A DNA stretch of 64,000 nucleotides. It comes from Patescibacteria group bacterium (GTDB taxonomy: Bacteria > Patescibacteriota > Saccharimonadia > Saccharimonadales > UBA4665). The position numbers and the translations under genes were made by a program. The stretch lies in contig DATIIH010000013.1 of assembly GCA_035479875.1 (NCBI GenBank), forward strand, positions 37,089 to 101,088, in the 5' to 3' direction. Below, in pieces: positions 1 to 64,000 of the stretch. Under the pieces are notes generated by a model. The model was not told where the DNA came from, made no database searches, and was given only the letters and a program-made list of their open reading frames with translations. Each line of letters begins with the position of its first letter. Position 1 is the stretch's first letter.

Positions 1-89
1 TTCTTAACTTCAAAACTGATACCCTTGACTACCTCTCGGTCGTCATACTTCTTACGAAGCTTGTCTACTTTTAAAATTGTATGTGTCAT
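1..89 (-). CDS. ABC transporter ATP-binding protein, N-terminal fragment (runs off window start)
   Basis: Manual translation from ATG at 89: MTHTILKVDKLRKKYDDREVVKGISFEVK, a typical ABC ATPase N-terminus (L.K.Y....V.GISF.V). Not in the ORF track. Confidence 0.8.
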   Translation of the reverse strand, partial: MTHTILKVDKLRKKYDDREVVKGISFEVK

Positions 90-137
90 ACTTTTTACTA
101 TACCAGAATTTAACACTGTTAAATAAACCACAAAATA

Positions 138-174
138 AAACACCTGGGCACGGAATGCGTGGACCCAGGTGTTT
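138..174 (-). terminator. Intrinsic terminator
   Basis: 11-bp inverted repeat AAACACCTGGG/CCCAGGTGTTT with an inner CACG/CGTG stem, followed by TATTTT on the minus strand just downstream of the 188..385 gene. Confidence 0.75.
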
Positions 175-187
175 GTATAAAGCGTTG

Positions 188-385
188 TTACTTGTCGCGC
201 TTGACGGTCAAGAAGCCGTTCTTGACGTTCTCGCCGACGCTCATACCCTCAGGTAGGTCGGTAGCTTCAGGGCGCTCGTCCTTGCTGAAGTAGTAAATGG
301 TTTGTTCTTTACCGCCACGGAGGACGACCTTTTTCGAGTTCAGGTAGTAAGTTACGCCTTTAGAGTTTGTGTGCTTGTAGCCCAT
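188..385 (-). CDS. Small conserved-type hypothetical protein (65 aa, MGYKHTNSKGVTYYL...)
   Basis: ATG at 385 is preceded by an AGAGGGG SD-like sequence and the gene is followed by a terminator. Start trimmed from the ORF track. Confidence 0.8.
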   Translation of the reverse strand: MGYKHTNSKGVTYYLNSKKVVLRGGKEQTIYYFSKDERPEATDLPEGMSVGENVKNGFLTVKRDK

Positions 386-593
386 TGCTAGATATTCCCC
401 TCTTCTTAGCATTAGTAATGGTACCCCTACCATACTCTGATAGAATTTTGTTTGTCAACTGGTTTTTATACCGTAGACGCTGCAAAGACACTCTAAAAGG
501 CGCCAAAACATGGACATTTAACTCTTGCGCGCCATCGTGCTTATGTATTACACTGGGTCGTATACTAATAGCATGTAAATAGGGGGTTTTCCA

Positions 594-1205
594 ATGGAGT
601 TTAATCAAAGCATGCGGGCAGCCGCACCGGCTCACTCACCTTCTGGCGCTGCAGCCTCAGGTTCAGTGGGTGGCGGTAAGGCGTCAAGGTCATGGAAGGG
701 CAATCCAATGTGGCTCCGCGTGGCGCTTATCGTCTTGCTATTTGCTGCAACTGCAGTCGTTGTTGTCATGGTAGTACTGGTTTACCTCGGTGGTAATAAC
801 GAACAGACGTTTGTTAACAAGAGCCAAGAGCAAGCCGTATTCCTTACTAACGGACAGGTCTACTTTGGCCACGTTAAGTCAGTAAACAAGCAATACGTTG
901 ACCTCGAAGGCATCTACTACCTCAACGTCAACCAGCAAGTCCAGCCAAACCAAAGCGGTTCATCTGCAAATGCGGCTTCTAACCAGAGCGTTTCGCTTGT
1001 GAAGCTTGGTTGTGAACTCCATGGTCCGACCGATCAGATGCTCATCAACCGCGACCAAGTCACCTTCTGGGAGAACCTGAAGAGCGACGGTCAGGTAACC
1101 ACTGCGATTACCCAATGGGTCAAGCAGAACCCGACTGGTCAGAAGTGTACGACGAGCAACTCGACCTCTAACTCGAGCAGCACATCCAACACGACTAAGC
1201 CCTAA
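594..1205 (+). CDS. Single-pass membrane protein of a CPR-type family (VFLTNGQVYFG...LGCELHGP motif)
   Basis: One hydrophobic segment, SD-like GGGGG upstream, terminator downstream. Confidence 0.8.
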   Translation: MEFNQSMRAAAPAHSPSGAAASGSVGGGKASRSWKGNPMWLRVALIVLLFAATAVVVVMVVLVYLGGNNEQTFVNKSQEQAVFLTNGQVYFGHVKSVNKQYVDLEGIYYLNVNQQVQPNQSGSSANAASNQSVSLVKLGCELHGPTDQMLINRDQVTFWENLKSDGQVTTAITQWVKQNPTGQKCTTSNSTSNSSSTSNTTKP

Positions 1206-1227
1206 GTCGACGGATAGGCTACCAACG

Positions 1228-1260
1228 ACTAACCCCTTCCAAGCGAAGGGGTTAGTTCTT
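1228..1260 (+). terminator. Intrinsic terminator
   Basis: ACTAACCCCTTC-caagc-GAAGGGGTTAGT 12-bp stem followed by TCTTT. Confidence 0.8.
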
Positions 1261-1303
1261 TACCGGGGCAAGTGCGTTACAATAAATGTAAGAAATAATC
1301 ATC

Positions 1304-1906
1304 ATGGACAAGCGACAATTGCACCACATATGGACGCGCATCCGTCCGGTTAAAGTCTGGTATCTACTAGTTGCTGGTGGCTTTTTTGGGCTGGTGGCCG
1401 TGGTGGCGTTGCGAGACAACTATGTGACCATGACACAGCTGCGCGCCCACGTATACACGGCTGACCAAAACAATGGCGACGTGGAGGGTGCACTACAGGA
1501 TTTGCGAGCGTTCGTAGGCATGCACATGAACACAACGCTTGCGAGCACCGATGGCGTGTACCCACCTATCCAACTCAAATACACCTATGCCCGGCTGCAA
1601 GCCACCGAGCAAAAACGAGTAAACGACGTAAACGCAGCAGTATACACCGACGCCCAACATTACTGTGAGGCCCTCTATCCCAAGAGTTTTTCTGGCGGCC
1701 CCCGGGTGCCGTGCGTCGAACAGTACGTCGACAGTCACAGAACTTCGCCTGTTGCAATCCCAGAAGCGATGTACAAATTCGATTTTGTGTCGCCCACATG
1801 GTCGCCCGATGTTGCCGGCTGGTCGCTGGTGGCGGCTATTGTTCTGGCAGGCTTGTCGATCTTACGTTTCACAGTCGGCTATGTTCTGCGTCGGTTCATC
1901 CGCTAG
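1304..1906 (+). CDS. Hypothetical membrane protein (N- and C-terminal TM segments)
   Basis: 200-aa ORF with two hydrophobic segments and an upstream TACAAT -10-like element. Confidence 0.75.
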   Translation: MDKRQLHHIWTRIRPVKVWYLLVAGGFFGLVAVVALRDNYVTMTQLRAHVYTADQNNGDVEGALQDLRAFVGMHMNTTLASTDGVYPPIQLKYTYARLQATEQKRVNDVNAAVYTDAQHYCEALYPKSFSGGPRVPCVEQYVDSHRTSPVAIPEAMYKFDFVSPTWSPDVAGWSLVAAIVLAGLSILRFTVGYVLRRFIR

Positions 1907-1923
1907 CGTGCTAAACTTGATCT

Positions 1924-3216
1924 ATGCATATCTTTTTCTCTGGCATTGGCGGCGCTGGCATCGGACCTATGGCGCTCATTGCCCATCAAGCTGGCTACGA
2001 CGTTTCTGGATCCGACAAGCAAGAAGGCAGCTATCTGCGCTATCTTAAAGAGCATGGCGTTACCGACATTCATATTGGGCAGAGTTACGACCAAATTGCT
2101 GAGGCCCACGCCGTCGCCCCAATTGACTGGTTTGTGTACACTTCGGCCCTACCTATGGAACAGCCAGACGCCCCGGAGCTACGCTTTTGTGCCGACCACA
2201 ACATTAAGGCCACCAAACGCGACGAATTTTTAAGCCAATTTTTAGCCGACAATAAGCTCAAAATGATCGCCGTTGCCGGCACTCATGGCAAGACCACCAC
2301 CACGGCCATGGCTACCTGGACCGCCCAACAAATCGGCCTGCCAGAGAGTCATTTGGTGCCGGCCAAGCTCAGTTTTGCTGATATGGGCACCTTTACACCG
2401 GGCAGTGAATACTTCATCTACGAAGCCGACGAATTTGACCGTAACTTTTTGAGCTACCATCCATATGTCAGCCTGATTACCGGGATCGACTGGGACCATC
2501 CCGACATTTACCCAACGCGCGAAGAATACAACGAGGCCTTCCGCACCTTTCTCGGCCAAAGCGAGCGGACCATCCTATGGCAGGCCGACGTAGCGCGCCT
2601 AGGCATCACGCCCAACGACAGCCAACACATTATCGACGAGGATGACCCCGCAATTAATGAACAACTGCACTTGGCTGGTTTAGTGAACCGCCAAAATGCC
2701 TGGCAGGTTGCACATGCTCTGCACATGGTAACTGATAAGCCGCTCGACGAGCTTATTGGCCACCTCAACCAATTCCCGGGTGTGGCCCGCCGCTTCGAAA
2801 AGATCGCCGACAACATTTATACCGACTACGCTCATACACCGCCTAAGATCCGTGGCGCCTTACAGAACGCTGGTGAAGTCGCACCCGGTCGCGTCGTTGT
2901 GGTGTATGAGGGTCTGCACAACACCCGCCAGCACTTTATCAAAGACGAGCTCAAAACCCTGTTTGAGGGCGTTAAGCACCTGTACATCGTGCCTAGCTAT
3001 CTGGCGCGTGAAGACAAGAACTTGCCCCTGCTCTCACCCGCTGACCTCAAGAACTTGATGAATGAGACGGTGCGGGCGTATACCGACACAGCCGAGCTAA
3101 ACGACGCACTCAAAGACATGATTGCCACGCACGCTCAAGCAGGCGATCTCGTATTGTGCATCAGCGCTGGTGGCGGCGGCAGCTTAGACGAATGGCTGCG
3201 CAAGCAAACATTTTAA
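1924..3216 (+). CDS. murC: UDP-N-acetylmuramate--L-alanine ligase (Mur ligase)
   Basis: GIGGAG N-terminal motif, VSGSD, AGTHGKTTT P-loop, EADE, IDWDHPD, GVARRFE, DYAHTP. Confidence 0.88.
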   Translation: MHIFFSGIGGAGIGPMALIAHQAGYDVSGSDKQEGSYLRYLKEHGVTDIHIGQSYDQIAEAHAVAPIDWFVYTSALPMEQPDAPELRFCADHNIKATKRDEFLSQFLADNKLKMIAVAGTHGKTTTTAMATWTAQQIGLPESHLVPAKLSFADMGTFTPGSEYFIYEADEFDRNFLSYHPYVSLITGIDWDHPDIYPTREEYNEAFRTFLGQSERTILWQADVARLGITPNDSQHIIDEDDPAINEQLHLAGLVNRQNAWQVAHALHMVTDKPLDELIGHLNQFPGVARRFEKIADNIYTDYAHTPPKIRGALQNAGEVAPGRVVVVYEGLHNTRQHFIKDELKTLFEGVKHLYIVPSYLAREDKNLPLLSPADLKNLMNETVRAYTDTAELNDALKDMIATHAQAGDLVLCISAGGGGSLDEWLRKQTF

Positions 3217-3218
3217 GA

Positions 3219-4955
3219 TTATAAGAACGCGGCGGCTAGGAAAGCGACGATCAAAAGACCGACGCCGAGCCATAGCCATGGGCTGGTGAACGTGGATTGT
3301 ATTTGACCTGTGGGGTGAGCCGACAGGCGGTGCTTGAGGTCGGACTGGCGTGACGTGCCAGTGGTCAACTCGTGGTCGGCTGGTACTTGACCACTCGACA
3401 GGCCTGGGAATGGACTGATAGGTGCCGGGAACGCAGGTTGGCCGAAATCGTCGGCTGCCTGCGGCGCAGCGGCACCGGCGCCAGAATCTACAGGCATTTG
3501 CTCGCTGCGGCGCTCGCGCTGGAAAGCTTCGCCGTAAGCAATCGCACCTTGCACTTCGTGTCCTTCTTTATCGACCACGATATTGTGCCAGGTGCTGTGC
3601 TCCACGCGTTGGCCGGACGCGAGATCTGGCTGCTGGGCGGCTGTTTGTTCTTGGGCGGCGATCTGCTCAGCGGGTGCGGTAACCGAACGAACCTCACCTG
3701 GCTGCACCGGGCGAAGCTCGGCGGCGGCAGTCGCGGCTGCCGGTGCTGCCGCAAACCTGCTGGCCTCAAAACGTGGTGCACTAGAGGCGTCGGTTTGCAG
3801 TACGTTTGCCTGGGTAAGCTGAGCGACCTCACGGCGACTTTGCTCTGCGCCTTGAGTCAATTGGGTAATGGCGCTGGCCTGCTCTCTATTTTGCCCGCGC
3901 AGTTCGGCAAATTGCTTTTCGGCAGTCTTTGCGCGGCGCTTATCCATGCGGTGTGCAATGTAGGCACTTAGGCCCACGGCGAGCAAAAAGTTGCCTGCTA
4001 TACGGCGACGGTTGTCGTAATTCTCGAAGGATGGGTCGGGGCGCGGCTTTTCGGCGTAGGCCGGCGGCGCTGTGCCTTGTACCCAAGGATGCGGATCAAA
4101 GTCACGGGTTAAGAGCGCAGGGTTATTGCGAATCGGTGGGCGATAGCCGTGGGCAACCACACTAGGTGCATCGTCTGGCACTTCAGCATCATCGGACGCG
4201 TCGTGCTCGGGCACATATGAAACATAAGGCGGATCCCATTCAGTGCTCGCCGACGGCTCATGCTCGGCGGCATCGGCCGCAAATTCGGACTCGGCTTCGT
4301 CTGATCCGGCCCCGGCGGGTACAGCTTCGGCAGGGTCAGCCGCAAAATGCCACTCGGCTGGCGGTTCTATAATTTCGTCCAAGCTTGGGCCGGACTCGGC
4401 AGGCGCCGCGTTGGGAGTGTGCTCGACGGTGGCTTCGGCCGCAACAGGCACTTCGGCGGAACGCTCAACTTCTTCTTCCGGCTCGGCCTGAGTACTAGCG
4501 CGTTCAGCCCGCCGAATAGTTGGAATTACTGGCCGGGGCCATGCTGGTCGGGCAGTGGTCGGCGCGGGGCTGTCTTCGTCGTCCTCCTCGTCATCATCGT
4601 CATCTTCTTCGACTTCGGCTACGGGTGGACGACTTGCGGGCTCGGACTCATGTTCGGGCGGCAAGACGTCGGGCATCCTCCATACGGGGCTCTCGGCATC
4701 AGCACGCTCGCCGCCAGCCTGTTCGGGCGTGGGCGCTGGACGCTCTTTGGCTTCCTTGGCTTTTATTTCTTCGTAACGGTTAAAAGCGGCCAAGATTTGG
4801 CTTTGTAAGTCCTCGATAGCACTGCGGCGTGCCTGATCGGGATGCGTACTAAACATACCCTCCTCAAGTGGTTGGGTAGGCGGCAGCTCGTGGCCATCGG
4901 ACGACGATTTTTTGCCGCTTTCGTCGTCCTCATTCTTTTTAGGACTGCGTTCCAT
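3219..4955 (-). CDS. Acidic, Pro/Ala-rich hypothetical membrane protein
   Basis: 578-aa ORF with a low-complexity acidic N-half, central hydrophobic stretch, coiled coil and C-terminal TM helix. Confidence 0.75.
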   Translation of the reverse strand: MERSPKKNEDDESGKKSSSDGHELPPTQPLEEGMFSTHPDQARRSAIEDLQSQILAAFNRYEEIKAKEAKERPAPTPEQAGGERADAESPVWRMPDVLPPEHESEPASRPPVAEVEEDDDDDEEDDEDSPAPTTARPAWPRPVIPTIRRAERASTQAEPEEEVERSAEVPVAAEATVEHTPNAAPAESGPSLDEIIEPPAEWHFAADPAEAVPAGAGSDEAESEFAADAAEHEPSASTEWDPPYVSYVPEHDASDDAEVPDDAPSVVAHGYRPPIRNNPALLTRDFDPHPWVQGTAPPAYAEKPRPDPSFENYDNRRRIAGNFLLAVGLSAYIAHRMDKRRAKTAEKQFAELRGQNREQASAITQLTQGAEQSRREVAQLTQANVLQTDASSAPRFEASRFAAAPAAATAAAELRPVQPGEVRSVTAPAEQIAAQEQTAAQQPDLASGQRVEHSTWHNIVVDKEGHEVQGAIAYGEAFQRERRSEQMPVDSGAGAAAPQAADDFGQPAFPAPISPFPGLSSGQVPADHELTTGTSRQSDLKHRLSAHPTGQIQSTFTSPWLWLGVGLLIVAFLAAAFL

Positions 4956-5065
4956 AGGTTTCGACGTTTATAGTACCATCTTTTGCCTCTTTTGCCCAGA
5001 GGTAGCTTAACTGCACTACGGTAAAGGCAATCCTGCCAATGACTTGGGCTGAAAAAGCATGCAGG

Positions 5066-5527
5066 CTAGCGTGATTTGAGATAAATCATAGTAGTGATGC
5101 CGCCGAGCACAAGCATGAACAACACGGTTACCGTAATGAGCATTGCTGGCGTCTGCGATTGGCCGGGCGCTTTCTTGGGGTGCTCGGGCATAGGCGCCGG
5201 GGTGGTTGGTATATCGGCAGGTTGTGCGTCACCAGGAGTTGCTTCTTCCGGTGCGGATGTGTGCTCGTCAGGTGGCTCGGGCGCTTCCTCTTTGGGTGGC
5301 TCGACTACGGGGGTTGGTTCAACGGGCGGAGCTTCTCTAACCGCATCAGCATCATGGGTAACGGGTTCTGGTTCGGTCTTAGGCTCCGGGGTTGGTGGGG
5401 TATGAACCACCGAGGGATGAGGCGTATCACTAGCAGCTGCTGGTGCTGGATGTGCAGCCGCAGGCGTGGACGGGTGATGTGGGGCGGTCACATCCATAAC
5501 TGGTTTTGGCGTGTGTTCTGGTTGCAT
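5066..5527 (-). CDS. Pro-rich protein with C-terminal membrane anchor
   Basis: 153 aa, P/E/T-rich, TM helix followed by KSR; upstream TATACT. Confidence 0.7.
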   Translation of the reverse strand: MQPEHTPKPVMDVTAPHHPSTPAAAHPAPAAASDTPHPSVVHTPPTPEPKTEPEPVTHDADAVREAPPVEPTPVVEPPKEEAPEPPDEHTSAPEEATPGDAQPADIPTTPAPMPEHPKKAPGQSQTPAMLITVTVLFMLVLGGITTMIYLKSR

Positions 5528-5557
5528 AAATCGTTGTTAATAGTATATCACGCGGCA

Positions 5558-6373
5558 CTACAGCGTGTATCGACCGCGGGTCTCGCTAATCAACGATTCT
5601 TGCACTAAATCCGTCAGCACGCTTGGCAAGCGATCGTCGTCGATTACTAGGCCGAGTTGCGCATGAGTGTACGCCTTTTGACCCAAAAGTTTGAGCACTT
5701 GTCCGCGGATCTGCCGCCGCGAACCGTTAAATGTCGACTGTTTGGCATACTGCTTGCTCCTACTGTTGAGGTTGCCGATATCCTGTTTTAGGAACGTGCC
5801 GTAGTCCATGAGCGCCCAGTACCATTCACGGACATTGTCTGGCACGGTTGCCGCCACCAGGTCAAGGACCGCGCGATCGGAAATGTCACGCTGGCCGGCA
5901 AAGAAATGATGAATATACACGGTGCGGATATTGGTCTCGATGAATACTGCTGGCCGATTGTAGGCATAGGCCAGCAGCGCTCCTGCAGTATTAGGGCCAA
6001 CGCCCGGTAGGTTAGTTAACTCGTTAAGTGTGTTTGGCAGACGACCTTTGTGTTGTGCCTTGATGATTCTCGCTGCCTGCCATAAAAACTTGGCTCGGCG
6101 GTTATAGCCAAGCCCGCTCCACGATCTTAGTACCGCGGCTAACGGTGCGGTAGCTAACACAGTAAAGCTTGGAAACTGTTCTATAAACGGGCCAAACTTG
6201 GCCAGCACCCGACTCACCTGGGTTTGCTGGAGCATCAGCTCAGAGACCAGAATCTTGTACGCGTCAAAAGTGCCGTCAGCCTCGGGACGACGCCATGGTA
6301 AATCATGTCGGCCAGCCCGGGCATAATGCGCCCAAACGACCGCTACAAACTCTTTGCGCTGGCTTGCATTCAC
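5558..6373 (-). CDS. mutY: A/G-specific adenine glycosylase, short Fe-S-free form
   Basis: RHDLPWR, VSELMLQQTQV, WSGLGYNRRA, HhH motif LPGVGPNTAGA. No Cys4 cluster motif and no C-terminal MutT-like domain. Confidence 0.85.
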   Translation of the reverse strand: MNASQRKEFVAVVWAHYARAGRHDLPWRRPEADGTFDAYKILVSELMLQQTQVSRVLAKFGPFIEQFPSFTVLATAPLAAVLRSWSGLGYNRRAKFLWQAARIIKAQHKGRLPNTLNELTNLPGVGPNTAGALLAYAYNRPAVFIETNIRTVYIHHFFAGQRDISDRAVLDLVAATVPDNVREWYWALMDYGTFLKQDIGNLNSRSKQYAKQSTFNGSRRQIRGQVLKLLGQKAYTHAQLGLVIDDDRLPSVLTDLVQESLISETRGRYTL

Positions 6374-6387
6374 CCGTCCAGCATAAC

Positions 6388-8121
6388 CTACTGGCCTTGG
6401 CTAAAGCCAGCGGTGTTGAGCGCGTCCGCAACCTTGCGGGGCGTGCCGCCGTTAACGCCAACGGCGTAGTCGGCTGACTCGCTCTCGGTTGCCAAGCGGT
6501 ACACTAAGGCATCTGGGCCAACCCATGTCACCACCTGCGTCGCACCACCCGGCGCGCTCACCGTCACGTCGCTGCCGCCGCTTACCGTATGCGTGATCAC
6601 GTTGCCATTCTTAATCGACGCGCTCACGCCACTGCGGTTGGCATTGTCGAGGTATAGACGGCTGGCACCGGCGGCCGGGCTGGTGGTGAGCCCAGCGTTA
6701 TCGTTACTAACAGTGTATGCGTACCAGCCGTCGGCCGCGTTGAGGTCAAATGTCGAGAAGTCGGCACGTACTGCAGACGTCACCTCCTTGGTAAACGTCT
6801 GCTGTCTACCGTTACCGTCGGGATTAACCTTGTAGAACCCGGGCTGTACTGCGGGGTTGCTGGCGTCTGCCCCAACACTGTAATACACCGTGCCTTGGGC
6901 GCTCAAGACACCGCCAATGGTCGTACCGCTGGCCAACTGTGCGCGGCTGTTAGTTACAAAGTCATAACTAATGATGCTCGTGCCGGCCGCCCCGCTGTCC
7001 GGGTTAGTCTGCTCAAAAATGAGTTTAGGCCCGATCCAGTCGATGAGTCGGATCGTTTCGGCATGCGCCAGCGTGAGTGGCGTGCTATCGGCCACTGATA
7101 TGAGCGTGAGGGTATTAAGTGGCTGTCCGTCGGCGGCTTTTTGGCTGTCGCGTATCGAAACGAGTGCAGCGTGGGTGGCGTCCGGGCTCAATACCAAGCT
7201 GGTGTGTGTAGTTTCGGTGCCAGTGCCGGGTAATAATTGTTGGCGATTCTTGCCGTCCATGTCGGCTTTGAACAGATTGTATGTGCCGTCGGTTTGCGCT
7301 ACATAGACTTCTTTTTGGGTTGTTACTAACTCGGCGTCGGTTGTCTGGCCGGACGGCTGGAGCGCAAATTGGTCGGTACGATAGCCGGCTTTGGCAATGC
7401 TCACACTACCCGCAGAGCTATTGCCAGGCAATGTCAAAATCATCTTGCCCGTGTTGTCGGACGTTGCCGAGGACTGGCCGACGCTCGCTTCGGCACCAGT
7501 AATGGGCTGGTTAGTGAGATAATCTCGGACGGTAATGGTGTAACGCAAACCCACGCTGGTAAGCGAAACCTGCCCAAGTGCATTGCTGCCCCAGCCGATG
7601 ATGACGTGCTTTTTAACGGTGGCGAAGCCGAGCTGGGCAATGGTCAAATCGGCCGGGCCAAGTTTGAGACCGCTAAAGTGCGCAGTGCCTTTGACATCAG
7701 TCTCGATCTTTTTGCCTTCGAGCGTCACTTGTACATTTTTGAGCGGCGTACCCAATACGTTATCGAGCACGGTCACCGACGCCGTGCTCTGCACGCCCGC
7801 AGCATTCAGGCAAAAATAGCGAGCCGTTGGCACACCAGCGCCGACGCCTAAAGCTGCCAACAGCACAAAAAATGTAATCCACCTGCCCCATGCCGTGCCC
7901 AGCCAAAGGCTAAACACCCGGCCCACTCTATGCCAAAACCCGTGTTTGGACGGCGAGAAATTCTGGCGGCCAGCGCGGCGGTCGCTGTCTTGCCAGTCGT
8001 TTTGGCGGCCTTTGCCGGCAATCTCTTCTACTGCTTTTTCGGTGGTGGGGTCATCGAGCTCGGCATTAACCGGCTCGGCCCCGTTATATGGGAATGGCCG
8101 CCGGGGTGGAGTGTCCGCCAT
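6388..8121 (-). CDS. Membrane-anchored surface protein: carboxypeptidase-regulatory-like Ig repeats plus beta-propeller-like C-terminus
   Basis: N-terminal TM, repeated V.D.....P...A.V.......TD..G units, TolB-like region (LFKADMDGKNRQQLL). Paralogue of 8135..9934. Confidence 0.65.
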   Translation of the reverse strand: MADTPPRRPFPYNGAEPVNAELDDPTTEKAVEEIAGKGRQNDWQDSDRRAGRQNFSPSKHGFWHRVGRVFSLWLGTAWGRWITFFVLLAALGVGAGVPTARYFCLNAAGVQSTASVTVLDNVLGTPLKNVQVTLEGKKIETDVKGTAHFSGLKLGPADLTIAQLGFATVKKHVIIGWGSNALGQVSLTSVGLRYTITVRDYLTNQPITGAEASVGQSSATSDNTGKMILTLPGNSSAGSVSIAKAGYRTDQFALQPSGQTTDAELVTTQKEVYVAQTDGTYNLFKADMDGKNRQQLLPGTGTETTHTSLVLSPDATHAALVSIRDSQKAADGQPLNTLTLISVADSTPLTLAHAETIRLIDWIGPKLIFEQTNPDSGAAGTSIISYDFVTNSRAQLASGTTIGGVLSAQGTVYYSVGADASNPAVQPGFYKVNPDGNGRQQTFTKEVTSAVRADFSTFDLNAADGWYAYTVSNDNAGLTTSPAAGASRLYLDNANRSGVSASIKNGNVITHTVSGGSDVTVSAPGGATQVVTWVGPDALVYRLATESESADYAVGVNGGTPRKVADALNTAGFSQGQ

Positions 8122-8134
8122 GGCCGCCTACTGG

Positions 8135-9934
8135 CTAATAGCCCCCATGGTAGCCATAGTAATTCTGAGAAGGACGGAAGTCAGTTACCTTAAATGCTTG
8201 GCTGTCGCTGGTTATGCCGCTGGCAGGCATAATATACAGCTCGCTGCCATTTTTAGAAACCAGCAGGTATTGATCGGTGTACCAGCCATCAACTGCGTAA
8301 TCGCTGAGTGTTGCCACCTGCTTGGAATTCTTAGCGTCTTGGTCGCCGACGAACAGGACGTTCTTGCCGTCGCGGGACTCGCTCCAGAAGGTCAGGTTAC
8401 CCGACGGTGAGTATAGGTAATTCTTGTAGGACGGATTGTTGTAGAACTGGTCCGAGGTGATAGTTAGGTCCTTAACGGCGCCATCATCATACTCATAATA
8501 GTTAACGTCTGCGCCGGAGTTGTTGTAATGCTGATAGTAAATGACGTTAACCTCACTTGGTAAAGCATACCAACCACCGCTACTGGCCGCCGGGAACGTC
8601 TTTAGGTCCTTCTTGTTCTGGCCATCAACCTGAACGGCGCGAATGGCGTCTGTTTTGACTGTCATGTCTACTGGCGTGTAGAAGAAAGCGTTGGCCAAAT
8701 AGTTATACCAGCGCTCTACGTATACCAGTTTGTTACCAACGATAAACGGATAATCGAAGTACTGGTAGGCGTAGCTATTAGCGTCGCCCTGTGCCTGTGA
8801 CTGGTCGAGCACAGCGATCTGACCAGCCTCAGCGTTATAACTCTTAATGGCAAAACGGTTATTCTGCCAGTATTGCACCGTTGTGCCTCGATCAACCGTA
8901 TACACGAAATAGTGGCCGGACCAGCCAATCACCGAGAACGTGGCGTTGCCTTCGTCCATCGTCGTCAACTGGTCGTTACTGGTGTTGATAAGGAAGAGCT
9001 TGGGGTTGGTGCCGCCATCACGCTGGGAGAGCAGCGCCAGGTACTTCCAGTCGGTGGAAGCCAATAGTGTCGTATTACTTGGGCTTTCGCTACCCGTGCC
9101 AGCGAGTACGGTCTGGCGGGCCGTGCCGTCGAGGTTGGTTTTAACAACATCTATTTTGCCGCTGAGATTCGAGAGGAAGTACACTTTGCCGGCGGGCGTA
9201 ACTTTAAACGTGTTGGCTGGATCGACGCCGGCAGTTACCTTGAGCTTGACGTTCGCCTCGTTGTAGCCGCTCAGTGATACAGTGGTAGCTAGATTTTGGG
9301 CATTGGCCGCTACGACGATAGTTGCCTCACCTTTGGTGTCGGTTTTAGCCTCACTCTTACCTGCCGTAACGAGTGCGTTGGCCACTGGCTTGCCGCTGAT
9401 CGTGTTGAGTACCACCACAGGCACTTGGCGGCCCGTGGCTACCAAGCTCACCTGCGCAGCTTGTTTTTGCTTACCGAGCGGCACGGTTACTGAGCTGTCG
9501 GACGTTTTGTAATATGTCTTGGAGACTTCTAATGTGGTGGTGCCCACTTTGACGTGCAACGTAGCATGGCCCTTACTGTCGGTGCTTACCGTTTTGCCGC
9601 CGAGCATAACCGTAGCGCTCGTCACCGGCTTACTAGTTTGCGAGTCGATAACGGTGACGGCAAAGTTTTGCTTGAGCACCAGCCCAGCTAACTCGTAGCG
9701 GGTAAACGGCACGGCTGCAAGTAATCCCACGAGTACGACGATAGCCACCGGAATTGAAATCTTTTTATGAGCGAGTGCCCACGTCCACCACTGTTTATGT
9801 TTGGCGAACTTGGGGGCCTTGGACTCTTCATCCTTGGTGCCTTCCATCACGCGGTCATGCTTTGTTTCGGCGTGTTCGGGCGCGTGATGACCGCGCGGAT
9901 TTTCCTCTTGATCGGAACTATCTTCTTGTGCCAT
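8135..9934 (-). CDS. Membrane-anchored surface protein: carboxypeptidase-regulatory-like Ig repeats plus beta-propeller-like C-terminus
   Basis: Start trimmed to MAQEDSS (ATG 9934). TM helix, three TD.KG.A repeats, IDVVKTNLDGTARQTVL. Confidence 0.7.
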   Translation of the reverse strand: MAQEDSSDQEENPRGHHAPEHAETKHDRVMEGTKDEESKAPKFAKHKQWWTWALAHKKISIPVAIVVLVGLLAAVPFTRYELAGLVLKQNFAVTVIDSQTSKPVTSATVMLGGKTVSTDSKGHATLHVKVGTTTLEVSKTYYKTSDSSVTVPLGKQKQAAQVSLVATGRQVPVVVLNTISGKPVANALVTAGKSEAKTDTKGEATIVVAANAQNLATTVSLSGYNEANVKLKVTAGVDPANTFKVTPAGKVYFLSNLSGKIDVVKTNLDGTARQTVLAGTGSESPSNTTLLASTDWKYLALLSQRDGGTNPKLFLINTSNDQLTTMDEGNATFSVIGWSGHYFVYTVDRGTTVQYWQNNRFAIKSYNAEAGQIAVLDQSQAQGDANSYAYQYFDYPFIVGNKLVYVERWYNYLANAFFYTPVDMTVKTDAIRAVQVDGQNKKDLKTFPAASSGGWYALPSEVNVIYYQHYNNSGADVNYYEYDDGAVKDLTITSDQFYNNPSYKNYLYSPSGNLTFWSESRDGKNVLFVGDQDAKNSKQVATLSDYAVDGWYTDQYLLVSKNGSELYIMPASGITSDSQAFKVTDFRPSQNYYGYHGGY

Positions 9935-10016
9935 AGTTGTTACCCTTACTTTTGATTTAAGTCTAGCACAGCGCAAGGCTAGCGTGATAGCACTAATATT
10001 GGTATACAATGCCTGT

Positions 10017-10652
10017 ATGATTGCATCTGATAAAACTGTGGAAGAAGCCGCCAAACACCTTGCCGCGCACGACCCCATTTTGGCACCGATTATTGCACGC
10101 GCCGGCCTCAGCACCGTCCGCCCACACAAAGATTACTACCGGGAATTAGTTGATAGCATTATCAGCCAGCAGCTCAGTGTGAAGGCCGCGGCCAGCATCG
10201 AAAAGCGTTTTTGCGCGCTGTTCGGCAGCGATAATTTTCCGACGCCCGAGGCCATACTAACTAAGGATGTTGAGGCGTTACGCGGCGTCGGTTTAAGTTA
10301 CGGTAAGGCGGCGTATGTGCACGACTTGGCGCAGCATGTGATAGACGGCAAAGTAAGATTCGACCATTTGGATGGGCTTAGCAACGAAGAGGTCATTAAA
10401 GAACTCACCGCCGTCAAGGGTATCGGCGAATGGACCGCCCATATGTTTTTGATGTTTTGCATGGGCCGCCTCGACATTCTAGCCATCGGCGACTTAGGCA
10501 TTAAAAATGGCGTTCAAAAACTATACGGATTCGACCACTCGACCACCCCGGCCGAGATTACTGAGCTCGCGGCGAAGAACCACTGGCACCCGTATGAGTC
10601 AATCGCCTGCTGGTATATTTGGCACTCGCTCGACAATAAGCCGGCGGTGTAG
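10017..10652 (+). CDS. DNA-3-methyladenine glycosylase II (AlkA-like HhH-GPD)
   Basis: IISQQLSVKAA, LRGVGLSYGKA, VKGIGEWTAHMFLMF, DLGIKNG, WHPYES. Start trimmed to ATG 10017. Confidence 0.88.
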   Translation: MIASDKTVEEAAKHLAAHDPILAPIIARAGLSTVRPHKDYYRELVDSIISQQLSVKAAASIEKRFCALFGSDNFPTPEAILTKDVEALRGVGLSYGKAAYVHDLAQHVIDGKVRFDHLDGLSNEEVIKELTAVKGIGEWTAHMFLMFCMGRLDILAIGDLGIKNGVQKLYGFDHSTTPAEITELAAKNHWHPYESIACWYIWHSLDNKPAV

Positions 10653-10654
10653 GT

Positions 10655-11299
10655 CTAGTCTTTGTCTTCGGGCTTAACGCCAGTAATTTTCCACTCATCG
10701 GCACCGTTGACCACCCACGCCTGGTTGTCATTGAGCAGCACCATTGTCGGATCGTCGGTTCGGCTGTCGATAGCTTCTTGCACCAACGGCCCAAAGTCGG
10801 GATTATCGACATGGGGCATAAAATAATGAGCGCTCAGGTTGAGGCCCTTCCAAAGTACTCTTTCGGCAAACTCGGGATCGTCGGCCAGTTCGACACCGTG
10901 CAAGTCGGTGCCCGCCACGCAGGCGCCGGCACTTTCACCGGCGTACGTCACGCCAGCGTCCAAGACGTCATGAATAACCCTATCGAAGCCGCTGCGCGCC
11001 ATGGCCTCACGCAAGCAAAAGGTGTTACCTCCCATGACCCAGATCAGGTTAAAGGTCTTAAGCTCTTCGGCTAGCGCTGCGGGAGTACGATCATCGTTGA
11101 GGTCGACAACTTTGACGGTAAAATCCAATGCGCGCAAGTACTCCTCGACAAAGCGAATCTTTACCCGCCGCGCCCGGAACGCATAGTAATCTTTGGCGTT
11201 CGGTATCAGCGCCACGCGGACTTTGGCCGCGGGCTTACCGATAAGGTCGGTGAGCACCTTGAGGTCGGCAATTCGGTATGAGGCGAGGTACAGTTTCAC
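10655..11299 (-). CDS. Peptidase S51 (dipeptidase E-like, class I glutamine amidotransferase fold)
   Basis: VMGGNTFCL, nucleophile motif GESAGA, PH motif. GTG start at 11299, 2 nt after the doc stop. Confidence 0.82.
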   Translation of the reverse strand: MKLYLASYRIADLKVLTDLIGKPAAKVRVALIPNAKDYYAFRARRVKIRFVEEYLRALDFTVKVVDLNDDRTPAALAEELKTFNLIWVMGGNTFCLREAMARSGFDRVIHDVLDAGVTYAGESAGACVAGTDLHGVELADDPEFAERVLWKGLNLSAHYFMPHVDNPDFGPLVQEAIDSRTDDPTMVLLNDNQAWVVNGADEWKITGVKPEDKD

Positions 11300-11301
11300 G
11301 G

Positions 11302-11682
11302 CTACTGCTCCACCCGTTCCGCGAGCCATGCGGCGATGTCGGTCACCGTAAGATGATTGGTGGCAACCTGCACCGCAAGGTCTTCCAGCTCACCTTGCTT
11401 CGCCTTAAAAACGACTCCATTAATACTAAGAAAGGTCAGGCCGGCAAGCATTCCGGAACGCTTATTGCCATCAACAAAGGCGTGGTCTGCAATTATTCCA
11501 CGAATAAGTGCGGCCGCCTTCTCGCAGGGCGTCGCGTACAACTCCTCGCCAAATACCACTTGCGTTTGCGTGGCCAGCGCAGCCTCCAGCCGACCCAAAT
11601 CTCTCAGGCCGGCAGAACCGCCGGTTTCTTGGAGTACAAGAGCATGGATTTCGAGCAGTTGTTCTAGCGATAGATTAATCAT
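11302..11682 (-). CDS. doc: Death-on-curing (Fic/Doc) family toxin
   Basis: GLRDLGRLEAAL and Doc motif HAFVDGNKRSG; overlaps the upstream antitoxin by 4 nt. Confidence 0.88.
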   Translation of the reverse strand: MINLSLEQLLEIHALVLQETGGSAGLRDLGRLEAALATQTQVVFGEELYATPCEKAAALIRGIIADHAFVDGNKRSGMLAGLTFLSINGVVFKAKQGELEDLAVQVATNHLTVTDIAAWLAERVEQ

Positions 11683-11900
11683 CGATCGGCGAGATTTTTG
11701 AAGTCTTTTTTGTAATCGGTAAGAATCTTGCGGGCTGCGCGGATGACTTGTTCGTCGTTAGGCTGCGTCTTGCTAACGGGCCGCACGATAAATTCTACTT
11801 CGTCTCCGGTGCCCAAACCTTCGCGGCGTAAATCCTTAACGGGAAGTGTGAGACCTTCGCTCGAACCGATTCTGATAATTTTTTGGATACCTTGAATCAT
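11679..11900 (-). CDS. AbrB/MazE-like antitoxin
   Basis: IIRIGSSEGLTLP...GLGTGDEVEF swapped-hairpin signature; ATGA-type overlap with doc. Confidence 0.8.
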   Translation of the reverse strand: MIQGIQKIIRIGSSEGLTLPVKDLRREGLGTGDEVEFIVRPVSKTQPNDEQVIRAARKILTDYKKDFKNLADR

Positions 11901-11906
11901 ACGAAC

Positions 11907-11925
11907 ATTATAACGTTATTATAAT
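11907..11925. promoter_or_regulatory. TA promoter -10 with overlapping inverted repeat (putative autoregulatory operator)
   Basis: ATTATAA-cgtta-TTATAAT, containing the palindrome ATAACGTTAT. TATAAT on the minus strand lies 6 nt before the antitoxin ATG. Confidence 0.5.
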
Positions 11926-11932
11926 AGAATGT

Positions 11933-12535
11933 CTACTGCCGTTTGGCTTGTGCGGCCGCAACGTGGGAGCGACGGTAGATAATGATTGATACCATCAGCC
12001 AGTTGCCCGTCATTATATAGAGCGGGTAGAGCAACTGCGTGGCGTTAAGCGCGCCTACCGCCAGCGCGCCGAGGGTGCCGGAAACAGCAGATATTGCCCA
12101 CGTAGCAAGCGTCTCGGTTTGTGGCGCTTTCCAAGTTTTTTCAATCGTCAGCCAAAACCCAGTGAGATCGACGAGCACAACAACAATCAATGCCGCTAGC
12201 GGACTCTTGAGCAACCACCATAGCCCAACGCCAACGATCGCCACACCGACTGCCGCCATATCCTTACGATGAAACTTGCCGTAGCCGTGACGCAACGACA
12301 ATACTGCAACAGCAGCGGTAACTATCGTCTGCCCTGCCGTCAGCAACAGCGACCAGCGGGCATGCGCCCCTACCTGAGCCCCGAGTGACACGAGGTTAAG
12401 CAATAACCAAATCCACCAGGTAGCTCGCTCTGGCTTAGTCTTGCCACGAAAAATATCAACCAAGTACGGGACAATACTAATAAACTGGAGCATGCCAGCG
12501 AGTGCACCCAGCGTTGCAAGCAGCGTCGTATGCAT
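11933..12535 (-). CDS. Multi-pass membrane protein (PQ-loop-like repeat, CPR-type)
   Basis: About 7 TM helices and two internal repeats (KTKPERATW / KAPQTETLATW); abuts aspS. Confidence 0.7.
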   Translation of the reverse strand: MHTTLLATLGALAGMLQFISIVPYLVDIFRGKTKPERATWWIWLLLNLVSLGAQVGAHARWSLLLTAGQTIVTAAVAVLSLRHGYGKFHRKDMAAVGVAIVGVGLWWLLKSPLAALIVVVLVDLTGFWLTIEKTWKAPQTETLATWAISAVSGTLGALAVGALNATQLLYPLYIMTGNWLMVSIIIYRRSHVAAAQAKRQ

Positions 12536-13840
12536 CTAAGGCGCCAGGCGGTTGATGTCGCGCGGGAACAAAATGGCTTCTTTGATGTTGGCCAGGCCAA
12601 TCACCTTTTCGGTGAGGCGGTCGATGCCAAAGCCGCAACCGCCGTGGGGCGGGAGGCCGTGCTTAAAGGCCAGCAAAAAGTGGCTGAAGCCGGGGTGAGT
12701 GGGGTCGATGCCAGCTTTCTTCATCTGTTCTACAACGTTATCGTGGCGGTGTTCGCGCTGGGGGGCGGTGCTGATTTCGACGCCGCGGAACAGCAGGTCG
12801 GCCGAGCGCGCCGTGTCGTCGTCGTTAGCCATGTGGTAAAACTTCATTTTGGATTTAGGCAAATTGGTGGCAAAGACCGCTTCGCAGCCGTTGTGCTGCT
12901 TGGAGTATTCGCAAATCCACTTTTCTTCTTCCGGTGTGAGGTCGATTTCTTTGCTGGTGTCTTTGCCGGTTTCTTTGGTAAAAAGCTGGTGGATTTCGGC
13001 CATGGTGTAGCGCGGGAACTCGGGTTTGAGTACCAGCTCTGGTGCATGCAGCGTCTTAAGCTCTTCGCCGTGTTCTTGGTAGGCGCGGGTTACCACGCTA
13101 AATACCAAATCTTGGAGCATGTTGAGCACGTCGTTGTGGTCTGTAATAAAGCCCATCTCGATGTCCAGCATAGTTACTTCGGATACGTGGCGGGTGGTGG
13201 CGCTCAGTTCGGCACGGAAGGCCGGCGCAATTTCGAACACCCGCTCAAACACGCCTACCATAATCTGCTTGTACAGCTGCGGGCTTTGGGCAAGCGTTGC
13301 CTCCTGGCCAAAATAGTCCAGCTTAAACACTTCGGCGCCGCCTTCGGCCGCACCAGACACCAGTTTAGGTGTGTTGATTTCTACAAAGTCATTCTTATAT
13401 AAGAACTCACGGATGTAGCGGGTGAGCTCGGAGCGAATCTTGAAGATGGCGGTTTCTTGCAGGTTGCGCAGGCCGACCACGCGGTTGTCGAGCAGGGTGT
13501 CGAGGTTCTCGGACTTGTGGCTGAGTGGCTTGTCGATTTCTATCGGCGGCTCGGCGGTTACCGGCACCATGACGGTGAGTTTAGCGTCGTGGATTTCTAC
13601 GCCGCCGGGGGCGCGTGGTTCGTCCACAGCTGTACCTGTTACTTCGAGTACCGTGCCAATTTGTAGCCCACGTAGCTTTTCGACTTCGTCTTTTTCTTTA
13701 ATAACAATCTGAGTCAGGCCAGAACGGTCGCGGACGTTGATAAATGTCAGCCCGCCCAATAAACGTTTTTTGTGCAGCCAGCCTTGCACAAGCACTTGCT
13801 CGCCAAGGTGACCTTTTAACTCTTTACTTAAAATGCGCAT
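12536..13840 (-). CDS. aspS: Aspartate--tRNA(Asp/Asn) ligase, short archaeal-type, probably non-discriminating
   Basis: OB-fold N-terminus (QGWLHKKR..GGLTFINVRDRSG), EGGAEVF, LAQSPQLYKQ, FRAE, PPHGGCGFGIDR, LFPRD. AGGAG SD. Confidence 0.88.
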   Translation of the reverse strand: MRILSKELKGHLGEQVLVQGWLHKKRLLGGLTFINVRDRSGLTQIVIKEKDEVEKLRGLQIGTVLEVTGTAVDEPRAPGGVEIHDAKLTVMVPVTAEPPIEIDKPLSHKSENLDTLLDNRVVGLRNLQETAIFKIRSELTRYIREFLYKNDFVEINTPKLVSGAAEGGAEVFKLDYFGQEATLAQSPQLYKQIMVGVFERVFEIAPAFRAELSATTRHVSEVTMLDIEMGFITDHNDVLNMLQDLVFSVVTRAYQEHGEELKTLHAPELVLKPEFPRYTMAEIHQLFTKETGKDTSKEIDLTPEEEKWICEYSKQHNGCEAVFATNLPKSKMKFYHMANDDDTARSADLLFRGVEISTAPQREHRHDNVVEQMKKAGIDPTHPGFSHFLLAFKHGLPPHGGCGFGIDRLTEKVIGLANIKEAILFPRDINRLAP

Positions 13841-13874
13841 CGCTGTCTCCTGGGGTTAATGTTGCGGCTTAGTG

Positions 13875-13922
13875 GGGTCGCATGGCACAGCCCGCTCTCG
13901 CCTTAGGAGCGGCTGCCGACCC
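13875..13922 (-). promoter_or_regulatory. GC-rich hairpin in the aspS leader
   Basis: GGGUCG-GCAGCCGCUC-loop-GAGCGGGCUGUGC-CGACCC; no U-tract. Confidence 0.4.
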
Positions 13923-13958
13923 GGAGATTCATATTAGATTGCGCCGTGTTCATTATGG

Positions 13959-15074
13959 CTATTCTACCATCTCTGTTGCTTCAGGGGAAGATGACTCGGC
14001 TTGGGACCCTTCGGAAGCTTCCTCGGTCTCGGCCGCTTCGACGGGCTCAGTCACCTCTGGCACTTCAGGCTTCACGGCTACCGGCTTTGGCTTAAAAGCG
14101 GCGACTGACGTGCGGTTGTCGTACGCCGTAAAATCGTCAGCGTCATCATGGCTGCCTATCAGCTGAACCATAAAGTGGCTGAGGCTAATGACGCCCAGCG
14201 CTTCTTCGAACGGGTTGACGACCACCAGCATAAACTGGCCGGTGCGCACAAAAGCGTTGAGTACTTGTCGCAAACTAAAATCCTCGTGCACAAAACAGAG
14301 TTGTGCGCGCATCACGTCGCCTACCTTGCCACCCTCTTTGGCGGCCAGCGCATCACGCAAAAAGAGAGTGCCTACCACGTTGTCGGCAGTACCTTGGTAT
14401 ACCAAAAAACTGTCTTGCTTACTCTTATGGAGGTCGGCTAGTAGTATCGGCCCGAGGTGCTCATCGACGTTTACCAGATGCAAGCGCGACATCGGCTGGG
14501 CGAGGTCGGCAGCGCGATGATCGTCAAACTGCACCACGCGCTCGAGCAGTGCCAGGTCGCGCTTTGCAATACGGTTGTCGAGCTGGTCCTGCTGCTGGCG
14601 GAGCAAGGCTACAAAATCTTCTTTTTCGTATAGACCACTGTGGGCATCTTGGTCGCGACGGCTGTTGACAAGCTGGGCCAAGATAGCAAAAGGTCGGTGC
14701 ACGTAATTGAGCAGCCAGGTAAGCGCCGGAGCGGCCGTGACCGCCAAACGAGCACTGCGCACGGTGAGCCTCAATGACTGAATGGCGATAACTGCGGCCA
14801 GGCTCAGGCCAATCATAATGAATGCCGGCACGCCGACGAGTGAATTAGCGAACAGTACAAAACCGAGCGTCGTACTGACGCCAAACAGGAGCCACAGCAG
14901 CAGCCGCATGCTCTCGCCGTAAGCCACCGGCCGGTATAAGGCCTCTGCCAAGTGATCGCCGCGAGCAGCCAAACGCTTAAGCTCTTTTACTGGTACGCAA
15001 CTATAAAAACGCTGCAATGCTAAACAGAATAAACCAAAGGCGACTAATACAAGGGCAAAGATTGATGCTACCAT
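13959..15074 (-). CDS. CNNM (DUF21)/CBS-domain membrane protein, hemolysin/CorC-like
   Basis: N-terminal TM bundle, tandem CBS-like repeats (V.NVVGTLFLRD; VVVNPFEEALGVISL). Confidence 0.8.
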   Translation of the reverse strand: MVASIFALVLVAFGLFCLALQRFYSCVPVKELKRLAARGDHLAEALYRPVAYGESMRLLLWLLFGVSTTLGFVLFANSLVGVPAFIMIGLSLAAVIAIQSLRLTVRSARLAVTAAPALTWLLNYVHRPFAILAQLVNSRRDQDAHSGLYEKEDFVALLRQQQDQLDNRIAKRDLALLERVVQFDDHRAADLAQPMSRLHLVNVDEHLGPILLADLHKSKQDSFLVYQGTADNVVGTLFLRDALAAKEGGKVGDVMRAQLCFVHEDFSLRQVLNAFVRTGQFMLVVVNPFEEALGVISLSHFMVQLIGSHDDADDFTAYDNRTSVAAFKPKPVAVKPEVPEVTEPVEAAETEEASEGSQAESSSPEATEMVE

Positions 15075-15119
15075 GCACTCATCTTACGCCATCCGGCCGC
15101 TGTTTTTCAAAATGATTAC

Positions 15120-16454
15120 TCATCGGTGCCTCGCGCGTGCACCCGGCCGGGCGTGGGCAACTTTGCGCGTCGTGAGTAAACGGTATTCTTCGCGCTCACC
15201 TAAGTAATAGCCAACCATCATCAGGAGTACCACGATGTAACCTGACCAAATGAGCCAGAGCGTATTCTTAGCGCCTCCCATAAGTTGACTGAGTAGGTTT
15301 CCGCCCTTTACGACGTTGGTCGTAGTGGCGACCGTCTGGCCGATGGTCGCCACCAGCTGCGTAACACTTAGACCTCCCTTGGCGTCGGTGACCGTGACCG
15401 AGATCAAATAGGTCCGCGACGTATGGTAGCTATGCACCAGTGTGAACGGAGCGCCGCTGCTGTATTCCTGACCATTGCCATTGCCATCATCCCAGTCTAC
15501 GTTTACGGTGTACGGCGCTGTGCCGCCGGCGATGCTCATCACCCAGGTGGTATCCTGTCCGGGCGTACGCGCTTCGTAAGCATGGTCGACACTCAGCCGC
15601 GGCACCGAAGCAGTTGAACTCAGCAAGTTAGATAAGTAGGCGACAACATCGATGGTAATCGTAGGGAACACAAGCACCTTGCCATCCGGTGTAACTGCCG
15701 TGATATCTACGTGGTGCACACCCAGAGGCAAAGGTTGGTCGAGGGTGCAGCTCCAAAAACCGCGAGAGTTAGCTACCGTCTGACAGACAGCAAGCACCGA
15801 ATGAAACGTAACGGTAATGCGCGAAAACGGCGGCGCGAAACCGCTAATCGTCGGGCGATCACTTGTCAGCCACACAGTGTCAGAGCCCGAAGAGTAAGAA
15901 TTGCCGTCGAGGCCCGTCACTACTAGTGTGGTAGGTGGGGGGGTGTTGTCTGACGGCGGGGTGGACGTAACGTGGTCATAATATACCGTAATAGGTGGTG
16001 TGGGCGGACCCGCGTCGTCGGTAAGGTTGTAGTCTTGCACCACGATTACGTTGGCGCCTTCCGACAGCGTTACTGGCAACGAGTACTTCTGGCTGCTGGT
16101 ACACGGTGCCGAACCAGCAAAGACATGATTCACCGTAGCCGTCACATATGTCTGCAGAGGACAGCTGCCGCTCACCGCTTGGATAGCAGTTTGGACATGC
16201 AGATTATCGGTGGGCGATTCGATGGTTGCTGGCTCGGTCGGCGGCGCGGCCGAAACTTTGGCAGACACAATAATCGAATCGGCCATCGTCCGGACAGTCA
16301 TGCCCACAATCAAAACACCGACACACAAAAGCACCATCACCGTAAAGGGATGGAGTAAAAAGCGCTTGTGTAGCGGTCTGGCTTTTTTGATCGTCTGTTT
16401 GGCTTTGAGGTGAACGCTGCGGCTCACCGGCCGTTTGGTTTTTGTTGTTTTCAT
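15120..16454 (-). CDS. Membrane-anchored protein with bacterial Ig-like and PKD-like domains
   Basis: TM helices at both ends; RPTISGFAPP..FWSCT Ig-like unit; GGTAPYTVNVDWDDG PKD-like unit. Confidence 0.7.
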   Translation of the reverse strand: MKTTKTKRPVSRSVHLKAKQTIKKARPLHKRFLLHPFTVMVLLCVGVLIVGMTVRTMADSIIVSAKVSAAPPTEPATIESPTDNLHVQTAIQAVSGSCPLQTYVTATVNHVFAGSAPCTSSQKYSLPVTLSEGANVIVVQDYNLTDDAGPPTPPITVYYDHVTSTPPSDNTPPPTTLVVTGLDGNSYSSGSDTVWLTSDRPTISGFAPPFSRITVTFHSVLAVCQTVANSRGFWSCTLDQPLPLGVHHVDITAVTPDGKVLVFPTITIDVVAYLSNLLSSTASVPRLSVDHAYEARTPGQDTTWVMSIAGGTAPYTVNVDWDDGNGNGQEYSSGAPFTLVHSYHTSRTYLISVTVTDAKGGLSVTQLVATIGQTVATTTNVVKGGNLLSQLMGGAKNTLWLIWSGYIVVLLMMVGYYLGEREEYRLLTTRKVAHARPGARARHR

Positions 16455-16528
16455 TACGCGCAGCTATTGCGTTATTTCACGTAAATATATAGTACCATAC
16501 TCCAGCATCTGGCGTGTATACTAGGGGC

Positions 16529-17167
16529 ATGAGTAAACCATTTTGGGCGGTTATCGCTATTATCATCGTACTGTTTGGTGGGATTTTACTACTTAACAAT
16601 CACAAGGCCAGCGCGCCGAGTAGCCATGGTGCGGTGGCCACCAATCACGTAGAGGGCAGTACCAAGACGGGCGTTACACTCGTTGAGTACGGCGATTACG
16701 AATGTCCGTACTGTGGCGTTTTTTACCCCGTCGCTAAGCAAGTAGCTGCTAAATACAGCGACAAAATCACCTTCCAGTTCCGCAACCTGCCGCTGCTCCA
16801 AGTACACAAAAACGCCCTTGCCGCAGCTCGGGCTGCCGAAGCAGCAAGCCTGCAGAGTAAATTCTGGCAAATGCACGACCTGTTATACCAGAACCAGGAC
16901 AGTTGGAGTCAAAGCAGCAACGCCCAAGATATATTTAACCAATATGCGACAACATTGAAATTAAACCTTACAAAATTCAAGGCCGACTACGCCAGCTCAT
17001 CTGTTAACGACGCGATTAACGCCGATATCAGCGCCTTCCTAAAAACAGGCAACCAAGAGTCAACGCCCACCTTCTTTTTAGACGGCAAAAAGATCCAGCC
17101 AGTCAACACTGTAGACTCGTTCAGCAAACTGATCGACGCCGAGATCGCCCAAAAAGCCAAAGCCTAG
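16529..17167 (+). CDS. dsbA: DsbA-family thiol-disulfide oxidoreductase
   Basis: EYGDYECPYC, FRNLPL, FWQMHDLLY, cis-Pro loop STPTFFLDG; N-terminal TM. Start trimmed to ATG 16529. Confidence 0.9.
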   Translation: MSKPFWAVIAIIIVLFGGILLLNNHKASAPSSHGAVATNHVEGSTKTGVTLVEYGDYECPYCGVFYPVAKQVAAKYSDKITFQFRNLPLLQVHKNALAAARAAEAASLQSKFWQMHDLLYQNQDSWSQSSNAQDIFNQYATTLKLNLTKFKADYASSSVNDAINADISAFLKTGNQESTPTFFLDGKKIQPVNTVDSFSKLIDAEIAQKAKA

Positions 17168-17215
17168 GCGGATTACACCGTTGACCTACTACTTAAAGCT
17201 AGCTCTCCCGAACGC

Positions 17216-17308
17216 TTAGTACGTCAAGAACTCTTGCCACGACGGACGGAGGATTACCACCGGCACCCGACTGGCGCGTGAAGACACCGTTCTTACTTTG
17301 ACGGACAT
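17216..17308 (-). CDS. Putative 30-aa small protein MSVKVRTVSSRASRVPVVILRPSWQEFLTY
   Basis: AAGGAG SD shortly upstream of the ATG and a consensus sigma70 promoter ~110 nt upstream. Below the ORF-track cutoff. Confidence 0.6.
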   Translation of the reverse strand: MSVKVRTVSSRASRVPVVILRPSWQEFLTY

Positions 17309-17419
17309 ATATACTCCTTTGCGATGCGTTGATTCCTCACACAAATCACAGAATCGCGCTATTTTATTTTTTGTACTCACTTTTTTGTCTTTCAGCGGTA
17401 TTTCCGCGGAAGTGCTGGG

Positions 17420-17449
17420 ATAATATCAAACACCGCTTGTGCTTGTCAA
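17420..17449 (-). promoter_or_regulatory. Sigma70-type promoter
   Basis: TTGACA (17449-17444), 18-nt spacer ending in TGa, TATTAT (17425-17420). Confidence 0.65.
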
Positions 17450-17543
17450 GTTTCTCTCAGATCTATCTCCCAAAATCTGCGGACAGGATTCAGTATATCG
17501 CACGCCGCAACACCAAGGCGGTGTAATTTTGTACTAAGGGCAG

Positions 17544-19100
17544 CTACTTGCCTTTAGTAGTAAATTCGGTGGCGCCGCAGGTGCAGCCCTTGTTTAACTT
17601 TTTGGAGTTATAGACGTAATAGATGTTGCCCGTCTTGCCGCAGGAGGTGCATGAACGCTCGACGTCGTGCACCATATCATCACCTTCCTCAAATCCCAGC
17701 AGAACCTTCATGGCATCGGCCTCAGGGCCGACGGCCTCTACTAAGCCACAACTGCCGGCGCCGCAGAATACAACCGGCGGGGCGTCGGCTTCGATATCCC
17801 GTTCGATTGCGCGGATAGCATCTTCGGTGTGCTGCCCGCGGGTTTCGGCCAACTCACGCAGACGCTTGGCAGTCTGGACGTTAAACGCCACTTCGGCTTG
17901 ATCGGGATTGTGCTTGACCAGGCCAAACACAATCTTTTTAACCTGTCGCTCAACGAGACCCATAGCCGACCAGTGGTCAATACCGGACTGTTCGAGCGTC
18001 ATCAAGAAGTCGGCGAGATCTTCGCTGCTCGCGTCGAGCTTCTCTTGACGGGCAACGGCCTCGGCTTCGATAGCGGCGTAGTCCATGGGGTGGTCGTCGG
18101 CCACAATCTCGCCCATAAAGATGCGTTTGCCGGTGCGCTTGCTGGCGATCGCATCCAGCCTCTTGCCAACAGCCACGACACCCTCGCCGGTGACGTTAAT
18201 AACCTGCTTCTCGCGGACTTCGGCTTTGCTAAGCATTTCGCCCTGCTGGGCAACGCCCACCTCCCTAAGGAACTCAACAATATCGTCATGAGTAATGTTT
18301 TCGCCCGAGAGGCCAAGCTGTTCTTGGTAACGGGCATCTTTGCCATAACGCACACCGCGAATCATAAACTTGTCGTTCTCCGGCACATAGCCACCTAGGC
18401 CCAGCTCGGAGCCTCTGGCGTGCGCTGCTTTTGCCCAGTCAGCACATTCCGAAATGGTAGTGACGCGCGTATCGGGCAACGTCGAATTGGCTTCTGGCTG
18501 GCCAGGGCGGAGCACGGTCAAGTTGCCAACCGCCAAATGGCCTAATTTGCGAACGGCGATGTAGGTGGCCTCTTCTACGTACTCGCCTAAGCGGTAGCCC
18601 AGCTCTTCGTCCTCAGCTATCGGCGTAATGCCATCGCTTACCATGTCGATGAGGCAACGCCCTAAGAAGTGGTAGGCATTGGCAGCGGAGTCGAAGGTCT
18701 GTCTGGTCTCTGGGAAAAACTCCCACGTGCGTTTGCGCATTGCTTCGGCAAGCAGACGCTTGGTGTCTGTGGTCAGGCTCTGGCGGGCTTCGGCGGCCTG
18801 AGAGCTTTCTTTGCCGTGTGTTCGGCGCGCCTGGTTAGCGCGGGCCGCAGTAGTAAGTGGGTCAACTGCGTAAGGGACTTGCTGCTCGCTGTCGCCCTCG
18901 TTAAGTAAACGCCTGCGCCCGTCAAGGATAGCCCGGGCGCGGACACGGGCCGCTTCGCGTTCTTCACGTAAGCCGCGGATGCTGTCGGCGTCAACCCACC
19001 CCAAAAACTCCGGCCCGTTTTCAAAAACGGGGGCGGCGCTTGATGCAAATTCTGGCGCATGGGCTACGGCGGTTATAAAAATACCCTCTTTCCAGAGCAA
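17544..19100 (-). CDS. Soluble hypothetical protein with C-terminal Cys cluster; true start uncertain
   Basis: 518-codon ORF with no TM or signal peptide; CGAGSC, CTSC and CTC near the C-terminus. The TTG start lies inside the riboswitch terminator. Confidence 0.75.
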   Translation of the reverse strand: MLWKEGIFITAVAHAPEFASSAAPVFENGPEFLGWVDADSIRGLREEREAARVRARAILDGRRRLLNEGDSEQQVPYAVDPLTTAARANQARRTHGKESSQAAEARQSLTTDTKRLLAEAMRKRTWEFFPETRQTFDSAANAYHFLGRCLIDMVSDGITPIAEDEELGYRLGEYVEEATYIAVRKLGHLAVGNLTVLRPGQPEANSTLPDTRVTTISECADWAKAAHARGSELGLGGYVPENDKFMIRGVRYGKDARYQEQLGLSGENITHDDIVEFLREVGVAQQGEMLSKAEVREKQVINVTGEGVVAVGKRLDAIASKRTGKRIFMGEIVADDHPMDYAAIEAEAVARQEKLDASSEDLADFLMTLEQSGIDHWSAMGLVERQVKKIVFGLVKHNPDQAEVAFNVQTAKRLRELAETRGQHTEDAIRAIERDIEADAPPVVFCGAGSCGLVEAVGPEADAMKVLLGFEEGDDMVHDVERSCTSCGKTGNIYYVYNSKKLNKGCTCGATEFTTKGK

Positions 19101-19232
19101 GGTAGAGGGTGAGGTAGGCGCTTTCCTGCTCGGGAATGTCGTTACAAGCTGTATCGGACTCGACCCTATGGGGCATCACCGTTGCGGCACAGTACAGGAT
19201 TCTCACCTGCTTCCAGCAATATGTTGTTAAGT
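19074..19232 (-). ncRNA. Cobalamin riboswitch, short class-II-like (AdoCbl-variant-like), with terminator/antiterminator platform
   Basis: GCUG-GAAG-CAGG UGAGAAU CCUG-U-ACUGU GCCGCA ACGGU-GA-hairpin-GAGUCCGAUA-CAGC, an outer stem, a downstream UUCC-CGAGCA-GGAA hairpin, then ACCCUCU/AGAGGGU followed by AUUUUU. Confidence 0.82.
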
Positions 19233-19238
19233 ACATCT

Positions 19239-19247
19239 ATCATAGCA
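19239..19247 (-). promoter_or_regulatory. Extended -10 promoter for the riboswitch leader
   Basis: TGCTATGAT; predicted start site ~19232, at the 5' edge of the aptamer. Confidence 0.6.
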
Positions 19248-19295
19248 AACTAGACACTACATACGTGGTGTAGTTTTACCAACAAAGCACTACGA

Positions 19296-19757
19296 TTACT
19301 GCTCGGCGGCAGTCGTCTTTTGCTTGAGGGCGCTGAGGCGCGGAATAAAGCTCTGAGCGGCGCCATCGAGGCCTAGAACCTTAAGCGCACCTACCAATAC
19401 ATATAAATGGTCGAGATTATCGGTTGCCACTTGGCCGGCCTGCTCCAGCTCGGCAAACAAATACTCTACCTTTTCGACCAACCACTTTTCTTCAGACGGT
19501 TTTATTTGATTGGTGGGAATCTTGCTTGGTTCGCTAGGCTCGACAACTTCGAGCGAGCGCGCCGAGTGGTCGCGCTTGCGCAAATGCCCGCGCCGGATGA
19601 GATTATTAATATGCAACGCCACAGTCGCCACCGATGTGTAATTAAGCCCTGTCATTATTTCTCGGTAACTCGGGCTATACCCGTGCTCGGCAATAAACTG
19701 CTCGATAAAGGTTAGTAGCTCGCGTTGCTTTTTGGTTGGTCGTACGGTGTCGCTCAT
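19296..19757 (-). CDS. LexA-like repressor: N-terminal winged HTH only, no S24 peptidase domain
   Basis: TKKQRELLTFIEQFIAEHGYSPSYREI...SVATVALHINNLIRRGHLRKRDHSARSLEV. The C-terminus is helical, with no Ala-Gly site or Ser/Lys dyad. SD AAGGAGG. Confidence 0.82.
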   Translation of the reverse strand: MSDTVRPTKKQRELLTFIEQFIAEHGYSPSYREIMTGLNYTSVATVALHINNLIRRGHLRKRDHSARSLEVVEPSEPSKIPTNQIKPSEEKWLVEKVEYLFAELEQAGQVATDNLDHLYVLVGALKVLGLDGAAQSFIPRLSALKQKTTAAEQ

Positions 19758-19773
19758 GCCCCCTCCTTTGCAA

Positions 19774-19963
19774 AGACCCGCCGTGCGGGGTACTGTGCCC
19801 CGAGGCGATACCAAAAGTGATTACTCAAGGTAAACCAAGCCGCCGCAAGAGAGAATTTACGCTCCGTGCCCACGTCGCGAGCAAACAGAGCAATCCCACC
19901 CCAGTGATAGCAGGTTCCGCCAATCATACACTCATTTTGTTGGATAAGATCGGCGCGGGTCTC
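19774..19963 (-). ncRNA. Candidate ~190-nt rod-like structured RNA (6S-like or cis-regulatory leader)
   Basis: The ends pair (AGACCCGC/GCGGGUCU) and a nested series of helices with many G-U pairs forms on the minus strand only. Extended -10 TGGTATACT at 20006-19998. Confidence 0.45.
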
Positions 19964-20069
19964 ACAAAAACGGTCTGTACTACCCATACCTCATACCAGT
20001 ATACCAACAAATGCTAGTACTTGTCGGTGCCCGGGCAACGACTAATCCAAAGTGGTACAATCTAATCAC

Positions 20070-21509
20070 ATGAAGAACAACGCCTCACTTGTGTATAACC
20101 TGTGCTTAATGGTGGGAGACTTTTTGGCATTAGTGGCGGCATTTGTGGCAGCGTACGTGCTGCGCATTAAGTTGGAGGTGGGCATTAGTAGCGGACCGAT
20201 TGGACCCAGTAACGGTCGAGCCTTTTTGGCCGTTTTTTTGAGCGTCTTGCCGTTTTGGATTCTGATTTTTGCCCTGCTTGGCTTATATAACAGCAACATC
20301 TATGAGTACCGGTTTAAAGAACTCGGGCGGCTGCTTGTCGGCTCGTTTATTGGCCTGTTGTTTGTTATCTTTTGGAACTTTGTGGCCAGCAAGCCAATCT
20401 TCCCTGCCCGGCTGGTGCCGATTTACGGCTTTGCCTTTGGCTTTATCTTTTTAGTAGTCTTTAGAAACTTAGCACGCTTTATCCGGGTACAACTCTTTAG
20501 AAGCGGGACCGGACTAACTCGCGTACTTCTGGTAGGCAACACGTCGATGACACTCGACCTGTTGGGCTGGCTTAATAGCCCGCGCTCCGGCTACAAGGTG
20601 GTAGGCGTGGTGGGCGGCAAACGAGCCGTGGGCAAGCATCTGGTACCGCTATTCCAAACCTTTGGCCAGTTTTTGCTCACTCCGCACGGTGAGCTGCACG
20701 GCATTATCCAGACCGAACTGTATGCAGATGAGGCGCAAAACGCCAAAATCCTCTCCTATGCCCAAGAAAGTCATGTTGGCTACCGGTTTGTCCCGGGCAA
20801 CAGTGAATTGTTTGTGGGCAATATAGAAGTAGAGCTGTTTCGCAACAGCGTGCCGGTAATTACCGTGCATCAAACAGCGTTGTTCGGGTGGGGGCGTGTG
20901 GTAAAACGGCTGTTCGACCTCACGGTCGGGCTGTTCTTGCTGCTGCTTGCTTCGCCGCTGATGCTCCTAATCATACTGGTCCTAAAAATTACTGAGCCGC
21001 ATTCACCAGTATTTTATAAGCCCAAACGTCTGGGGCGTTTTGGCAGCACCTTTAGCTTTTACAAATTCCGTAATATGTATCAAAAGTATTGCATGAGCCC
21101 AGAAGAAGGCTTTGCCAAAATGGGCCGGCTAGACTTGCTCAAAGAATACCGTGCTAATGGCGACTGGCTGGCAAACGACCCTCGGGTGACACCCTTCGGC
21201 CGCATCCTGCGCAAAACGAGCCTCGACGAATTACCGCAGCTGATCAACATCGTAAAGGGCGACATGAGTCTGGTTGGTCCTCGGGCGCTCGACCCCATCG
21301 ACCTCGTTAAATATGACAAGAAGAATCTGATTCTGGCGGTTAAAACTGGGCTGACCGGCCTAGCTGTAGTCTCTGGACGGCGGGGCATCAGCTTTGAGGA
21401 ACGCCGCAAGCTCGACTTGTACTATGTGCAAAACTGGAGTTTTTGGCTTGATATAACGATCCTGCTTAAAACTGTCCGGGTCGCCCTGGGGGGCCGAGGG
21501 AACACCTAA
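20070..21509 (+). CDS. Priming polyprenyl-phosphate sugar phosphotransferase (WcaJ/WbaP family)
   Basis: N-terminal TMs, KRLFDL, FYKFRNM, DPRVTPFGRILRKTSLDELPQLINIVKGDMSLVGPR, DLYYVQNWSFWLD. Confidence 0.92.
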   Translation: MKNNASLVYNLCLMVGDFLALVAAFVAAYVLRIKLEVGISSGPIGPSNGRAFLAVFLSVLPFWILIFALLGLYNSNIYEYRFKELGRLLVGSFIGLLFVIFWNFVASKPIFPARLVPIYGFAFGFIFLVVFRNLARFIRVQLFRSGTGLTRVLLVGNTSMTLDLLGWLNSPRSGYKVVGVVGGKRAVGKHLVPLFQTFGQFLLTPHGELHGIIQTELYADEAQNAKILSYAQESHVGYRFVPGNSELFVGNIEVELFRNSVPVITVHQTALFGWGRVVKRLFDLTVGLFLLLLASPLMLLIILVLKITEPHSPVFYKPKRLGRFGSTFSFYKFRNMYQKYCMSPEEGFAKMGRLDLLKEYRANGDWLANDPRVTPFGRILRKTSLDELPQLINIVKGDMSLVGPRALDPIDLVKYDKKNLILAVKTGLTGLAVVSGRRGISFEERRKLDLYYVQNWSFWLDITILLKTVRVALGGRGNT

Positions 21510-21510
21510 C

Positions 21511-22617
21511 ATGGGCGCGACCAGGACAGCGCCAAAAGTAGCGATTGTACACGACTGGCTGATTGGCGGTGGTGCCGAGCGTGTAGTTTTTGAAATGCAC
21601 CGTCTGTTCCCCGACGCGCCTATATACACCTCGTACGCCACTGAGAAGTGGCGAGCCGATCTAGACAATAAAGTGGTGACTGGCTGGCTGCAACACCTTG
21701 GCACAATACGCAAGTTTATTCCTTTTTTGCGAATCTGGTGGTTTACACATCTTGACCTCAGCAGATACGACTTGGTCATAAGCAGCTCCGGCGCCGAAGC
21801 TAAGGGCATTAAGGTACCCAAAGGCGTAGTGCACGTTAATTACTGCCACGCGCCAACGCACTACTACTGGAGCCGTTACGACGAGTACATGGCGCATCCC
21901 GGTTTTGGGGTGTTCGACCCGTTGGCGCGAGCAGGACTTAAGTTGCTCGTGGGCCCTTTACGCAAGTGGGACTACCGCGCCGCGCAACGCCCGGATTACA
22001 TGATTGCTAATTCTAACTTCACTAGAGCCGAGATCAAAAAGTATTACGGTCGCGAAGCAACCGTAATACATCCACCTGTCCTTATTGACCGCTTTGAACG
22101 CGCCGACACCAACGGCGCACGCAACGGATTCTTGGTTGGCGGCCGCCTCACGCCGTATAAACGAGCCGACTTGGCCGTTATGGCTTGCGCCAAGCTTGGC
22201 CTGCCCCTCACCGTGTTTGGCGATGGCCCCGATCTTGAGCGGCTCAAAGGCTTGAGCGGCCCCACCATTACCTTCACTGGCTATATCTCCGACGAAGCGG
22301 TAGTGCAGTGTTTTGCCCATGCCCAAGCATACATCTTCCCGCTGGTTGACGACTTTGGGGTGGTAGGTATCGAATCGTTGGCCGCCGGCACACCGGTTAT
22401 TAGCCCGCGCGCTGGCGGTGCGCTCGACTATATTCAGGAAGGCAAAACCGGCTTGTTCTTCGAGCAACAAACGGTGGAATCGCTCGGTCAGGCTCTCCAA
22501 GAGTTCAACCTCAAAGACTTTAAATCGGCTGACATTAAAGTGTTTGCGCGCCAGTTCTCGCCAGAGACCTTTAGGAAAACACTCAAACAATATCTCGATA
22601 AGATATTTGACAAATAA
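21511..22617 (+). CDS. GT4 glycosyltransferase
   Basis: VAIVHDWLIGGGAERV, DDFGVVGIESLAAGTPVI. Confidence 0.9.
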   Translation: MGATRTAPKVAIVHDWLIGGGAERVVFEMHRLFPDAPIYTSYATEKWRADLDNKVVTGWLQHLGTIRKFIPFLRIWWFTHLDLSRYDLVISSSGAEAKGIKVPKGVVHVNYCHAPTHYYWSRYDEYMAHPGFGVFDPLARAGLKLLVGPLRKWDYRAAQRPDYMIANSNFTRAEIKKYYGREATVIHPPVLIDRFERADTNGARNGFLVGGRLTPYKRADLAVMACAKLGLPLTVFGDGPDLERLKGLSGPTITFTGYISDEAVVQCFAHAQAYIFPLVDDFGVVGIESLAAGTPVISPRAGGALDYIQEGKTGLFFEQQTVESLGQALQEFNLKDFKSADIKVFARQFSPETFRKTLKQYLDKIFDK

Positions 22618-22641
22618 CCAAAAAGGAGTAGTTTAGACAAT

Positions 22642-24474
22642 ATGTGTGGAATTGTTGGCTATATCGGAAATAAAAACGGCACCGACGTTGTATTGGCCGG
22701 CCTAAGAGGCTTGGAATATCGCGGTTACGACTCAGCAGGCATTGCCCTGCTTACTAACGAAGGCAAAGCCAAACTACTAAAGCAAGTGGGGCGCGTTGAA
22801 GGCCTGGAGAAACTGATTGACGAAGACGGCGACACCGACGCACGTCTGGCCATCGGGCATACCCGTTGGGCGACGCATGGCAAGCCTTCAATTACGAATG
22901 CCCACCCGCATTGCAACACCGAGCGTACCATTTTTGTGGTGCATAACGGCATTATCGAGAACTATGTTGAGCTGCGCGATTGGCTCACCAAAGAGGGATA
23001 CGTGTTTGCATCGGAAACTGACACCGAAACCGTGCCGCACCTTTTAGACTACTACGTTAAAAAGACTGGGTCGTTCGAGGAAGCGTTTGTTAAAACGCTC
23101 AAAGAAATTCGTGGCGCATACGCCATCTTGGCGATGTACGCTGGCGAACCAGACAAACTATACGCTGCCCGTTTGAGCAGTCCAATGGTTATTGGTGTGG
23201 GCAAGGATGAATGCATCGTAGCGTCCGACCCATCGGCCATTTTGGAGCACACTAAAGAAGTGATCTATGTGCACGACAACGAGATGGTGATTGTCGACAA
23301 AGGCTCTTACAAAATTACCGACCTCATGCACGATGCAGAAGTGCAGCGCGAAACCGAAACACTCGACTTTGACATCAACCAAGCCGTGCTCGGTGATTAC
23401 CCACACTTTATGCTCAAAGAAATCTTTGAAACACCTGGCACCATCCGTTTAGCCTCGCTGGGACGCAGCAATGCCGCCACCAACATGATTAAGCTCGGCG
23501 GACTGGACAGTGTCCGCGGCCAACTGCAATATATCGATCGCATCGTCATTGTAGCCTGCGGAACATCCTCCTACGCCAGTATGGTAGGGGAGTACTTACT
23601 GGAAGAAATTGCCGGCATTCCGGTGGAAGTCCAGTTAGCTAGCGAATTTAAATACCGCAAGGAGCCGTTCTCGCGCTCCACCGCTATGATTGTCGTGTCG
23701 CAATCCGGCGAAACCGCCGACACCATCGCCGCGCTCAAAAAGGTTGAAGATTACGGCGTCCTGCGCCTCGGCATCGTCAACGCCGTAGGCAGCACTATTG
23801 CTCGCATGACCGACGCCGGGGTCTATTGCCACGCCGGGCCAGAGCAGGCCGTGGCTAGCACCAAAGCGTTTATCGCCCAGGTGATGGTGCTCCTACTGAT
23901 CGCCCTCAATCTTTCCAAAGAAAGTAATGAACTCTACAAGCCACTGCTGGAAGAAATTGAAGCGTTGCCGGCCAAAGCCGAACAGATCTTGGCCCAGGCC
24001 GAAAAGATTAAGGAAGTTGCCGAAAAATACAAAGACCACCGCGACTTTCTGTTTATCGGCCGGCGCTACAGCTACCCGGCCGCACTCGAAGGCGCGCTCA
24101 AACTTAAAGAGGTCAGCTACATTCATGCCGAAGGCTACGCCGCCGGCGAGATGAAGCATGGCCCGCTAGCTATGATCGACGAGAACTTCCCCACTTTTGC
24201 CCTAGCCTGCGACGACTCGATGCTGGAAAAAACAATTTCCAACATGCAGGAAATCCGTGCCCGCAGCGGCAAAATCGTAGCGATCGCTACTGAAGGCAAT
24301 AAAACGGTTGCCGCCCACGCCGATGACGTCATATATATCCCTGGGACTATGGAGCAGACCGGCCCCATCCTCCAGGCTATCGTCATGCAACTCTTTGCTT
24401 ACTACATCGCTACTGCCAAAGGCTTAAACGTAGACCGTCCGCGCAACTTGGCCAAATCGGTTACTGTTGAATAG
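22642..24474 (+). CDS. glmS: Glutamine--fructose-6-phosphate aminotransferase
   Basis: MCGIVG, EYRGYDSAG, GHTRWATHG, SQSGETADT, PRNLAKSVTVE. Confidence 0.97.
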   Translation: MCGIVGYIGNKNGTDVVLAGLRGLEYRGYDSAGIALLTNEGKAKLLKQVGRVEGLEKLIDEDGDTDARLAIGHTRWATHGKPSITNAHPHCNTERTIFVVHNGIIENYVELRDWLTKEGYVFASETDTETVPHLLDYYVKKTGSFEEAFVKTLKEIRGAYAILAMYAGEPDKLYAARLSSPMVIGVGKDECIVASDPSAILEHTKEVIYVHDNEMVIVDKGSYKITDLMHDAEVQRETETLDFDINQAVLGDYPHFMLKEIFETPGTIRLASLGRSNAATNMIKLGGLDSVRGQLQYIDRIVIVACGTSSYASMVGEYLLEEIAGIPVEVQLASEFKYRKEPFSRSTAMIVVSQSGETADTIAALKKVEDYGVLRLGIVNAVGSTIARMTDAGVYCHAGPEQAVASTKAFIAQVMVLLLIALNLSKESNELYKPLLEEIEALPAKAEQILAQAEKIKEVAEKYKDHRDFLFIGRRYSYPAALEGALKLKEVSYIHAEGYAAGEMKHGPLAMIDENFPTFALACDDSMLEKTISNMQEIRARSGKIVAIATEGNKTVAAHADDVIYIPGTMEQTGPILQAIVMQLFAYYIATAKGLNVDRPRNLAKSVTVE

Positions 24475-25558
24475 ACAACGCAGCCGGCAACGGCAACGGG
24501 CGACCTAAATCTTCGAATAGGTCGGCGAATAGCTGCAGACCTCGGAGATACAGCGCCTTGGTTTCTGGCTCAACCGCAGCGTGCGAAACGCGCGTGAGAT
24601 ACTGCATGACCGCCGAATACATAACACGGTGATATTGCTGGTCTGTAAAATAAGCCCGGAACCTCGGCATGCCGTCCATATACTGCTGACGGCGCCGGAC
24701 TTCCAGGTGGTAACCGTTGTCTATTTCGACCAGCTCAAACTCTCCGCGCACAATGGCGTTCCAACCGTGCAAGCTCCACAGCAAGCGCCCCTGATCAACT
24801 TCGATCGGATAAGGTTCAATGCGTTGAGGGTCGATCATATAAATGACTCCGTCTTCTACCAACAAGTTGTCGGTGTGGGTGTCGCCATGGACAAAGCCAA
24901 TAGCGTCCGGCGACAAATAATTGCGCAACTCGTCATCTTCTTGCACAGCGGCTACGAAACGATTCGGCCCCGGCAGTAACTTGCCGTTAACCAACACTGC
25001 CTCAGACTCCAAAAGCTTCTGCAGATACAGGAAATCTTTGGCCTTCGCATTGTACGAATTGTATTTATCAAAAAAGAAACTGTGTTCCCTAGAATTATGC
25101 AACGGGATCTTGGGGCTGCTATCAAAGAGTGCTTGGTTCTGATCGAGCGCCTTAATAATAAGATCCATCGTTTCTTGCGTCTCTTTGCCTTCGTTGGCGA
25201 TGGCGATTTGCTCAATGCTGCGCGCATGCCGTAGCCAGCGGAGCAGTACAAAAGCATACGCTTCGCCAAGATGGGACGTAATATAGTGCGGCCGTACGCT
25301 GGGTAGTGCTTTCTCATACCAGCGGGCCTCGTCGCGCGTTACCTTGGCCTCGCCAAACTCAACTTTAAGGCCATAGCGCACATCATCGGCGGTAAATACG
25401 AATATCATTGAGTGGGTGTTATGGCTGTCGTGCACCACAACGCGACGCGTGCTAAGCAGCCGCAGTAACTGGGCCTTAAGATCGTCCCGCGACCGACACT
25501 GGAGCGTGGTAAGACGCTCTAATAAAGTTTTGAGTTCTTCGCCGATGTTCGCTGCCAC
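24461..25558 (-). CDS. APH/choline-kinase-like phosphotransferase
   Basis: Kinase Lys/Glu region (YGLKVE...RDEARWY), Brenner motif HGDTHTDN, YMIDP. Confidence 0.72.
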   Translation of the reverse strand: MAANIGEELKTLLERLTTLQCRSRDDLKAQLLRLLSTRRVVVHDSHNTHSMIFVFTADDVRYGLKVEFGEAKVTRDEARWYEKALPSVRPHYITSHLGEAYAFVLLRWLRHARSIEQIAIANEGKETQETMDLIIKALDQNQALFDSSPKIPLHNSREHSFFFDKYNSYNAKAKDFLYLQKLLESEAVLVNGKLLPGPNRFVAAVQEDDELRNYLSPDAIGFVHGDTHTDNLLVEDGVIYMIDPQRIEPYPIEVDQGRLLWSLHGWNAIVRGEFELVEIDNGYHLEVRRRQQYMDGMPRFRAYFTDQQYHRVMYSAVMQYLTRVSHAAVEPETKALYLRGLQLFADLFEDLGRPLPLPAALSIQQ

Positions 25559-25560
25559 CC

Positions 25561-26319
25561 CTAACCTCCTGCTACGCCCAACATGCCTCTGACCACCATG
25601 GCTGTGTCTTCCCAGCGAGCGACAGCGATGGTGTCGATGCCCAATGCCTTAACAGGATAGTCGTTGCCGCCTTCTTCGAGTTGGTCGCCAATAAATAGTA
25701 AGTCTGATTCCTTAAGTCCGGTTGTCTCTAGCAGCTTCTTCATGCCATAGCCTTTGTCGATGCCGGGTCGGAGAATATTGAGCGATGTAGTGGCGTCGAT
25801 GTTAACTTCAAAGTCCGGGATCATAGCGGCCACAACTTCACGCAACTTCTTGCGCTTGGTACGGTCCGGGTCCCACGCATATTTATCTTCTGGCTTAGCC
25901 TTCTGGCCGAGGGCAGAAAACGCGATTAGGCTCTCGCGGTCGTCGATGACCGGGCCGGCAGGGTTGGCCGGCCACATGCCTAGACTTTTAGCGCCTTTCT
26001 CGAGGGCATCAATGATGCGTTTTTTGTCTTCGTCGGGGAGCGCTTCGATATATTGGCGCACCCATTCATTCTTCGCTAAGTCGTAGCGGTAATACTGCGT
26101 ACCTGCCGTAGGCATCAAATGAAAATGCGTAAATGCTGCGGCGTCGAGCGGCAAACGCTCAATAGCGTTCGCTATGATTTGCTCATACCGCCCGCCGGTT
26201 ATGATGCAAATGTCATAATATTTGGTAAGCTCGACGAGCAGCTCACCCATAGTGTCAGTAATCGGTGATTTGGTGACGGCCAGTGTGTCGTCCAAGTCAA
26301 AAACGATAATTTTCTTCAT
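25561..26319 (-). CDS. HAD-IIB hydrolase, eukaryote-type phosphomannomutase-like
   Basis: FDLDDTL, ITGG, FSALGQKA, GIDKGYG, FIGDQLEEGGNDYPV. Confidence 0.8.
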   Translation of the reverse strand: MKKIIVFDLDDTLAVTKSPITDTMGELLVELTKYYDICIITGGRYEQIIANAIERLPLDAAAFTHFHLMPTAGTQYYRYDLAKNEWVRQYIEALPDEDKKRIIDALEKGAKSLGMWPANPAGPVIDDRESLIAFSALGQKAKPEDKYAWDPDRTKRKKLREVVAAMIPDFEVNIDATTSLNILRPGIDKGYGMKKLLETTGLKESDLLFIGDQLEEGGNDYPVKALGIDTIAVARWEDTAMVVRGMLGVAGG

Positions 26320-27377
26320 ATTACTTTTCCCTCATGCTCATTAGAAAGCTCTTTAACGGCATCCTTTACCAGATGCCCTAGGTCCTTACGAGCAACGACG
26401 GTGCCAGCTGGGGTAGATACGGCAATAACGTTGTCCAGACCTATAACTACCAGTGGGCGGTCGCTTTCATTACGAACGTAGGAGTTAGACGTATGCAGCA
26501 CAACATTGTGCTCACCAAGGATACAGTTGCCGTTATCGTCCTTGGGCGTAACGTCATACAGGTCCCGGAAAACGCCGATGTCAGTCCAGTCGAAGCTACC
26601 TGATAGCGTTAGGAAATTCTTGAGCAGCTCATTAAAAACATAATCTAACTGGATGCCTTTAAAACCCAGGTACACTGCCTCGTATTGCTTGCGACTTTTG
26701 GTAGCCGCGAGGGCCCGATAATCACGCCATAGGTCCGGGCAATCGGCTTTGAGGGCATCGATAAAGGCGTTGAGGGTTCCAACCAAATATCCACAGTTCA
26801 GCAGATACTCGCCGCTATCAAAAAACTTTTGGGCCAGCTCGCGGTCTGGCTTTTCTTTGAACCCGGCAGCACGGTAGACCATATCTTCGCCCGGCATCAG
26901 CTCGGCCTTGTGGATGTAACCAAGCACCGTAGTTGGATGGGTCGGCTCAACGCCGATAAACACCGGCAGGCGATACTTTTCCGTTGCCCTGCCTGCCACC
27001 TTAAAGGCGTGAGCAAACGCTCTGGTGTCTTTGACGGCATGATCGGCCCAGGTGATGGCAATAGGCTCATCAGAATTACCCTCTTTGGCTACTCGCTCCA
27101 ACACCGCCAGCAAGCAGCCGGAAGTGTTACGGCGGCCCGGCTCGACAATAAAATTCGTATCGCTAAGCTCCGATATTTGCTCTTTTACCCGGTGGGCGTG
27201 GCTTATCTCGGTAACAATATAAATTTTGTCTGGTGTTGTTAATAGCAGCGCCCTGTCGTAAGCCAGCTGGACGAGGGAGCGCTTGCCAGAAGGGGTTAGT
27301 AAATGCTTAGGGTATTCAGGCGTGGAAAGCGGCCACAAATGAGTGCCTGCGCCACCTGCGATAATAGCTACTATCAT
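26316..27377 (-). CDS. Mannose-1-phosphate guanylyltransferase-like nucleotidyltransferase (divergent copy)
   Basis: AGGAGTHLWPLS..PKHL, EPGRRNT, FKEKP, FDWTDIG. Confidence 0.82.
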   Translation of the reverse strand: MIVAIIAGGAGTHLWPLSTPEYPKHLLTPSGKRSLVQLAYDRALLLTTPDKIYIVTEISHAHRVKEQISELSDTNFIVEPGRRNTSGCLLAVLERVAKEGNSDEPIAITWADHAVKDTRAFAHAFKVAGRATEKYRLPVFIGVEPTHPTTVLGYIHKAELMPGEDMVYRAAGFKEKPDRELAQKFFDSGEYLLNCGYLVGTLNAFIDALKADCPDLWRDYRALAATKSRKQYEAVYLGFKGIQLDYVFNELLKNFLTLSGSFDWTDIGVFRDLYDVTPKDDNGNCILGEHNVVLHTSNSYVRNESDRPLVVIGLDNVIAVSTPAGTVVARKDLGHLVKDAVKELSNEHEGKVI

Positions 27378-27471
27378 TGTCCCATCATAACAAAAGCCCC
27401 AGATACGGGCATAGTGTGGAGATTACACCGACGGGGCGAGCGCCCAGCGCCCTGTGCTACAATTGGTTCTT

Positions 27472-28548
27472 ATGAAGTTGGTCATCTTTTGTGGGGGTAG
27501 CGGGACTCGGTTGTGGCCCCTGTCCCGACATACGTTCCCCAAACAATTCATTAAAATGTTTGATGGCAAATCGACGTTTCAGCTAGCGATTGAACGCATC
27601 GCGCCAGCGTTTGGCCTCGAAAACATAATCATAAGCACCACCAAGGCATACCGCAATTATATTACAGAGCAGATGCCAGAGCTCCCTCTCGGCAACATCA
27701 TCGAAGAGCCCGAAAAACGTGACCTTGGCCCGGCTGTCGGCTTAAACTTAATCCATCTTAAAAAACTTGGCTACAGTGGCCCGGTTGCGCTACTCTGGGC
27801 CGACCACCTCATGGACAATGTACCGGAGTTCATCAACAGCCTTAAGACTGCTGAAGTCATTTGCACCGACGACCCTAAAAAGGTAGTTCTCATATCCGAA
27901 AAACCACGCTTCCCCAACAATAACCTGGGCTGGATTCATTTTGGCAAAAAGAACCTGGGCGGCAGCTATACATTCGTTGGCTTTAAGTACAAGCCCGAAT
28001 TCACCACCTGCGAGGAGATGTTTAAGTCCGGGGAATGGGACTGGAACCCGGGATATATGGTGTACGATGTCGACCATGCCCTAAGCCTATACAAAACCTT
28101 TGTGCCCGAAGTCTACAGCAGTCTAATGAAGATATACGAAGCCATTGGCACCGTGCGCGAAGCGAGCGTAATTTCGGAGGTCTACCCCACCATACCCAAA
28201 ATTCATCATGACCACGTCATCCCCGAAAATCTGAGCAGTGATGATGCCGTCGTAGTGCGCAGCAATATGGGCTGGTCGGACCCAGGTACACTCTACGCGC
28301 TTAAAGAGGCACTCGTAAAAAAAGAGGCCGACAACCTTGCAATGGGCACCGTCGAAACGCTCGACACATCCGATACGATGATTATTAACCAAGAGAAGAA
28401 TAAGATCGTTACAACAGTAGGGCTGTCGGGCATGGTAATTGTTAACACCGACGATGTTCTCATTGTTGTGCCCAAAACCGAGATTCTTAAAGTTACCGAA
28501 TTGGTTAATCGGCTGGCTTCAGACGCCAAGACCAAAAAATACACCTAG
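27472..28548 (+). CDS. manC: Mannose-1-phosphate guanylyltransferase
   Basis: CGGSGTRLWPLSR..PKQF, EPEKRDLGPA, WNPG, GWSDPG. Start trimmed to ATG 27472. Confidence 0.85.
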   Translation: MKLVIFCGGSGTRLWPLSRHTFPKQFIKMFDGKSTFQLAIERIAPAFGLENIIISTTKAYRNYITEQMPELPLGNIIEEPEKRDLGPAVGLNLIHLKKLGYSGPVALLWADHLMDNVPEFINSLKTAEVICTDDPKKVVLISEKPRFPNNNLGWIHFGKKNLGGSYTFVGFKYKPEFTTCEEMFKSGEWDWNPGYMVYDVDHALSLYKTFVPEVYSSLMKIYEAIGTVREASVISEVYPTIPKIHHDHVIPENLSSDDAVVVRSNMGWSDPGTLYALKEALVKKEADNLAMGTVETLDTSDTMIINQEKNKIVTTVGLSGMVIVNTDDVLIVVPKTEILKVTELVNRLASDAKTKKYT

Positions 28549-28627
28549 GCGGAAATTACACCGCTACGCTGTTGTACATCTATATACTCGCATGGTACTA
28601 TAAGCAATAGAGTTATAAAATAAACAT

Positions 28628-29230
28628 ATGGTCTACAATCGTTCACAACCAGCTGCGCGCAAGCGGCCCTCACATCGTCCCAAAAAGTTGGTGGTGGTGG
28701 CTGTGCTTGTGTCGCTAGCCGGTATTGTCGCCATACTGGAGCTGACCAATACCACGCATTGGTTCCATCACAAGAGCGCAAAGTTTACGCCGTCGCCGAC
28801 CGCCAATGCTAATACCAAGGGGGCGGGGGCAGTCTCACAGCCGGGGGACGGCTCGTCATCTTCAAGCAATAGTTCGTCACAGACCACGACGGGGACCTCT
28901 AAAGACCAGCAATCTGGTGTAGACCCAAACACACCATTGCAAGCGCCGACTGGCGTATTCGTAAGTAGCCACCACGTTGACCCAGGCAGCAGTATGCAAT
29001 CGGTGTGCAACACCACTTCCGGCGCAAAGTGTAGCATCAGCTTCACAAAAGATGGCGTAACCAAGTCGCTCGCCGCTCAAACCACCGACGCAGGCGGCTC
29101 CACCTACTGGCCCTGGCAGCCAAAAGACATTGGCCTCACGCCCGGCAGCTGGACAATTACCGCCACCGCCACACTGGGTAGCCAGACAAAAACGGCAAGC
29201 GACGCCTCGCCGTTGGAGGTTTCGCAGTGA
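28628..29230 (+). CDS. Membrane-anchored secreted protein with Ser/Thr linker and small Ig-like domain
   Basis: TM helix, S/T-rich linker, two Cys; 4-nt overlap with the next gene. Confidence 0.7.
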   Translation: MVYNRSQPAARKRPSHRPKKLVVVAVLVSLAGIVAILELTNTTHWFHHKSAKFTPSPTANANTKGAGAVSQPGDGSSSSSNSSSQTTTGTSKDQQSGVDPNTPLQAPTGVFVSSHHVDPGSSMQSVCNTTSGAKCSISFTKDGVTKSLAAQTTDAGGSTYWPWQPKDIGLTPGSWTITATATLGSQTKTASDASPLEVSQ

Positions 29231-31341
29231 CGTTAACCCGCAAACGAGTCATTTTTGGAAGTATCGTAAGCGTTGCGTGCACACTGCTGTTTGGTGCTCA
29301 AGCGTTTGCCTTTACGGCCAGTCGAGTCGCCGACGACACCGTGTTTGATGACGTCGCGAGTATGAATGCGGCAAGCGTCGACGCCTTTCTCAATACATTC
29401 CCGAGCAGCTGCATAAGCACCAACAACGGCTTTGCCGCACCCGACGTCACCGGCTACACACCAACCGGGGGCTACACTTATGGCGGCAACGTCAGCGCCG
29501 GCACTGTGATCGACCACACCGCCGAAGCCTACGGCATTAGCCCGCGCGCACTGCTTACTACCCTCCAAAAAGAGCAAAGCTTAGTGACTGGTGGCGGCGG
29601 TTGTGGCGCCCTGGCCTACACAGGCGCTATGGGTTACGGCTGCCCGGACGGCGGCACTACCTACAGTTATTCAGGCCTCAATCTGTACACCCTGCACGGC
29701 AACACTGCTAGCTCGGTAAGCGGTACATGTGTCAACACCGCAGCTAAGGCCGGATTCTCACAGCAACTCATCCACGGTGCTTGGCTTTTGAAGTTCGGCG
29801 AGGAACGCTCCGAAGGCAATATGAGCTGGGCGATAATCAAAACGACCACGGTTGATCGGAGCGGCAACCCCTGGCACAGTAACTGGGACAACTCCGACGA
29901 CCCCCAAAGCTGCTACAGCGGCCCGATGACTCAAGGCACGTTCCAGACCTGCCCCAGCGGCCCTACCGTATCGTACGACGGCCTCATCACTATCGACGGG
30001 CAAGCCACGCACATGGATACTGGCGCCACCGCCTCGTTGTACTGGTACACACCGCACTTCCATGGCAACCAATCGTTCGACACGATTTACGAAGGCTGGT
30101 TTGGCTCACCGATCATCCCCAACTATAGCTGGCAAGAGGTTGGCCAGTACGCGTATACCGACCAGACCAAAACAACTGGGGCCAGTACTATGAACATGCT
30201 GCCCGGCACCCGTGTATATGTTGGCTTTAAGGTAAAAAACACCAGCAACTACACATGGAGTAACACCGGCTTTAATCCCATTTACGCTGGCACGTCGCAG
30301 CCGCTCGACCGCTCCAGTGGATTCTGTGACACTACCTGGGTCAGTTGCAACCGGCCAGCCGTGATGCAAGAATCGAGCGTCGCGCCGGGCGGGATTGCCA
30401 CCTTTGAGTTCTGGTACCAAGCCCCGAACACGGTGGGCACCTACAATGAGCATTTTGACCTGCTGGCTGCCGGCCAAGCCTGGTTCCCGGACATCGGTCT
30501 CACCTTCCCTAGCAGCGTCACGCCGCCTACCTATAGCTGGCAAGAGGTTGGCCAGTACGCGTATACCGACCAGAACAAAACGACGGGTGCAGGAACAACT
30601 AACCTGCAACCAGGTGATCGTGTGTATGTTGGCCTCAAGGTCCGCAATACCGGCAATGTCACCTGGAAAAACAGCGGCGCCAATCCCGTAGACCTCGGCA
30701 CCGTACGCGGCGTCGACCGCACGAGCACGTACTACGATGGCAGTTGGCTGGGCGTGAACCGGCCGGCGCGCATGCAAGAAGCTACCGTAGCTCCGGGTGG
30801 GATTGCCACCTTTGAATTCTGGATGAACGCCAAAAACAACCCCGGCGCCCACGTGGAGTACTTTGCACCGGTCGTGGAAGGCGTCACGTGGATGAACGAC
30901 CTGGGGGTCAACTTTTACATGAGCAACATCAACCCGATCTATTCGTGGCAGTTTATGGGTGAATACGCTTACGCCGACCAAACTAAAGCCACCGGCAAAG
31001 GTACCACCGGCCTCGCCGCTGGCGACCGCGTATACGTTGGCTTTGTAGCTAAAAACACTGGCAACGTTACCTGGCACAACTCTGGCATAAATACGGTGAA
31101 CGTAGGCATGACCCACCCGCTCGACCGCCTCAGCGCATTCTTTGACGGCTCCTGGCTCGGCCAAAACCGCCCAGCGCACATGATTGAACCGTCGGTCGCT
31201 CCCGGCCAAAACGGCACCTTTGAATTCTGGATGAAAACTCCAGCGCAGTCCGGTATCTATCGTGAATACTTTAGCCTAGTGGCCGAAGGCACGGCCTGGA
31301 TGAACGACCCCGGCATGAACTTCTATATGAGCGTTAACTAG
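29227..31341 (+). CDS. Secreted protein: Cys-containing N-terminal domain plus three NBR1-type Ig-like repeats
   Basis: Signal peptide (AQAFA). Three ~136-aa repeats YSWQ..G.YAY.DQ.K...RVYVG..V.NT.N.TW...RPA.M.E..V.PG...TFEFW. Confidence 0.8.
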   Translation: MTLTRKRVIFGSIVSVACTLLFGAQAFAFTASRVADDTVFDDVASMNAASVDAFLNTFPSSCISTNNGFAAPDVTGYTPTGGYTYGGNVSAGTVIDHTAEAYGISPRALLTTLQKEQSLVTGGGGCGALAYTGAMGYGCPDGGTTYSYSGLNLYTLHGNTASSVSGTCVNTAAKAGFSQQLIHGAWLLKFGEERSEGNMSWAIIKTTTVDRSGNPWHSNWDNSDDPQSCYSGPMTQGTFQTCPSGPTVSYDGLITIDGQATHMDTGATASLYWYTPHFHGNQSFDTIYEGWFGSPIIPNYSWQEVGQYAYTDQTKTTGASTMNMLPGTRVYVGFKVKNTSNYTWSNTGFNPIYAGTSQPLDRSSGFCDTTWVSCNRPAVMQESSVAPGGIATFEFWYQAPNTVGTYNEHFDLLAAGQAWFPDIGLTFPSSVTPPTYSWQEVGQYAYTDQNKTTGAGTTNLQPGDRVYVGLKVRNTGNVTWKNSGANPVDLGTVRGVDRTSTYYDGSWLGVNRPARMQEATVAPGGIATFEFWMNAKNNPGAHVEYFAPVVEGVTWMNDLGVNFYMSNINPIYSWQFMGEYAYADQTKATGKGTTGLAAGDRVYVGFVAKNTGNVTWHNSGINTVNVGMTHPLDRLSAFFDGSWLGQNRPAHMIEPSVAPGQNGTFEFWMKTPAQSGIYREYFSLVAEGTAWMNDPGMNFYMSVN
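30123..30574 (+). repeat. Exact 44-nt intragenic direct repeat (30123-30166 and 30531-30574)
   Basis: CTATAGCTGGCAAGAGGTTGGCCAGTACGCGTATACCGACCAGA twice, period 408 nt. Confidence 0.9.
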
Positions 31342-31342
31342 C

Positions 31343-32110
31343 CTACTCGACAGCAGGCTCGGTTGCCTTGCGCTCGCCTTTTTTGGCGACCGCAATGATG
31401 TTTGATGCCATCGACGGACGGATGTTAAAAGCCCGGTCAATAAATTGCACCGGCCGCGGCAGCGAGTGGAACTGCGCGCCGAGCGTATCTAAAATCTCGA
31501 AGCCTTCGGCGCGCAGCATGTCGAGCAGCCCGGCTTTGTTAAATACGTGCACATGGCCCACCGGCGCCTCGCCTTTTTTAATGCGGCCCAGCGCGCCGCT
31601 GCCAATTTTGGGCGAACGGGTAGAGACCTCGTAGAATATTGGCTGGATGCCGAGCGCAAACAACGCCCGGTTATACCAAGCCTGGAGGTTGGGGGTAGAA
31701 ACGATGATCGTACCCTTGGGTTTGAGCACACGGTGACATTCTTCGAGCAAAAAGTCAGGGTTAAACAAGTGCTCAATGAGCTCGGCGGCGTACACCACGT
31801 CAAACGTCGCGTCTGGGAAGGGAAGGCCCTGCTCCAGGTCGCACCACTTGGTACTAAAACCCTGCTTTTTGGCCTGGCGCAGTTTGGATTTGGAGTAATC
31901 TACGCCCCATAGCTCAACTTTACGCCTGGCCGGCAGCGCATCACGCAGGCCCTTTAAAAAATAGCCGTCGCCGCAGCCAATGTCTAAAATCTTTTTAGCG
32001 CCCGGCAGCTTTTTAATGTAGTCGATGGATTTTTGCTCACGCTCAAATAAAAAGCGTTGCTCGTAATGCAATTCCCATTCTTTATCATCATAGTAATCTT
32101 TAATTGGCAC
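31343..32110 (-). CDS. Class I SAM-dependent methyltransferase
   Basis: ILDIGCGDG, GVDYS, LPFPDATFDVV, RVLKPKG. Confidence 0.88.
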   Translation of the reverse strand: MPIKDYYDDKEWELHYEQRFLFEREQKSIDYIKKLPGAKKILDIGCGDGYFLKGLRDALPARRKVELWGVDYSKSKLRQAKKQGFSTKWCDLEQGLPFPDATFDVVYAAELIEHLFNPDFLLEECHRVLKPKGTIIVSTPNLQAWYNRALFALGIQPIFYEVSTRSPKIGSGALGRIKKGEAPVGHVHVFNKAGLLDMLRAEGFEILDTLGAQFHSLPRPVQFIDRAFNIRPSMASNIIAVAKKGERKATEPAVE

Positions 32111-32266
32111 CGCTTCCCCTCCGGTAGTCGTTTTGTCTTCCTATTGTAGCGTACGACTTACGCACAATCCACCGAGCGCGCAACTCCGCTAAGAAAGACC
32201 GTAGACGGCTGGGCGTTAAGTAGCTATAGTGTAGGGATTGTGTCCTAAAACATCTGAGTGGAAAAT

Positions 32267-33148
32267 ATGAAAACAACCTACCTATTAAAAAACTTGATGC
32301 TCGTAAGCCGCAACCGCGAGTGGCTAGTAAGTAATATTCCGTTAGGCGAAAAGGTGGCGTACTACCGCGCCTTTTTAGCGGCCTACGCACGGCTGGCGGT
32401 TAAAAAAGACAAGCGCATCCGCTACTTTGGTCATGACTTTTACTACGACAACCCGGCTACGCCGTTTAACCTGCAAAACTATCCGTTCGAGATCACGCAC
32501 AAAATCTTGCGCCACATGAAGATTACCCCCAAGCATGTGATCGACATTGGCGGCAACATTGGGCAGTTCCCGATCACTATGGCGGCCATTGTGCCAGACG
32601 CTAAAGTCGATGCCTTGGAACCCAACGGTGATATTTATAAGATTCTTAAAAAGAACGCTTCGGCCTACAACAATGTAAAGACATACAACGTAGGCGTCGG
32701 CGCTAGCAAAGCCAGCGCTAAAATGTTTTATGAGCCGACGCGTTCTGGCGTAGGTTCGCTGCTACAGGAAAACGCCGGCGACAAGGCTCGACTCAAAGAA
32801 ATCCCCATTACCCTCGTAGACGATGTGCCTAAGCTGACCAAGCGCGACCACTACGACCTCGTAACAATCGACGTTGAAGGCTACGAAATGGAAGTGGTTA
32901 AGTGCCTGAGCGGACTCAAGACGCGCTACTTGTTTATGGAAGTTTCTACCCAGGGTCGTTCCAAAACATACCGCCATGCTACGCTGTTCGAGAACATCAA
33001 AAAGGCGCTTGGCAACTTTGACATTGTGTATGCCACCGGCTACTCGTCTACCTCAGCGCCAACGTTCGATATTTTGTTTGAATTTTTAGATGACGAACTG
33101 GCTGCCACAAAGCCGGAAAAACGACAGCCAAAACCTACTCTACGGTAA
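32267..33148 (+). CDS. FkbM-family methyltransferase
   Basis: VIDIGGNIG, ALEPN, IDVEGYEMEVV. The start could be GTG 32258. Confidence 0.88.
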   Translation: MKTTYLLKNLMLVSRNREWLVSNIPLGEKVAYYRAFLAAYARLAVKKDKRIRYFGHDFYYDNPATPFNLQNYPFEITHKILRHMKITPKHVIDIGGNIGQFPITMAAIVPDAKVDALEPNGDIYKILKKNASAYNNVKTYNVGVGASKASAKMFYEPTRSGVGSLLQENAGDKARLKEIPITLVDDVPKLTKRDHYDLVTIDVEGYEMEVVKCLSGLKTRYLFMEVSTQGRSKTYRHATLFENIKKALGNFDIVYATGYSSTSAPTFDILFEFLDDELAATKPEKRQPKPTLR

Positions 33149-36100
33149 TTTGCGATAGCCAGAGGGTGGCGTCGGTGGTGGGTTTGATGGGCATAATATG
33201 CACATCCTGCGACGGATCAACCGCGAACTCGATGCTCTGGTAGGTGGCGGGGATAACGCCCTGCCATACGACGGTGTTTCCCTGGCGAATGCTCACCAAC
33301 TGGCCGGCCGGAACGAGCGCTTTGGCGGTAATGCCGAGTGTTACCGATTGCTCGACTGGACTAGTGTGCAGCAGACGTTTAACTTGCAAAACGCCGTCGT
33401 GCCCCACTTCTTGCGTCTGCATAATAACGCTATTTTTGATGGGCGCATGGAAGCCGGCAGCGGGCGCCGCTACATAGCCAGACATCGGACCCGGCAGCAC
33501 GCGGTAGCCCCACGCGGTGTCTTGCAGTACAGGTTCGGGGCTGCTGTGCATGAGTTGCAAGCCAGCAATTGGGCCAGGGTTTTTGACTGCGTGGACTACG
33601 ACAAAGTCGATACCCAATGTGCGCAGGCCAGGCACCGCCTGCGGGCTCGCCAAATTCAATACGGCGTGGCGCGCGAACAGTGGCTGTGGGTTGCTGACTA
33701 TGCCGTTGAGCAGGTGTTTGCCATCTACGCGCTGGTACGTGTTGTAGTACACCGAATATGCGCTAGTACCGGGCTCGTCGAGCGGGTACTCGGCCATATC
33801 TTGGTAAGCTTGCTGGGTGCTGAGCCAGGTGTACAGTTCGGGCACTTGGTTGTAGCCAGCCACCGGGCGCGGTGGCACAAATGTCAGGTATTCGGTGAAC
33901 ACCAGGGCAAACACTAGAACTGCTACGGCCACGCGGTGCCATCTCACTTTTATGCGCTCGAGTAGCAGCGCCAGGCCATAGCTGGCCAGCACCACCAGGG
34001 CGATATTGACGATCACGCTCAGCCGGGCAAAAACGCGCCACAGCTGCACTGCACGAATTAATACGTCACTGGGCATAACCAGCGAGCCGAGGCGCGGCGG
34101 GAAGCTCATGAGTACGGCCGCGACAAACACGACGCCAAAAATCCACGCTATGGCACGTGGTTGCAAGCGAGCGCGCTCAAGCACTAGCGGCTTTTTGCGC
34201 CTCAATCCAACGAACGAACGCACTACCAAAAACGCCGCCAGCGCCATGAGCGTAATACTCAGGCTCAAAATATTCTCGGCTGGGTTGGAACCGTGATTAT
34301 CACGCTTGGCGTACGCGCCAAACACATGATTGGTGAGCGGATTAAGTGCATTAGGCACAAGATATTCGAGCGGCCGGGCGCCATACACTTCGGCTTCTTG
34401 GTAGATGCTGTCGCGTGTGGCCGCCAACAAGCCACTTATCTGGCTTGAAGCATGCAAGTCCACATACAGCACGGGCGCCACACACACTACTGCCGCACCA
34501 AATGTCAGAAGCAATAGTTTGAAACGGCGAACCAGTCCGGATTTGAGCCGCCAACCGTCCCGCGCAAGCGTAGACAGCACCATGGCTGCCAATAATGCGG
34601 CAACCAGCACGCCGCCAAGCAGAATAAAGTAGCCGTCGATATATGCGAACAGAGCAACGGGCAGCGCCAGAAGCAACGCCTTCTTAAGGCTCGGCTCACG
34701 CCAAAACCACAAAAACAACCACGCTGCGGCAATAAATACCGCCTCAAATACATACGAAATGTGCACGCCCGTCTTGTTCTGTAAGTAAGGCGTAAAGGCT
34801 ACCGCAAAGCCTGCTAGCAAGGCAACGAGCGTGCGGCCGCCAAGTAGCCACCGCACGAACGCAAACATCGCGAGCGCCGCCGACATGAAACCAATCATCG
34901 ACAAGACGTTAAAGCTGCACACCGGGCCAACGACCTTAGCTATCAGCCAAAATGGAATAAAAATAGCTTGGGCAGTAATTTGAGTTGGCTGCCACAACGA
35001 CTCGCCGTAAGGATAGCTAAAGTCGATGCTTTGACCAAGCCATGGCGAATGGCTATCGGCGCTGTAGTAGGCGATCATGCCAGCGGTGTTGTCGCCAGGA
35101 AAACTTAAAAGCGATTGGGTGCAGTGCGTAGCGGCACCGCCCATGTAATACAGTGTGCATGCAGCATACAGCACAAAGGCCGCGCTATATGCCATGCCGC
35201 GTGGATAACGAGCGGCAACGCGTTGCAACCTTTGCCACATAATCATCAGCACGCCGCGCCAGATGCCCGCGCCGTACAGAACGGCGAACACCGGTGTCAG
35301 CAGCCACAAACTCAGCGCGCTGGCAGCCGGAACGCCGCGCAGTAGCACGGCCAGTAGCTCCAAAAGCCAGAACACAGCAAATGCTATGAGTGCCAAAATC
35401 GGACGCACAGCCAGCACGGCCAACGCCAACGGTGTGGCTATCAAAAACCCGATGAGCGGTATAAAAAACCGGTTGCCCGGCTTAAAAAATCCGTCTGCAA
35501 AAAACGTACCGCGCTTAAAGGTGTGCCGTGTAAACGCCGAGAATCGGTCGCGTGAATGGTACAAACACGAAAACTCTGGTGCAATAGTGAGTTTGACCTC
35601 TCGGGTAAGATTGCGCAGTAGGGCGGTGTCGTCGCTCACAAACTGGTAGTTGGCGTTCTGCGGCTTAAACTCCTCTATGTAGCGCATAAACACTGCGCGC
35701 GGGCCTAACAAAAAACCAGTGCCTTTGGGATAATAATCGAACTCGTCAATGCCAAATTGGGTAAGCTTGGGGTTCTGGTAGTAGCGCCGCCACGCCAAGT
35801 GAGTAACCGCATCCCAAAAACGGGCAAAGATATTCCAGCCCAGTTTAATGCGCACGTGGCCGTTCCAGGCTACCAGCTTGGGGTTCTTGGCCATTTGTTT
35901 GGTCACATAGGCCAACGAATTTTCGTCGGCATATACTCGGCTGTCCAAAAATAAGACGAACTCGTGCTTAGTGCGCTCGATGCCGGCCTTACGGGCCAAA
36001 AAGCGGCCCTTGTTCTTGGGGTAGCTTACCAGATCGATGTGCTTATTCTTGCGCTGCAGATCCTTAATGATAGCCTCGGTGTCGTCGGTGCTGCCATCAT

Positions 36101-36224
36101 TTACTACAACAATTTGATAGCTTTTGAGCTTTGCTTTTTGGATCGCACGCTCAACGCGGGCGATGGTTTCGGGCAGCCAGCTGCCTTCGTTATAACAGGG
36201 TATAATAACCGATAGGGCGTGCAT
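33135..36224 (-). CDS. Fusion of GT2 glycosyltransferase and GT-C/YfhO-like polytopic membrane protein
   Basis: N-terminal SVIIPCYNE, VVVNDGSTDD, LFLDS. Then >10 TM helices with PGDNTAG, YGARPLEY, RVFARL and EYPL motifs shared with 39707..41878. Confidence 0.8.
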   Translation of the reverse strand: MHALSVIIPCYNEGSWLPETIARVERAIQKAKLKSYQIVVVNDGSTDDTEAIIKDLQRKNKHIDLVSYPKNKGRFLARKAGIERTKHEFVLFLDSRVYADENSLAYVTKQMAKNPKLVAWNGHVRIKLGWNIFARFWDAVTHLAWRRYYQNPKLTQFGIDEFDYYPKGTGFLLGPRAVFMRYIEEFKPQNANYQFVSDDTALLRNLTREVKLTIAPEFSCLYHSRDRFSAFTRHTFKRGTFFADGFFKPGNRFFIPLIGFLIATPLALAVLAVRPILALIAFAVFWLLELLAVLLRGVPAASALSLWLLTPVFAVLYGAGIWRGVLMIMWQRLQRVAARYPRGMAYSAAFVLYAACTLYYMGGAATHCTQSLLSFPGDNTAGMIAYYSADSHSPWLGQSIDFSYPYGESLWQPTQITAQAIFIPFWLIAKVVGPVCSFNVLSMIGFMSAALAMFAFVRWLLGGRTLVALLAGFAVAFTPYLQNKTGVHISYVFEAVFIAAAWLFLWFWREPSLKKALLLALPVALFAYIDGYFILLGGVLVAALLAAMVLSTLARDGWRLKSGLVRRFKLLLLTFGAAVVCVAPVLYVDLHASSQISGLLAATRDSIYQEAEVYGARPLEYLVPNALNPLTNHVFGAYAKRDNHGSNPAENILSLSITLMALAAFLVVRSFVGLRRKKPLVLERARLQPRAIAWIFGVVFVAAVLMSFPPRLGSLVMPSDVLIRAVQLWRVFARLSVIVNIALVVLASYGLALLLERIKVRWHRVAVAVLVFALVFTEYLTFVPPRPVAGYNQVPELYTWLSTQQAYQDMAEYPLDEPGTSAYSVYYNTYQRVDGKHLLNGIVSNPQPLFARHAVLNLASPQAVPGLRTLGIDFVVVHAVKNPGPIAGLQLMHSSPEPVLQDTAWGYRVLPGPMSGYVAAPAAGFHAPIKNSVIMQTQEVGHDGVLQVKRLLHTSPVEQSVTLGITAKALVPAGQLVSIRQGNTVVWQGVIPATYQSIEFAVDPSQDVHIMPIKPTTDATLWLSQITVE

Positions 36225-36284
36225 TATGGTCCACTTTTACTTACTATAGTAACGATAGCACACCCCTCGGGCTACCTCCAATCT

Positions 36285-37592
36285 ATGCAAAATATCCAAT
36301 ACGTCAAAAATATGATTAAAGGTATCGGCAGCTTTACGGCGCTGAGCCTGGTAGCTTCGTTTTGCAACTTTTTGTTTAACTTTGCACTGATTCGTTTATT
36401 GAGCGTTCAAGAGTTCCGCGACCTCACATTGGCCAACAACATGATTAACGTATTCGGCAACTTATTTGTGGCGCTTAACATTATTAGCATCGCCGTCTTC
36501 TACGTTTCTAAGGAGCGTCAGGCCGATATCATCCGCGCCTGCCAAAAGATTATTTATGTGCTGTACATCTTGTTGCTGGCTGGCTGTGTTATTTTTAGCG
36601 GGCAGCTCGAGCGGCGCACAGGGCTACACGACCGCGTGGTGCTCGACCTTACCCTGGCGGTCATCTTTTGCAGCATCCCGGTGATGGTCTTAAACGCCAT
36701 TTACCTGGGCACGGGGCGGTTTACCAAATCTGCGGTGCTCAACGTAAGTTTGGCATTTGGGCGGCTAGTGCTTGGTGCTATCGGCGCGGCGCTACTTACT
36801 ACACACAAAGATTTGGCAGCGGTGGGCGGCATTCTCCTAGTATTTGTGGTGGTGTTTGGATTGTTCTCGCTGTTTGAGGATAGCGAGCGGCGGCGCAAAA
36901 ACTTAGAGATGTTTAAACGCATTTGGGCGGCGCCGGTGCATGTTTTGGGACGCCAGCGGCTGCTTTTGACTTCGAGCGTGATGTACGCCATAACGATTAA
37001 CTTTTTGCTCGGCATGGACCTCTTTATGTTTGGCCAGTTCTTTACTAACCAACAGTCGGCCGATTACGCCGCCGTGTCGGTGATTGGCAAGCTAATTTTC
37101 TTTGCCCTGGCGCCGGTGTCGATTTATTTAGCCGCCAAGCAACAAGAACTCATCCACAAAAAACCGCGCCTGGCGCTTAAAGCTTCACTGGCCGTCGACG
37201 TAGCGATTGTAGTTGCAGCTGGAGTGCTGTGGCTGGTACCGCACGGCTTTATTAGCCTGCTCGTGCACCGGCCAGCGGGCATTAACGTGGGGTATCTGGA
37301 CTTATCAATTCTGTTTAATGCCGCGGTAGTGCTTACCAACCACCAGATTATCGAAGGTATCGTTGGCAAGCGGCAGCGCCTGGTGATCGTCACGGCTTTG
37401 GGATTACTGATAGTCAACGGCGGGCTGTTCTTTTTCTTTCGCACCATTGCCCACGGTGTTCATGGCCACTCCACTGCCAGCTTAGCTTTAGGCATACCAG
37501 CAGTAGCAATGGCGCTCGCCTCGCTGGTGCTCTTTGTATCGACACATCTTCAAAAACGAGCTAGCGTAGCCACTGCTTCACCCGGTGCATAG
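36285..37592 (+). CDS. Oligosaccharide flippase-like (Wzx/MATE-type) membrane protein
   Basis: About 12 TM helices, LGMDLFM..QFF...SADYAAVSVIGKLIFF. Start trimmed. Confidence 0.7.
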   Translation: MQNIQYVKNMIKGIGSFTALSLVASFCNFLFNFALIRLLSVQEFRDLTLANNMINVFGNLFVALNIISIAVFYVSKERQADIIRACQKIIYVLYILLLAGCVIFSGQLERRTGLHDRVVLDLTLAVIFCSIPVMVLNAIYLGTGRFTKSAVLNVSLAFGRLVLGAIGAALLTTHKDLAAVGGILLVFVVVFGLFSLFEDSERRRKNLEMFKRIWAAPVHVLGRQRLLLTSSVMYAITINFLLGMDLFMFGQFFTNQQSADYAAVSVIGKLIFFALAPVSIYLAAKQQELIHKKPRLALKASLAVDVAIVVAAGVLWLVPHGFISLLVHRPAGINVGYLDLSILFNAAVVLTNHQIIEGIVGKRQRLVIVTALGLLIVNGGLFFFFRTIAHGVHGHSTASLALGIPAVAMALASLVLFVSTHLQKRASVATASPGA

Positions 37593-38529
37593 CCGGTGTG
37601 CCGGTGTAGAGTGAACGATCGATGGCGGCCGTGAGCATCAAGCCGGTAACAAGTAGCGCATAGGCGCTCACGGCAATGCCGTAGTCACCAAGGCCAAAGC
37701 TATAAATCTGCTGCAGGGCACCTGGCAAGAAGATACTCGTGGCGTAGCGGTGCACTAGGAACACGACGGCTAAAAGGCCAACACCCAAAAACGTATAAAA
37801 GATGCGCAGGCCACGGAACTGTGGGCTGCGCTCGGTGCGCAGTAGCATCGTAGCCCATAGTCCGCGCAACACAACCAGGCCAACAACAACGACTACCCAA
37901 ACGCTGACGGTTGGCGCTCCCAAAACCTCAGGCAAGCCAAACGAATACGGCAGCGCATGCATCACGCCGTAGGTGAATAGCGGCGTTGCCACCACCAATA
38001 CCAGCACCTTAGCAGTAAAGAGCACGAACACACGCCGCGAAACGCGCTCCAATATGGCGTGCCACAGTACGCGTGCCACCAACGCTAGGCCAAACACCAG
38101 TAGCACCGGCTTTGCATTATCGCCTACACCAGCCAGCAGGCCCACAGTAATCACCACGGCCGCAATGGCCGCTAGCTTGCCTTTGGTAAGGAAGTATTCT
38201 TGCACCGCAGCCAACACGGCGGCATATATGCTCACCAGCCACAGCCCACGTAACGAGAATGTCGAACACAGAGCAAGCGCCAAAGCCACCGTAAACAGCG
38301 AGGCTACACGCGAGGCGCCGGCGCTTAGAAGCAGCTTGAGCGCCAAACCAACAAACACCAACGCAGCCAGCAATCGCCAACCGTAATCACCGGCCGTCGT
38401 CGCGCCATTGGCCGACCAACACACCGCAACTACTATCGCAACCAGGCCAGCAGTCGGCATCGACAAATCTACCCGGGCGTGCGCTTGGTCCAGTTCGAAG
38501 AACGATGACAGTACCTTTGTGAACTTCAT
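37561..38529 (-). CDS. Hypothetical polytopic membrane protein
   Basis: About 10 hydrophobic segments. Confidence 0.65.
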   Translation of the reverse strand: MKFTKVLSSFFELDQAHARVDLSMPTAGLVAIVVAVCWSANGATTAGDYGWRLLAALVFVGLALKLLLSAGASRVASLFTVALALALCSTFSLRGLWLVSIYAAVLAAVQEYFLTKGKLAAIAAVVITVGLLAGVGDNAKPVLLVFGLALVARVLWHAILERVSRRVFVLFTAKVLVLVVATPLFTYGVMHALPYSFGLPEVLGAPTVSVWVVVVVGLVVLRGLWATMLLRTERSPQFRGLRIFYTFLGVGLLAVVFLVHRYATSIFLPGALQQIYSFGLGDYGIAVSAYALLVTGLMLTAAIDRSLYTGTPAMHRVKQWLR

Positions 38530-38567
38530 AATAGTCTATAAATATTCTATACTAACAACCGTACCGT

Positions 38568-39704
38568 ATGAAAATATTTGTAGAAGCGCACACTTTATTA
38601 CAGAACCGCAGCGGCGTAGGTTGGTTTGCCTACGGATTAAGCGAAGGACTGCAAGCTCACCTTAAAGCCGGTGACAGCCTGAGTCTCCTCACCCATCCAC
38701 GCGAGCCCATCGACCTCGGCACGCTCCTGGATAACGATCAGACATATCACAAGCCCATCGACTGGCTACCGGCGCGTGCTTACCACAGTCTCAAGTTTCA
38801 TAACCTGATGCCACCGCTCGACCTCCTGTACGGCAAAGGCGTATATATCTTCCCTAACTTTATCCGCTGGCCGTTGGCTCAGGCGCCATCAGTTATCGCT
38901 ATTCACGACCTCAGCATGTACGATTACCCGGAATATTCCTCACCGCAAAACCTGGCCTTTATGACGCGCCACTTTAAGCGCTCGGCCGAACAAGCTGACC
39001 TTATCATGGCCGTATCCGAATTCAGCAAGCGCACGCTCTGCGACCGCCTTAACATCCCCAAAGAGAAAGTAATTGTTACCTACCCAGCCGTGCCCGCTCA
39101 TTACTACGCACGCACCGATGACGAGGTTAGAGCTGCCAAAGCCAAGTACAGCATCTTTGGCAAATATATGATTTTTGTGAGCAACCTGGAGCCGCGCAAA
39201 AACCTGGAGGGCATCATCGCCGCGTACCGTATGCTGCCGGCTAAGCTTAAGCAAGAGGTCAGTCTGGTGCTCGTCGGCGGGCATGGCTGGCGCGACGACG
39301 ACATTCGCAACGCAATTACTGAGGCACGACTGGCCGGCGACCGCGTAATCCAGCCTGGCTACGTTGATGAAGATGATTTGCCCGCGCTATACACGGGAGC
39401 CGAAGCATCAACATATGTCAGCCACTACGAAGGCTTCGGCATTCCGATCCTCGAAGCCATGGCCTGCGGCACGCCAGTGATTGGCGGTGACAACACCGGC
39501 ATGCCGGAATCAGCCGGCAAAGCAGCCATACTGGTTGACTCGCAAGACTTTGACCAAATCAGCCATGCCATGCACGAGCTGCTCACCAAGCCAGCACTGC
39601 GCAACAAACACATCGAAGCCGGTCTTAAGCAAGTCAAAAAATTCGACTGGCAAAAAAGCGCCGGTAAATTGATAGCTGCCCTGCACGAGCAGCACTTAGT
39701 ATAG
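38568..39704 (+). CDS. GT4 glycosyltransferase (WbaZ/MtfB-like)
   Basis: IHDLS, VSNLEPRKN, YEGFGIPILEAMACGTPVI. Confidence 0.9.
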   Translation: MKIFVEAHTLLQNRSGVGWFAYGLSEGLQAHLKAGDSLSLLTHPREPIDLGTLLDNDQTYHKPIDWLPARAYHSLKFHNLMPPLDLLYGKGVYIFPNFIRWPLAQAPSVIAIHDLSMYDYPEYSSPQNLAFMTRHFKRSAEQADLIMAVSEFSKRTLCDRLNIPKEKVIVTYPAVPAHYYARTDDEVRAAKAKYSIFGKYMIFVSNLEPRKNLEGIIAAYRMLPAKLKQEVSLVLVGGHGWRDDDIRNAITEARLAGDRVIQPGYVDEDDLPALYTGAEASTYVSHYEGFGIPILEAMACGTPVIGGDNTGMPESAGKAAILVDSQDFDQISHAMHELLTKPALRNKHIEAGLKQVKKFDWQKSAGKLIAALHEQHLV

Positions 39705-39706
39705 AT

Positions 39707-41878
39707 TTACTCGTCGGCGGGCTGCGCGCCCAGCCCAGTAATATACACGCTGCCGGATGGCGTGCTGCCGATAATCTGCATGCGGACATCATCGCTGCTG
39801 TTCACGTTGTAGATAGCTGCCAGTTGTTGGCCAGGAGTTAGATGGATGGTGTCGATGACATGCCCGCTCTGGCTGAGCACGATGTCGTTGCCCGCGAATG
39901 TAGGCAAACTAGTAATAACAAACGAGATGGTTTTGAGACTACCTTGCTGGTCGCTTACGCCGGGCATTGGCAAAACCCGCAGCAAGCCGAGGCCACTGGT
40001 ATCAAAAGCGAAATTGGTTGTTAAATTGGGCTGAGGCAGGCTGGTGAACCCTGCTTGTGCCACGAGTGCGTACTTGGCGGCCGGAATGTCGCCAGCAATC
40101 TTAAATACATTGACGTCATGCGCATAGCCAGCGTCGCCCACACTCGCGCTGTAGGCCAGCACCAAGCCGGGAGTGCCCACATCGTTAGGGATTTCGTGCG
40201 TCATGATCGCCTGCACGCCAAGCGCTTTGAGCACCGGCAATGTTTGCGGGTCATTAAGTCCCATAATACTGGCGCGCAGCGGCGCTCCAACGGCTGTAAT
40301 GCTGCCGGCATTGATCATCTGTTTGTGATTAACCTGCTGCTCGGTAGTATACAGCGAAGCCTCGCCGGCCGGCTCGTCTACCAACGGGTAATCGGCAATC
40401 ACGGACACATCACGCTGCTGCGCCAGCCAGGTGTTGGCCGACGACAAATTGCCGTAATACCAGATATCATGGCGATGAAACGGATTGAATGACAAATACT
40501 CAAAGAGAGTCACAAAAATGACGAGCGCTAGCAGGCCCCACTGTTTTGCCCGCCCATGCACTGACTTGAGCAAGATCGCCAAGCCGGTGGCTGCTACTGG
40601 CAAAAGCACTACGTCAATCAGCAGCACCAGCCGTGAGTACACCCTCCAGTACTGCACTAGCTTAGACAGCACGCCGGTTGGTAACGGCAGCCGATGGCCG
40701 TGCAGTCGGACATACGGCGGCAATGTCATCACAAAGGCTACGCCGGCAATCAGTAGCAGGATGCCAATGGTCAGCTTGTTTACTCGCGTCTCTTTAAGCT
40801 TTTTAACACCTCGCCGCTTCCAAAAGTAGTACATCGTGTAGATCACCAGCCCCACAAGCACTAGGCCGAGATACATGGTGTACTCCGACGGATTAGAGCC
40901 GTGGGTGTGCGTCGCTCTAAAATTAGTCACCCATGCACCAAATACCGGATGGGTCAGTATCGGCAGCACGTAGTCGTACCAGCGTGCCGTGTAGGCAATC
41001 ACATTGCCAATAAAGTCACCGCGGGCCAACGCCAGCTCGGCGGCAATCTGCGCACCATATACCAGCTTGACGTAGATAATCGGTAGCAGTAAAACCACGG
41101 TTGTGCCGAGCAGCAAGCTCAAGTTAATCAGCAGCGCCTTAAACTCGGCGGCCGTCTGCTTACTGAGCTGCCACAGGCCTTTGCCCATTAAGAACACCAG
41201 TGGCGGGCCCACTAAGATCATGGTAAAGAGTACGTAGTAACCATCGACGTAAAAAGGCACTGCGGTGGCCAGCCCCAAAAGCAACGCGTGTTTGCGTGTG
41301 GGCCGCTCCCAAAAATTAATCAGCTGCCACAGCACATACACAAACACAAAGGTCATCACGTAGCCAATCTGGCCAAAGGCTTTGTACTGGTGCATGGGCA
41401 AGTAGGCAAAGGCCACACCGGCCCACAGCGCCGCCTGACGGCTGTGCGTTACCCGCTTGGCTAAGTAGTACATGCCAACGCCGCAGAGGTAAAACGAAAC
41501 GAGCACCATAAAGTTCCACGCGGCAACTGCGCCCATAATCTTGGTGAATACCCAGAACGGCACTACCAAGAAGAATGACGTAACAAGGTCTGGCCGGAAC
41601 AAGTTCTCGCCGTAAGGATACAGCACCGCATGCGTGGTGCCGCCGAATGGCCCGAGATGCAACGTGCCCAACCAAATCAGCCCGCCAGTGCCATCGCCCC
41701 AAAAACCGTGCACTGCACTGCCAAAATGGAACAAGATTGGGCCCATAAATAGGGCGGCTAGCGCACCAAAGAAGAGGCTGACTACTGCGAACTCGCTGCG
41801 CCGTGGATGGCGCTTGAGCAGTGCCGCCATTTTACTTTTGGTTAACTTTTCAGTATAATATGTAATCTGCTGTTTCAT
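39707..41878 (-). CDS. GT-C/YfhO-like polytopic membrane glycosyltransferase
   Basis: More than 10 TM helices; WGDGTGG, YTARWYDY, RVYSRL, DYPL; extracellular C-terminal domain. Start trimmed to ATG 41878. Confidence 0.7.
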   Translation of the reverse strand: MKQQITYYTEKLTKSKMAALLKRHPRRSEFAVVSLFFGALAALFMGPILFHFGSAVHGFWGDGTGGLIWLGTLHLGPFGGTTHAVLYPYGENLFRPDLVTSFFLVVPFWVFTKIMGAVAAWNFMVLVSFYLCGVGMYYLAKRVTHSRQAALWAGVAFAYLPMHQYKAFGQIGYVMTFVFVYVLWQLINFWERPTRKHALLLGLATAVPFYVDGYYVLFTMILVGPPLVFLMGKGLWQLSKQTAAEFKALLINLSLLLGTTVVLLLPIIYVKLVYGAQIAAELALARGDFIGNVIAYTARWYDYVLPILTHPVFGAWVTNFRATHTHGSNPSEYTMYLGLVLVGLVIYTMYYFWKRRGVKKLKETRVNKLTIGILLLIAGVAFVMTLPPYVRLHGHRLPLPTGVLSKLVQYWRVYSRLVLLIDVVLLPVAATGLAILLKSVHGRAKQWGLLALVIFVTLFEYLSFNPFHRHDIWYYGNLSSANTWLAQQRDVSVIADYPLVDEPAGEASLYTTEQQVNHKQMINAGSITAVGAPLRASIMGLNDPQTLPVLKALGVQAIMTHEIPNDVGTPGLVLAYSASVGDAGYAHDVNVFKIAGDIPAAKYALVAQAGFTSLPQPNLTTNFAFDTSGLGLLRVLPMPGVSDQQGSLKTISFVITSLPTFAGNDIVLSQSGHVIDTIHLTPGQQLAAIYNVNSSDDVRMQIIGSTPSGSVYITGLGAQPADE

Positions 41879-41897
41879 GCTATAATTCACAGGACGT

Positions 41898-42848
41898 ATG
41901 CACAAGAATCACACACTATCGATTGTTATTCCAGTTTACAACGAAAGCGCTAACATTGCTGCACTTTATGACGACCTAGTTGGTGCCATCGGCGACCACG
42001 TTAGTGAATTCATCATGATTAACGACGGCAGCACCGACAATTCCGGAGAGCGCATCAAAGAACTGCAAGCCCGCGACAAACGCGTCCGCATCATCGACTT
42101 TACCCGCAACTTCGGCAAAGAAGCCGCCACCACCGCCGGTTTGTTAGAGGCCACAGGCGAGGCAGTTATTGTCCTCGACGGCGACGGCCAACACCCGGCG
42201 CGTCTGCTGCCACAGTTTATCGACAAATGGCACGAGGGCTACGAAGTGGTTGCCGGACGGCGCATCAGCAACGAAAAAGCCGGCTTTGTTAAGAACACCG
42301 GCTCTGCTTTGTATCACGCGCTGATTCACTTTATCCACGGCCAGGATGCCGAGCCGGGAGACACTGACTTCCGCTTGCTCGACCGCAAAGTTGTGACAGC
42401 CTTTAATGAGCTGCACGACCACAACCGCATGACGCGCTCGCTCGTCAACTGGCTCGGCTTTAAGCAAACCTACGTCGACTTTAAAGCCGACCCCCGTACA
42501 AACGGCCCGGCTGGCTACAGCCTGCGCAAACTCACCCGCCTGGCGCTCGACGGGCTTACCACCACGTCGATGCGACCGCTCCTGTTTTCGTCCCTATTTG
42601 GCGCGGTGGCGTTTATGGTCGGCGTACTGCTCGGCGCTTTTATGATCATCGAGCAGTTTGCCTTTAACGACCCCCTGCACCTCGGCTTTAGCGGCAGCGC
42701 TTACCTGGCCGTATTCATCTTAGTAATGACCAGCCTAATGCTCATGGGCCAAGGCATCCAGGGCATTTACCTGGCCAACATTTACGGCGAGGCGCGTAAC
42801 CGCCCGCTGTATGTGGTGCGCGAAATCACCAAGCCACACGGCAAATAA
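41898..42848 (+). CDS. GT2 polyprenol-phosphate glycosyltransferase (GtrB/DPM-synthase-like)
   Basis: SIVIPVYNE, NDGSTD, RNFGKEAA, DGDGQHP, DFRLLDR; two C-terminal TMs. Confidence 0.92.
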   Translation: MHKNHTLSIVIPVYNESANIAALYDDLVGAIGDHVSEFIMINDGSTDNSGERIKELQARDKRVRIIDFTRNFGKEAATTAGLLEATGEAVIVLDGDGQHPARLLPQFIDKWHEGYEVVAGRRISNEKAGFVKNTGSALYHALIHFIHGQDAEPGDTDFRLLDRKVVTAFNELHDHNRMTRSLVNWLGFKQTYVDFKADPRTNGPAGYSLRKLTRLALDGLTTTSMRPLLFSSLFGAVAFMVGVLLGAFMIIEQFAFNDPLHLGFSGSAYLAVFILVMTSLMLMGQGIQGIYLANIYGEARNRPLYVVREITKPHGK

Positions 42849-42851
42849 TTA

Positions 42852-43223
42852 CTATCCCTGAGGTTCTTCTGTCTGTGGTAGGGGCGGAATCTGCACCGGC
42901 TCTATGCCTATAGCTGCGCTGCGTTCCGCGTCAAAAGGAACACTAGGGTCTAGGTAAGGATTACCGCTATAACCGAGCGCGGCCTTGAGCGCATCTACGG
43001 GGCCAGGGTCGGTGATGCCTGCGTTTACATCGGCAAGGCATTCGCCGTCGACTACCGCTATTCGATGTTGACCGTCCTCACCTGCAATCTCGCGCTGCCT
43101 ATCCTTCCAGCATGCCCCTTTCCCCATAATGCGACAGTACAACATCATATGCGATGTACTCGTGTCACCGGTTCTCGTCAGCACTCTTGCGGTGCATTCT
43201 GCAGTGGATATTTGTCTTGCCAT
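42852..43223 (-). CDS. Small hypothetical protein with four Cys
   Basis: 123-aa ORF with an AAGGA SD. Confidence 0.5.
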   Translation of the reverse strand: MARQISTAECTARVLTRTGDTSTSHMMLYCRIMGKGACWKDRQREIAGEDGQHRIAVVDGECLADVNAGITDPGPVDALKAALGYSGNPYLDPSVPFDAERSAAIGIEPVQIPPLPQTEEPQG

Positions 43224-43242
43224 AGATTCCTTATATCATTTT

Positions 43243-43671
43243 CTACGCTCGATTGCCAGCAACGTAGCCAATGAGAATGTCATAGGTAATGGGTGCCGTT
43301 TCGGCTTCCGCGATTTCGTTGGGCGATTTGAGTCGGTAGCCTTGGCCTTGGCGCACGGTGATCTTGGTTGGGTCGACGGGCACCGTGGCCACAAACACGT
43401 GCGAGCCGCCGGCGTCGGTGTGCCGCGCCGGGTCTTTTATAAAATGCGTGTAAAACGTGAGGTTTTCTTTGGGCCGTACGAGCGTTGTTTCTTCGCGCAG
43501 GGTACGCACCGCAGCATCAAGAGGTTCTTCGCCGTCCTGGATACGCGAGGCAAAAAGCGACAATTTGCCGGGGTCAACAATCTCCGGCTTATCGTCGCGC
43601 AGCTGCAAAATAAACCGGCCGTCCAGCGACTTTAAGATGACGCTCGCGAATTCTTTGGGTTGGTCTGCCAT
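43243..43671 (-). CDS. NUDIX hydrolase with degenerate Nudix box
   Basis: ILQLRDDKP..PG...FASRIQDGEEPLDAAVRTLREETTL. Confidence 0.75.
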   Translation of the reverse strand: MADQPKEFASVILKSLDGRFILQLRDDKPEIVDPGKLSLFASRIQDGEEPLDAAVRTLREETTLVRPKENLTFYTHFIKDPARHTDAGGSHVFVATVPVDPTKITVRQGQGYRLKSPNEIAEAETAPITYDILIGYVAGNRA

Positions 43672-44807
43672 TTGTCTAGCTTCCTGTCGATATATTTGTG
43701 CTCTAAAAAGTAGTCGACGACGATTTGCGAGGGCGAAACGTCATGCCTAAGCGCTGCAAACTCGCTCTTATCGGGATGGTGCTCTAGGAACTTTACAACT
43801 TTTTTGGTGTCCATGCGCGATATGTCGGCGTTGTGACCCAAGCCCTCGTCGCGCTCGGTTGTGCGGCGGTGGATCATAGTAGGGATGCCAAAAAAGTAAG
43901 CGTCTTCTTGCAGGCCGCCGCCGTCGGTCACGATGTAGTCGGCGTTGCCCACGACGACCATAAAGTCAAAATAGGGCTGCTTAGGAATAACCGTCAGGCC
44001 CGGTTTTTCTAAATAGTGCTGAAATCCGTAGCTATTTATCTTCTGGAGTGTGGTGCTGTGCTCAACAAAGACGACGGGCGTTTTGGGTGAGGCATGGTCG
44101 CGAACTACTTTGAGGATGGCCTCCAGATTGGCTTTGTTTTCGATGAGTTCGGTGCGGTGCAAAAGCACGAGGCAGTACTTTTTGGGCAGCACCAACTTGT
44201 GGAAGTCCTCGCTCACAAACTCGCCGGACATCTCGATGGCGTCTTTGGCGGTATTAAACTGGGTGTTTACGATGTCGCCCTTTACACGCTCGCTGCGCAA
44301 GCTTTGCTCAGCCGTGTTGTTGGGCGGAAAGTGAATGCGGGCAAACTTGGCGGCAATGCGGCGGTCGAGCTCCTCGGGGAAGGGGTTGTTCCAGATGCCG
44401 CTGCGTAGGCCGGCTTCTACGTGCGCGATAGGCAAGCCAAGGAATCGGCCGAGGTATGAGCCCGCCACAGTTGTAAGCGTATCACCATGCACCACGGCCA
44501 CACTTTTGGTGCCGTGCTTGGCGTCGTGGGCCTTAATCTGCCGTTTAATCTTCCAGAATTTGCGAGCAAATCGGGTGTGGGCCACGAGCATCATGACGAG
44601 CATTTGCTTCATCGTTACCACGTCGCCACCACGCCAGCCGTCAGACAAATACACGTCCGGCTCAATACCAATTTGTGGGTGCAATCTAATGAGACCTTTG
44701 CGGTGCTGAGCGGTGCAGATAAAAAACAGCTCGGAGCGAGGAATGCGGCGCACGATGCCAAGCATTTTAATAAGTTCTGCGCTGGTGCCGTAAAAGATAA
44801 CTACCAT
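43632..44807 (-). CDS. wecB: UDP-N-acetylglucosamine 2-epimerase
   Basis: GTSAELIK, TAQH, VHGDT, AHVEAGLRS, FPEE, TDGGGLQEDA. Confidence 0.88.
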   Translation of the reverse strand: MVVIFYGTSAELIKMLGIVRRIPRSELFFICTAQHRKGLIRLHPQIGIEPDVYLSDGWRGGDVVTMKQMLVMMLVAHTRFARKFWKIKRQIKAHDAKHGTKSVAVVHGDTLTTVAGSYLGRFLGLPIAHVEAGLRSGIWNNPFPEELDRRIAAKFARIHFPPNNTAEQSLRSERVKGDIVNTQFNTAKDAIEMSGEFVSEDFHKLVLPKKYCLVLLHRTELIENKANLEAILKVVRDHASPKTPVVFVEHSTTLQKINSYGFQHYLEKPGLTVIPKQPYFDFMVVVGNADYIVTDGGGLQEDAYFFGIPTMIHRRTTERDEGLGHNADISRMDTKKVVKFLEHHPDKSEFAALRHDVSPSQIVVDYFLEHKYIDRKLDKWQTNPKNSRASS

Positions 44808-44809
44808 TA

Positions 44810-46033
44810 TTACTTTGAACCCTTGCGCTCCACGGTCAGTTCGATTGGTGGTGTAATCGGGTACGCGGTCTCTTCGCTTTTACGCACCATTAACAGTTCG
44901 GCTTCGGCCCACCAATCGCAGACGGTGACGCCGTCGCTGCGCTCCACAGTAGCGTTCACAAAGTGCTTGCCGTCGGCCAGAATATTGGGCATTGTCCAGC
45001 GTACGGTGCACGATTCACCCGCCTTTAGACTGTCTAACTTTTGCTTTTTGATAGAAGAGTTGGTACCAAACAGAATGTTATCGGCAGCGTCGCTAATCGA
45101 AAAGCCAGCTACGGGGTTCTCTAGGTCGGTCTCGGCTTTAAAGGTTATGGCGAGGCCGATAGTTTTGTCCTCATCTTTCACGGTCTTTTTGTCGAGCACC
45201 ACTTTGGTAATCGTGGCACTGCCATCGCCCCAGCGTTTTTGCTCGGTGGACTCGGCGCGGGCGGTGAATTCTTCTTCGATAAACAGGCGGGTGTATTCTT
45301 CGGCTACTTGGTCGGCACCGGCGTCGGTTACCAACTTGCCTTTATTGATCAAGATGGCGCGGTCGCAGTATTCGCGTACGGCGGCCATGTCGTGGGTTAC
45401 AAAAATCACTGTCTTCTTTTGCTTTTTAAGTGACTTAAAATAGTCGTAACATTTGCGTTTAAAGTCAGCGTCGCCCACAGCTAATACTTCGTCTACCAGC
45501 AAAATGTCGGCTTTGGCAGTGATCGCCACCGCGAACGCTAAACGCACCTGCATGCCCGACGAATAGTTTTTGAGTTTTTGATCCATAAAACGCTCCAGCT
45601 CGGCAAAGGCCACAATGTCGTCGTACATGGCGCGGACTTCTTTGGTAGAAAAACCCATAAGCGCCCCATTAAGATAGACGTTTTCGCGCCCTGTGAGCTC
45701 CGGTTTAAAGCCTACGCCCAGCTCAATAAACGGTACTAGTTTGCCTTCAATCCGCACCGTGCCTTTACTGGGCTGATAAATACTAGCGAGCATTTTGAGC
45801 ATAGTGCTCTTGCCGCTACCGTTGCGGCCCACAATGCCCACAAACTCGCCGGACTTAATACTAAAATTGACGTCGTGCAGCACGTGCTGCACCTCGACAG
45901 AGTGTTTGCCGGCGGCCCGGCGCACTAGGCTCGTGAACGCTTGCTTAACCGAACCGGCGCGCTGGTGCGGCAATAAAAAGTCTTTGCTGACGTGCTTAAC
46001 GTCGATCACAACCGGCGCAGACATATCGGCCAT
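44810..46033 (-). CDS. wzt: Polysaccharide ABC exporter ATPase with C-terminal Wzt_C domain
   Basis: GRNGSGKST, YSSGMQVRLAF, LVDEVLAVGD, plus a C-terminal Ig-like domain. Confidence 0.92.
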   Translation of the reverse strand: MADMSAPVVIDVKHVSKDFLLPHQRAGSVKQAFTSLVRRAAGKHSVEVQHVLHDVNFSIKSGEFVGIVGRNGSGKSTMLKMLASIYQPSKGTVRIEGKLVPFIELGVGFKPELTGRENVYLNGALMGFSTKEVRAMYDDIVAFAELERFMDQKLKNYSSGMQVRLAFAVAITAKADILLVDEVLAVGDADFKRKCYDYFKSLKKQKKTVIFVTHDMAAVREYCDRAILINKGKLVTDAGADQVAEEYTRLFIEEEFTARAESTEQKRWGDGSATITKVVLDKKTVKDEDKTIGLAITFKAETDLENPVAGFSISDAADNILFGTNSSIKKQKLDSLKAGESCTVRWTMPNILADGKHFVNATVERSDGVTVCDWWAEAELLMVRKSEETAYPITPPIELTVERKGSK

Positions 46034-46034
46034 G

Positions 46035-46859
46035 CTACACCTCCTCCGCAAACGACGGCGCGCGCTTCTTAAACAAACGGATTGCGACTAACAAGGTGAG
46101 CAATACAACCGCAAATGGCAGAGCAGTGATATACCAGTGGTGTGTGATTCCGCTGAGCGTCAATGTTTGCTGTTTAGTCACGACGTCGTAACGGACATCC
46201 TGCATGGCCTGGGCAATTGGGTTAACCAGTAACATTTTAGCCACCACTGGCCAGCGGTCAAACACCAAAGATACCGGATAAATAATGGGCGTGGCGTAAA
46301 ACAGCGCCTGGGCAATCACCTCCCAGATGTAATTAATGTCGCGCAGACGCACAAACACTGTGCCCAATATAGTGCCAATCGATATGCCAAATACAAAAAT
46401 CTCTAGTGCAAACGCCGGTAACCAGAGCATGCTGAGCGTAAACGGCACGTGATTAAACATCAAGAAAATAGTAATGACCACCAGGTTGAGCAGCAAATTG
46501 ATGAGCCCCGCCACAGCCACAGCCAACAAAATGACATATTTAGGGAAGTTGAGCTTACGGATAAGGTCGCGCTGCATCACGATGGAGCTAATCGAGTTCG
46601 ACGTAATCTCCGCAAAAAAGTTCCACAACACAATGCCCATCAACAGATACACCGGATAGTGGGGGATATCGCCGCCGATGCGCAAAAACTTAACAAACAC
46701 GATGTACATGATCACAAACAGGAACAGCGGGCGCAGCAAAGACCACACGTAGCCGAGCACCGACCCCTGGTAGCGCAGCTTAAAATCGGTGAGCACCATC
46801 TGTTTGAGCAGGATCACCGCATAACGGTACCGAGCCTTGATTTTGTGTGCGTAATCCAT
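46035..46859 (-). CDS. wzm: Polysaccharide ABC exporter permease
   Basis: DFKLRYQGSVLGYVWSLLRPL, YATPIIYP, NP. Confidence 0.92.
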   Translation of the reverse strand: MDYAHKIKARYRYAVILLKQMVLTDFKLRYQGSVLGYVWSLLRPLFLFVIMYIVFVKFLRIGGDIPHYPVYLLMGIVLWNFFAEITSNSISSIVMQRDLIRKLNFPKYVILLAVAVAGLINLLLNLVVITIFLMFNHVPFTLSMLWLPAFALEIFVFGISIGTILGTVFVRLRDINYIWEVIAQALFYATPIIYPVSLVFDRWPVVAKMLLVNPIAQAMQDVRYDVVTKQQTLTLSGITHHWYITALPFAVVLLTLLVAIRLFKKRAPSFAEEV

Positions 46860-46883
46860 TGTTGCTACCATTATACTATTACT

Positions 46884-48053
46884 GTGACTAAGAAGACCCA
46901 AAAACCAATTCGCATCATCTTCGATGCTAGCCCGCTGCTGGTCAACAAGACCGGAGTGGCTTATTACACCGAGCGCCTTGTAGAAGCGCTAGCTAAGCAA
47001 TATCCAAACGAAATTGAGCTGATAGGATTTTATTACAACTTTTTAGGCAAACGACCTACCGCGCATTTTCCCAAGGCACCCAACTTGCGTTTCCGCGGCG
47101 TACACTTGTTCCCTAGCCAGATTTTATTCCAGCTCCGGCGGTGGGGGATAGAAGTGCCTATAGAGCTTTTGGCCAAAACCCGCGGCGACTTTTTGCTGTT
47201 CCCTAACTTTTTGTCGTACCCCAGCCTGTTTAAAACGCCGAGCGCGCCGGTGGTGCACGACCTCGCGTACATCGACCTGCCGCAATACGTCTCGCCTAAA
47301 AACGGTAGCGATCTCCGCCGCTTTGTGCCGGTGGCAATTAAACGATCGCAGTTTGTGATTACGGTGTCGGAGTTTTGTAAAAAGCGAATTGGGGAGCAGT
47401 ACAACGTGGCGCCCGATAAAGTTCTGGTAACACCGATACCGCCGCCATCCTTGGGCATGAGCGAGGCCAAGGCTGCACAAATGATCAAAGATGCCGGCTT
47501 CACTAAGCCTTACATTTTGTACGTTGGCACGATAGATCCACGCAAAAACCTCATCGGGCTTATTGATGGTTACTGTGCGCTACCTAAGGAGCTGCGCGAG
47601 CGCTTCAGCCTGGTATTAGTGGGCAGAATCGAGCGTTTTGCCGGCAAAGAGGCCGAAAGAATTGAGGCGGCGCGTGCCGCCGGTTACGACGTTATCCACC
47701 CAGGCTATATCAGCGACGAACTTAAAGAAGCATTGTTTATGGGCGCCAGCGTGTTCACCTACGCCAGCAACTACGAAGGCTTTGGCATGCCGCCGCTCGA
47801 GGCGATGCACTACGGTCTGCCGTGCGCCCTCAGCAATATCGACGTCTTCCGCGAGGTTGCCGGCGACACCGCCCTCTATTACGACACCACCAAAACCGCT
47901 TCGATAGCCAAAACACTCGCAGAACTCCTGAACGACCCTAAAAAAGCACACGCCCTGGGCGAAGCCGGGCGCAAACGCGCGGCTGGCTATAGCTGGGAAA
48001 AGGTAGCGCGCAGCCTGCACGAACGGATTGCGGCTTCAACGGGCCGCGACTAA
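46884..48053 (+). CDS. GT4 glycosyltransferase
   Basis: GTG start at 46884 (the ORF-track extension is antisense to wzm). VHDL, VGTIDPRKN, YEGFGMPPLEAM. Confidence 0.88.
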   Translation: MTKKTQKPIRIIFDASPLLVNKTGVAYYTERLVEALAKQYPNEIELIGFYYNFLGKRPTAHFPKAPNLRFRGVHLFPSQILFQLRRWGIEVPIELLAKTRGDFLLFPNFLSYPSLFKTPSAPVVHDLAYIDLPQYVSPKNGSDLRRFVPVAIKRSQFVITVSEFCKKRIGEQYNVAPDKVLVTPIPPPSLGMSEAKAAQMIKDAGFTKPYILYVGTIDPRKNLIGLIDGYCALPKELRERFSLVLVGRIERFAGKEAERIEAARAAGYDVIHPGYISDELKEALFMGASVFTYASNYEGFGMPPLEAMHYGLPCALSNIDVFREVAGDTALYYDTTKTASIAKTLAELLNDPKKAHALGEAGRKRAAGYSWEKVARSLHERIAASTGRD

Positions 48054-49373
48054 ACGCTTCTTGCTTTTGGGGTTACCTGGTGTGCGCAGGGCCGCGAGCA
48101 CCAGTCCGGTGGTAATCCACCACTGTGCAGCCACAGCCTCGTTGCTCCACATCTGCAGCAGCATATTACATACCACGTAGCCCCAAAAACTGGCCAAGAG
48201 GACTTGAGCCATCACCAGTTCACGCCGCTGCCAAAGCGCACGATAGAGCACAACGTTAATCGCAATAAATACCAGCAGACCGAGCACGCCAACCTCGTAG
48301 CCAATCTGAATGTAGTAATTCTCGGTGAGGAAGCTCCCGTGAGGATTTTGGATAGAGGCTAGTCCCGCTGTGCCCGGGCCGTGACCAAACGGATTACGAA
48401 CAATACCCTCGAGGCCGCGCTCGGCGAATGCCAAGTGAAACCCGTTGGAGTCGTGTGCCGCCTTGGGCACGCCAGTGCTGTGCGTGACTACACTTTTGGC
48501 AATAAAGCTGTTGCGGAAGGCAAAAGCGCCCACGCCAATGATCGCCAGCGCTACGACTAACACTGGCCAATAACGCTTTGTTGTTCGTGCAATAACCGCT
48601 CGGTACTGCCAAAAAACCACCAGCCCAACCGACAGCAGGGCAGCCAGCCAGGCGCTGCGCGCAAAGGTAAGGAATAGCGCTGCCCAGTGGATCGCGGACA
48701 GCCCAACGAGCTGCGATAGGCGCCGCTTATTAGTCCAGGCCTTAAGCATCAGGGCAGTGAGCGCGGTGAGCGGAAGGATCAAGTAGGCGCCGAGTGAATT
48801 GGGGTCGCGTAGCGTCGACATAACCCGCGGAAATTCGGTGTTACTGTCGATGTAAAAAGCCGGCACCGTGCCGCGCTGTACGCTATAGCCCACGTGCGTT
48901 AAGATGTCGTGCGGCAAAAAATACTGCACAACACCTAGGGCTGCCACCAGCGTGCTGATGCCTAATAACACCTTGAGCAACGTCTCTGGGCGGAGTTTGT
49001 CTCTGTTATCAAGGAGTAACCCGGCGCAAAGTCCCAGCACCACGTACGCCAGCAGCCGATTGTTGTAAATAATGCCCAGCTCGGCGCTAGGGCGGTAGAT
49101 AGTAGGGTAGAACGCCCACAGTATAAAATGCAGCGCTATATATATCGCGGTCAGCACCAGCGTGATGTTGAGCAGCTTACTCCCCTTGCGATTTCGCATA
49201 ACCAAACAAACTGCGAACAGGGTCACTGCTGCAGCGAGTAGGTCTTTGGCTATCTTCCACGCACTGAGTCCACCAGTTAGCAGGCTAAGTGATTGTGCCA
49301 AGAACACGTGCAGCGGCATATATATAAGAAGCGCGAGAGCACCCCAGAGCGGAACTTTGCGTGTTTGCTGCAT
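48036..49373 (-). CDS. O-antigen ligase/polymerase-like (Wzy_C/WaaL) membrane protein
   Basis: RVMSTLRDPNSLG, TFARSAW, periplasmic loop PFGHGPG, ENYYIQIGYEVG. Start trimmed. Confidence 0.85.
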   Translation of the reverse strand: MQQTRKVPLWGALALLIYMPLHVFLAQSLSLLTGGLSAWKIAKDLLAAAVTLFAVCLVMRNRKGSKLLNITLVLTAIYIALHFILWAFYPTIYRPSAELGIIYNNRLLAYVVLGLCAGLLLDNRDKLRPETLLKVLLGISTLVAALGVVQYFLPHDILTHVGYSVQRGTVPAFYIDSNTEFPRVMSTLRDPNSLGAYLILPLTALTALMLKAWTNKRRLSQLVGLSAIHWAALFLTFARSAWLAALLSVGLVVFWQYRAVIARTTKRYWPVLVVALAIIGVGAFAFRNSFIAKSVVTHSTGVPKAAHDSNGFHLAFAERGLEGIVRNPFGHGPGTAGLASIQNPHGSFLTENYYIQIGYEVGVLGLLVFIAINVVLYRALWQRRELVMAQVLLASFWGYVVCNMLLQMWSNEAVAAQWWITTGLVLAALRTPGNPKSKKRLVAAR

Positions 49374-49394
49374 GATAGCTACAATTATACCTAA

Positions 49395-50528
49395 ATGAAA
49401 CGCCATATCGTCATCGACGCCCGAGTACGGCGCAGTAGCACCGGCCGTTATGCGGATGAGCTCGTCAACCATCTGCAAGATGTAGATAATTACAACAACT
49501 ATACAGTCTTAGTAGCGCCCGATGATGACTGGAAGATGCGAGCAGGGAATTTCCGCACAGTCCCCTCCCCTTTCCCGCAGTTTTCGTTTAACCCCTTAAA
49601 CGAGCTGCGCTTTGCCTGGCAGCTATACTGCCTAAAGCCAGACCTTGTGCATTTTACGATGACGCAGCAGCCCCTGCTCTACTTCGGTAAGATAGTTACC
49701 ACCACGCACGACCTCACCATGTTCCAGTACGCCCATCCCAAGGGAACACACCCGGCAATCTTTTGGATAAAGATGCGCTTGTACCACTTCTTAATGTGGC
49801 TCGCCCACCGTAAATCGAGGCGCATTATCGTGCCCACACACCACGCAGCAGGAGAGGTGGCCGAGTTCCAACCGTTCACCAAAGACAAGCTGGTGGTGAC
49901 CTATGAATCAGTTGGCGTGCCGCTCAATGTCACACCCAAGAGGCCAGAGGTGGTGCCGGACAATTACATCATGTACCAAGGCACCGGCTTTCCGCACAAA
50001 AACCTTCCCAAGCTGGTAGAAGCGTTCGACATTCTGCACCCCCACTATCCAGACCTATACCTGGTGTTCGTAGGTAAGAAAGAAAAACACTACAACGACC
50101 TCGAGCGAGAGATCAAGCGTCATCCATCGGCGTCACACATCATTGTGGCCGGCTTCTTGCCCGACCCGGAATCTAAATGGACATTCCAGCACGCCCGAGT
50201 GTATGCCACGCCGTCCCTAGCCGAGGGCTGGGGCATGACACCGCTCGAAGCAATGGCCAACGGCGCGCCGGTAGTGTCGAGTAACGCTAGCGCTATGCCC
50301 GAGGTGTACGGTGAAGGCGCGCTCTACTGCGACCCGCACAGCGCACAAGACATTGCCGACAAGATTGCTATGGTGCTCGACGACGCTCAGCTTCGCAAAG
50401 ACCTCATCCAAAAAGGCACGGCCCAATACCAAAAATACTCATGGGCCACCATGGCCAAACAAACGCTCGACATATACGAAGATGTGCTCGCCCCCGAAAA
50501 TGGTCAGCACAAGCCAAAAGCTATTTAG
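49395..50528 (+). CDS. GT4 glycosyltransferase
   Basis: TTHDL, PHKNL, EGWGMTPLEAMANGAPVV. Confidence 0.9.
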   Translation: MKRHIVIDARVRRSSTGRYADELVNHLQDVDNYNNYTVLVAPDDDWKMRAGNFRTVPSPFPQFSFNPLNELRFAWQLYCLKPDLVHFTMTQQPLLYFGKIVTTTHDLTMFQYAHPKGTHPAIFWIKMRLYHFLMWLAHRKSRRIIVPTHHAAGEVAEFQPFTKDKLVVTYESVGVPLNVTPKRPEVVPDNYIMYQGTGFPHKNLPKLVEAFDILHPHYPDLYLVFVGKKEKHYNDLEREIKRHPSASHIIVAGFLPDPESKWTFQHARVYATPSLAEGWGMTPLEAMANGAPVVSSNASAMPEVYGEGALYCDPHSAQDIADKIAMVLDDAQLRKDLIQKGTAQYQKYSWATMAKQTLDIYEDVLAPENGQHKPKAI

Positions 50529-50530
50529 AA

Positions 50531-51034
50531 CTACTTGGCTTCTTCGGTGGGTTCGGCGTCTTTAGACTGCTCAGTTTCGGCTTCGACAGCTGGTTTGAGC
50601 ACAATGTGGCGGTCGCGACCATCGCCGGCGGAATCGCTCAGTAGGCCCCATTCCTGGGCAAGTTTGTGAATAGTACGGCGGTCGGCAGCGTTCATTGGCT
50701 GCAGGTCCATCGGTTCCCCGCTGTCTTTCACCTGCTTCATCCACGATTCGGCGTGTTCACTCAAGCGCTGGGCGCGCTGCTTCTTGTAGTCAGCAACATC
50801 GATGTTTACACGCGTGTATTCAAAACCCTGATTCTTAAGTGCGTTGCTGGTTAAAAATTGCATGGCGCGCATGTTATCGCCTTTTTGGCCAATTAGAAAG
50901 CCATTGAGGTGGGTCGAGGGGATATCGAGCTCGATCACGTCGTCTTCGGCGGTGGCGTGAACGTCGGTGTTCAGCCCAAAAAAGGATAGTAAGTCTTCGA
51001 GGTACTTTTTGGCGTAACGAATTGCTTCTTCCAT
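50531..51034 (-). CDS. jag: Jag/KhpB-like KH-R3H RNA-binding protein
   Basis: LIGQKG KH motif; PMNAADRRTIH R3H motif. Confidence 0.88.
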   Translation of the reverse strand: MEEAIRYAKKYLEDLLSFFGLNTDVHATAEDDVIELDIPSTHLNGFLIGQKGDNMRAMQFLTSNALKNQGFEYTRVNIDVADYKKQRAQRLSEHAESWMKQVKDSGEPMDLQPMNAADRRTIHKLAQEWGLLSDSAGDGRDRHIVLKPAVEAETEQSKDAEPTEEAK

Positions 51035-51996
51035 TATTTTTTCCTCCGATTACCGCTCTTCTTGCCCGACTTTTTCTTCGGCTTGCGGGCGGCCGGGGTG
51101 GACGCTGGTGTAGTGGATACGACTTCGGCTTCGGTGGCTTTTTGGGCCTTGGCTTTAATGGTGGCGACTGCGGGTGTGACTTCGGCTTCCATTTCGGTAA
51201 CGTCCTCGCGGAGCAGCCAAGTTTGCTGGGCGAGCGCAACTGCGCCGCTCACTAGCCAGTAGAGACCCAGGGCCGAGGGCAAACTCACCGTGAACAGGAA
51301 CACCATCACCGGCAACAAGTAGCGTGTGCTGCGGCCCACTGCGGCGTTGACCTCGGTTTGGTCGGCCTGTTTACCACTGTTGGCGTCCTTAAGAATAGCG
51401 CGCAGCGAGCGTGAGTCGCTCGTGGTGGGCGTGAGTTGTTTGCCCTGGTAATACTGCACGACGGCGCTGCTGAGCACGATGATCATCGCCGGCCAGTACA
51501 ATCCTTGGGGTCCGAGCGCGGCGCGGTTAAGGTTGACAACGTGGAATAGCGTGGCGTCAAAGGCATGGATATTGCCAGCCAGGTGCTGCATCCAAGACAG
51601 ATGCTGCAACGATGGATACGCAAATGTAATCAGTTGGTGCGGGTCGTCGAGCACGCGACGCAAGCCGCTGTAGAGGCCGATTAAGATCGGTACTTGCAGT
51701 AGCATCACACCAATAGAGCCGAGCGGATTGATGCCGCGCTCTTTGTAGAGCTGCATCATGAGCAGCTGTTCTTGTCGCTTGTCGCCTTTGGTGCTGGCTT
51801 TAATGCGCTTGAGCTCCGGCTGGAGCTTACGCATCAGCTTAACTTGGTGCAGCTGCTTTTTCACCAGCGGATACAGCACAATACGTATCACCACCGTGAA
51901 CAAAATAATACTCAGGCCAAAGTTGTGGCCGGGCAGCAACGCGTAAATTAGCACTAGTAGGTTAAAAATTGGCTGGACTATCAGCGTGGTAAACAT
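51034..51996 (-). CDS. yidC: Membrane protein insertase
   Basis: LQPELKRIK, YKERGINPL, LPSALGLYW; basic C-terminal tail. Confidence 0.92.
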   Translation of the reverse strand: MFTTLIVQPIFNLLVLIYALLPGHNFGLSIILFTVVIRIVLYPLVKKQLHQVKLMRKLQPELKRIKASTKGDKRQEQLLMMQLYKERGINPLGSIGVMLLQVPILIGLYSGLRRVLDDPHQLITFAYPSLQHLSWMQHLAGNIHAFDATLFHVVNLNRAALGPQGLYWPAMIIVLSSAVVQYYQGKQLTPTTSDSRSLRAILKDANSGKQADQTEVNAAVGRSTRYLLPVMVFLFTVSLPSALGLYWLVSGAVALAQQTWLLREDVTEMEAEVTPAVATIKAKAQKATEAEVVSTTPASTPAARKPKKKSGKKSGNRRKK

Positions 51997-52400
51997 TAAG
52001 CAATCGTCTCCTCTTGGTTTACTATATCATGATTTGCGCCTGCACGCTGACGTTCAAGCACACCCGCTCTCTCGAGTTGCTGCAGTACAGCGCGCTCCAG
52101 AGTGGCGTGGTCCATCTCGGCAATAGCCGGGTCATATGCGGTGAATACGATATCGATCGGTGGCTTGAGGCGACTGGCGTCTTTACGCACAATTTCGAAT
52201 ATGCGGCGGCGGATACGATTACGTACCACGGCCGCTTTGCTTACTTTGCGGCTCACCACCACCGCCACACGCCAGGTTTGGCTGCGCGGGTTAACGGCAT
52301 AGCGCATAGCCAACGGCAACTCACCGCGGGCTGTAGAACCTTTTTGGTACACAAAGCGCAGCGAGCTGCGCCCGTGGAATCGATGTGTTGAGTGGATCAT
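51996..52400 (-). CDS. rnpA: Ribonuclease P protein component
   Basis: RVAVVVSRKVSKAAVVRNRIRRR. Confidence 0.92.
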   Translation of the reverse strand: MIHSTHRFHGRSSLRFVYQKGSTARGELPLAMRYAVNPRSQTWRVAVVVSRKVSKAAVVRNRIRRRIFEIVRKDASRLKPPIDIVFTAYDPAIAEMDHATLERAVLQQLERAGVLERQRAGANHDIVNQEETIA

Positions 52401-52458
52401 CGGCTTCGTCAGCTCCCTTGCCTGCTTCTCGGCGCATTACTTGCGCCCGTTGCCTACT

Positions 52459-52596
52459 TTACTTAGACAGCTGCTTGCGGCCCTTAAGGCGGCGGCGCCT
52501 AAGAACCAGGCGGCCGGCGCGGGTGGCCATGCGCTTCATAAAACCATGCACATGTGCGCGGTGGCGTTTTTTAGGTTGGTACGTTCGTTTTGGCAT
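52459..52596 (-). CDS. rpmH: 50S ribosomal protein L34 (45 aa)
   Basis: Manual translation [45 protein letters not shown]. Not in the ORF track. Confidence 0.95.
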
Positions 52597-52727
52597 ATGC
52601 TCTCACTTTAACAGGAAGGCCCCTTCCTGGGCAACCATTGGTTGCACCGGGGGCCTTACCCTTGCTTATATTCTCACTTGCCGACTTTTGTAAAATTGGC
52701 AATGTTTACCCCACCAATACTAGCAAG

Positions 52728-52852
52728 TTTTCCACACTTAGCCAAGTACTTTCCACAGTTTTTACAGAGATGGCAAACTGCTGTGTATAACTTACCACCT
52801 AACGACCACAATCGTTTTGCAAATCTGTTAACGCTTACAAAGGTGTGGAAAA
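52728..52852. promoter_or_regulatory. DnaA-box cluster upstream of dnaA
   Basis: TTTTCCACA 52728, CTTTCCACA 52749, TGTGTATAA 52782, TGTGGAAAA 52844. Confidence 0.75.
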
Positions 52853-52904
52853 GTCGCCTGTGCTGGCGTATAGTCAGGTTCATAAAGGCTAGTGAGCGAG
52901 GGTT

Positions 52905-54272
52905 ATGGACTTTGGACTTTGGCAAACAGTTTTGGGGGAGATTGAATTAACCGTTTCGCGCGGCAACTTTGTCACATGGTTTAAGAACACGGTGCTGCTC
53001 AAGCAGGACGATGAACGGATCGTAATTGGTGTGCCGAACGTCTTTATTAAGCAGCAGCTGGAGCGCAAATATAACGACCTAGTGGTTGAGACGCTGCGCA
53101 AAAACGGTGCCACGCCCGAGCGCGTAGAATACAAGATCCACTCCTCGCTCACTCCAGCCCAGCGTGACGAAGCTCCCATCGTACTCGACAGTAGCCCGGC
53201 TGCCAGCCCGGCCGTAGCGCCAAAAGCACAGACTACCGGCCTTACGCACGCATATCGCCAGGGCCTCAACGAAAAATACACCTTCGACAACTTTATTGTC
53301 GGCAGCGGCAACGAGCTCGCCTATGCCGCATGCCAAGCCATAGCCGCCCAACCCGGCACCAAATACAACCCGCTATTCTTATATGGTGGGGTTGGTATTG
53401 GTAAAACACACCTCATACAGGCTGTGGGCAACATGGTACTAGCCAACAACCCAAAGGCGCGGGTAGTGTACGTCAGTAGCGAACAATTCTTGCAAGAATT
53501 TGTAGATGCACTGCGTTTTAGGAAAAACACCGACTTTGCCGACTTCTACCGCGGTGCCGACGTATTAATTGTCGACGACGTGCAGTTTATCGCCGGCAAA
53601 GAAAAGGTCCAAGAAGAGTTCTTCCATACCTTTAATGCCCTGCACCAAGCCAGCAAGCAGATTATTATAAGTAGCGATAAGCCCCCACGTGATATCCCTA
53701 CACTCGAAGAGCGACTGCGCAGCCGCTTTGTGTGGGGGATGAGCATCGACATGCAAACGCCCGATTTTGAAACGCGCTGCGCAATTTTGCAGACCAAGGC
53801 TCAAGTCCAGGGGGTCCCACTCGACACCGATGTGACCGAATACTTAGCAACTAATGTGCAGACTAACATCCGTGAACTCGAGGGTGCCCTAAACCAGCTG
53901 CTAGCCTTCTGTGAAATGCGCGGGCTGGAACCAAGCATGGGCATCGCCAGTAGCTTACTCGGCAGCAGTAGTGCGCGGCCCAAGCATATTAGTGCGCGAC
54001 AAATCATTGAGCGCACGGCGCGGCACTTCCAAATCCCTATCGAAGACATGCTCGGCCCTAAGCGCGACAAAGACATCGTCGTACCACGCCAAGTAGCTAT
54101 GTACATGCTGCGCAGTGAGCTGCACCTCAGCTTCCCTAAGATTGCCCGCGAGCTTGGCCGTAAAGACCACACCACTGCTATTCACTCCATAGAAAAGATT
54201 ACTAAAGAGTCGCGTTTGGACGCCGACATCCGCGAAGCAATCAGTGCTATAAAGGATAAATTACATGCGTAA
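52905..54272 (+). CDS. dnaA: Chromosomal replication initiator
   Basis: YTFDNFIVG, YNPLFLYGGVGIGKTHL, QEEFFHTFN, NIRELEGAL, RKDHTT. Confidence 0.98.
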   Translation: MDFGLWQTVLGEIELTVSRGNFVTWFKNTVLLKQDDERIVIGVPNVFIKQQLERKYNDLVVETLRKNGATPERVEYKIHSSLTPAQRDEAPIVLDSSPAASPAVAPKAQTTGLTHAYRQGLNEKYTFDNFIVGSGNELAYAACQAIAAQPGTKYNPLFLYGGVGIGKTHLIQAVGNMVLANNPKARVVYVSSEQFLQEFVDALRFRKNTDFADFYRGADVLIVDDVQFIAGKEKVQEEFFHTFNALHQASKQIIISSDKPPRDIPTLEERLRSRFVWGMSIDMQTPDFETRCAILQTKAQVQGVPLDTDVTEYLATNVQTNIRELEGALNQLLAFCEMRGLEPSMGIASSLLGSSSARPKHISARQIIERTARHFQIPIEDMLGPKRDKDIVVPRQVAMYMLRSELHLSFPKIARELGRKDHTTAIHSIEKITKESRLDADIREAISAIKDKLHA

Positions 54273-54535
54273 AAGCTGTGCACAAGGTGTGAAAATGCTG
54301 TGTGCTCAGGCCTTTGTTGCACACATTTTGTGCGCAACCCGAGCGCTTGCTCGTATAGCAGCCCGTGTACAAATGGCAGTTGTACCCACACTTAGTCGCC
54401 TTGTTACCCAGACTTCTTCACAGGGCAAAACACTCATTTTACCGCTGTTGCTTAGCCGTTTATCCCCACTATCCACAGTGCCTATAATAACCATAACTAT
54501 ATAAATATATTATTACTTAGTAAGGTAGGAAGCTT
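54273..54535. other. oriC (dnaA-dnaN intergenic) with tandem DnaA boxes, DnaA-trio-like run and AT-rich tract
   Basis: TTATCCCCA-CTATCCACA (54460-54477), GTGCC, six NAN triplets (54483-54500), then an AT-rich stretch. Confidence 0.78.
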
Positions 54536-55627
54536 ATGAAACTGCAGGTCACTCAGGAAAATCTAAACAAAGCACTCGGCACAGTCGCGCGGGTTGCCAA
54601 TGCTCGCGGCACACTGCCTGTACTAGCTAATGTGCTTATCAAGACGGTCAGTGGCCGACTGAGCATTGCCGCTACCAATCTCGACATCGCCATCACGCAT
54701 TATATTGGCGCCAAGGTAGCCAATGAGGGCGCTATCACGGTCCCCGCCCGCCTAATGCAAGACTTTGTGAATAGTCTGCCTGGCGGTGTTATCGACCTTA
54801 GTCTCGACGACTACAAGCTCAATATTGCTACTGAGCAGTACCAGTCGGTGATTAATGGCGTGAGCGCCGAAGAGTTTCCGGTGATGCCAGCGATTACTGA
54901 GGGCAAAACTTGGACGGTTCCTTCCGAAGTGCTCAAAAAGAGCTTACAGCAAGTAGTAATTGCCGCCAGTACCGACGAAGCCCGCCCTGTGCTCACTGGC
55001 GTGTACCTACACACCAATAGCGGCAAATTATACATGGCTGCCACCGACAGTTACCGCCTAGCCGAAAAGCAATTGATCGGCAGCAAAGAAGATGTTCAGC
55101 TGCTTGTGCCGGTGTCGGCAATGCAGGACCTTCTTAGGATTGTGGGCGACGCCGAAGACGACGTGCGCGTCACCAGCGACGACCAGCAGGTGCTGTTCCA
55201 GGTTGGCGATATTGAGCTCGTGGCTCGCTTAATCGACGGCAAATATCCCGACTACCGTAAGCTGATTCCCGAAAAATTTGCGGTGACCGCTACAATGAAG
55301 CGTTCCGACCTACTAAATGCGGCCAAGATTTCTGCCCTGTTTGCACGTGAGAGTGCCGGTAGTATCACGCTTAATATCGACGAGGGCACGCAGGAACTCA
55401 GCATCCGTTCGATTGCCTCACAGCTAGGTGAGAACACGGCTAATACTGATGCTAAGGTTGTGGGTACGGGTGCCATAACGCTTAATTCGCGGTATTTGTT
55501 GGATGCGTTGCATGCGCTCGGTGGAGATGAAGTTAGTTTTTGCTTTAATGGCAAGCTTGAGGCTTCGGTGCTTCGGGATCCTGCAACGAACGACTATGTG
55601 CACATCATCATGCCTCTAAAGAGTTAA
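54536..55627 (+). CDS. dnaN: DNA polymerase III beta clamp
   Basis: PVLANVLI, ATNLD, RPVLTGV, ATDSYRLA, RLIDGKYPDY, IMPL. Confidence 0.97.
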   Translation: MKLQVTQENLNKALGTVARVANARGTLPVLANVLIKTVSGRLSIAATNLDIAITHYIGAKVANEGAITVPARLMQDFVNSLPGGVIDLSLDDYKLNIATEQYQSVINGVSAEEFPVMPAITEGKTWTVPSEVLKKSLQQVVIAASTDEARPVLTGVYLHTNSGKLYMAATDSYRLAEKQLIGSKEDVQLLVPVSAMQDLLRIVGDAEDDVRVTSDDQQVLFQVGDIELVARLIDGKYPDYRKLIPEKFAVTATMKRSDLLNAAKISALFARESAGSITLNIDEGTQELSIRSIASQLGENTANTDAKVVGTGAITLNSRYLLDALHALGGDEVSFCFNGKLEASVLRDPATNDYVHIIMPLKS

Positions 55628-55634
55628 ATAGGAA

Positions 55635-55741
55635 GGCACAAAACGTACAAATCCAAGAAGGTGTGCGTTTCACGCAGAGAACATATGTTCTCTGGTTGCA
55701 CTACGCTGGACCCACCTTCTTGGATTTGTACGTTTTGTGCC
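55635..55741. repeat. Perfect 29-bp inverted repeat enclosing a 20-bp palindrome
   Basis: GGCACAAAACGTACAAATCCAAGAAGGTG (55635-55663) and its exact reverse complement (55713-55741); CAGAGAACATATGTTCTCTG at 55675-55694. Confidence 0.92.
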
Positions 55742-55756
55742 ACACTATAATTAATT

Positions 55757-56815
55757 ATGATTACAGATCTGCGTCTTCAAAACTTTCGTTCGTACAATGA
55801 TGCGTCGTTTGAGCTCTCGTCCGGGGTGAATATTATTGTCGGGCCGAATGCCAGCGGGAAGACGAATTTGTTGGAGGCGGTGTTGGTGTTGGCACGCGGT
55901 GGGTCGTACCGAGCGAGCGATAGTGAGTTGGTGCAGTTTAACGCGTCCTGGAGCCGCCTGGACGCCGATACGCCGCACGGCAAGCGCACGGTCAAGTTGG
56001 AGCAGATGGCGCACGATAAGTACCTCAAAAGCTTTGAGATTGACGGCCAGACACTCAGCCGTCTTACCTCAGCGCGCACGATGCCCGTAGCATTGTTTGA
56101 ACCGAATCATTTACTGCTTTTGAGTGGCTCACCCGAACTTCGTCGTACCTTTATTGATGACCTCATAGAACAGACTATTCCGGGCTACGGTGCCACACGC
56201 CGGCACTTCAAGCGCGTGTTGGCTCAGCGCAATGCACTGCTTAAAAAGCAGCCGCGCAATCTGGCGGAGCAACTCTTTGTGTGGAATATCCGTTTGAGTG
56301 AGTTAGGCGGCAAGATAGCCAGTGAGCGTCAAAAGCTCACTGAACGTTTTAATGAGCGGATCGATGAGTTGTACGCCGGCATCAGCAATCAAAAGAATAG
56401 GATCGAGCTGGGCTACAGCGCCCAATTTCCGCTGCATAGTTACGAGACCGCCCTGCTTAGTAAACTTGAGACCGGGCTGGAGCACGACATCGCCCGCGGC
56501 TTTACTGCCTATGGTCCACACCGCGACGACCTGCTGGTGACTATCGACGGTCATCCGGCTCAAAACACTGCCTCGCGCGGGGAAGCGCGCACGCTCGTGT
56601 TGGCGCTTAAAATCCTCGAACTCTATCTACTAGAAGATATGCGCGGTCAAAAGCCCTTGCTGCTCCTTGACGACGTATTTAGTGAGCTCGACGGCAAACG
56701 TCGCCAAGCACTCACTCATTTTGTAGCCGATTATCAGACGTTTATTACTACCACCGACGCGGATTTAGTGGTACAGCATTTTACCAGCAGCAATATTATT
56801 CCACTTGGCAGCTAA
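55757..56815 (+). CDS. recF: DNA replication and repair protein RecF
   Basis: LQNFRSY, GPNASGKTNLLEAV, GPHRDDL, SRGE, LLLDDVFSELD. Confidence 0.95.
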   Translation: MITDLRLQNFRSYNDASFELSSGVNIIVGPNASGKTNLLEAVLVLARGGSYRASDSELVQFNASWSRLDADTPHGKRTVKLEQMAHDKYLKSFEIDGQTLSRLTSARTMPVALFEPNHLLLLSGSPELRRTFIDDLIEQTIPGYGATRRHFKRVLAQRNALLKKQPRNLAEQLFVWNIRLSELGGKIASERQKLTERFNERIDELYAGISNQKNRIELGYSAQFPLHSYETALLSKLETGLEHDIARGFTAYGPHRDDLLVTIDGHPAQNTASRGEARTLVLALKILELYLLEDMRGQKPLLLLDDVFSELDGKRRQALTHFVADYQTFITTTDADLVVQHFTSSNIIPLGS

Positions 56816-56818
56816 GCG

Positions 56819-57478
56819 TTAGTCGTTAGGATCGCTGCTCGCCGTGTAGGTGATTTGCGTGGTTGTGATGTTCACCTTGTTGCTCTGGATAAATTGGAGT
56901 GCCTCGGCCTTGTAGCCGTTATACTGCTGGGTATAGTCGGTGCGGTCGGTCGTTGGGTCGGCGATGGGATACACAGTGACCAGGAGGCTTAACGTATTTT
57001 TACTATCAAGCGAATAGTCAACCTTAAAGTCGGTGGTTTGGTACGGCAGATAGCCGATAATAGGGTATGTAGCGGTAAGATTCTGGGAGGTCTGCGCGGC
57101 GTCAGCGCCGGCAGCGGCTTCGCGCTGCTGCTGCACGGCCGGATGGTTCAACAGGTAGTTCATCGCCGCCGATGAGTTTGGTATCGGCATCAGATAGATC
57201 ACCCGGGACTTGTTTAGGCCTTTGGTGTCTACGGTTTTAGTCACTGGGTCAAAGTATTGCCTCGTAGCTTCGAAGACATGAGTGCCCGGACTCAACTGTA
57301 CATGGCCCGCTTTAATCGGCTTACCATCGAGTGTAATGGCCGAATCTGCTGGCAGGGCTTGCACCTGCACCTGCACACCTGTGCCGCTCTTGCCAAGCAA
57401 TAACGCTGCAACGACGAGCGCAAGCACCAGGAAGCCGCCAACGATGAGAAGCAACTTCTGTTTACTAGTCATATGCAT
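56819..57478 (-). CDS. Membrane-anchored protein with PEGA-like domain (T4SS-like cluster)
   Basis: N-terminal TM; PADSAITLDGK...LSPGTH. Confidence 0.65.
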   Translation of the reverse strand: MHMTSKQKLLLIVGGFLVLALVVAALLLGKSGTGVQVQVQALPADSAITLDGKPIKAGHVQLSPGTHVFEATRQYFDPVTKTVDTKGLNKSRVIYLMPIPNSSAAMNYLLNHPAVQQQREAAAGADAAQTSQNLTATYPIIGYLPYQTTDFKVDYSLDSKNTLSLLVTVYPIADPTTDRTDYTQQYNGYKAEALQFIQSNKVNITTTQITYTASSDPND

Positions 57479-57486
57479 ACCCCCGT

Positions 57487-58908
57487 TTATACTTTTGTCA
57501 GATCAGTTAATGGGCGAACCCAGTGGTCGGTAGTAAAACCGTAGGTTTTGCTGGCCATTGGCGTACGCCAAGAGTGCCCGGTAGTGCTGAATGACGCCGA
57601 CGCCGCTGTGTAGTTCGTGAATAGTCCCGGGCCAACATAGATATAAGTGTGCCCCAGTCCGGACTCGAAGTATATATCGCCGGGTTGGAGGTCCTTTGAG
57701 CTTTTGACCCCCGATAGGATCTTATATTTACTTGGATGGCTTCTCACGTAATCATATTGTGCAACCACGTTGCTAGCCTGATCATTATAGTTTGGGTCGG
57801 CTCCGCTATTGCGGAAGACTTGGGTGACAAAACCGCCACAGTCTACGCCTGGGTGCGCACCGCCGCCAACATAGCCATTGTGAGCGGCTACCGCCGCCGC
57901 ATAGGCCGGTGTCATTGTGAAGTAGTTCGGCGGGACATAGACTGGGTGTGAATAGGCACAAATAGTACTAAAGAACTTGCCAATAGCCGGGTTATTGCAG
58001 CCGCCGGATAGTGACGATGTCGTGTCATTAAACGCGGCGCAACCAGTGTCGCTGCTTGTGCTCGATGTTGAGGCAGGAACGCTATCATAGCCAATTGGGA
58101 GCGTTGTTACCACGTTAGGAGAAGCATAATATGCGTCGAGAATCGCTTGTGCCGTGATCTGCCATTTGGAGTACGCTAGGGGGAAGGCCGATACTTGGAC
58201 AGTTTGTGCCGCGACACCCGGGTCGATGGTCTGGTAATTAGGCACCCTGTTCTGTAGGCCCTTCTTCACCGCCCCGGGGTTTTTGGTGTCGGGTGGGTAG
58301 GTGATGTTGGCGCCTTTGGGTATGCCAAAGAATGCTTCGGCAGCGTAAGACACGTCGAGTATTTGTTTGACGCCGCGTATGTCGTGCGTCGAATCCCCCT
58401 CGTATGTGCTCCAGCCGGTGGATGTTTGCTGTTGCATGACGCCTAAGGAGGTGTGGTCGCCACCGTTACCTTCATTTGCCAGGCCAGTGGATAGTGGCAC
58501 GTTCGAGGTATTCGTGAGGTTGTATATGTGGCTTTCTTGCAATGAAGTCATGAGGCCAATCAGCGCGCCACGCTCGCTTAATCCCATCAACTTGGATACG
58601 GAAATGATGGTTTTGGCATTGGCAATTTGTGTAGCGGTTAGGTGCAGACTTTTGTTCCCGCCTACGACAACAGGGCTGGCTGGTGGCGGCACTGTGGTGC
58701 CACTGTCGGCAGTACCGTCTGCGCCGCATCCCTCCTCGGTGTTAAAGTACAACACACCGTGGTCGAGTGCGCTCTTTTGGGCCGAGGTCATGGCAAACAC
58801 ATTGGTCTGGCTGCTTGTAAGCAAACACACTACCATACTGAGGTTGCCAGTAACGAGCAGCCCTTTTTTGAGGTAACGCCTACTAAATTGCTGCAATCGT
58901 CTGCGCAT
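57487..58908 (-). CDS. Secreted peptidoglycan hydrolase: lysozyme-like domain plus NlpC/P60
   Basis: LMTSLQES...SLGVMQQ lysozyme-like motif; GVDCGGFV...GHTYIY NlpC/P60 Cys-His. Confidence 0.8.
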   Translation of the reverse strand: MRRRLQQFSRRYLKKGLLVTGNLSMVVCLLTSSQTNVFAMTSAQKSALDHGVLYFNTEEGCGADGTADSGTTVPPPASPVVVGGNKSLHLTATQIANAKTIISVSKLMGLSERGALIGLMTSLQESHIYNLTNTSNVPLSTGLANEGNGGDHTSLGVMQQQTSTGWSTYEGDSTHDIRGVKQILDVSYAAEAFFGIPKGANITYPPDTKNPGAVKKGLQNRVPNYQTIDPGVAAQTVQVSAFPLAYSKWQITAQAILDAYYASPNVVTTLPIGYDSVPASTSSTSSDTGCAAFNDTTSSLSGGCNNPAIGKFFSTICAYSHPVYVPPNYFTMTPAYAAAVAAHNGYVGGGAHPGVDCGGFVTQVFRNSGADPNYNDQASNVVAQYDYVRSHPSKYKILSGVKSSKDLQPGDIYFESGLGHTYIYVGPGLFTNYTAASASFSTTGHSWRTPMASKTYGFTTDHWVRPLTDLTKV

Positions 58909-61520
58909 TACATCCCCAGTGCCGCCATAGCGGCTGTATTAGAACTATAACCAGATGGTGGATTGGCAAAAGCTGCTGCGCCCGCCCTGGGGTCACTCAG
59001 TGTGCCCGTTGGGAAGCCGAGGTCGTCGCAAGATTGGGGGTCGTTTTCGGCGTAGCAAGCGTAACTCTCTATGGCAACGGTCGACCTAATGTAGGCACTA
59101 ACTTGCGCCCACTCGGTAGTGTCTTCGGCACAGTGGTTTTCTGGCTTAGCTTGGTCGTACGCCGAGGGCACTTCGCCGGTGCTCGTAACCGTGCCGTCGA
59201 GGCCTACATTCATGCCGTTGCAAGCTTTGGCGCGGTCGATGAGCGCTTGGCCGTCTGGGCCCGGCAAGATTTTATTAATTACGTCGTCAGCGTTTTTGAA
59301 TGGGTTTTTAGTGAGGGGGTTATTTAGGTCTGCCAGCGACACACCAATGTGGGGAGCGCCATAGTTGAAGTCTACTGGTCCAATGGCGGAGGTGCGGGCA
59401 CTCAATAGGCTGCCAAACAGTGACGCCAGGTGTGGCAACATACTCAGCAGGTTGGAAGTAAGAGTGCTGATGTTGTACATAATGCCAGGGTTAATCTTGT
59501 CATACAGGATTGATGCTAGTGTGTGTGGGTTGTAGAGATTAAATAGTCGGTAGGCGATGTTGTGCGAGGCGAACTCTGCTTTGTCATCGGCGGCCTGGAC
59601 GGTTTGCAGCTGCCCAACCTCTTGCGGGGTTAATACGTGGCCGCCGGTAGATGCTTCGATGTCATTCTCGGCGAAGAAACCCCCATAGTTTGTGAAGCTA
59701 CCGTAGTCCGCGCCGTGCGGTACAGTTGGCACAGGGTGCCCGGCTAGCCAGCCCAAGAGCTGTGGTATGAGCGGCTGGACGGCGACGCCGATTGCCGAGG
59801 TGGCGATGGCTGATATCGGACCGCCAATAAAGCTAATGCCAAAGCTTATGACTTGGCCGACGGCTGAGTCTGCCGCTTTACAGACCGTACCAAGACCCGG
59901 AATTGAATTAAGGAATTTGGTAACGGTGTTTCCCTCTACGCTCACCCTGGCATTGTCCGGAATATCTGGCCCATTTTGTGGTTGATGTAGTTCGGCCTGG
60001 ATGCTGCGGGCATCTGCCCAGCTGGTATTAGTCTTGTCGTCGTGGTACATTGCTGTGTAAAAGCCTAGCTGCTCCAGGTCCATGTCTGGACCGCCATTTT
60101 CGGCCTCGCTTCCGACGGATTCAGCCTCCCCCGCCAAGCGTATTTGCGGCAGTATGGCCGCTTTTTCTTGGATGCTATCGAATTGTGCAGCCAACGCCTG
60201 GGCCAGACAGGCGATGCTAATCAGGCCGACCCCACCGGCCGTAATTTTAAATCCGGTACTCTTAATGAAACTATCGAGCGGTGCGGGGTCGCCGGATTTT
60301 ACGCCATCTCCAGCCTGTTGGAGCTGTTGCAGTTCGGCTTCGGTAGCAGCTTGAGCGTCAGCGGCATTCGCCGTTGCTGCCTTGTCCTTGGGGTCCGTCT
60401 CCGATTCAGCAGTGACGACGATATTCTCCCCATCCTGGATATTGGCGGCACGTTTTTTTAACCAAGCCGACAGTTTTTGATCGACTGTCTTAAATAGTGC
60501 CGCATCGAGCTTTTTAATTGGATGCCAGGTAACGCCTGCGCGTTTGCCCATAATCCGGGCCGACAGCGCACCCGTAATACCCTTTAGGCCGGCCTCTCTA
60601 ACCATTGTTTTAATGAGTGGTTTTTCGGAGTACGTCATGCTAACGGCGGGGGCAAACAGCTTACCCTTGGGTATATGGGGGTTGTCGGCGTGCGTCTGCA
60701 AGTTGACGTGAAATACTTCTTTATAGTATTCGATTATTGCATCATCAAGAGTTTTGAACGGGATTCCCTGTTCTTTCAGATAGGCTTCTATTCTTGCCGC
60801 AGATTTGAGGTCGGTATCGCTCACATCCGCCAGTTTGATAGGATCGATCATATAGCCGTCTAAAAAGCCAAACAATGGTGTGTACGCCGTCGCAATACCG
60901 TTGACGTTAAAACGAGCTTCAATTTTATTGGCGAATTTGTTGCCCAGGATGCCCATGCGGGTGTTCTCCGGCTTGCGGTCATTGATGTAGCGCGCGATTT
61001 TACTCATCGTGTCGTCGCTTTGGTTCTGACCCTCAGAAAAGTGAAATTGGTTGAGCAGTTGGGCAATGTGAATGGCCTCGAACGGGCTCGACGAAATGAG
61101 CGTGATGATACCGCCACCGAGCAGCGTAATAATTGACGCGGCAAGATAGACCTTGCGTTTTTTTAGGTATTTGTTTACAAAGCCGTCGCCCTTTTTGCCC
61201 TGTGCTCCGCCCTTGCCCTCGCCACCTTTTTTTACAAAGCCGCCGGATGGCGCGTCGCTGCTAGAGCTCTCGGCTTCGCTTTTGGACGACGTGCTGCCTT
61301 TGTTGCCTTTGCCTTCGGTTTCGCCTTCTGACTCTGAATCGGCAGCAGACGATTCGCGTTCGCCAAGCGGATGGTCAGCCGACTCTTTGTAGTTCTCCGG
61401 GTCGGTCATTTGACTGAACTCGCGGTTGTAGTGTTGCTGGGCGGCGTCTTGCTCCGCAGCCTTTAGATCTTCTTTGTGGTCTGGGGGGAGTAAGTCGGAG
61501 TCATAGTCTGTTTTTGCCAT
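58908..61520 (-). CDS. Large membrane-associated protein of the T4SS-like cluster
   Basis: 870 aa with several hydrophobic segments; coupled to virB4 and the hydrolase. Confidence 0.7.
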   Translation of the reverse strand: MAKTDYDSDLLPPDHKEDLKAAEQDAAQQHYNREFSQMTDPENYKESADHPLGERESSAADSESEGETEGKGNKGSTSSKSEAESSSSDAPSGGFVKKGGEGKGGAQGKKGDGFVNKYLKKRKVYLAASIITLLGGGIITLISSSPFEAIHIAQLLNQFHFSEGQNQSDDTMSKIARYINDRKPENTRMGILGNKFANKIEARFNVNGIATAYTPLFGFLDGYMIDPIKLADVSDTDLKSAARIEAYLKEQGIPFKTLDDAIIEYYKEVFHVNLQTHADNPHIPKGKLFAPAVSMTYSEKPLIKTMVREAGLKGITGALSARIMGKRAGVTWHPIKKLDAALFKTVDQKLSAWLKKRAANIQDGENIVVTAESETDPKDKAATANAADAQAATEAELQQLQQAGDGVKSGDPAPLDSFIKSTGFKITAGGVGLISIACLAQALAAQFDSIQEKAAILPQIRLAGEAESVGSEAENGGPDMDLEQLGFYTAMYHDDKTNTSWADARSIQAELHQPQNGPDIPDNARVSVEGNTVTKFLNSIPGLGTVCKAADSAVGQVISFGISFIGGPISAIATSAIGVAVQPLIPQLLGWLAGHPVPTVPHGADYGSFTNYGGFFAENDIEASTGGHVLTPQEVGQLQTVQAADDKAEFASHNIAYRLFNLYNPHTLASILYDKINPGIMYNISTLTSNLLSMLPHLASLFGSLLSARTSAIGPVDFNYGAPHIGVSLADLNNPLTKNPFKNADDVINKILPGPDGQALIDRAKACNGMNVGLDGTVTSTGEVPSAYDQAKPENHCAEDTTEWAQVSAYIRSTVAIESYACYAENDPQSCDDLGFPTGTLSDPRAGAAAFANPPSGYSSNTAAMAALGM

Positions 61521-61523
61521 CGC

Positions 61524-63443
61524 CTACCTCGCAAGATTATTAGTGCTTCCCGGATACAATTGGTTTTTCAAATCAATAGTGCCTTGCGGCTGGTTAAACT
61601 CCCCGCCCTGCTCCATTTGTTGGACTTGGTTGGGGTTGGTAGTAATTAAGCTGGATTCGGTGGGACTAGCCACAACTTGAAGGTGGACGTGGTTTTGGCC
61701 AGCAAAGAATAGGCCTTGGCCTACCGGGAACTGACTCAGACGTTTCTTCTCCTCACTCGTGAGTTTAAAGACATCCGACAAAACATCGACCGCCGACGGC
61801 GACTGCTTGAGTAAGAATTGCATACTGGCGTTGGCCACGATTGCCCGCCCCATGCGTGAGCCCATAAAGTCTTCCACGTCTTGGGTGATCGTGGTGATGC
61901 CCAGGTTGTACTTACGGGCACGCTTGGCGAGGCTGAACATAAAGTTGGCTGAGTCCTCGTACTTCATAAGCTGCCAGGCTTCGTCGACGATTAGCATACG
62001 GCGCCTACGGTCGGATTTGGTCTTGTTCCAGATGTAGTTAAGGACGATGTACATGGCCACCGGGCGGAGTTCGTCCTCGAGGTCGCGGATGTTAAACACT
62101 ACGAGCGGGTTGTTAATGTCGACGTTACTCTGCTGCGAGAAGATGCCGGCAAACGTGCCTGTGGTGTACTTGCGCAGGCGCTGCGACAGCTGCGGGCCGG
62201 TGCCGCCCATGTGCAGTAACGTGTCATATAGGTCGGCGATTGTAGGTGGCAGCCCTTGGTGAGTAAGCGGGTCGTTGGTGATGCCGGCCTTAGCGTAAGT
62301 TTCGATTAAAGCTGCGTCGAGGTCAGATTCTTCCACTGGACTCAGCGCCGGAGCCATCACTGCCGTGCCACCCATCATCTGAGCCTGGGCGCCGCCCATC
62401 ATTAGGCGTAAGAGACCATGCAGCGTAATCAGGTTAGAACGTAGCGCATTGTCTGCTTCTTCGCTATCGACGACTTTTGGTAGGTCAAATGGGTTAATGC
62501 GCGTGGCCGAACTCAGGCTCAGGCGCACATATGCACCGCCGACAGCGTCGCACATCCGCTCGTATTCGTTTTCGGGGTCAATAATGAACACTTCGGTGCC
62601 CATCATCATCGATCGTAAAGCTTCGAGCTTAACAGTAAACGATTTACCGGCACCGGACTTAGCAAAGACTACTGAGTTGCCATTTTCCAGGCTGAAACGG
62701 TCAAAGATTACCAGGCCGGAGTTGTGCATGTTGATACCATACAAAATGCCATTTTCTTGCGTTAAGTCGGCGCTCGTGAACGGGAAGCTGGTGCTTATGT
62801 CGCCGGTGCTCATGTTGCGCCTAATTTGTAGTTGGTCGCTAAACTGCGGCACCGTGCTGTTTAAGCCTTGCTCTTGCTGCGAAGTAGCGGCCTTGCTGTA
62901 CACCAGCTGTTGGCCGAGCAATGACTCGACTTTGTGGCTTACAAACTCCATCTCTTCATCGCTGCCGGTGTAAATCGTAAAGTAAAAGCCAAAGCGGAAG
63001 AAGCGTTCTTCGCCCACCTGCAATTTGTCGCGCATTTCTTCGGCGTCCAAAATGGCGGCTTGCTTGCCCGGGTCGCGGACGCGGCCTTTTTCGGCATCGA
63101 TTTGGATGCCGGCCTCTAGCTGTGTCACTTTTTTGCGCAGGTTGTCGAGGACCACTTGGCTCTCTACCGGGTAAATAAACAGCGAGATATCAATAACTTC
63201 ATCGAGGTTAATCATGCTGCTGAGCCAGCCGGTGTACAGTTGGCGTGGGTAGCCGTAGACGTAGTACGTGCGCGCTTGGCGTGTGCCGAGGCGGAAGCGG
63301 TCGCTGGCGAACTCAATAGAGCTGGGCGCAATAAAGTCGCGCAGCGCCGTAATGCCCTTTTGGAACGCGGCGGCTACCTCTTGCTGTTCGCGCAACTGCT
63401 GTTGTTGAGCAAGCGCTACGGCGTCGAGTTTTTGCTTAGCCAT
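61524..63443 (-). CDS. virB4: VirB4/TraE-like type IV secretion ATPase
   Basis: Walker A AKSGAGKS, IDPENEY, INPFD, Walker B IVDEAW, RARKY, ITQD. Confidence 0.88.
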   Translation of the reverse strand: MAKQKLDAVALAQQQQLREQQEVAAAFQKGITALRDFIAPSSIEFASDRFRLGTRQARTYYVYGYPRQLYTGWLSSMINLDEVIDISLFIYPVESQVVLDNLRKKVTQLEAGIQIDAEKGRVRDPGKQAAILDAEEMRDKLQVGEERFFRFGFYFTIYTGSDEEMEFVSHKVESLLGQQLVYSKAATSQQEQGLNSTVPQFSDQLQIRRNMSTGDISTSFPFTSADLTQENGILYGINMHNSGLVIFDRFSLENGNSVVFAKSGAGKSFTVKLEALRSMMMGTEVFIIDPENEYERMCDAVGGAYVRLSLSSATRINPFDLPKVVDSEEADNALRSNLITLHGLLRLMMGGAQAQMMGGTAVMAPALSPVEESDLDAALIETYAKAGITNDPLTHQGLPPTIADLYDTLLHMGGTGPQLSQRLRKYTTGTFAGIFSQQSNVDINNPLVVFNIRDLEDELRPVAMYIVLNYIWNKTKSDRRRRMLIVDEAWQLMKYEDSANFMFSLAKRARKYNLGITTITQDVEDFMGSRMGRAIVANASMQFLLKQSPSAVDVLSDVFKLTSEEKKRLSQFPVGQGLFFAGQNHVHLQVVASPTESSLITTNPNQVQQMEQGGEFNQPQGTIDLKNQLYPGSTNNLAR

Positions 63444-64000
63444 TATTGCATCTCCCGTTGTAGGTGCGCCTGCGGAGCGGTGCCCTCGCCCTTAGTGACT
63501 ATGTCGGCGTCCATCTTGCCAAAGTTTTTAAGCGGTTGGCGGGTGGCGGTGTCGGGATTGTAAGAGTCGTAGTACAGTTCAATTAATTCTTGAGTGTCTA
63601 GCGGCAGCCCTTGGATGCCGGCTTGGAGGAGCCCCTGCAGCACTGACTGTACGCGGTTGCGCAGCTCGGTTTTAGCTTTTTCGAGATCGGCTTCGTTAAT
63701 AGTAACGTGCTGCTCTTGCTTGCTGAGCAGCGACATAAAGCCGGTAACAAAGTTTTTGCTCTGGCTAATAGCCTTTTGGACATCCACGTGCGGAAAGTAC
63801 GGCACCACGACATAAAAACGCTTGTCCATGATGTTGGTCTGCTGGCTCAGTTGGTCGATGTACTGGATGTAATCATCCATGAGCACGGCAAGCAGCATGT
63901 TTTCGTGCTCAGTGCGGATTTTGTCGAGCCGTTCGATGTACGGCTGGAGGTCAACCTTCTGAGAACGAATAAAGATTTGCACTGGGAAGTACAATGAGTT
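63443..64000 (-). CDS. T4SS-cluster accessory protein upstream of virB4, 5' end beyond the window
   Basis: The frame stays open to the window edge (NSLYFPVQIFIRSQ). TTG 63994 is probably not the true start. 1-nt overlap with virB4. Confidence 0.7.
   Translation of the reverse strand, partial: NSLYFPVQIFIRSQKVDLQPYIERLDKIRTEHENMLLAVLMDDYIQYIDQLSQQTNIMDKRFYVVVPYFPHVDVQKAISQSKNFVTGFMSLLSKQEQHVTINEADLEKAKTELRNRVQSVLQGLLQAGIQGLPLDTQELIELYYDSYNPDTATRQPLKNFGKMDADIVTKGEGTAPQAHLQREMQ

Follow-up and report, generated by a model that had tools for sequence, protein, structure and literature searches.

A rare APH/ELK-fold kinase forms a co-inherited module with a PgmH-type HAD in Saccharimonadales

A tiny Saccharimonadales (CPR) bacterium carries three translationally coupled minus-strand genes, encoding a ManC-like nucleotidyltransferase (NTase), a predicted HAD-IIB phosphohexomutase and an APH/ELK-fold kinase, with a second manC transcribed divergently. 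The novelty of this locus is the kinase, not the NTase–HAD pair: kinase and HAD co-evolve as a module, found in few lineages. We propose, at a probability of roughly one half, that the kinase acts at C1 (the anomeric position) of a hexose or a hexose-6-phosphate and that, with the HAD, it drives hexose-1-phosphate supply for an NDP-hexose. If true, this would be an ATP-driven route to a sugar-1-phosphate, not described for hexoses.

Results

A standard NTase–HAD pair with an added kinase

The window, meaning the whole 64,000-nucleotide stretch of DNA analysed, belongs to a genome that we label G000. The open reading frames of the kinase, the HAD and both NTases lie where a preliminary description of this DNA had placed them (Table 1), and the coupling that it had proposed is readable in the sequence as start/stop overlap and AGGAGG spacing. 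The NTase stop and HAD start share an ATGA overlap; the HAD stop (TAG) is followed, after 2 nt, by the GTG start of the kinase, which has AGGAGG 8 nt upstream.

Table 1 Features of the kinase locus and its flanks, in window coordinates
Feature	Coordinates	Strand	Basis
Polyprenyl glycosylphosphotransferase	20052–21509	+	TIGR03025, 327.6 bits
GT4 glycosyltransferase	21511–22617	+	PF00534 and PF13439
glmS, convergent with the kinase gene (14 bp overlap)	22642–24474	+	TIGR01135, 761 bits
P0001, ELK/APH-fold small-molecule kinase, 365 aa	24461–25558	−	PF01636 and fold matches
P0002, predicted HAD-IIB phosphohexomutase, PgmH family, 252 aa, kinase-associated subclade	25561–26319	−	TIGR01484, 4BND
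P0003, ManC-like sugar-1-phosphate nucleotidyltransferase, 353 aa, order-resident type, private R13H	26316–27377	−	PF00483, PF22640, 2X5S
P0003 codon 13, CAT (His); Arg in orthologues, CGG in L002	27339–27341	−	Orthologue comparison
P0004, second ManC-like NTase, CPR-wide 358-aa type	27454–28548	+	Homologue set

The surface-glycan setting is likewise borne out. The glycosylphosphotransferase and GT4 genes are the glycan-initiation portion of a conserved block, Bac_transf–GT4–glmS >< HAD–NTase, whose synteny is kept in L001, L002, L060 and L044–L059 and which also occurs in genomes without the kinase. An NTase–HAD pair next to glmS is the standard layout of the order: in a sample of 401 genomes, the P0003-type NTase is present in 152, usually directly upstream of the HAD, and the HAD in 147. 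The kinase is absent from 145 of these 147 HAD-bearing genomes, so the mutase does not generally require it. Other sugar genes in G000 encode a ROK kinase, PGI/PMI, a GalU-like enzyme and a GlmM-like mutase.

An intact kinase of a generic fold

The assignment of P0001 to the APH family holds (PF01636, 31.9 bits against a cut-off of 23.2), this generic family being its sole Pfam match. A sequence search of the PDB gave nothing at E ≤ 10 and an NCBIfam profile search gave no match; by sequence, this is a rare, uncharacterised kinase with no solved or named relative. These two results, together with the sugar-nucleotide gene neighbours, led us to reject an aminoglycoside resistance phosphotransferase.

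An AF2 model (pLDDT 94.8) finds its best fold matches in MTR kinase (Z 17.3), maltokinase (16.8), APH(4) (16.3) and GlcN kinase (6HWJ, an ELK-fold 6-kinase; 15.9), in a range from Z 17.3 to 13 that also takes in choline kinases and NahK. The top matches, MTR kinase and maltokinase, are anomeric kinases and count toward C1 chemistry, with the proviso that matches from Z ~17 to ~16 are effectively tied and include APH(4), choline-kinase-like proteins and the 6-kinase GlcN kinase.

In all 69 family members compared, residues K65, E77, H224-G225-D226, N231 and D243 are unchanged, providing the catalytic set of the APH/ELK fold (the β3 Lys/αC Glu pair, HGDxxxxN and a Mg-binding Asp); the catalytic core thus reads as intact. 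The HAD-linked kinases have gained basic residues (R75, H91, R212, H310, R323 and K258R), several of which would fall in the C-terminal helices lining this fold's substrate pocket, a location inferred rather than measured in three dimensions. Such gains fit a phosphorylated substrate.

Kinase and HAD are inherited as a module

We found about 36 homologues of the kinase, roughly half of them HAD–kinase fusions of about 615 aa. The HAD-linked kinases form one clade with 100% support and a long stem; within it, 17 of 34 members are fused to the C terminus of a PgmH-type HAD, and every remaining member with genomic context adjoins one. Linkage in other genomes, one of the points that the preliminary description had named as decisive for its proposal, is thus seen in every clade member with context. 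The HAD tree agrees: a branch with SH-aLRT 93 separates the kinase-associated HADs from 29 stand-alone HADs, same-family ones included. G000, G401, G402 and G403 each have just one PgmH-type gene, the kinase-linked HAD, which therefore replaces the housekeeping mutase and is not an addition to it.

The module adjoins ManC-like NTases of three unrelated types: the P0003 type, the P0004 type and a third, GTK type, which neighbours fused modules and has Lys at the signature Arg position. Taken with the fusions and the HAD tree grouping, this upholds the functional link between kinase, HAD and NTase that had been suggested. One lineage at 44% identity has the pair preceded by a PGI/PMI gene and a cupin PMI-like gene, suppliers of hexose-6-phosphate.

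These patterns bear on whether anything here is out of the ordinary. Both ManCs and the HAD could be plain GDP-mannose enzymes and the kinase have an unrelated role, phosphorylating an antibiotic or other small molecule, or a protein so as to regulate the mutase. Such a reading accords with an NTase–HAD pair that is standard without any kinase, with the generic APH family as the only Pfam match and with APH enzymes high among the fold matches. We consider it improbable, given the repeated fusion to the HAD, the co-phylogeny, a placement amid NDP-sugar genes that is kept across subfamilies and a lack of resistance-gene neighbours.

Kinases outside the HAD-linked clade bear on the chemistry. Sister clades (28–32% identity) lie directly upstream of an NTP_transferase gene, without a mutase; whatever they make has to serve the NTase as substrate, implying C1 chemistry; more distant relatives are NTase–kinase fusions. 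The gene cluster of a sister clade also holds DHQ-synthase-like, transaldolase and NUDIX genes.

The HAD resembles a glucose-phosphate mutase

P0002 scores above cut-off for HAD-IIB (TIGR01484, 82 bits against 41.8) and PMM (PF03332, 30.6 against 22.4). It matches the α-phosphoglucomutase 4BND over its full length (E 3e-59, residues 1–248), compared with E about 1e-7 at best for eukaryotic PMMs, and its FDLDDT nucleophile motif (DxD) aligns with FDIDNT of 4BND, the Lactococcus lactis α-phosphoglucomutase PgmH (Neves et al. 2006, as cited in PMC8576529). We assign P0002 to the PgmH family, with phosphohexomutase as its predicted activity.

The cap motifs that had been singled out as altered are real and atypical: of 49 related HADs, only those of the window and L002 carry SLIAFS and DATTSLN, and this pair shows 8 changes (including Q131L, T133A, G176A/S and D181N) at positions where 87% or more of the other 47 agree. 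However, the motifs are of the same type as those of PgmH, ESLIAFS aligning with ESMIAYS and DATTSLN with AGTTTIN. Cap motif 2 is altered in both kinase-associated HAD lineages, from GGxTSxD to NGNTSxD or D[AS]TTSLN.

The NTases and a private substitution

P0003 and P0004 both contain an NTP_transferase domain (PF00483; E 2.4e-28 in P0003) and a ManC β-helix (PF22640) above cut-offs, and neither has a PMI cupin domain. P0003 matches the Thermotoga maritima GMP 2X5S with E 4.8e-53. At equivalog level (TIGR01479, NF012004) both proteins fall far short of the cut-off, at 178.8 and 194 bits against 372.95, a shortfall that is not decisive because the model (467 positions) was built on the bifunctional GMP/PMI form. 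The signature motif reads GGAGTHLWP in P0003 and GGSGTRLWP in P0004, such that the catalytic Arg of G-x-G-x-R is absent from the former (GGAGTH) and present in the latter. The GTH variant is not a family signature: all 26 P0003-type orthologues examined keep the Arg (GGxG[TS]RLWP) and none has His. R13H stems from one private codon (CAT versus CGG) and is P0003's sole departure from 73 otherwise invariant columns.

P0004 probably begins at the ATG at 27472, which makes it 358 aa long like its homologues; of these there are more than 2,300, many named mannose-1-phosphate guanylyltransferase by their sources. It is transcribed divergently, as described, but is not the resident manC: of the 401 genomes sampled in the order, 2 have its type, as opposed to 152 for the P0003 type, and it is absent from the syntenic site of L002 and L003. 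L060 has a 70% identical copy two genes upstream of a fused HAD–kinase.

The preliminary description had suggested that kinase, HAD and NTase might together activate a scavenged non-mannose sugar or polyol; on such a scheme, HAD and NTase would be re-specified toward an NDP-sugar of neither mannose nor glucose. In keeping with this are the 8 HAD changes, the 33 derived changes common to the window and L002 NTases (at most 2 in control pairs) and the sister-clade cluster noted above, whose gene content hints at an unusual sugar or cyclitol. Yet the changes in the HAD bring its motifs towards those of L. lactis α-PGM, a glucose-phosphate enzyme, kinase-less NTases of the same genus share 21 of the 33 NTase changes, and the kinase-linked HAD is the sole such mutase in these genomes. 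With ordinary feeders also encoded (ROK kinase, PGI/PMI, GalU-like), we see no evidence for an unusual sugar and hold this scheme to be quite unlikely.

Discussion

We suggest that P0003 and the PgmH-type HAD are the ordinary pair by which surface-glycan loci of Saccharimonadales turn hexose-6-phosphate into hexose-1-phosphate and then into an NDP-hexose, namely GDP-mannose and/or an NDP-glucose. A few lineages would have exchanged the stand-alone HAD for a co-inherited HAD-plus-kinase module, fused in about half of known cases. We infer the substrate of the kinase, the position it phosphorylates and the order of steps: the kinase would phosphorylate, at its anomeric (C1) hydroxyl, the sugar that the mutase itself handles, and kinase and HAD together would relocate phosphate from C6 to C1 in an ATP-driven, effectively irreversible manner, passing hexose-1-phosphate to the adjoining ManC-like NTase. 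Counting against this proposal, a ROK kinase, PGI/PMI and a GlmM-like mutase are already in the genome, which leaves no pathway for the kinase to complete, and we know of no ELK/APH-fold kinase described as acting on a sugar phosphate.

Two orders of reaction are conceivable. Either the kinase acts first, converting hexose-6-phosphate into a hexose-1,6-bisphosphate from which the HAD would yield hexose-1-phosphate, with the logic of heptose activation by HldE/GmhB/HldC; or the HAD acts first as a phosphatase and the kinase then uses the free hexose, with the logic of MupP/AmgK/MurU, which would also permit salvage of a scavenged hexose. The bisphosphate of the former order is both cofactor and intermediate of HAD-type mutases. 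HAD-type PMMs require hexose-1,6-bisphosphate (PMC8808168, PMC5736207): HAD5 activity rises from 0.56 to 7.67 µmol/min/mg on addition of Glc-1,6-P2 (PMC8808168), and human PMM1 and PMM2 both depend on a bisphosphate activator, PMM1 also hydrolysing bisphosphates (PMC5736207).

The classic three-step salvage implied by the preliminary description, in which a hexose 6-kinase acts on a scavenged sugar such as mannose or glucose, the HAD mutase shifts the phosphate to C1 and the product is then activated by the NTase, is possible but not the best fit, and we judge it unlikely. Its steps are consecutive, the trio or module is conserved, GlcN kinase provides an ELK-fold 6-kinase precedent, and a patchily distributed accessory kinase would suit a salvage gene; G401, moreover, has no ROK kinase that we could see. 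Against it, a ROK sugar kinase is already encoded in G000, G402 and G403, and the sister clades supply NTases directly, implying C1 chemistry. The product of a 6-kinase would also be usable by PGI/PMI, giving no special reason for mutase fusion, co-evolution or replacement of the resident HAD.

An amino sugar is a further candidate: the kinase could use GlcN or GlcNAc (or GlcN-6-phosphate) scavenged from the host wall and, with HAD and NTase, feed UDP-GlcNAc or NDP-GlcN synthesis beside glmS. The convergent, overlapping glmS gene and the presence of GlcN kinase and NahK among the fold matches would agree with this, as would our failure to find a canonical GlmU in G000 or 40 other genomes of the family, or PGM_PMM_I (GlmM-type) in G402 and G403, two genomes that may be incomplete. 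However, G000 does have a GlmM-like gene, the nearest characterised relative of the HAD is a glucose-phosphate mutase, the NTases are ManC-like, and the adjacency to glmS is shared with kinase-less genomes and hence older than the kinase. We give the amino-sugar scheme little weight and favour anomeric phosphorylation of the mutase's own hexose.

P0002 and L. lactis PgmH share a HAD-IIB fold related to eukaryotic PMM and the DxD nucleophile motif; PgmH is stand-alone, whereas P0002, with its predicted mutase activity, belongs to a subclade every member of which is coupled, or fused, to an ELK-fold kinase. P0003 and P0004 share the two-domain architecture of ManC/GMP (2X5S); P0003 differs in its private His.

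In the MupP/AmgK/MurU system of Pseudomonas peptidoglycan recycling, a HAD phosphatase strips the 6-phosphate, an APH/ELK-fold anomeric kinase makes the sugar-1-phosphate and an NTP_transferase makes the NDP-sugar. The three kinds of protein are shared with the window, but the resemblance is one of logic only: MupP is not a PMM-like HAD-IIB, the sugars are MurNAc and GlcNAc, and we know of no HAD–kinase fusion in that system. Membership was rejected, as the NCBIfam MurU model NF045761 matches neither P0003 nor P0004 (and the GalU-like gene weakly) and the kinase has no NCBIfam match.

The heptose pathway achieves the same net ATP-driven phosphate relocation as that proposed here, again a likeness of logic only. 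An anomeric kinase (HldE or HddA) converts a sugar phosphate into a bisphosphate, a HAD phosphatase (GmhB) removes the distal phosphate and an NTase (HldC or HddC) activates the sugar-1-phosphate. Its kinases have ribokinase-like or GHMP folds, not ELK, GmhB is a small, different HAD and the substrates are heptoses. We rejected membership of a pathway with a PfkB/GHMP kinase, GmhB-type HAD and HddC-type NTase, given an ELK-fold kinase, a PMM-like IIB HAD and no match of HddC model NF049965 to P0003 or P0004.

Closest in fold to the kinase are the ELK anomeric kinases: MTR kinase (2PYW, 2OLC), maltokinase (5JY7, 4U94) and NahK (4OCJ), with Z of 17.3, 16.8, 16.8 and 13.7. They share with P0001 the catalytic HGDxHxxN and an IDP(E/Q) segment that binds Mg and precedes a D-x-G motif, at 11–16% identity in structural alignments and with no sequence-search match. 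Their partners differ, the P0001 clade having a kinase fused to a phosphomutase.

Glucose-1,6-bisphosphate synthesis, by mammalian PGM2L1 or in the phosphoglucokinase reaction (EC 2.7.1.10), offers a final parallel. PGM2L1 belongs to the α-D-phosphohexomutase family and uses 1,3-bisphosphoglycerate; to our knowledge, this role has not been attributed to any ATP-dependent enzyme of the ELK fold. Such synthases would provide the same activator on which HAD-type PMM/PGM enzymes depend (PMC5736207, PMC8808168).

Genomic setting of the trio

The four open reading frames lie exactly where the preliminary description placed them, and the coupling that it gave for the three on the minus strand holds and is translational. 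The stop codon of the nucleotidyltransferase (NTase) P0003 and the start codon of the HAD protein P0002 overlap as ATGA; 2 nt separate the TAG stop of P0002 from the GTG start of the kinase P0001, with AGGAGG 8 nt upstream of the GTG. Homologues of the divergent gene P0004 are 358 residues long and begin at the position of ATG 27472 (MKLVIF...); the open reading frame as listed begins at a GTG (27454–27471 region). Given the length of these homologues, ATG 27472 is probably the true start, which would make the divergent intergenic region ~94 bp.

Coordinates of the genes and gene clusters discussed (window positions unless a locus or contig is named)
Feature	Coordinates	Strand	Remark
P0003, ManC-like NTase	26316–27377	minus	
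P0002, HAD-IIB protein	25561–26319	minus	
P0001, APH-family kinase	24461–25558	minus	
P0004, second ManC-like gene	27454–28548	plus	divergent from P0003
Sister-subfamily cluster	L037:4486–10076; L038:2657–7658; L039:2687–8584; L021:167–3419		kinases 28–32% identical to P0001
GlmU-like ~300-residue NTase of the window's genome (G000)	C9:50417–51220		

P0001 and the convergent plus-strand gene glmS share their last 14 bp (24461–24474), with no terminator-like hairpin detected; an overlap of equal length is present in L002/L003. Genes for a polyprenyl glycosylphosphotransferase and a GT4 glycosyltransferase precede glmS on its upstream side, and those downstream of P0004 encode an Ig-like-domain protein, two methyltransferases and additional GT2 and GT4 enzymes. 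Flanked by glycosyltransferases, a glycosylphosphotransferase and methyltransferases, the trio thus sits in a surface-glycan locus. Window positions 28628–31341 encode a 200-residue protein without a family and a 704-residue protein with two Ig-like N_BRCA1_IG domains, both kept beside the NTase in L002/L003 (60% and 72% identity). An Rfam scan of the window returned no RNA family, and a promoter and terminator scan nothing above chance level. The genome (1.17 Mb) is 99% complete, and near relatives of window genes carry the label Candidatus Saccharimonadales (CPR/Saccharibacteria lineage).

The kinase and its sister clades

NCBIfam holds no match for P0001, and by sequence it resembles no protein of solved structure. 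The residues of its catalytic core (K65, E77, HGD226, N231 and D243) are all in place and do not vary. The structure model (pLDDT 94.8) aligns best to small-molecule kinases of the ELK fold, with Z 17.3 for MTR kinase, 16.8 for maltokinase, 16.3 for APH(4), 16.1 for a choline-kinase-like protein and 15.9 for glucosamine kinase. Its initial designation as an APH-family kinase stands as far as the fold goes; the match to the APH family itself is weak and generic, and P0001, which the model places in the ELK/APH fold, belongs to no named subfamily.

The clade is rare, with 36 clusters among 5.8 billion proteins, and four loci in a scan of one genome each from 185,579 species. Beyond weak partial matches, 400 other genomes of the order yielded one more match to the kinase family, from another subfamily; within the genus, four of the 21 genomes carry the kinase (G000, G450, G439 and G444). 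ESM Atlas feature and shape searches returned generic APH-like clusters and NTase–kinase fusions only, and the more distant relatives of the kinase are NTase–kinase fusions. One Atlas cluster of 688-residue proteins, mostly from phage (Uroviricota), has a domain shaped like P0001; Hydrolase_3 (HAD) or NTP_transf_3 domains are present as well in part of its members, and the cluster may represent a kinase/HAD/NTase combination in viruses.

Sister kinases belong to a conserved CPR gene cluster, one strand of which carries DHQ-synthase-like, transaldolase/FSA-like and NUDIX genes. On the opposite strand the kinase precedes an NTP_transferase of ~282 residues, often with a glycosyltransferase; a GT-B-like protein of ~430 residues, a GT4 or a GH130-like gene follows. 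Its gene content resembles that of a route in which a sugar phosphate is turned into a cyclitol or unusual sugar, which is then activated.

A PgmH-like HAD protein

P0002 is a full-length homologue of the Lactococcus lactis α-phosphoglucomutase PgmH (PDB 4BND, E 3e-59) and a distant one of eukaryotic PMMs (E ~1e-7). This HAD type was found in 147 of 401 sampled genomes of the order, unpublished genome G353 included. We compared the cap motifs of P0002 with those of 48 other HADs of the family. The 29 stand-alone HADs of the order all carry [ST]Q[IV]x[FY]S, and all but two carry GGxT[ST]xD, the pattern that the preliminary description called usual; 17 kinase-fused HADs plus one kinase-adjacent HAD read TQIT and NGNTSxD. 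Among these 49 HADs, SLIAFS and D[AS]TTSLN are confined to two, that of the window and that of L002, its closest relative. PgmH itself reads ESMIAYS and AGTTTIN, the same type, and 4BND is the closest match for all three HAD classes (203.8, 200.5 and 162.4 bits).

The motifs are therefore atypical for the order, as first noticed; because they match the PgmH type, what they indicate is a glucose-phosphate mutase already known, and not an exotic substrate. Sequence places P0002 in the PgmH family. The proposal of an unusual NDP-sugar, which had drawn on these motifs, is not supported, and activation of an unusual sugar appears improbable.

Kinase and HAD as one unit

About half of the kinase clade members are HAD–kinase fusions of ~615 residues with no linker, and in the others with context the kinase directly follows the HAD. 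A search for kinase fusions above 640 residues (for example, NTase–HAD–kinase triple fusions) found none, which is weak evidence. The kinase family tree unites all HAD-linked members in a single, long-stemmed clade (100% support), nested among kinases of another gene context, the sister cluster described above. The HAD tree mirrors this, separating the kinase-associated HADs as one group (SH-aLRT 93) from the stand-alone HADs, those of the window's own family included (both trees come from a quick method and carry SH-aLRT values only). In the kinase-bearing genomes checked, the kinase-linked HAD is the only one of its type.

This module of HAD and kinase, adjacent or fused, lies beside a P0003-type NTase in G000 and L002, beside a P0004-type NTase in L060, with a UDP-glucose/GDP-mannose dehydrogenase, and beside a third, GTK-type NTase in L001, L061 and G444. 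HAD and kinase are a co-inherited, frequently fused unit, which replaces the housekeeping HAD mutase and always occurs with a ManC-like NTase. The gene observation is solid and the linkage of kinase, HAD and NTase strong; a kinase role unrelated to the sugar pathway is unlikely. Complex prediction for HAD and kinase returned a score of 0.00, a 'no answer' that bears neither way on binding.

Alternative cassettes occupy one site next to glmS within a single genus. The site thus resembles a hot spot, congeneric species differing in the NTase/HAD/kinase cassette that they carry at this point of the surface-glycan locus, and this variation likely affects the envelope that mediates the episymbiotic life of CPR/Saccharibacteria. 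In L060 (6679–8004 and 9839–11188), a UDP-glucose/GDP-mannose 6-dehydrogenase gene lies before the fused HAD–kinase and a gene for a 449-residue protein without a Pfam family after it, a hint that the NDP-hexose of this relative is oxidized to a uronic acid.

Resident and newcomer nucleotidyltransferases

Both NTases are ManC-like, as judged from their sequences. The P0003 type is the resident NTase of the order, found in 152 of 401 sampled genomes (unpublished genome G033 included; counts are of 'found' and 'not found' among those searched). Across 20 loci picked for closeness of their NTase and HAD matches, the NTase is directly beside the HAD in all and upstream of it in 19; glmS and/or GT4 plus Bac_transf genes occur in most, and likewise in L034–L036. 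An NTase–HAD pair beside glmS is thus the ordinary arrangement.

P0003 has His in place of the ManC signature Arg of GxGxR, the GTH noted in the preliminary description. All 26 P0003-type orthologues examined keep Arg in GGxG[TS]RLWP, and codon 13 is CAT in the window versus CGG in L002 (86% identity). R13H is the one departure of P0003 at 73 columns invariant in 24 orthologues; other orthologues depart at 0–5 such columns in a leave-one-out control. Since the orthologues retain Arg and only R13H differs, GTH is a private substitution at a signature residue and no trait of the family. Decay of P0003 after the gain of P0004 was rejected, one departure lying within the range of the orthologues. 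A divergent branch unites the NTases of the window and L002, which have 33 derived changes in common versus ≤2 in control pairs; 21 of the 33 recur in NTases of the genus that have no kinase beside them, which weakens co-divergence with the kinase.

The family of P0004 is large and spans the CPR; its members are called mannose-1-phosphate guanylyltransferase by many sources. Its type occurs in 2 of the 401 genomes, so P0004, described at first as the canonical manC, is not the normal copy here. It is missing at the syntenic site of L002/L003, its region has no DNA-level match in 20 other species of the genus, and in lineage terms it is a newcomer. Annotation should accordingly treat GTH as a private variant, the 'odd' HAD motifs as PgmH-like and the 'canonical' manC as the unusual copy in the order. 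The GTK-type NTase, upstream of a fused HAD–kinase in L001, L061 and L068, has Lys for the signature Arg (GGQGTKLWPYS); it is ~29% identical to P0004 and keeps 76% identity between two genomes.

Metabolic background

G000 encodes a ROK-family sugar kinase, a bifunctional PGI/PMI, a GalU-like NTase and one GlmM-like α-D-phosphohexomutase; neither a type I nor a cupin PMI scored above threshold. With PGI/PMI, mutases and NTases present, the route from fructose-6-P through hexose-1-P to NDP-hexose is complete without the kinase, which is accessory. A need for it as a mannokinase, for want of a PMI, was rejected because of the PGI/PMI. A search of 41 genomes of the family (G000 and 40 others, including unpublished G414 and G281) found no canonical bifunctional GlmU; their GlmU-like proteins are NTases of ~300 residues that match the N-terminal part of the model, all below cut-off.

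PF02878 (α-D-phosphohexomutase, GlmM/PGM type) was not found in G402 and G403, the genomes of L003 and L018 and two of the three other kinase-bearing genomes (G401–G403, possibly incomplete). In these two the kinase-linked HAD is the sole phosphohexomutase detected.

Proposed reactions

HAD-type PMMs and PGMs, from human PMM2 to Lactococcus PgmH, need hexose-1,6-bisphosphate, and their equilibrium disfavours the sugar-1-phosphate. This bisphosphate is an obligatory activator of HAD-type mutases (PMC8808168, PMC5736207). The kinase most likely phosphorylates C1, since sister clades feed an NTase directly and anomeric kinases head the list of fold matches; salvage by an ordinary 6-kinase has a small chance of being right, and an amino-sugar version of the pathway a still smaller one. 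We put at about one half the probability that a C1 kinase partners the HAD, with the two orders of steps roughly even. Together they would drive relocation of the phosphate from C6 to C1 with ATP. In one order, the kinase would convert hexose-6-P to hexose-1,6-bisphosphate, by HldE/GmhB/HldC heptose logic; in the other, the HAD would act as a phosphatase, releasing free hexose for an anomeric kinase by MupP/AmgK/MurU logic, with salvage possible.

More tentatively, P0001 may be an ATP-dependent hexose-6-phosphate 1-kinase (hexose-1,6-bisphosphate synthase) of the ELK/APH fold, teamed with a HAD phosphohexomutase. Such a pair would prime itself, or turn hexose-6-P irreversibly into hexose-1-P at the cost of ATP. 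The kinase clade has gained basic residues (R75, H91, R212, H310 and R323) and cap motif 2 is altered in kinase-associated HADs, changes that would fit, but do not prove, an altered hand-over between the two.

Comparison with known systems

Literature searches on PgmH, on glucose-1,6-bisphosphate synthases/phosphoglucokinase and on Saccharibacteria GDP-mannose genes gave background citations only, and none that describes a fusion between a kinase and a HAD-type phosphohexomutase. The natural fusion suggests that cells may prime or drive the sugar-1-phosphate step in a new manner. If they do, an uncharacterized kinase clade without a named relative by sequence would gain a function; under the 1-kinase reading, P0001 would also be a candidate for EC 2.7.1.10, the phosphoglucokinase-type reaction, to which we know of no ELK-fold enzyme assigned. 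The trio shares the logic of the MupP/AmgK/MurU route but is not a member of it; it would likewise work in the manner of the heptose-nucleotide HldE/GmhB route but does not belong there, and as a hexose-6-phosphate 1-kinase P0001 would provide the hexose counterpart of that heptose route.
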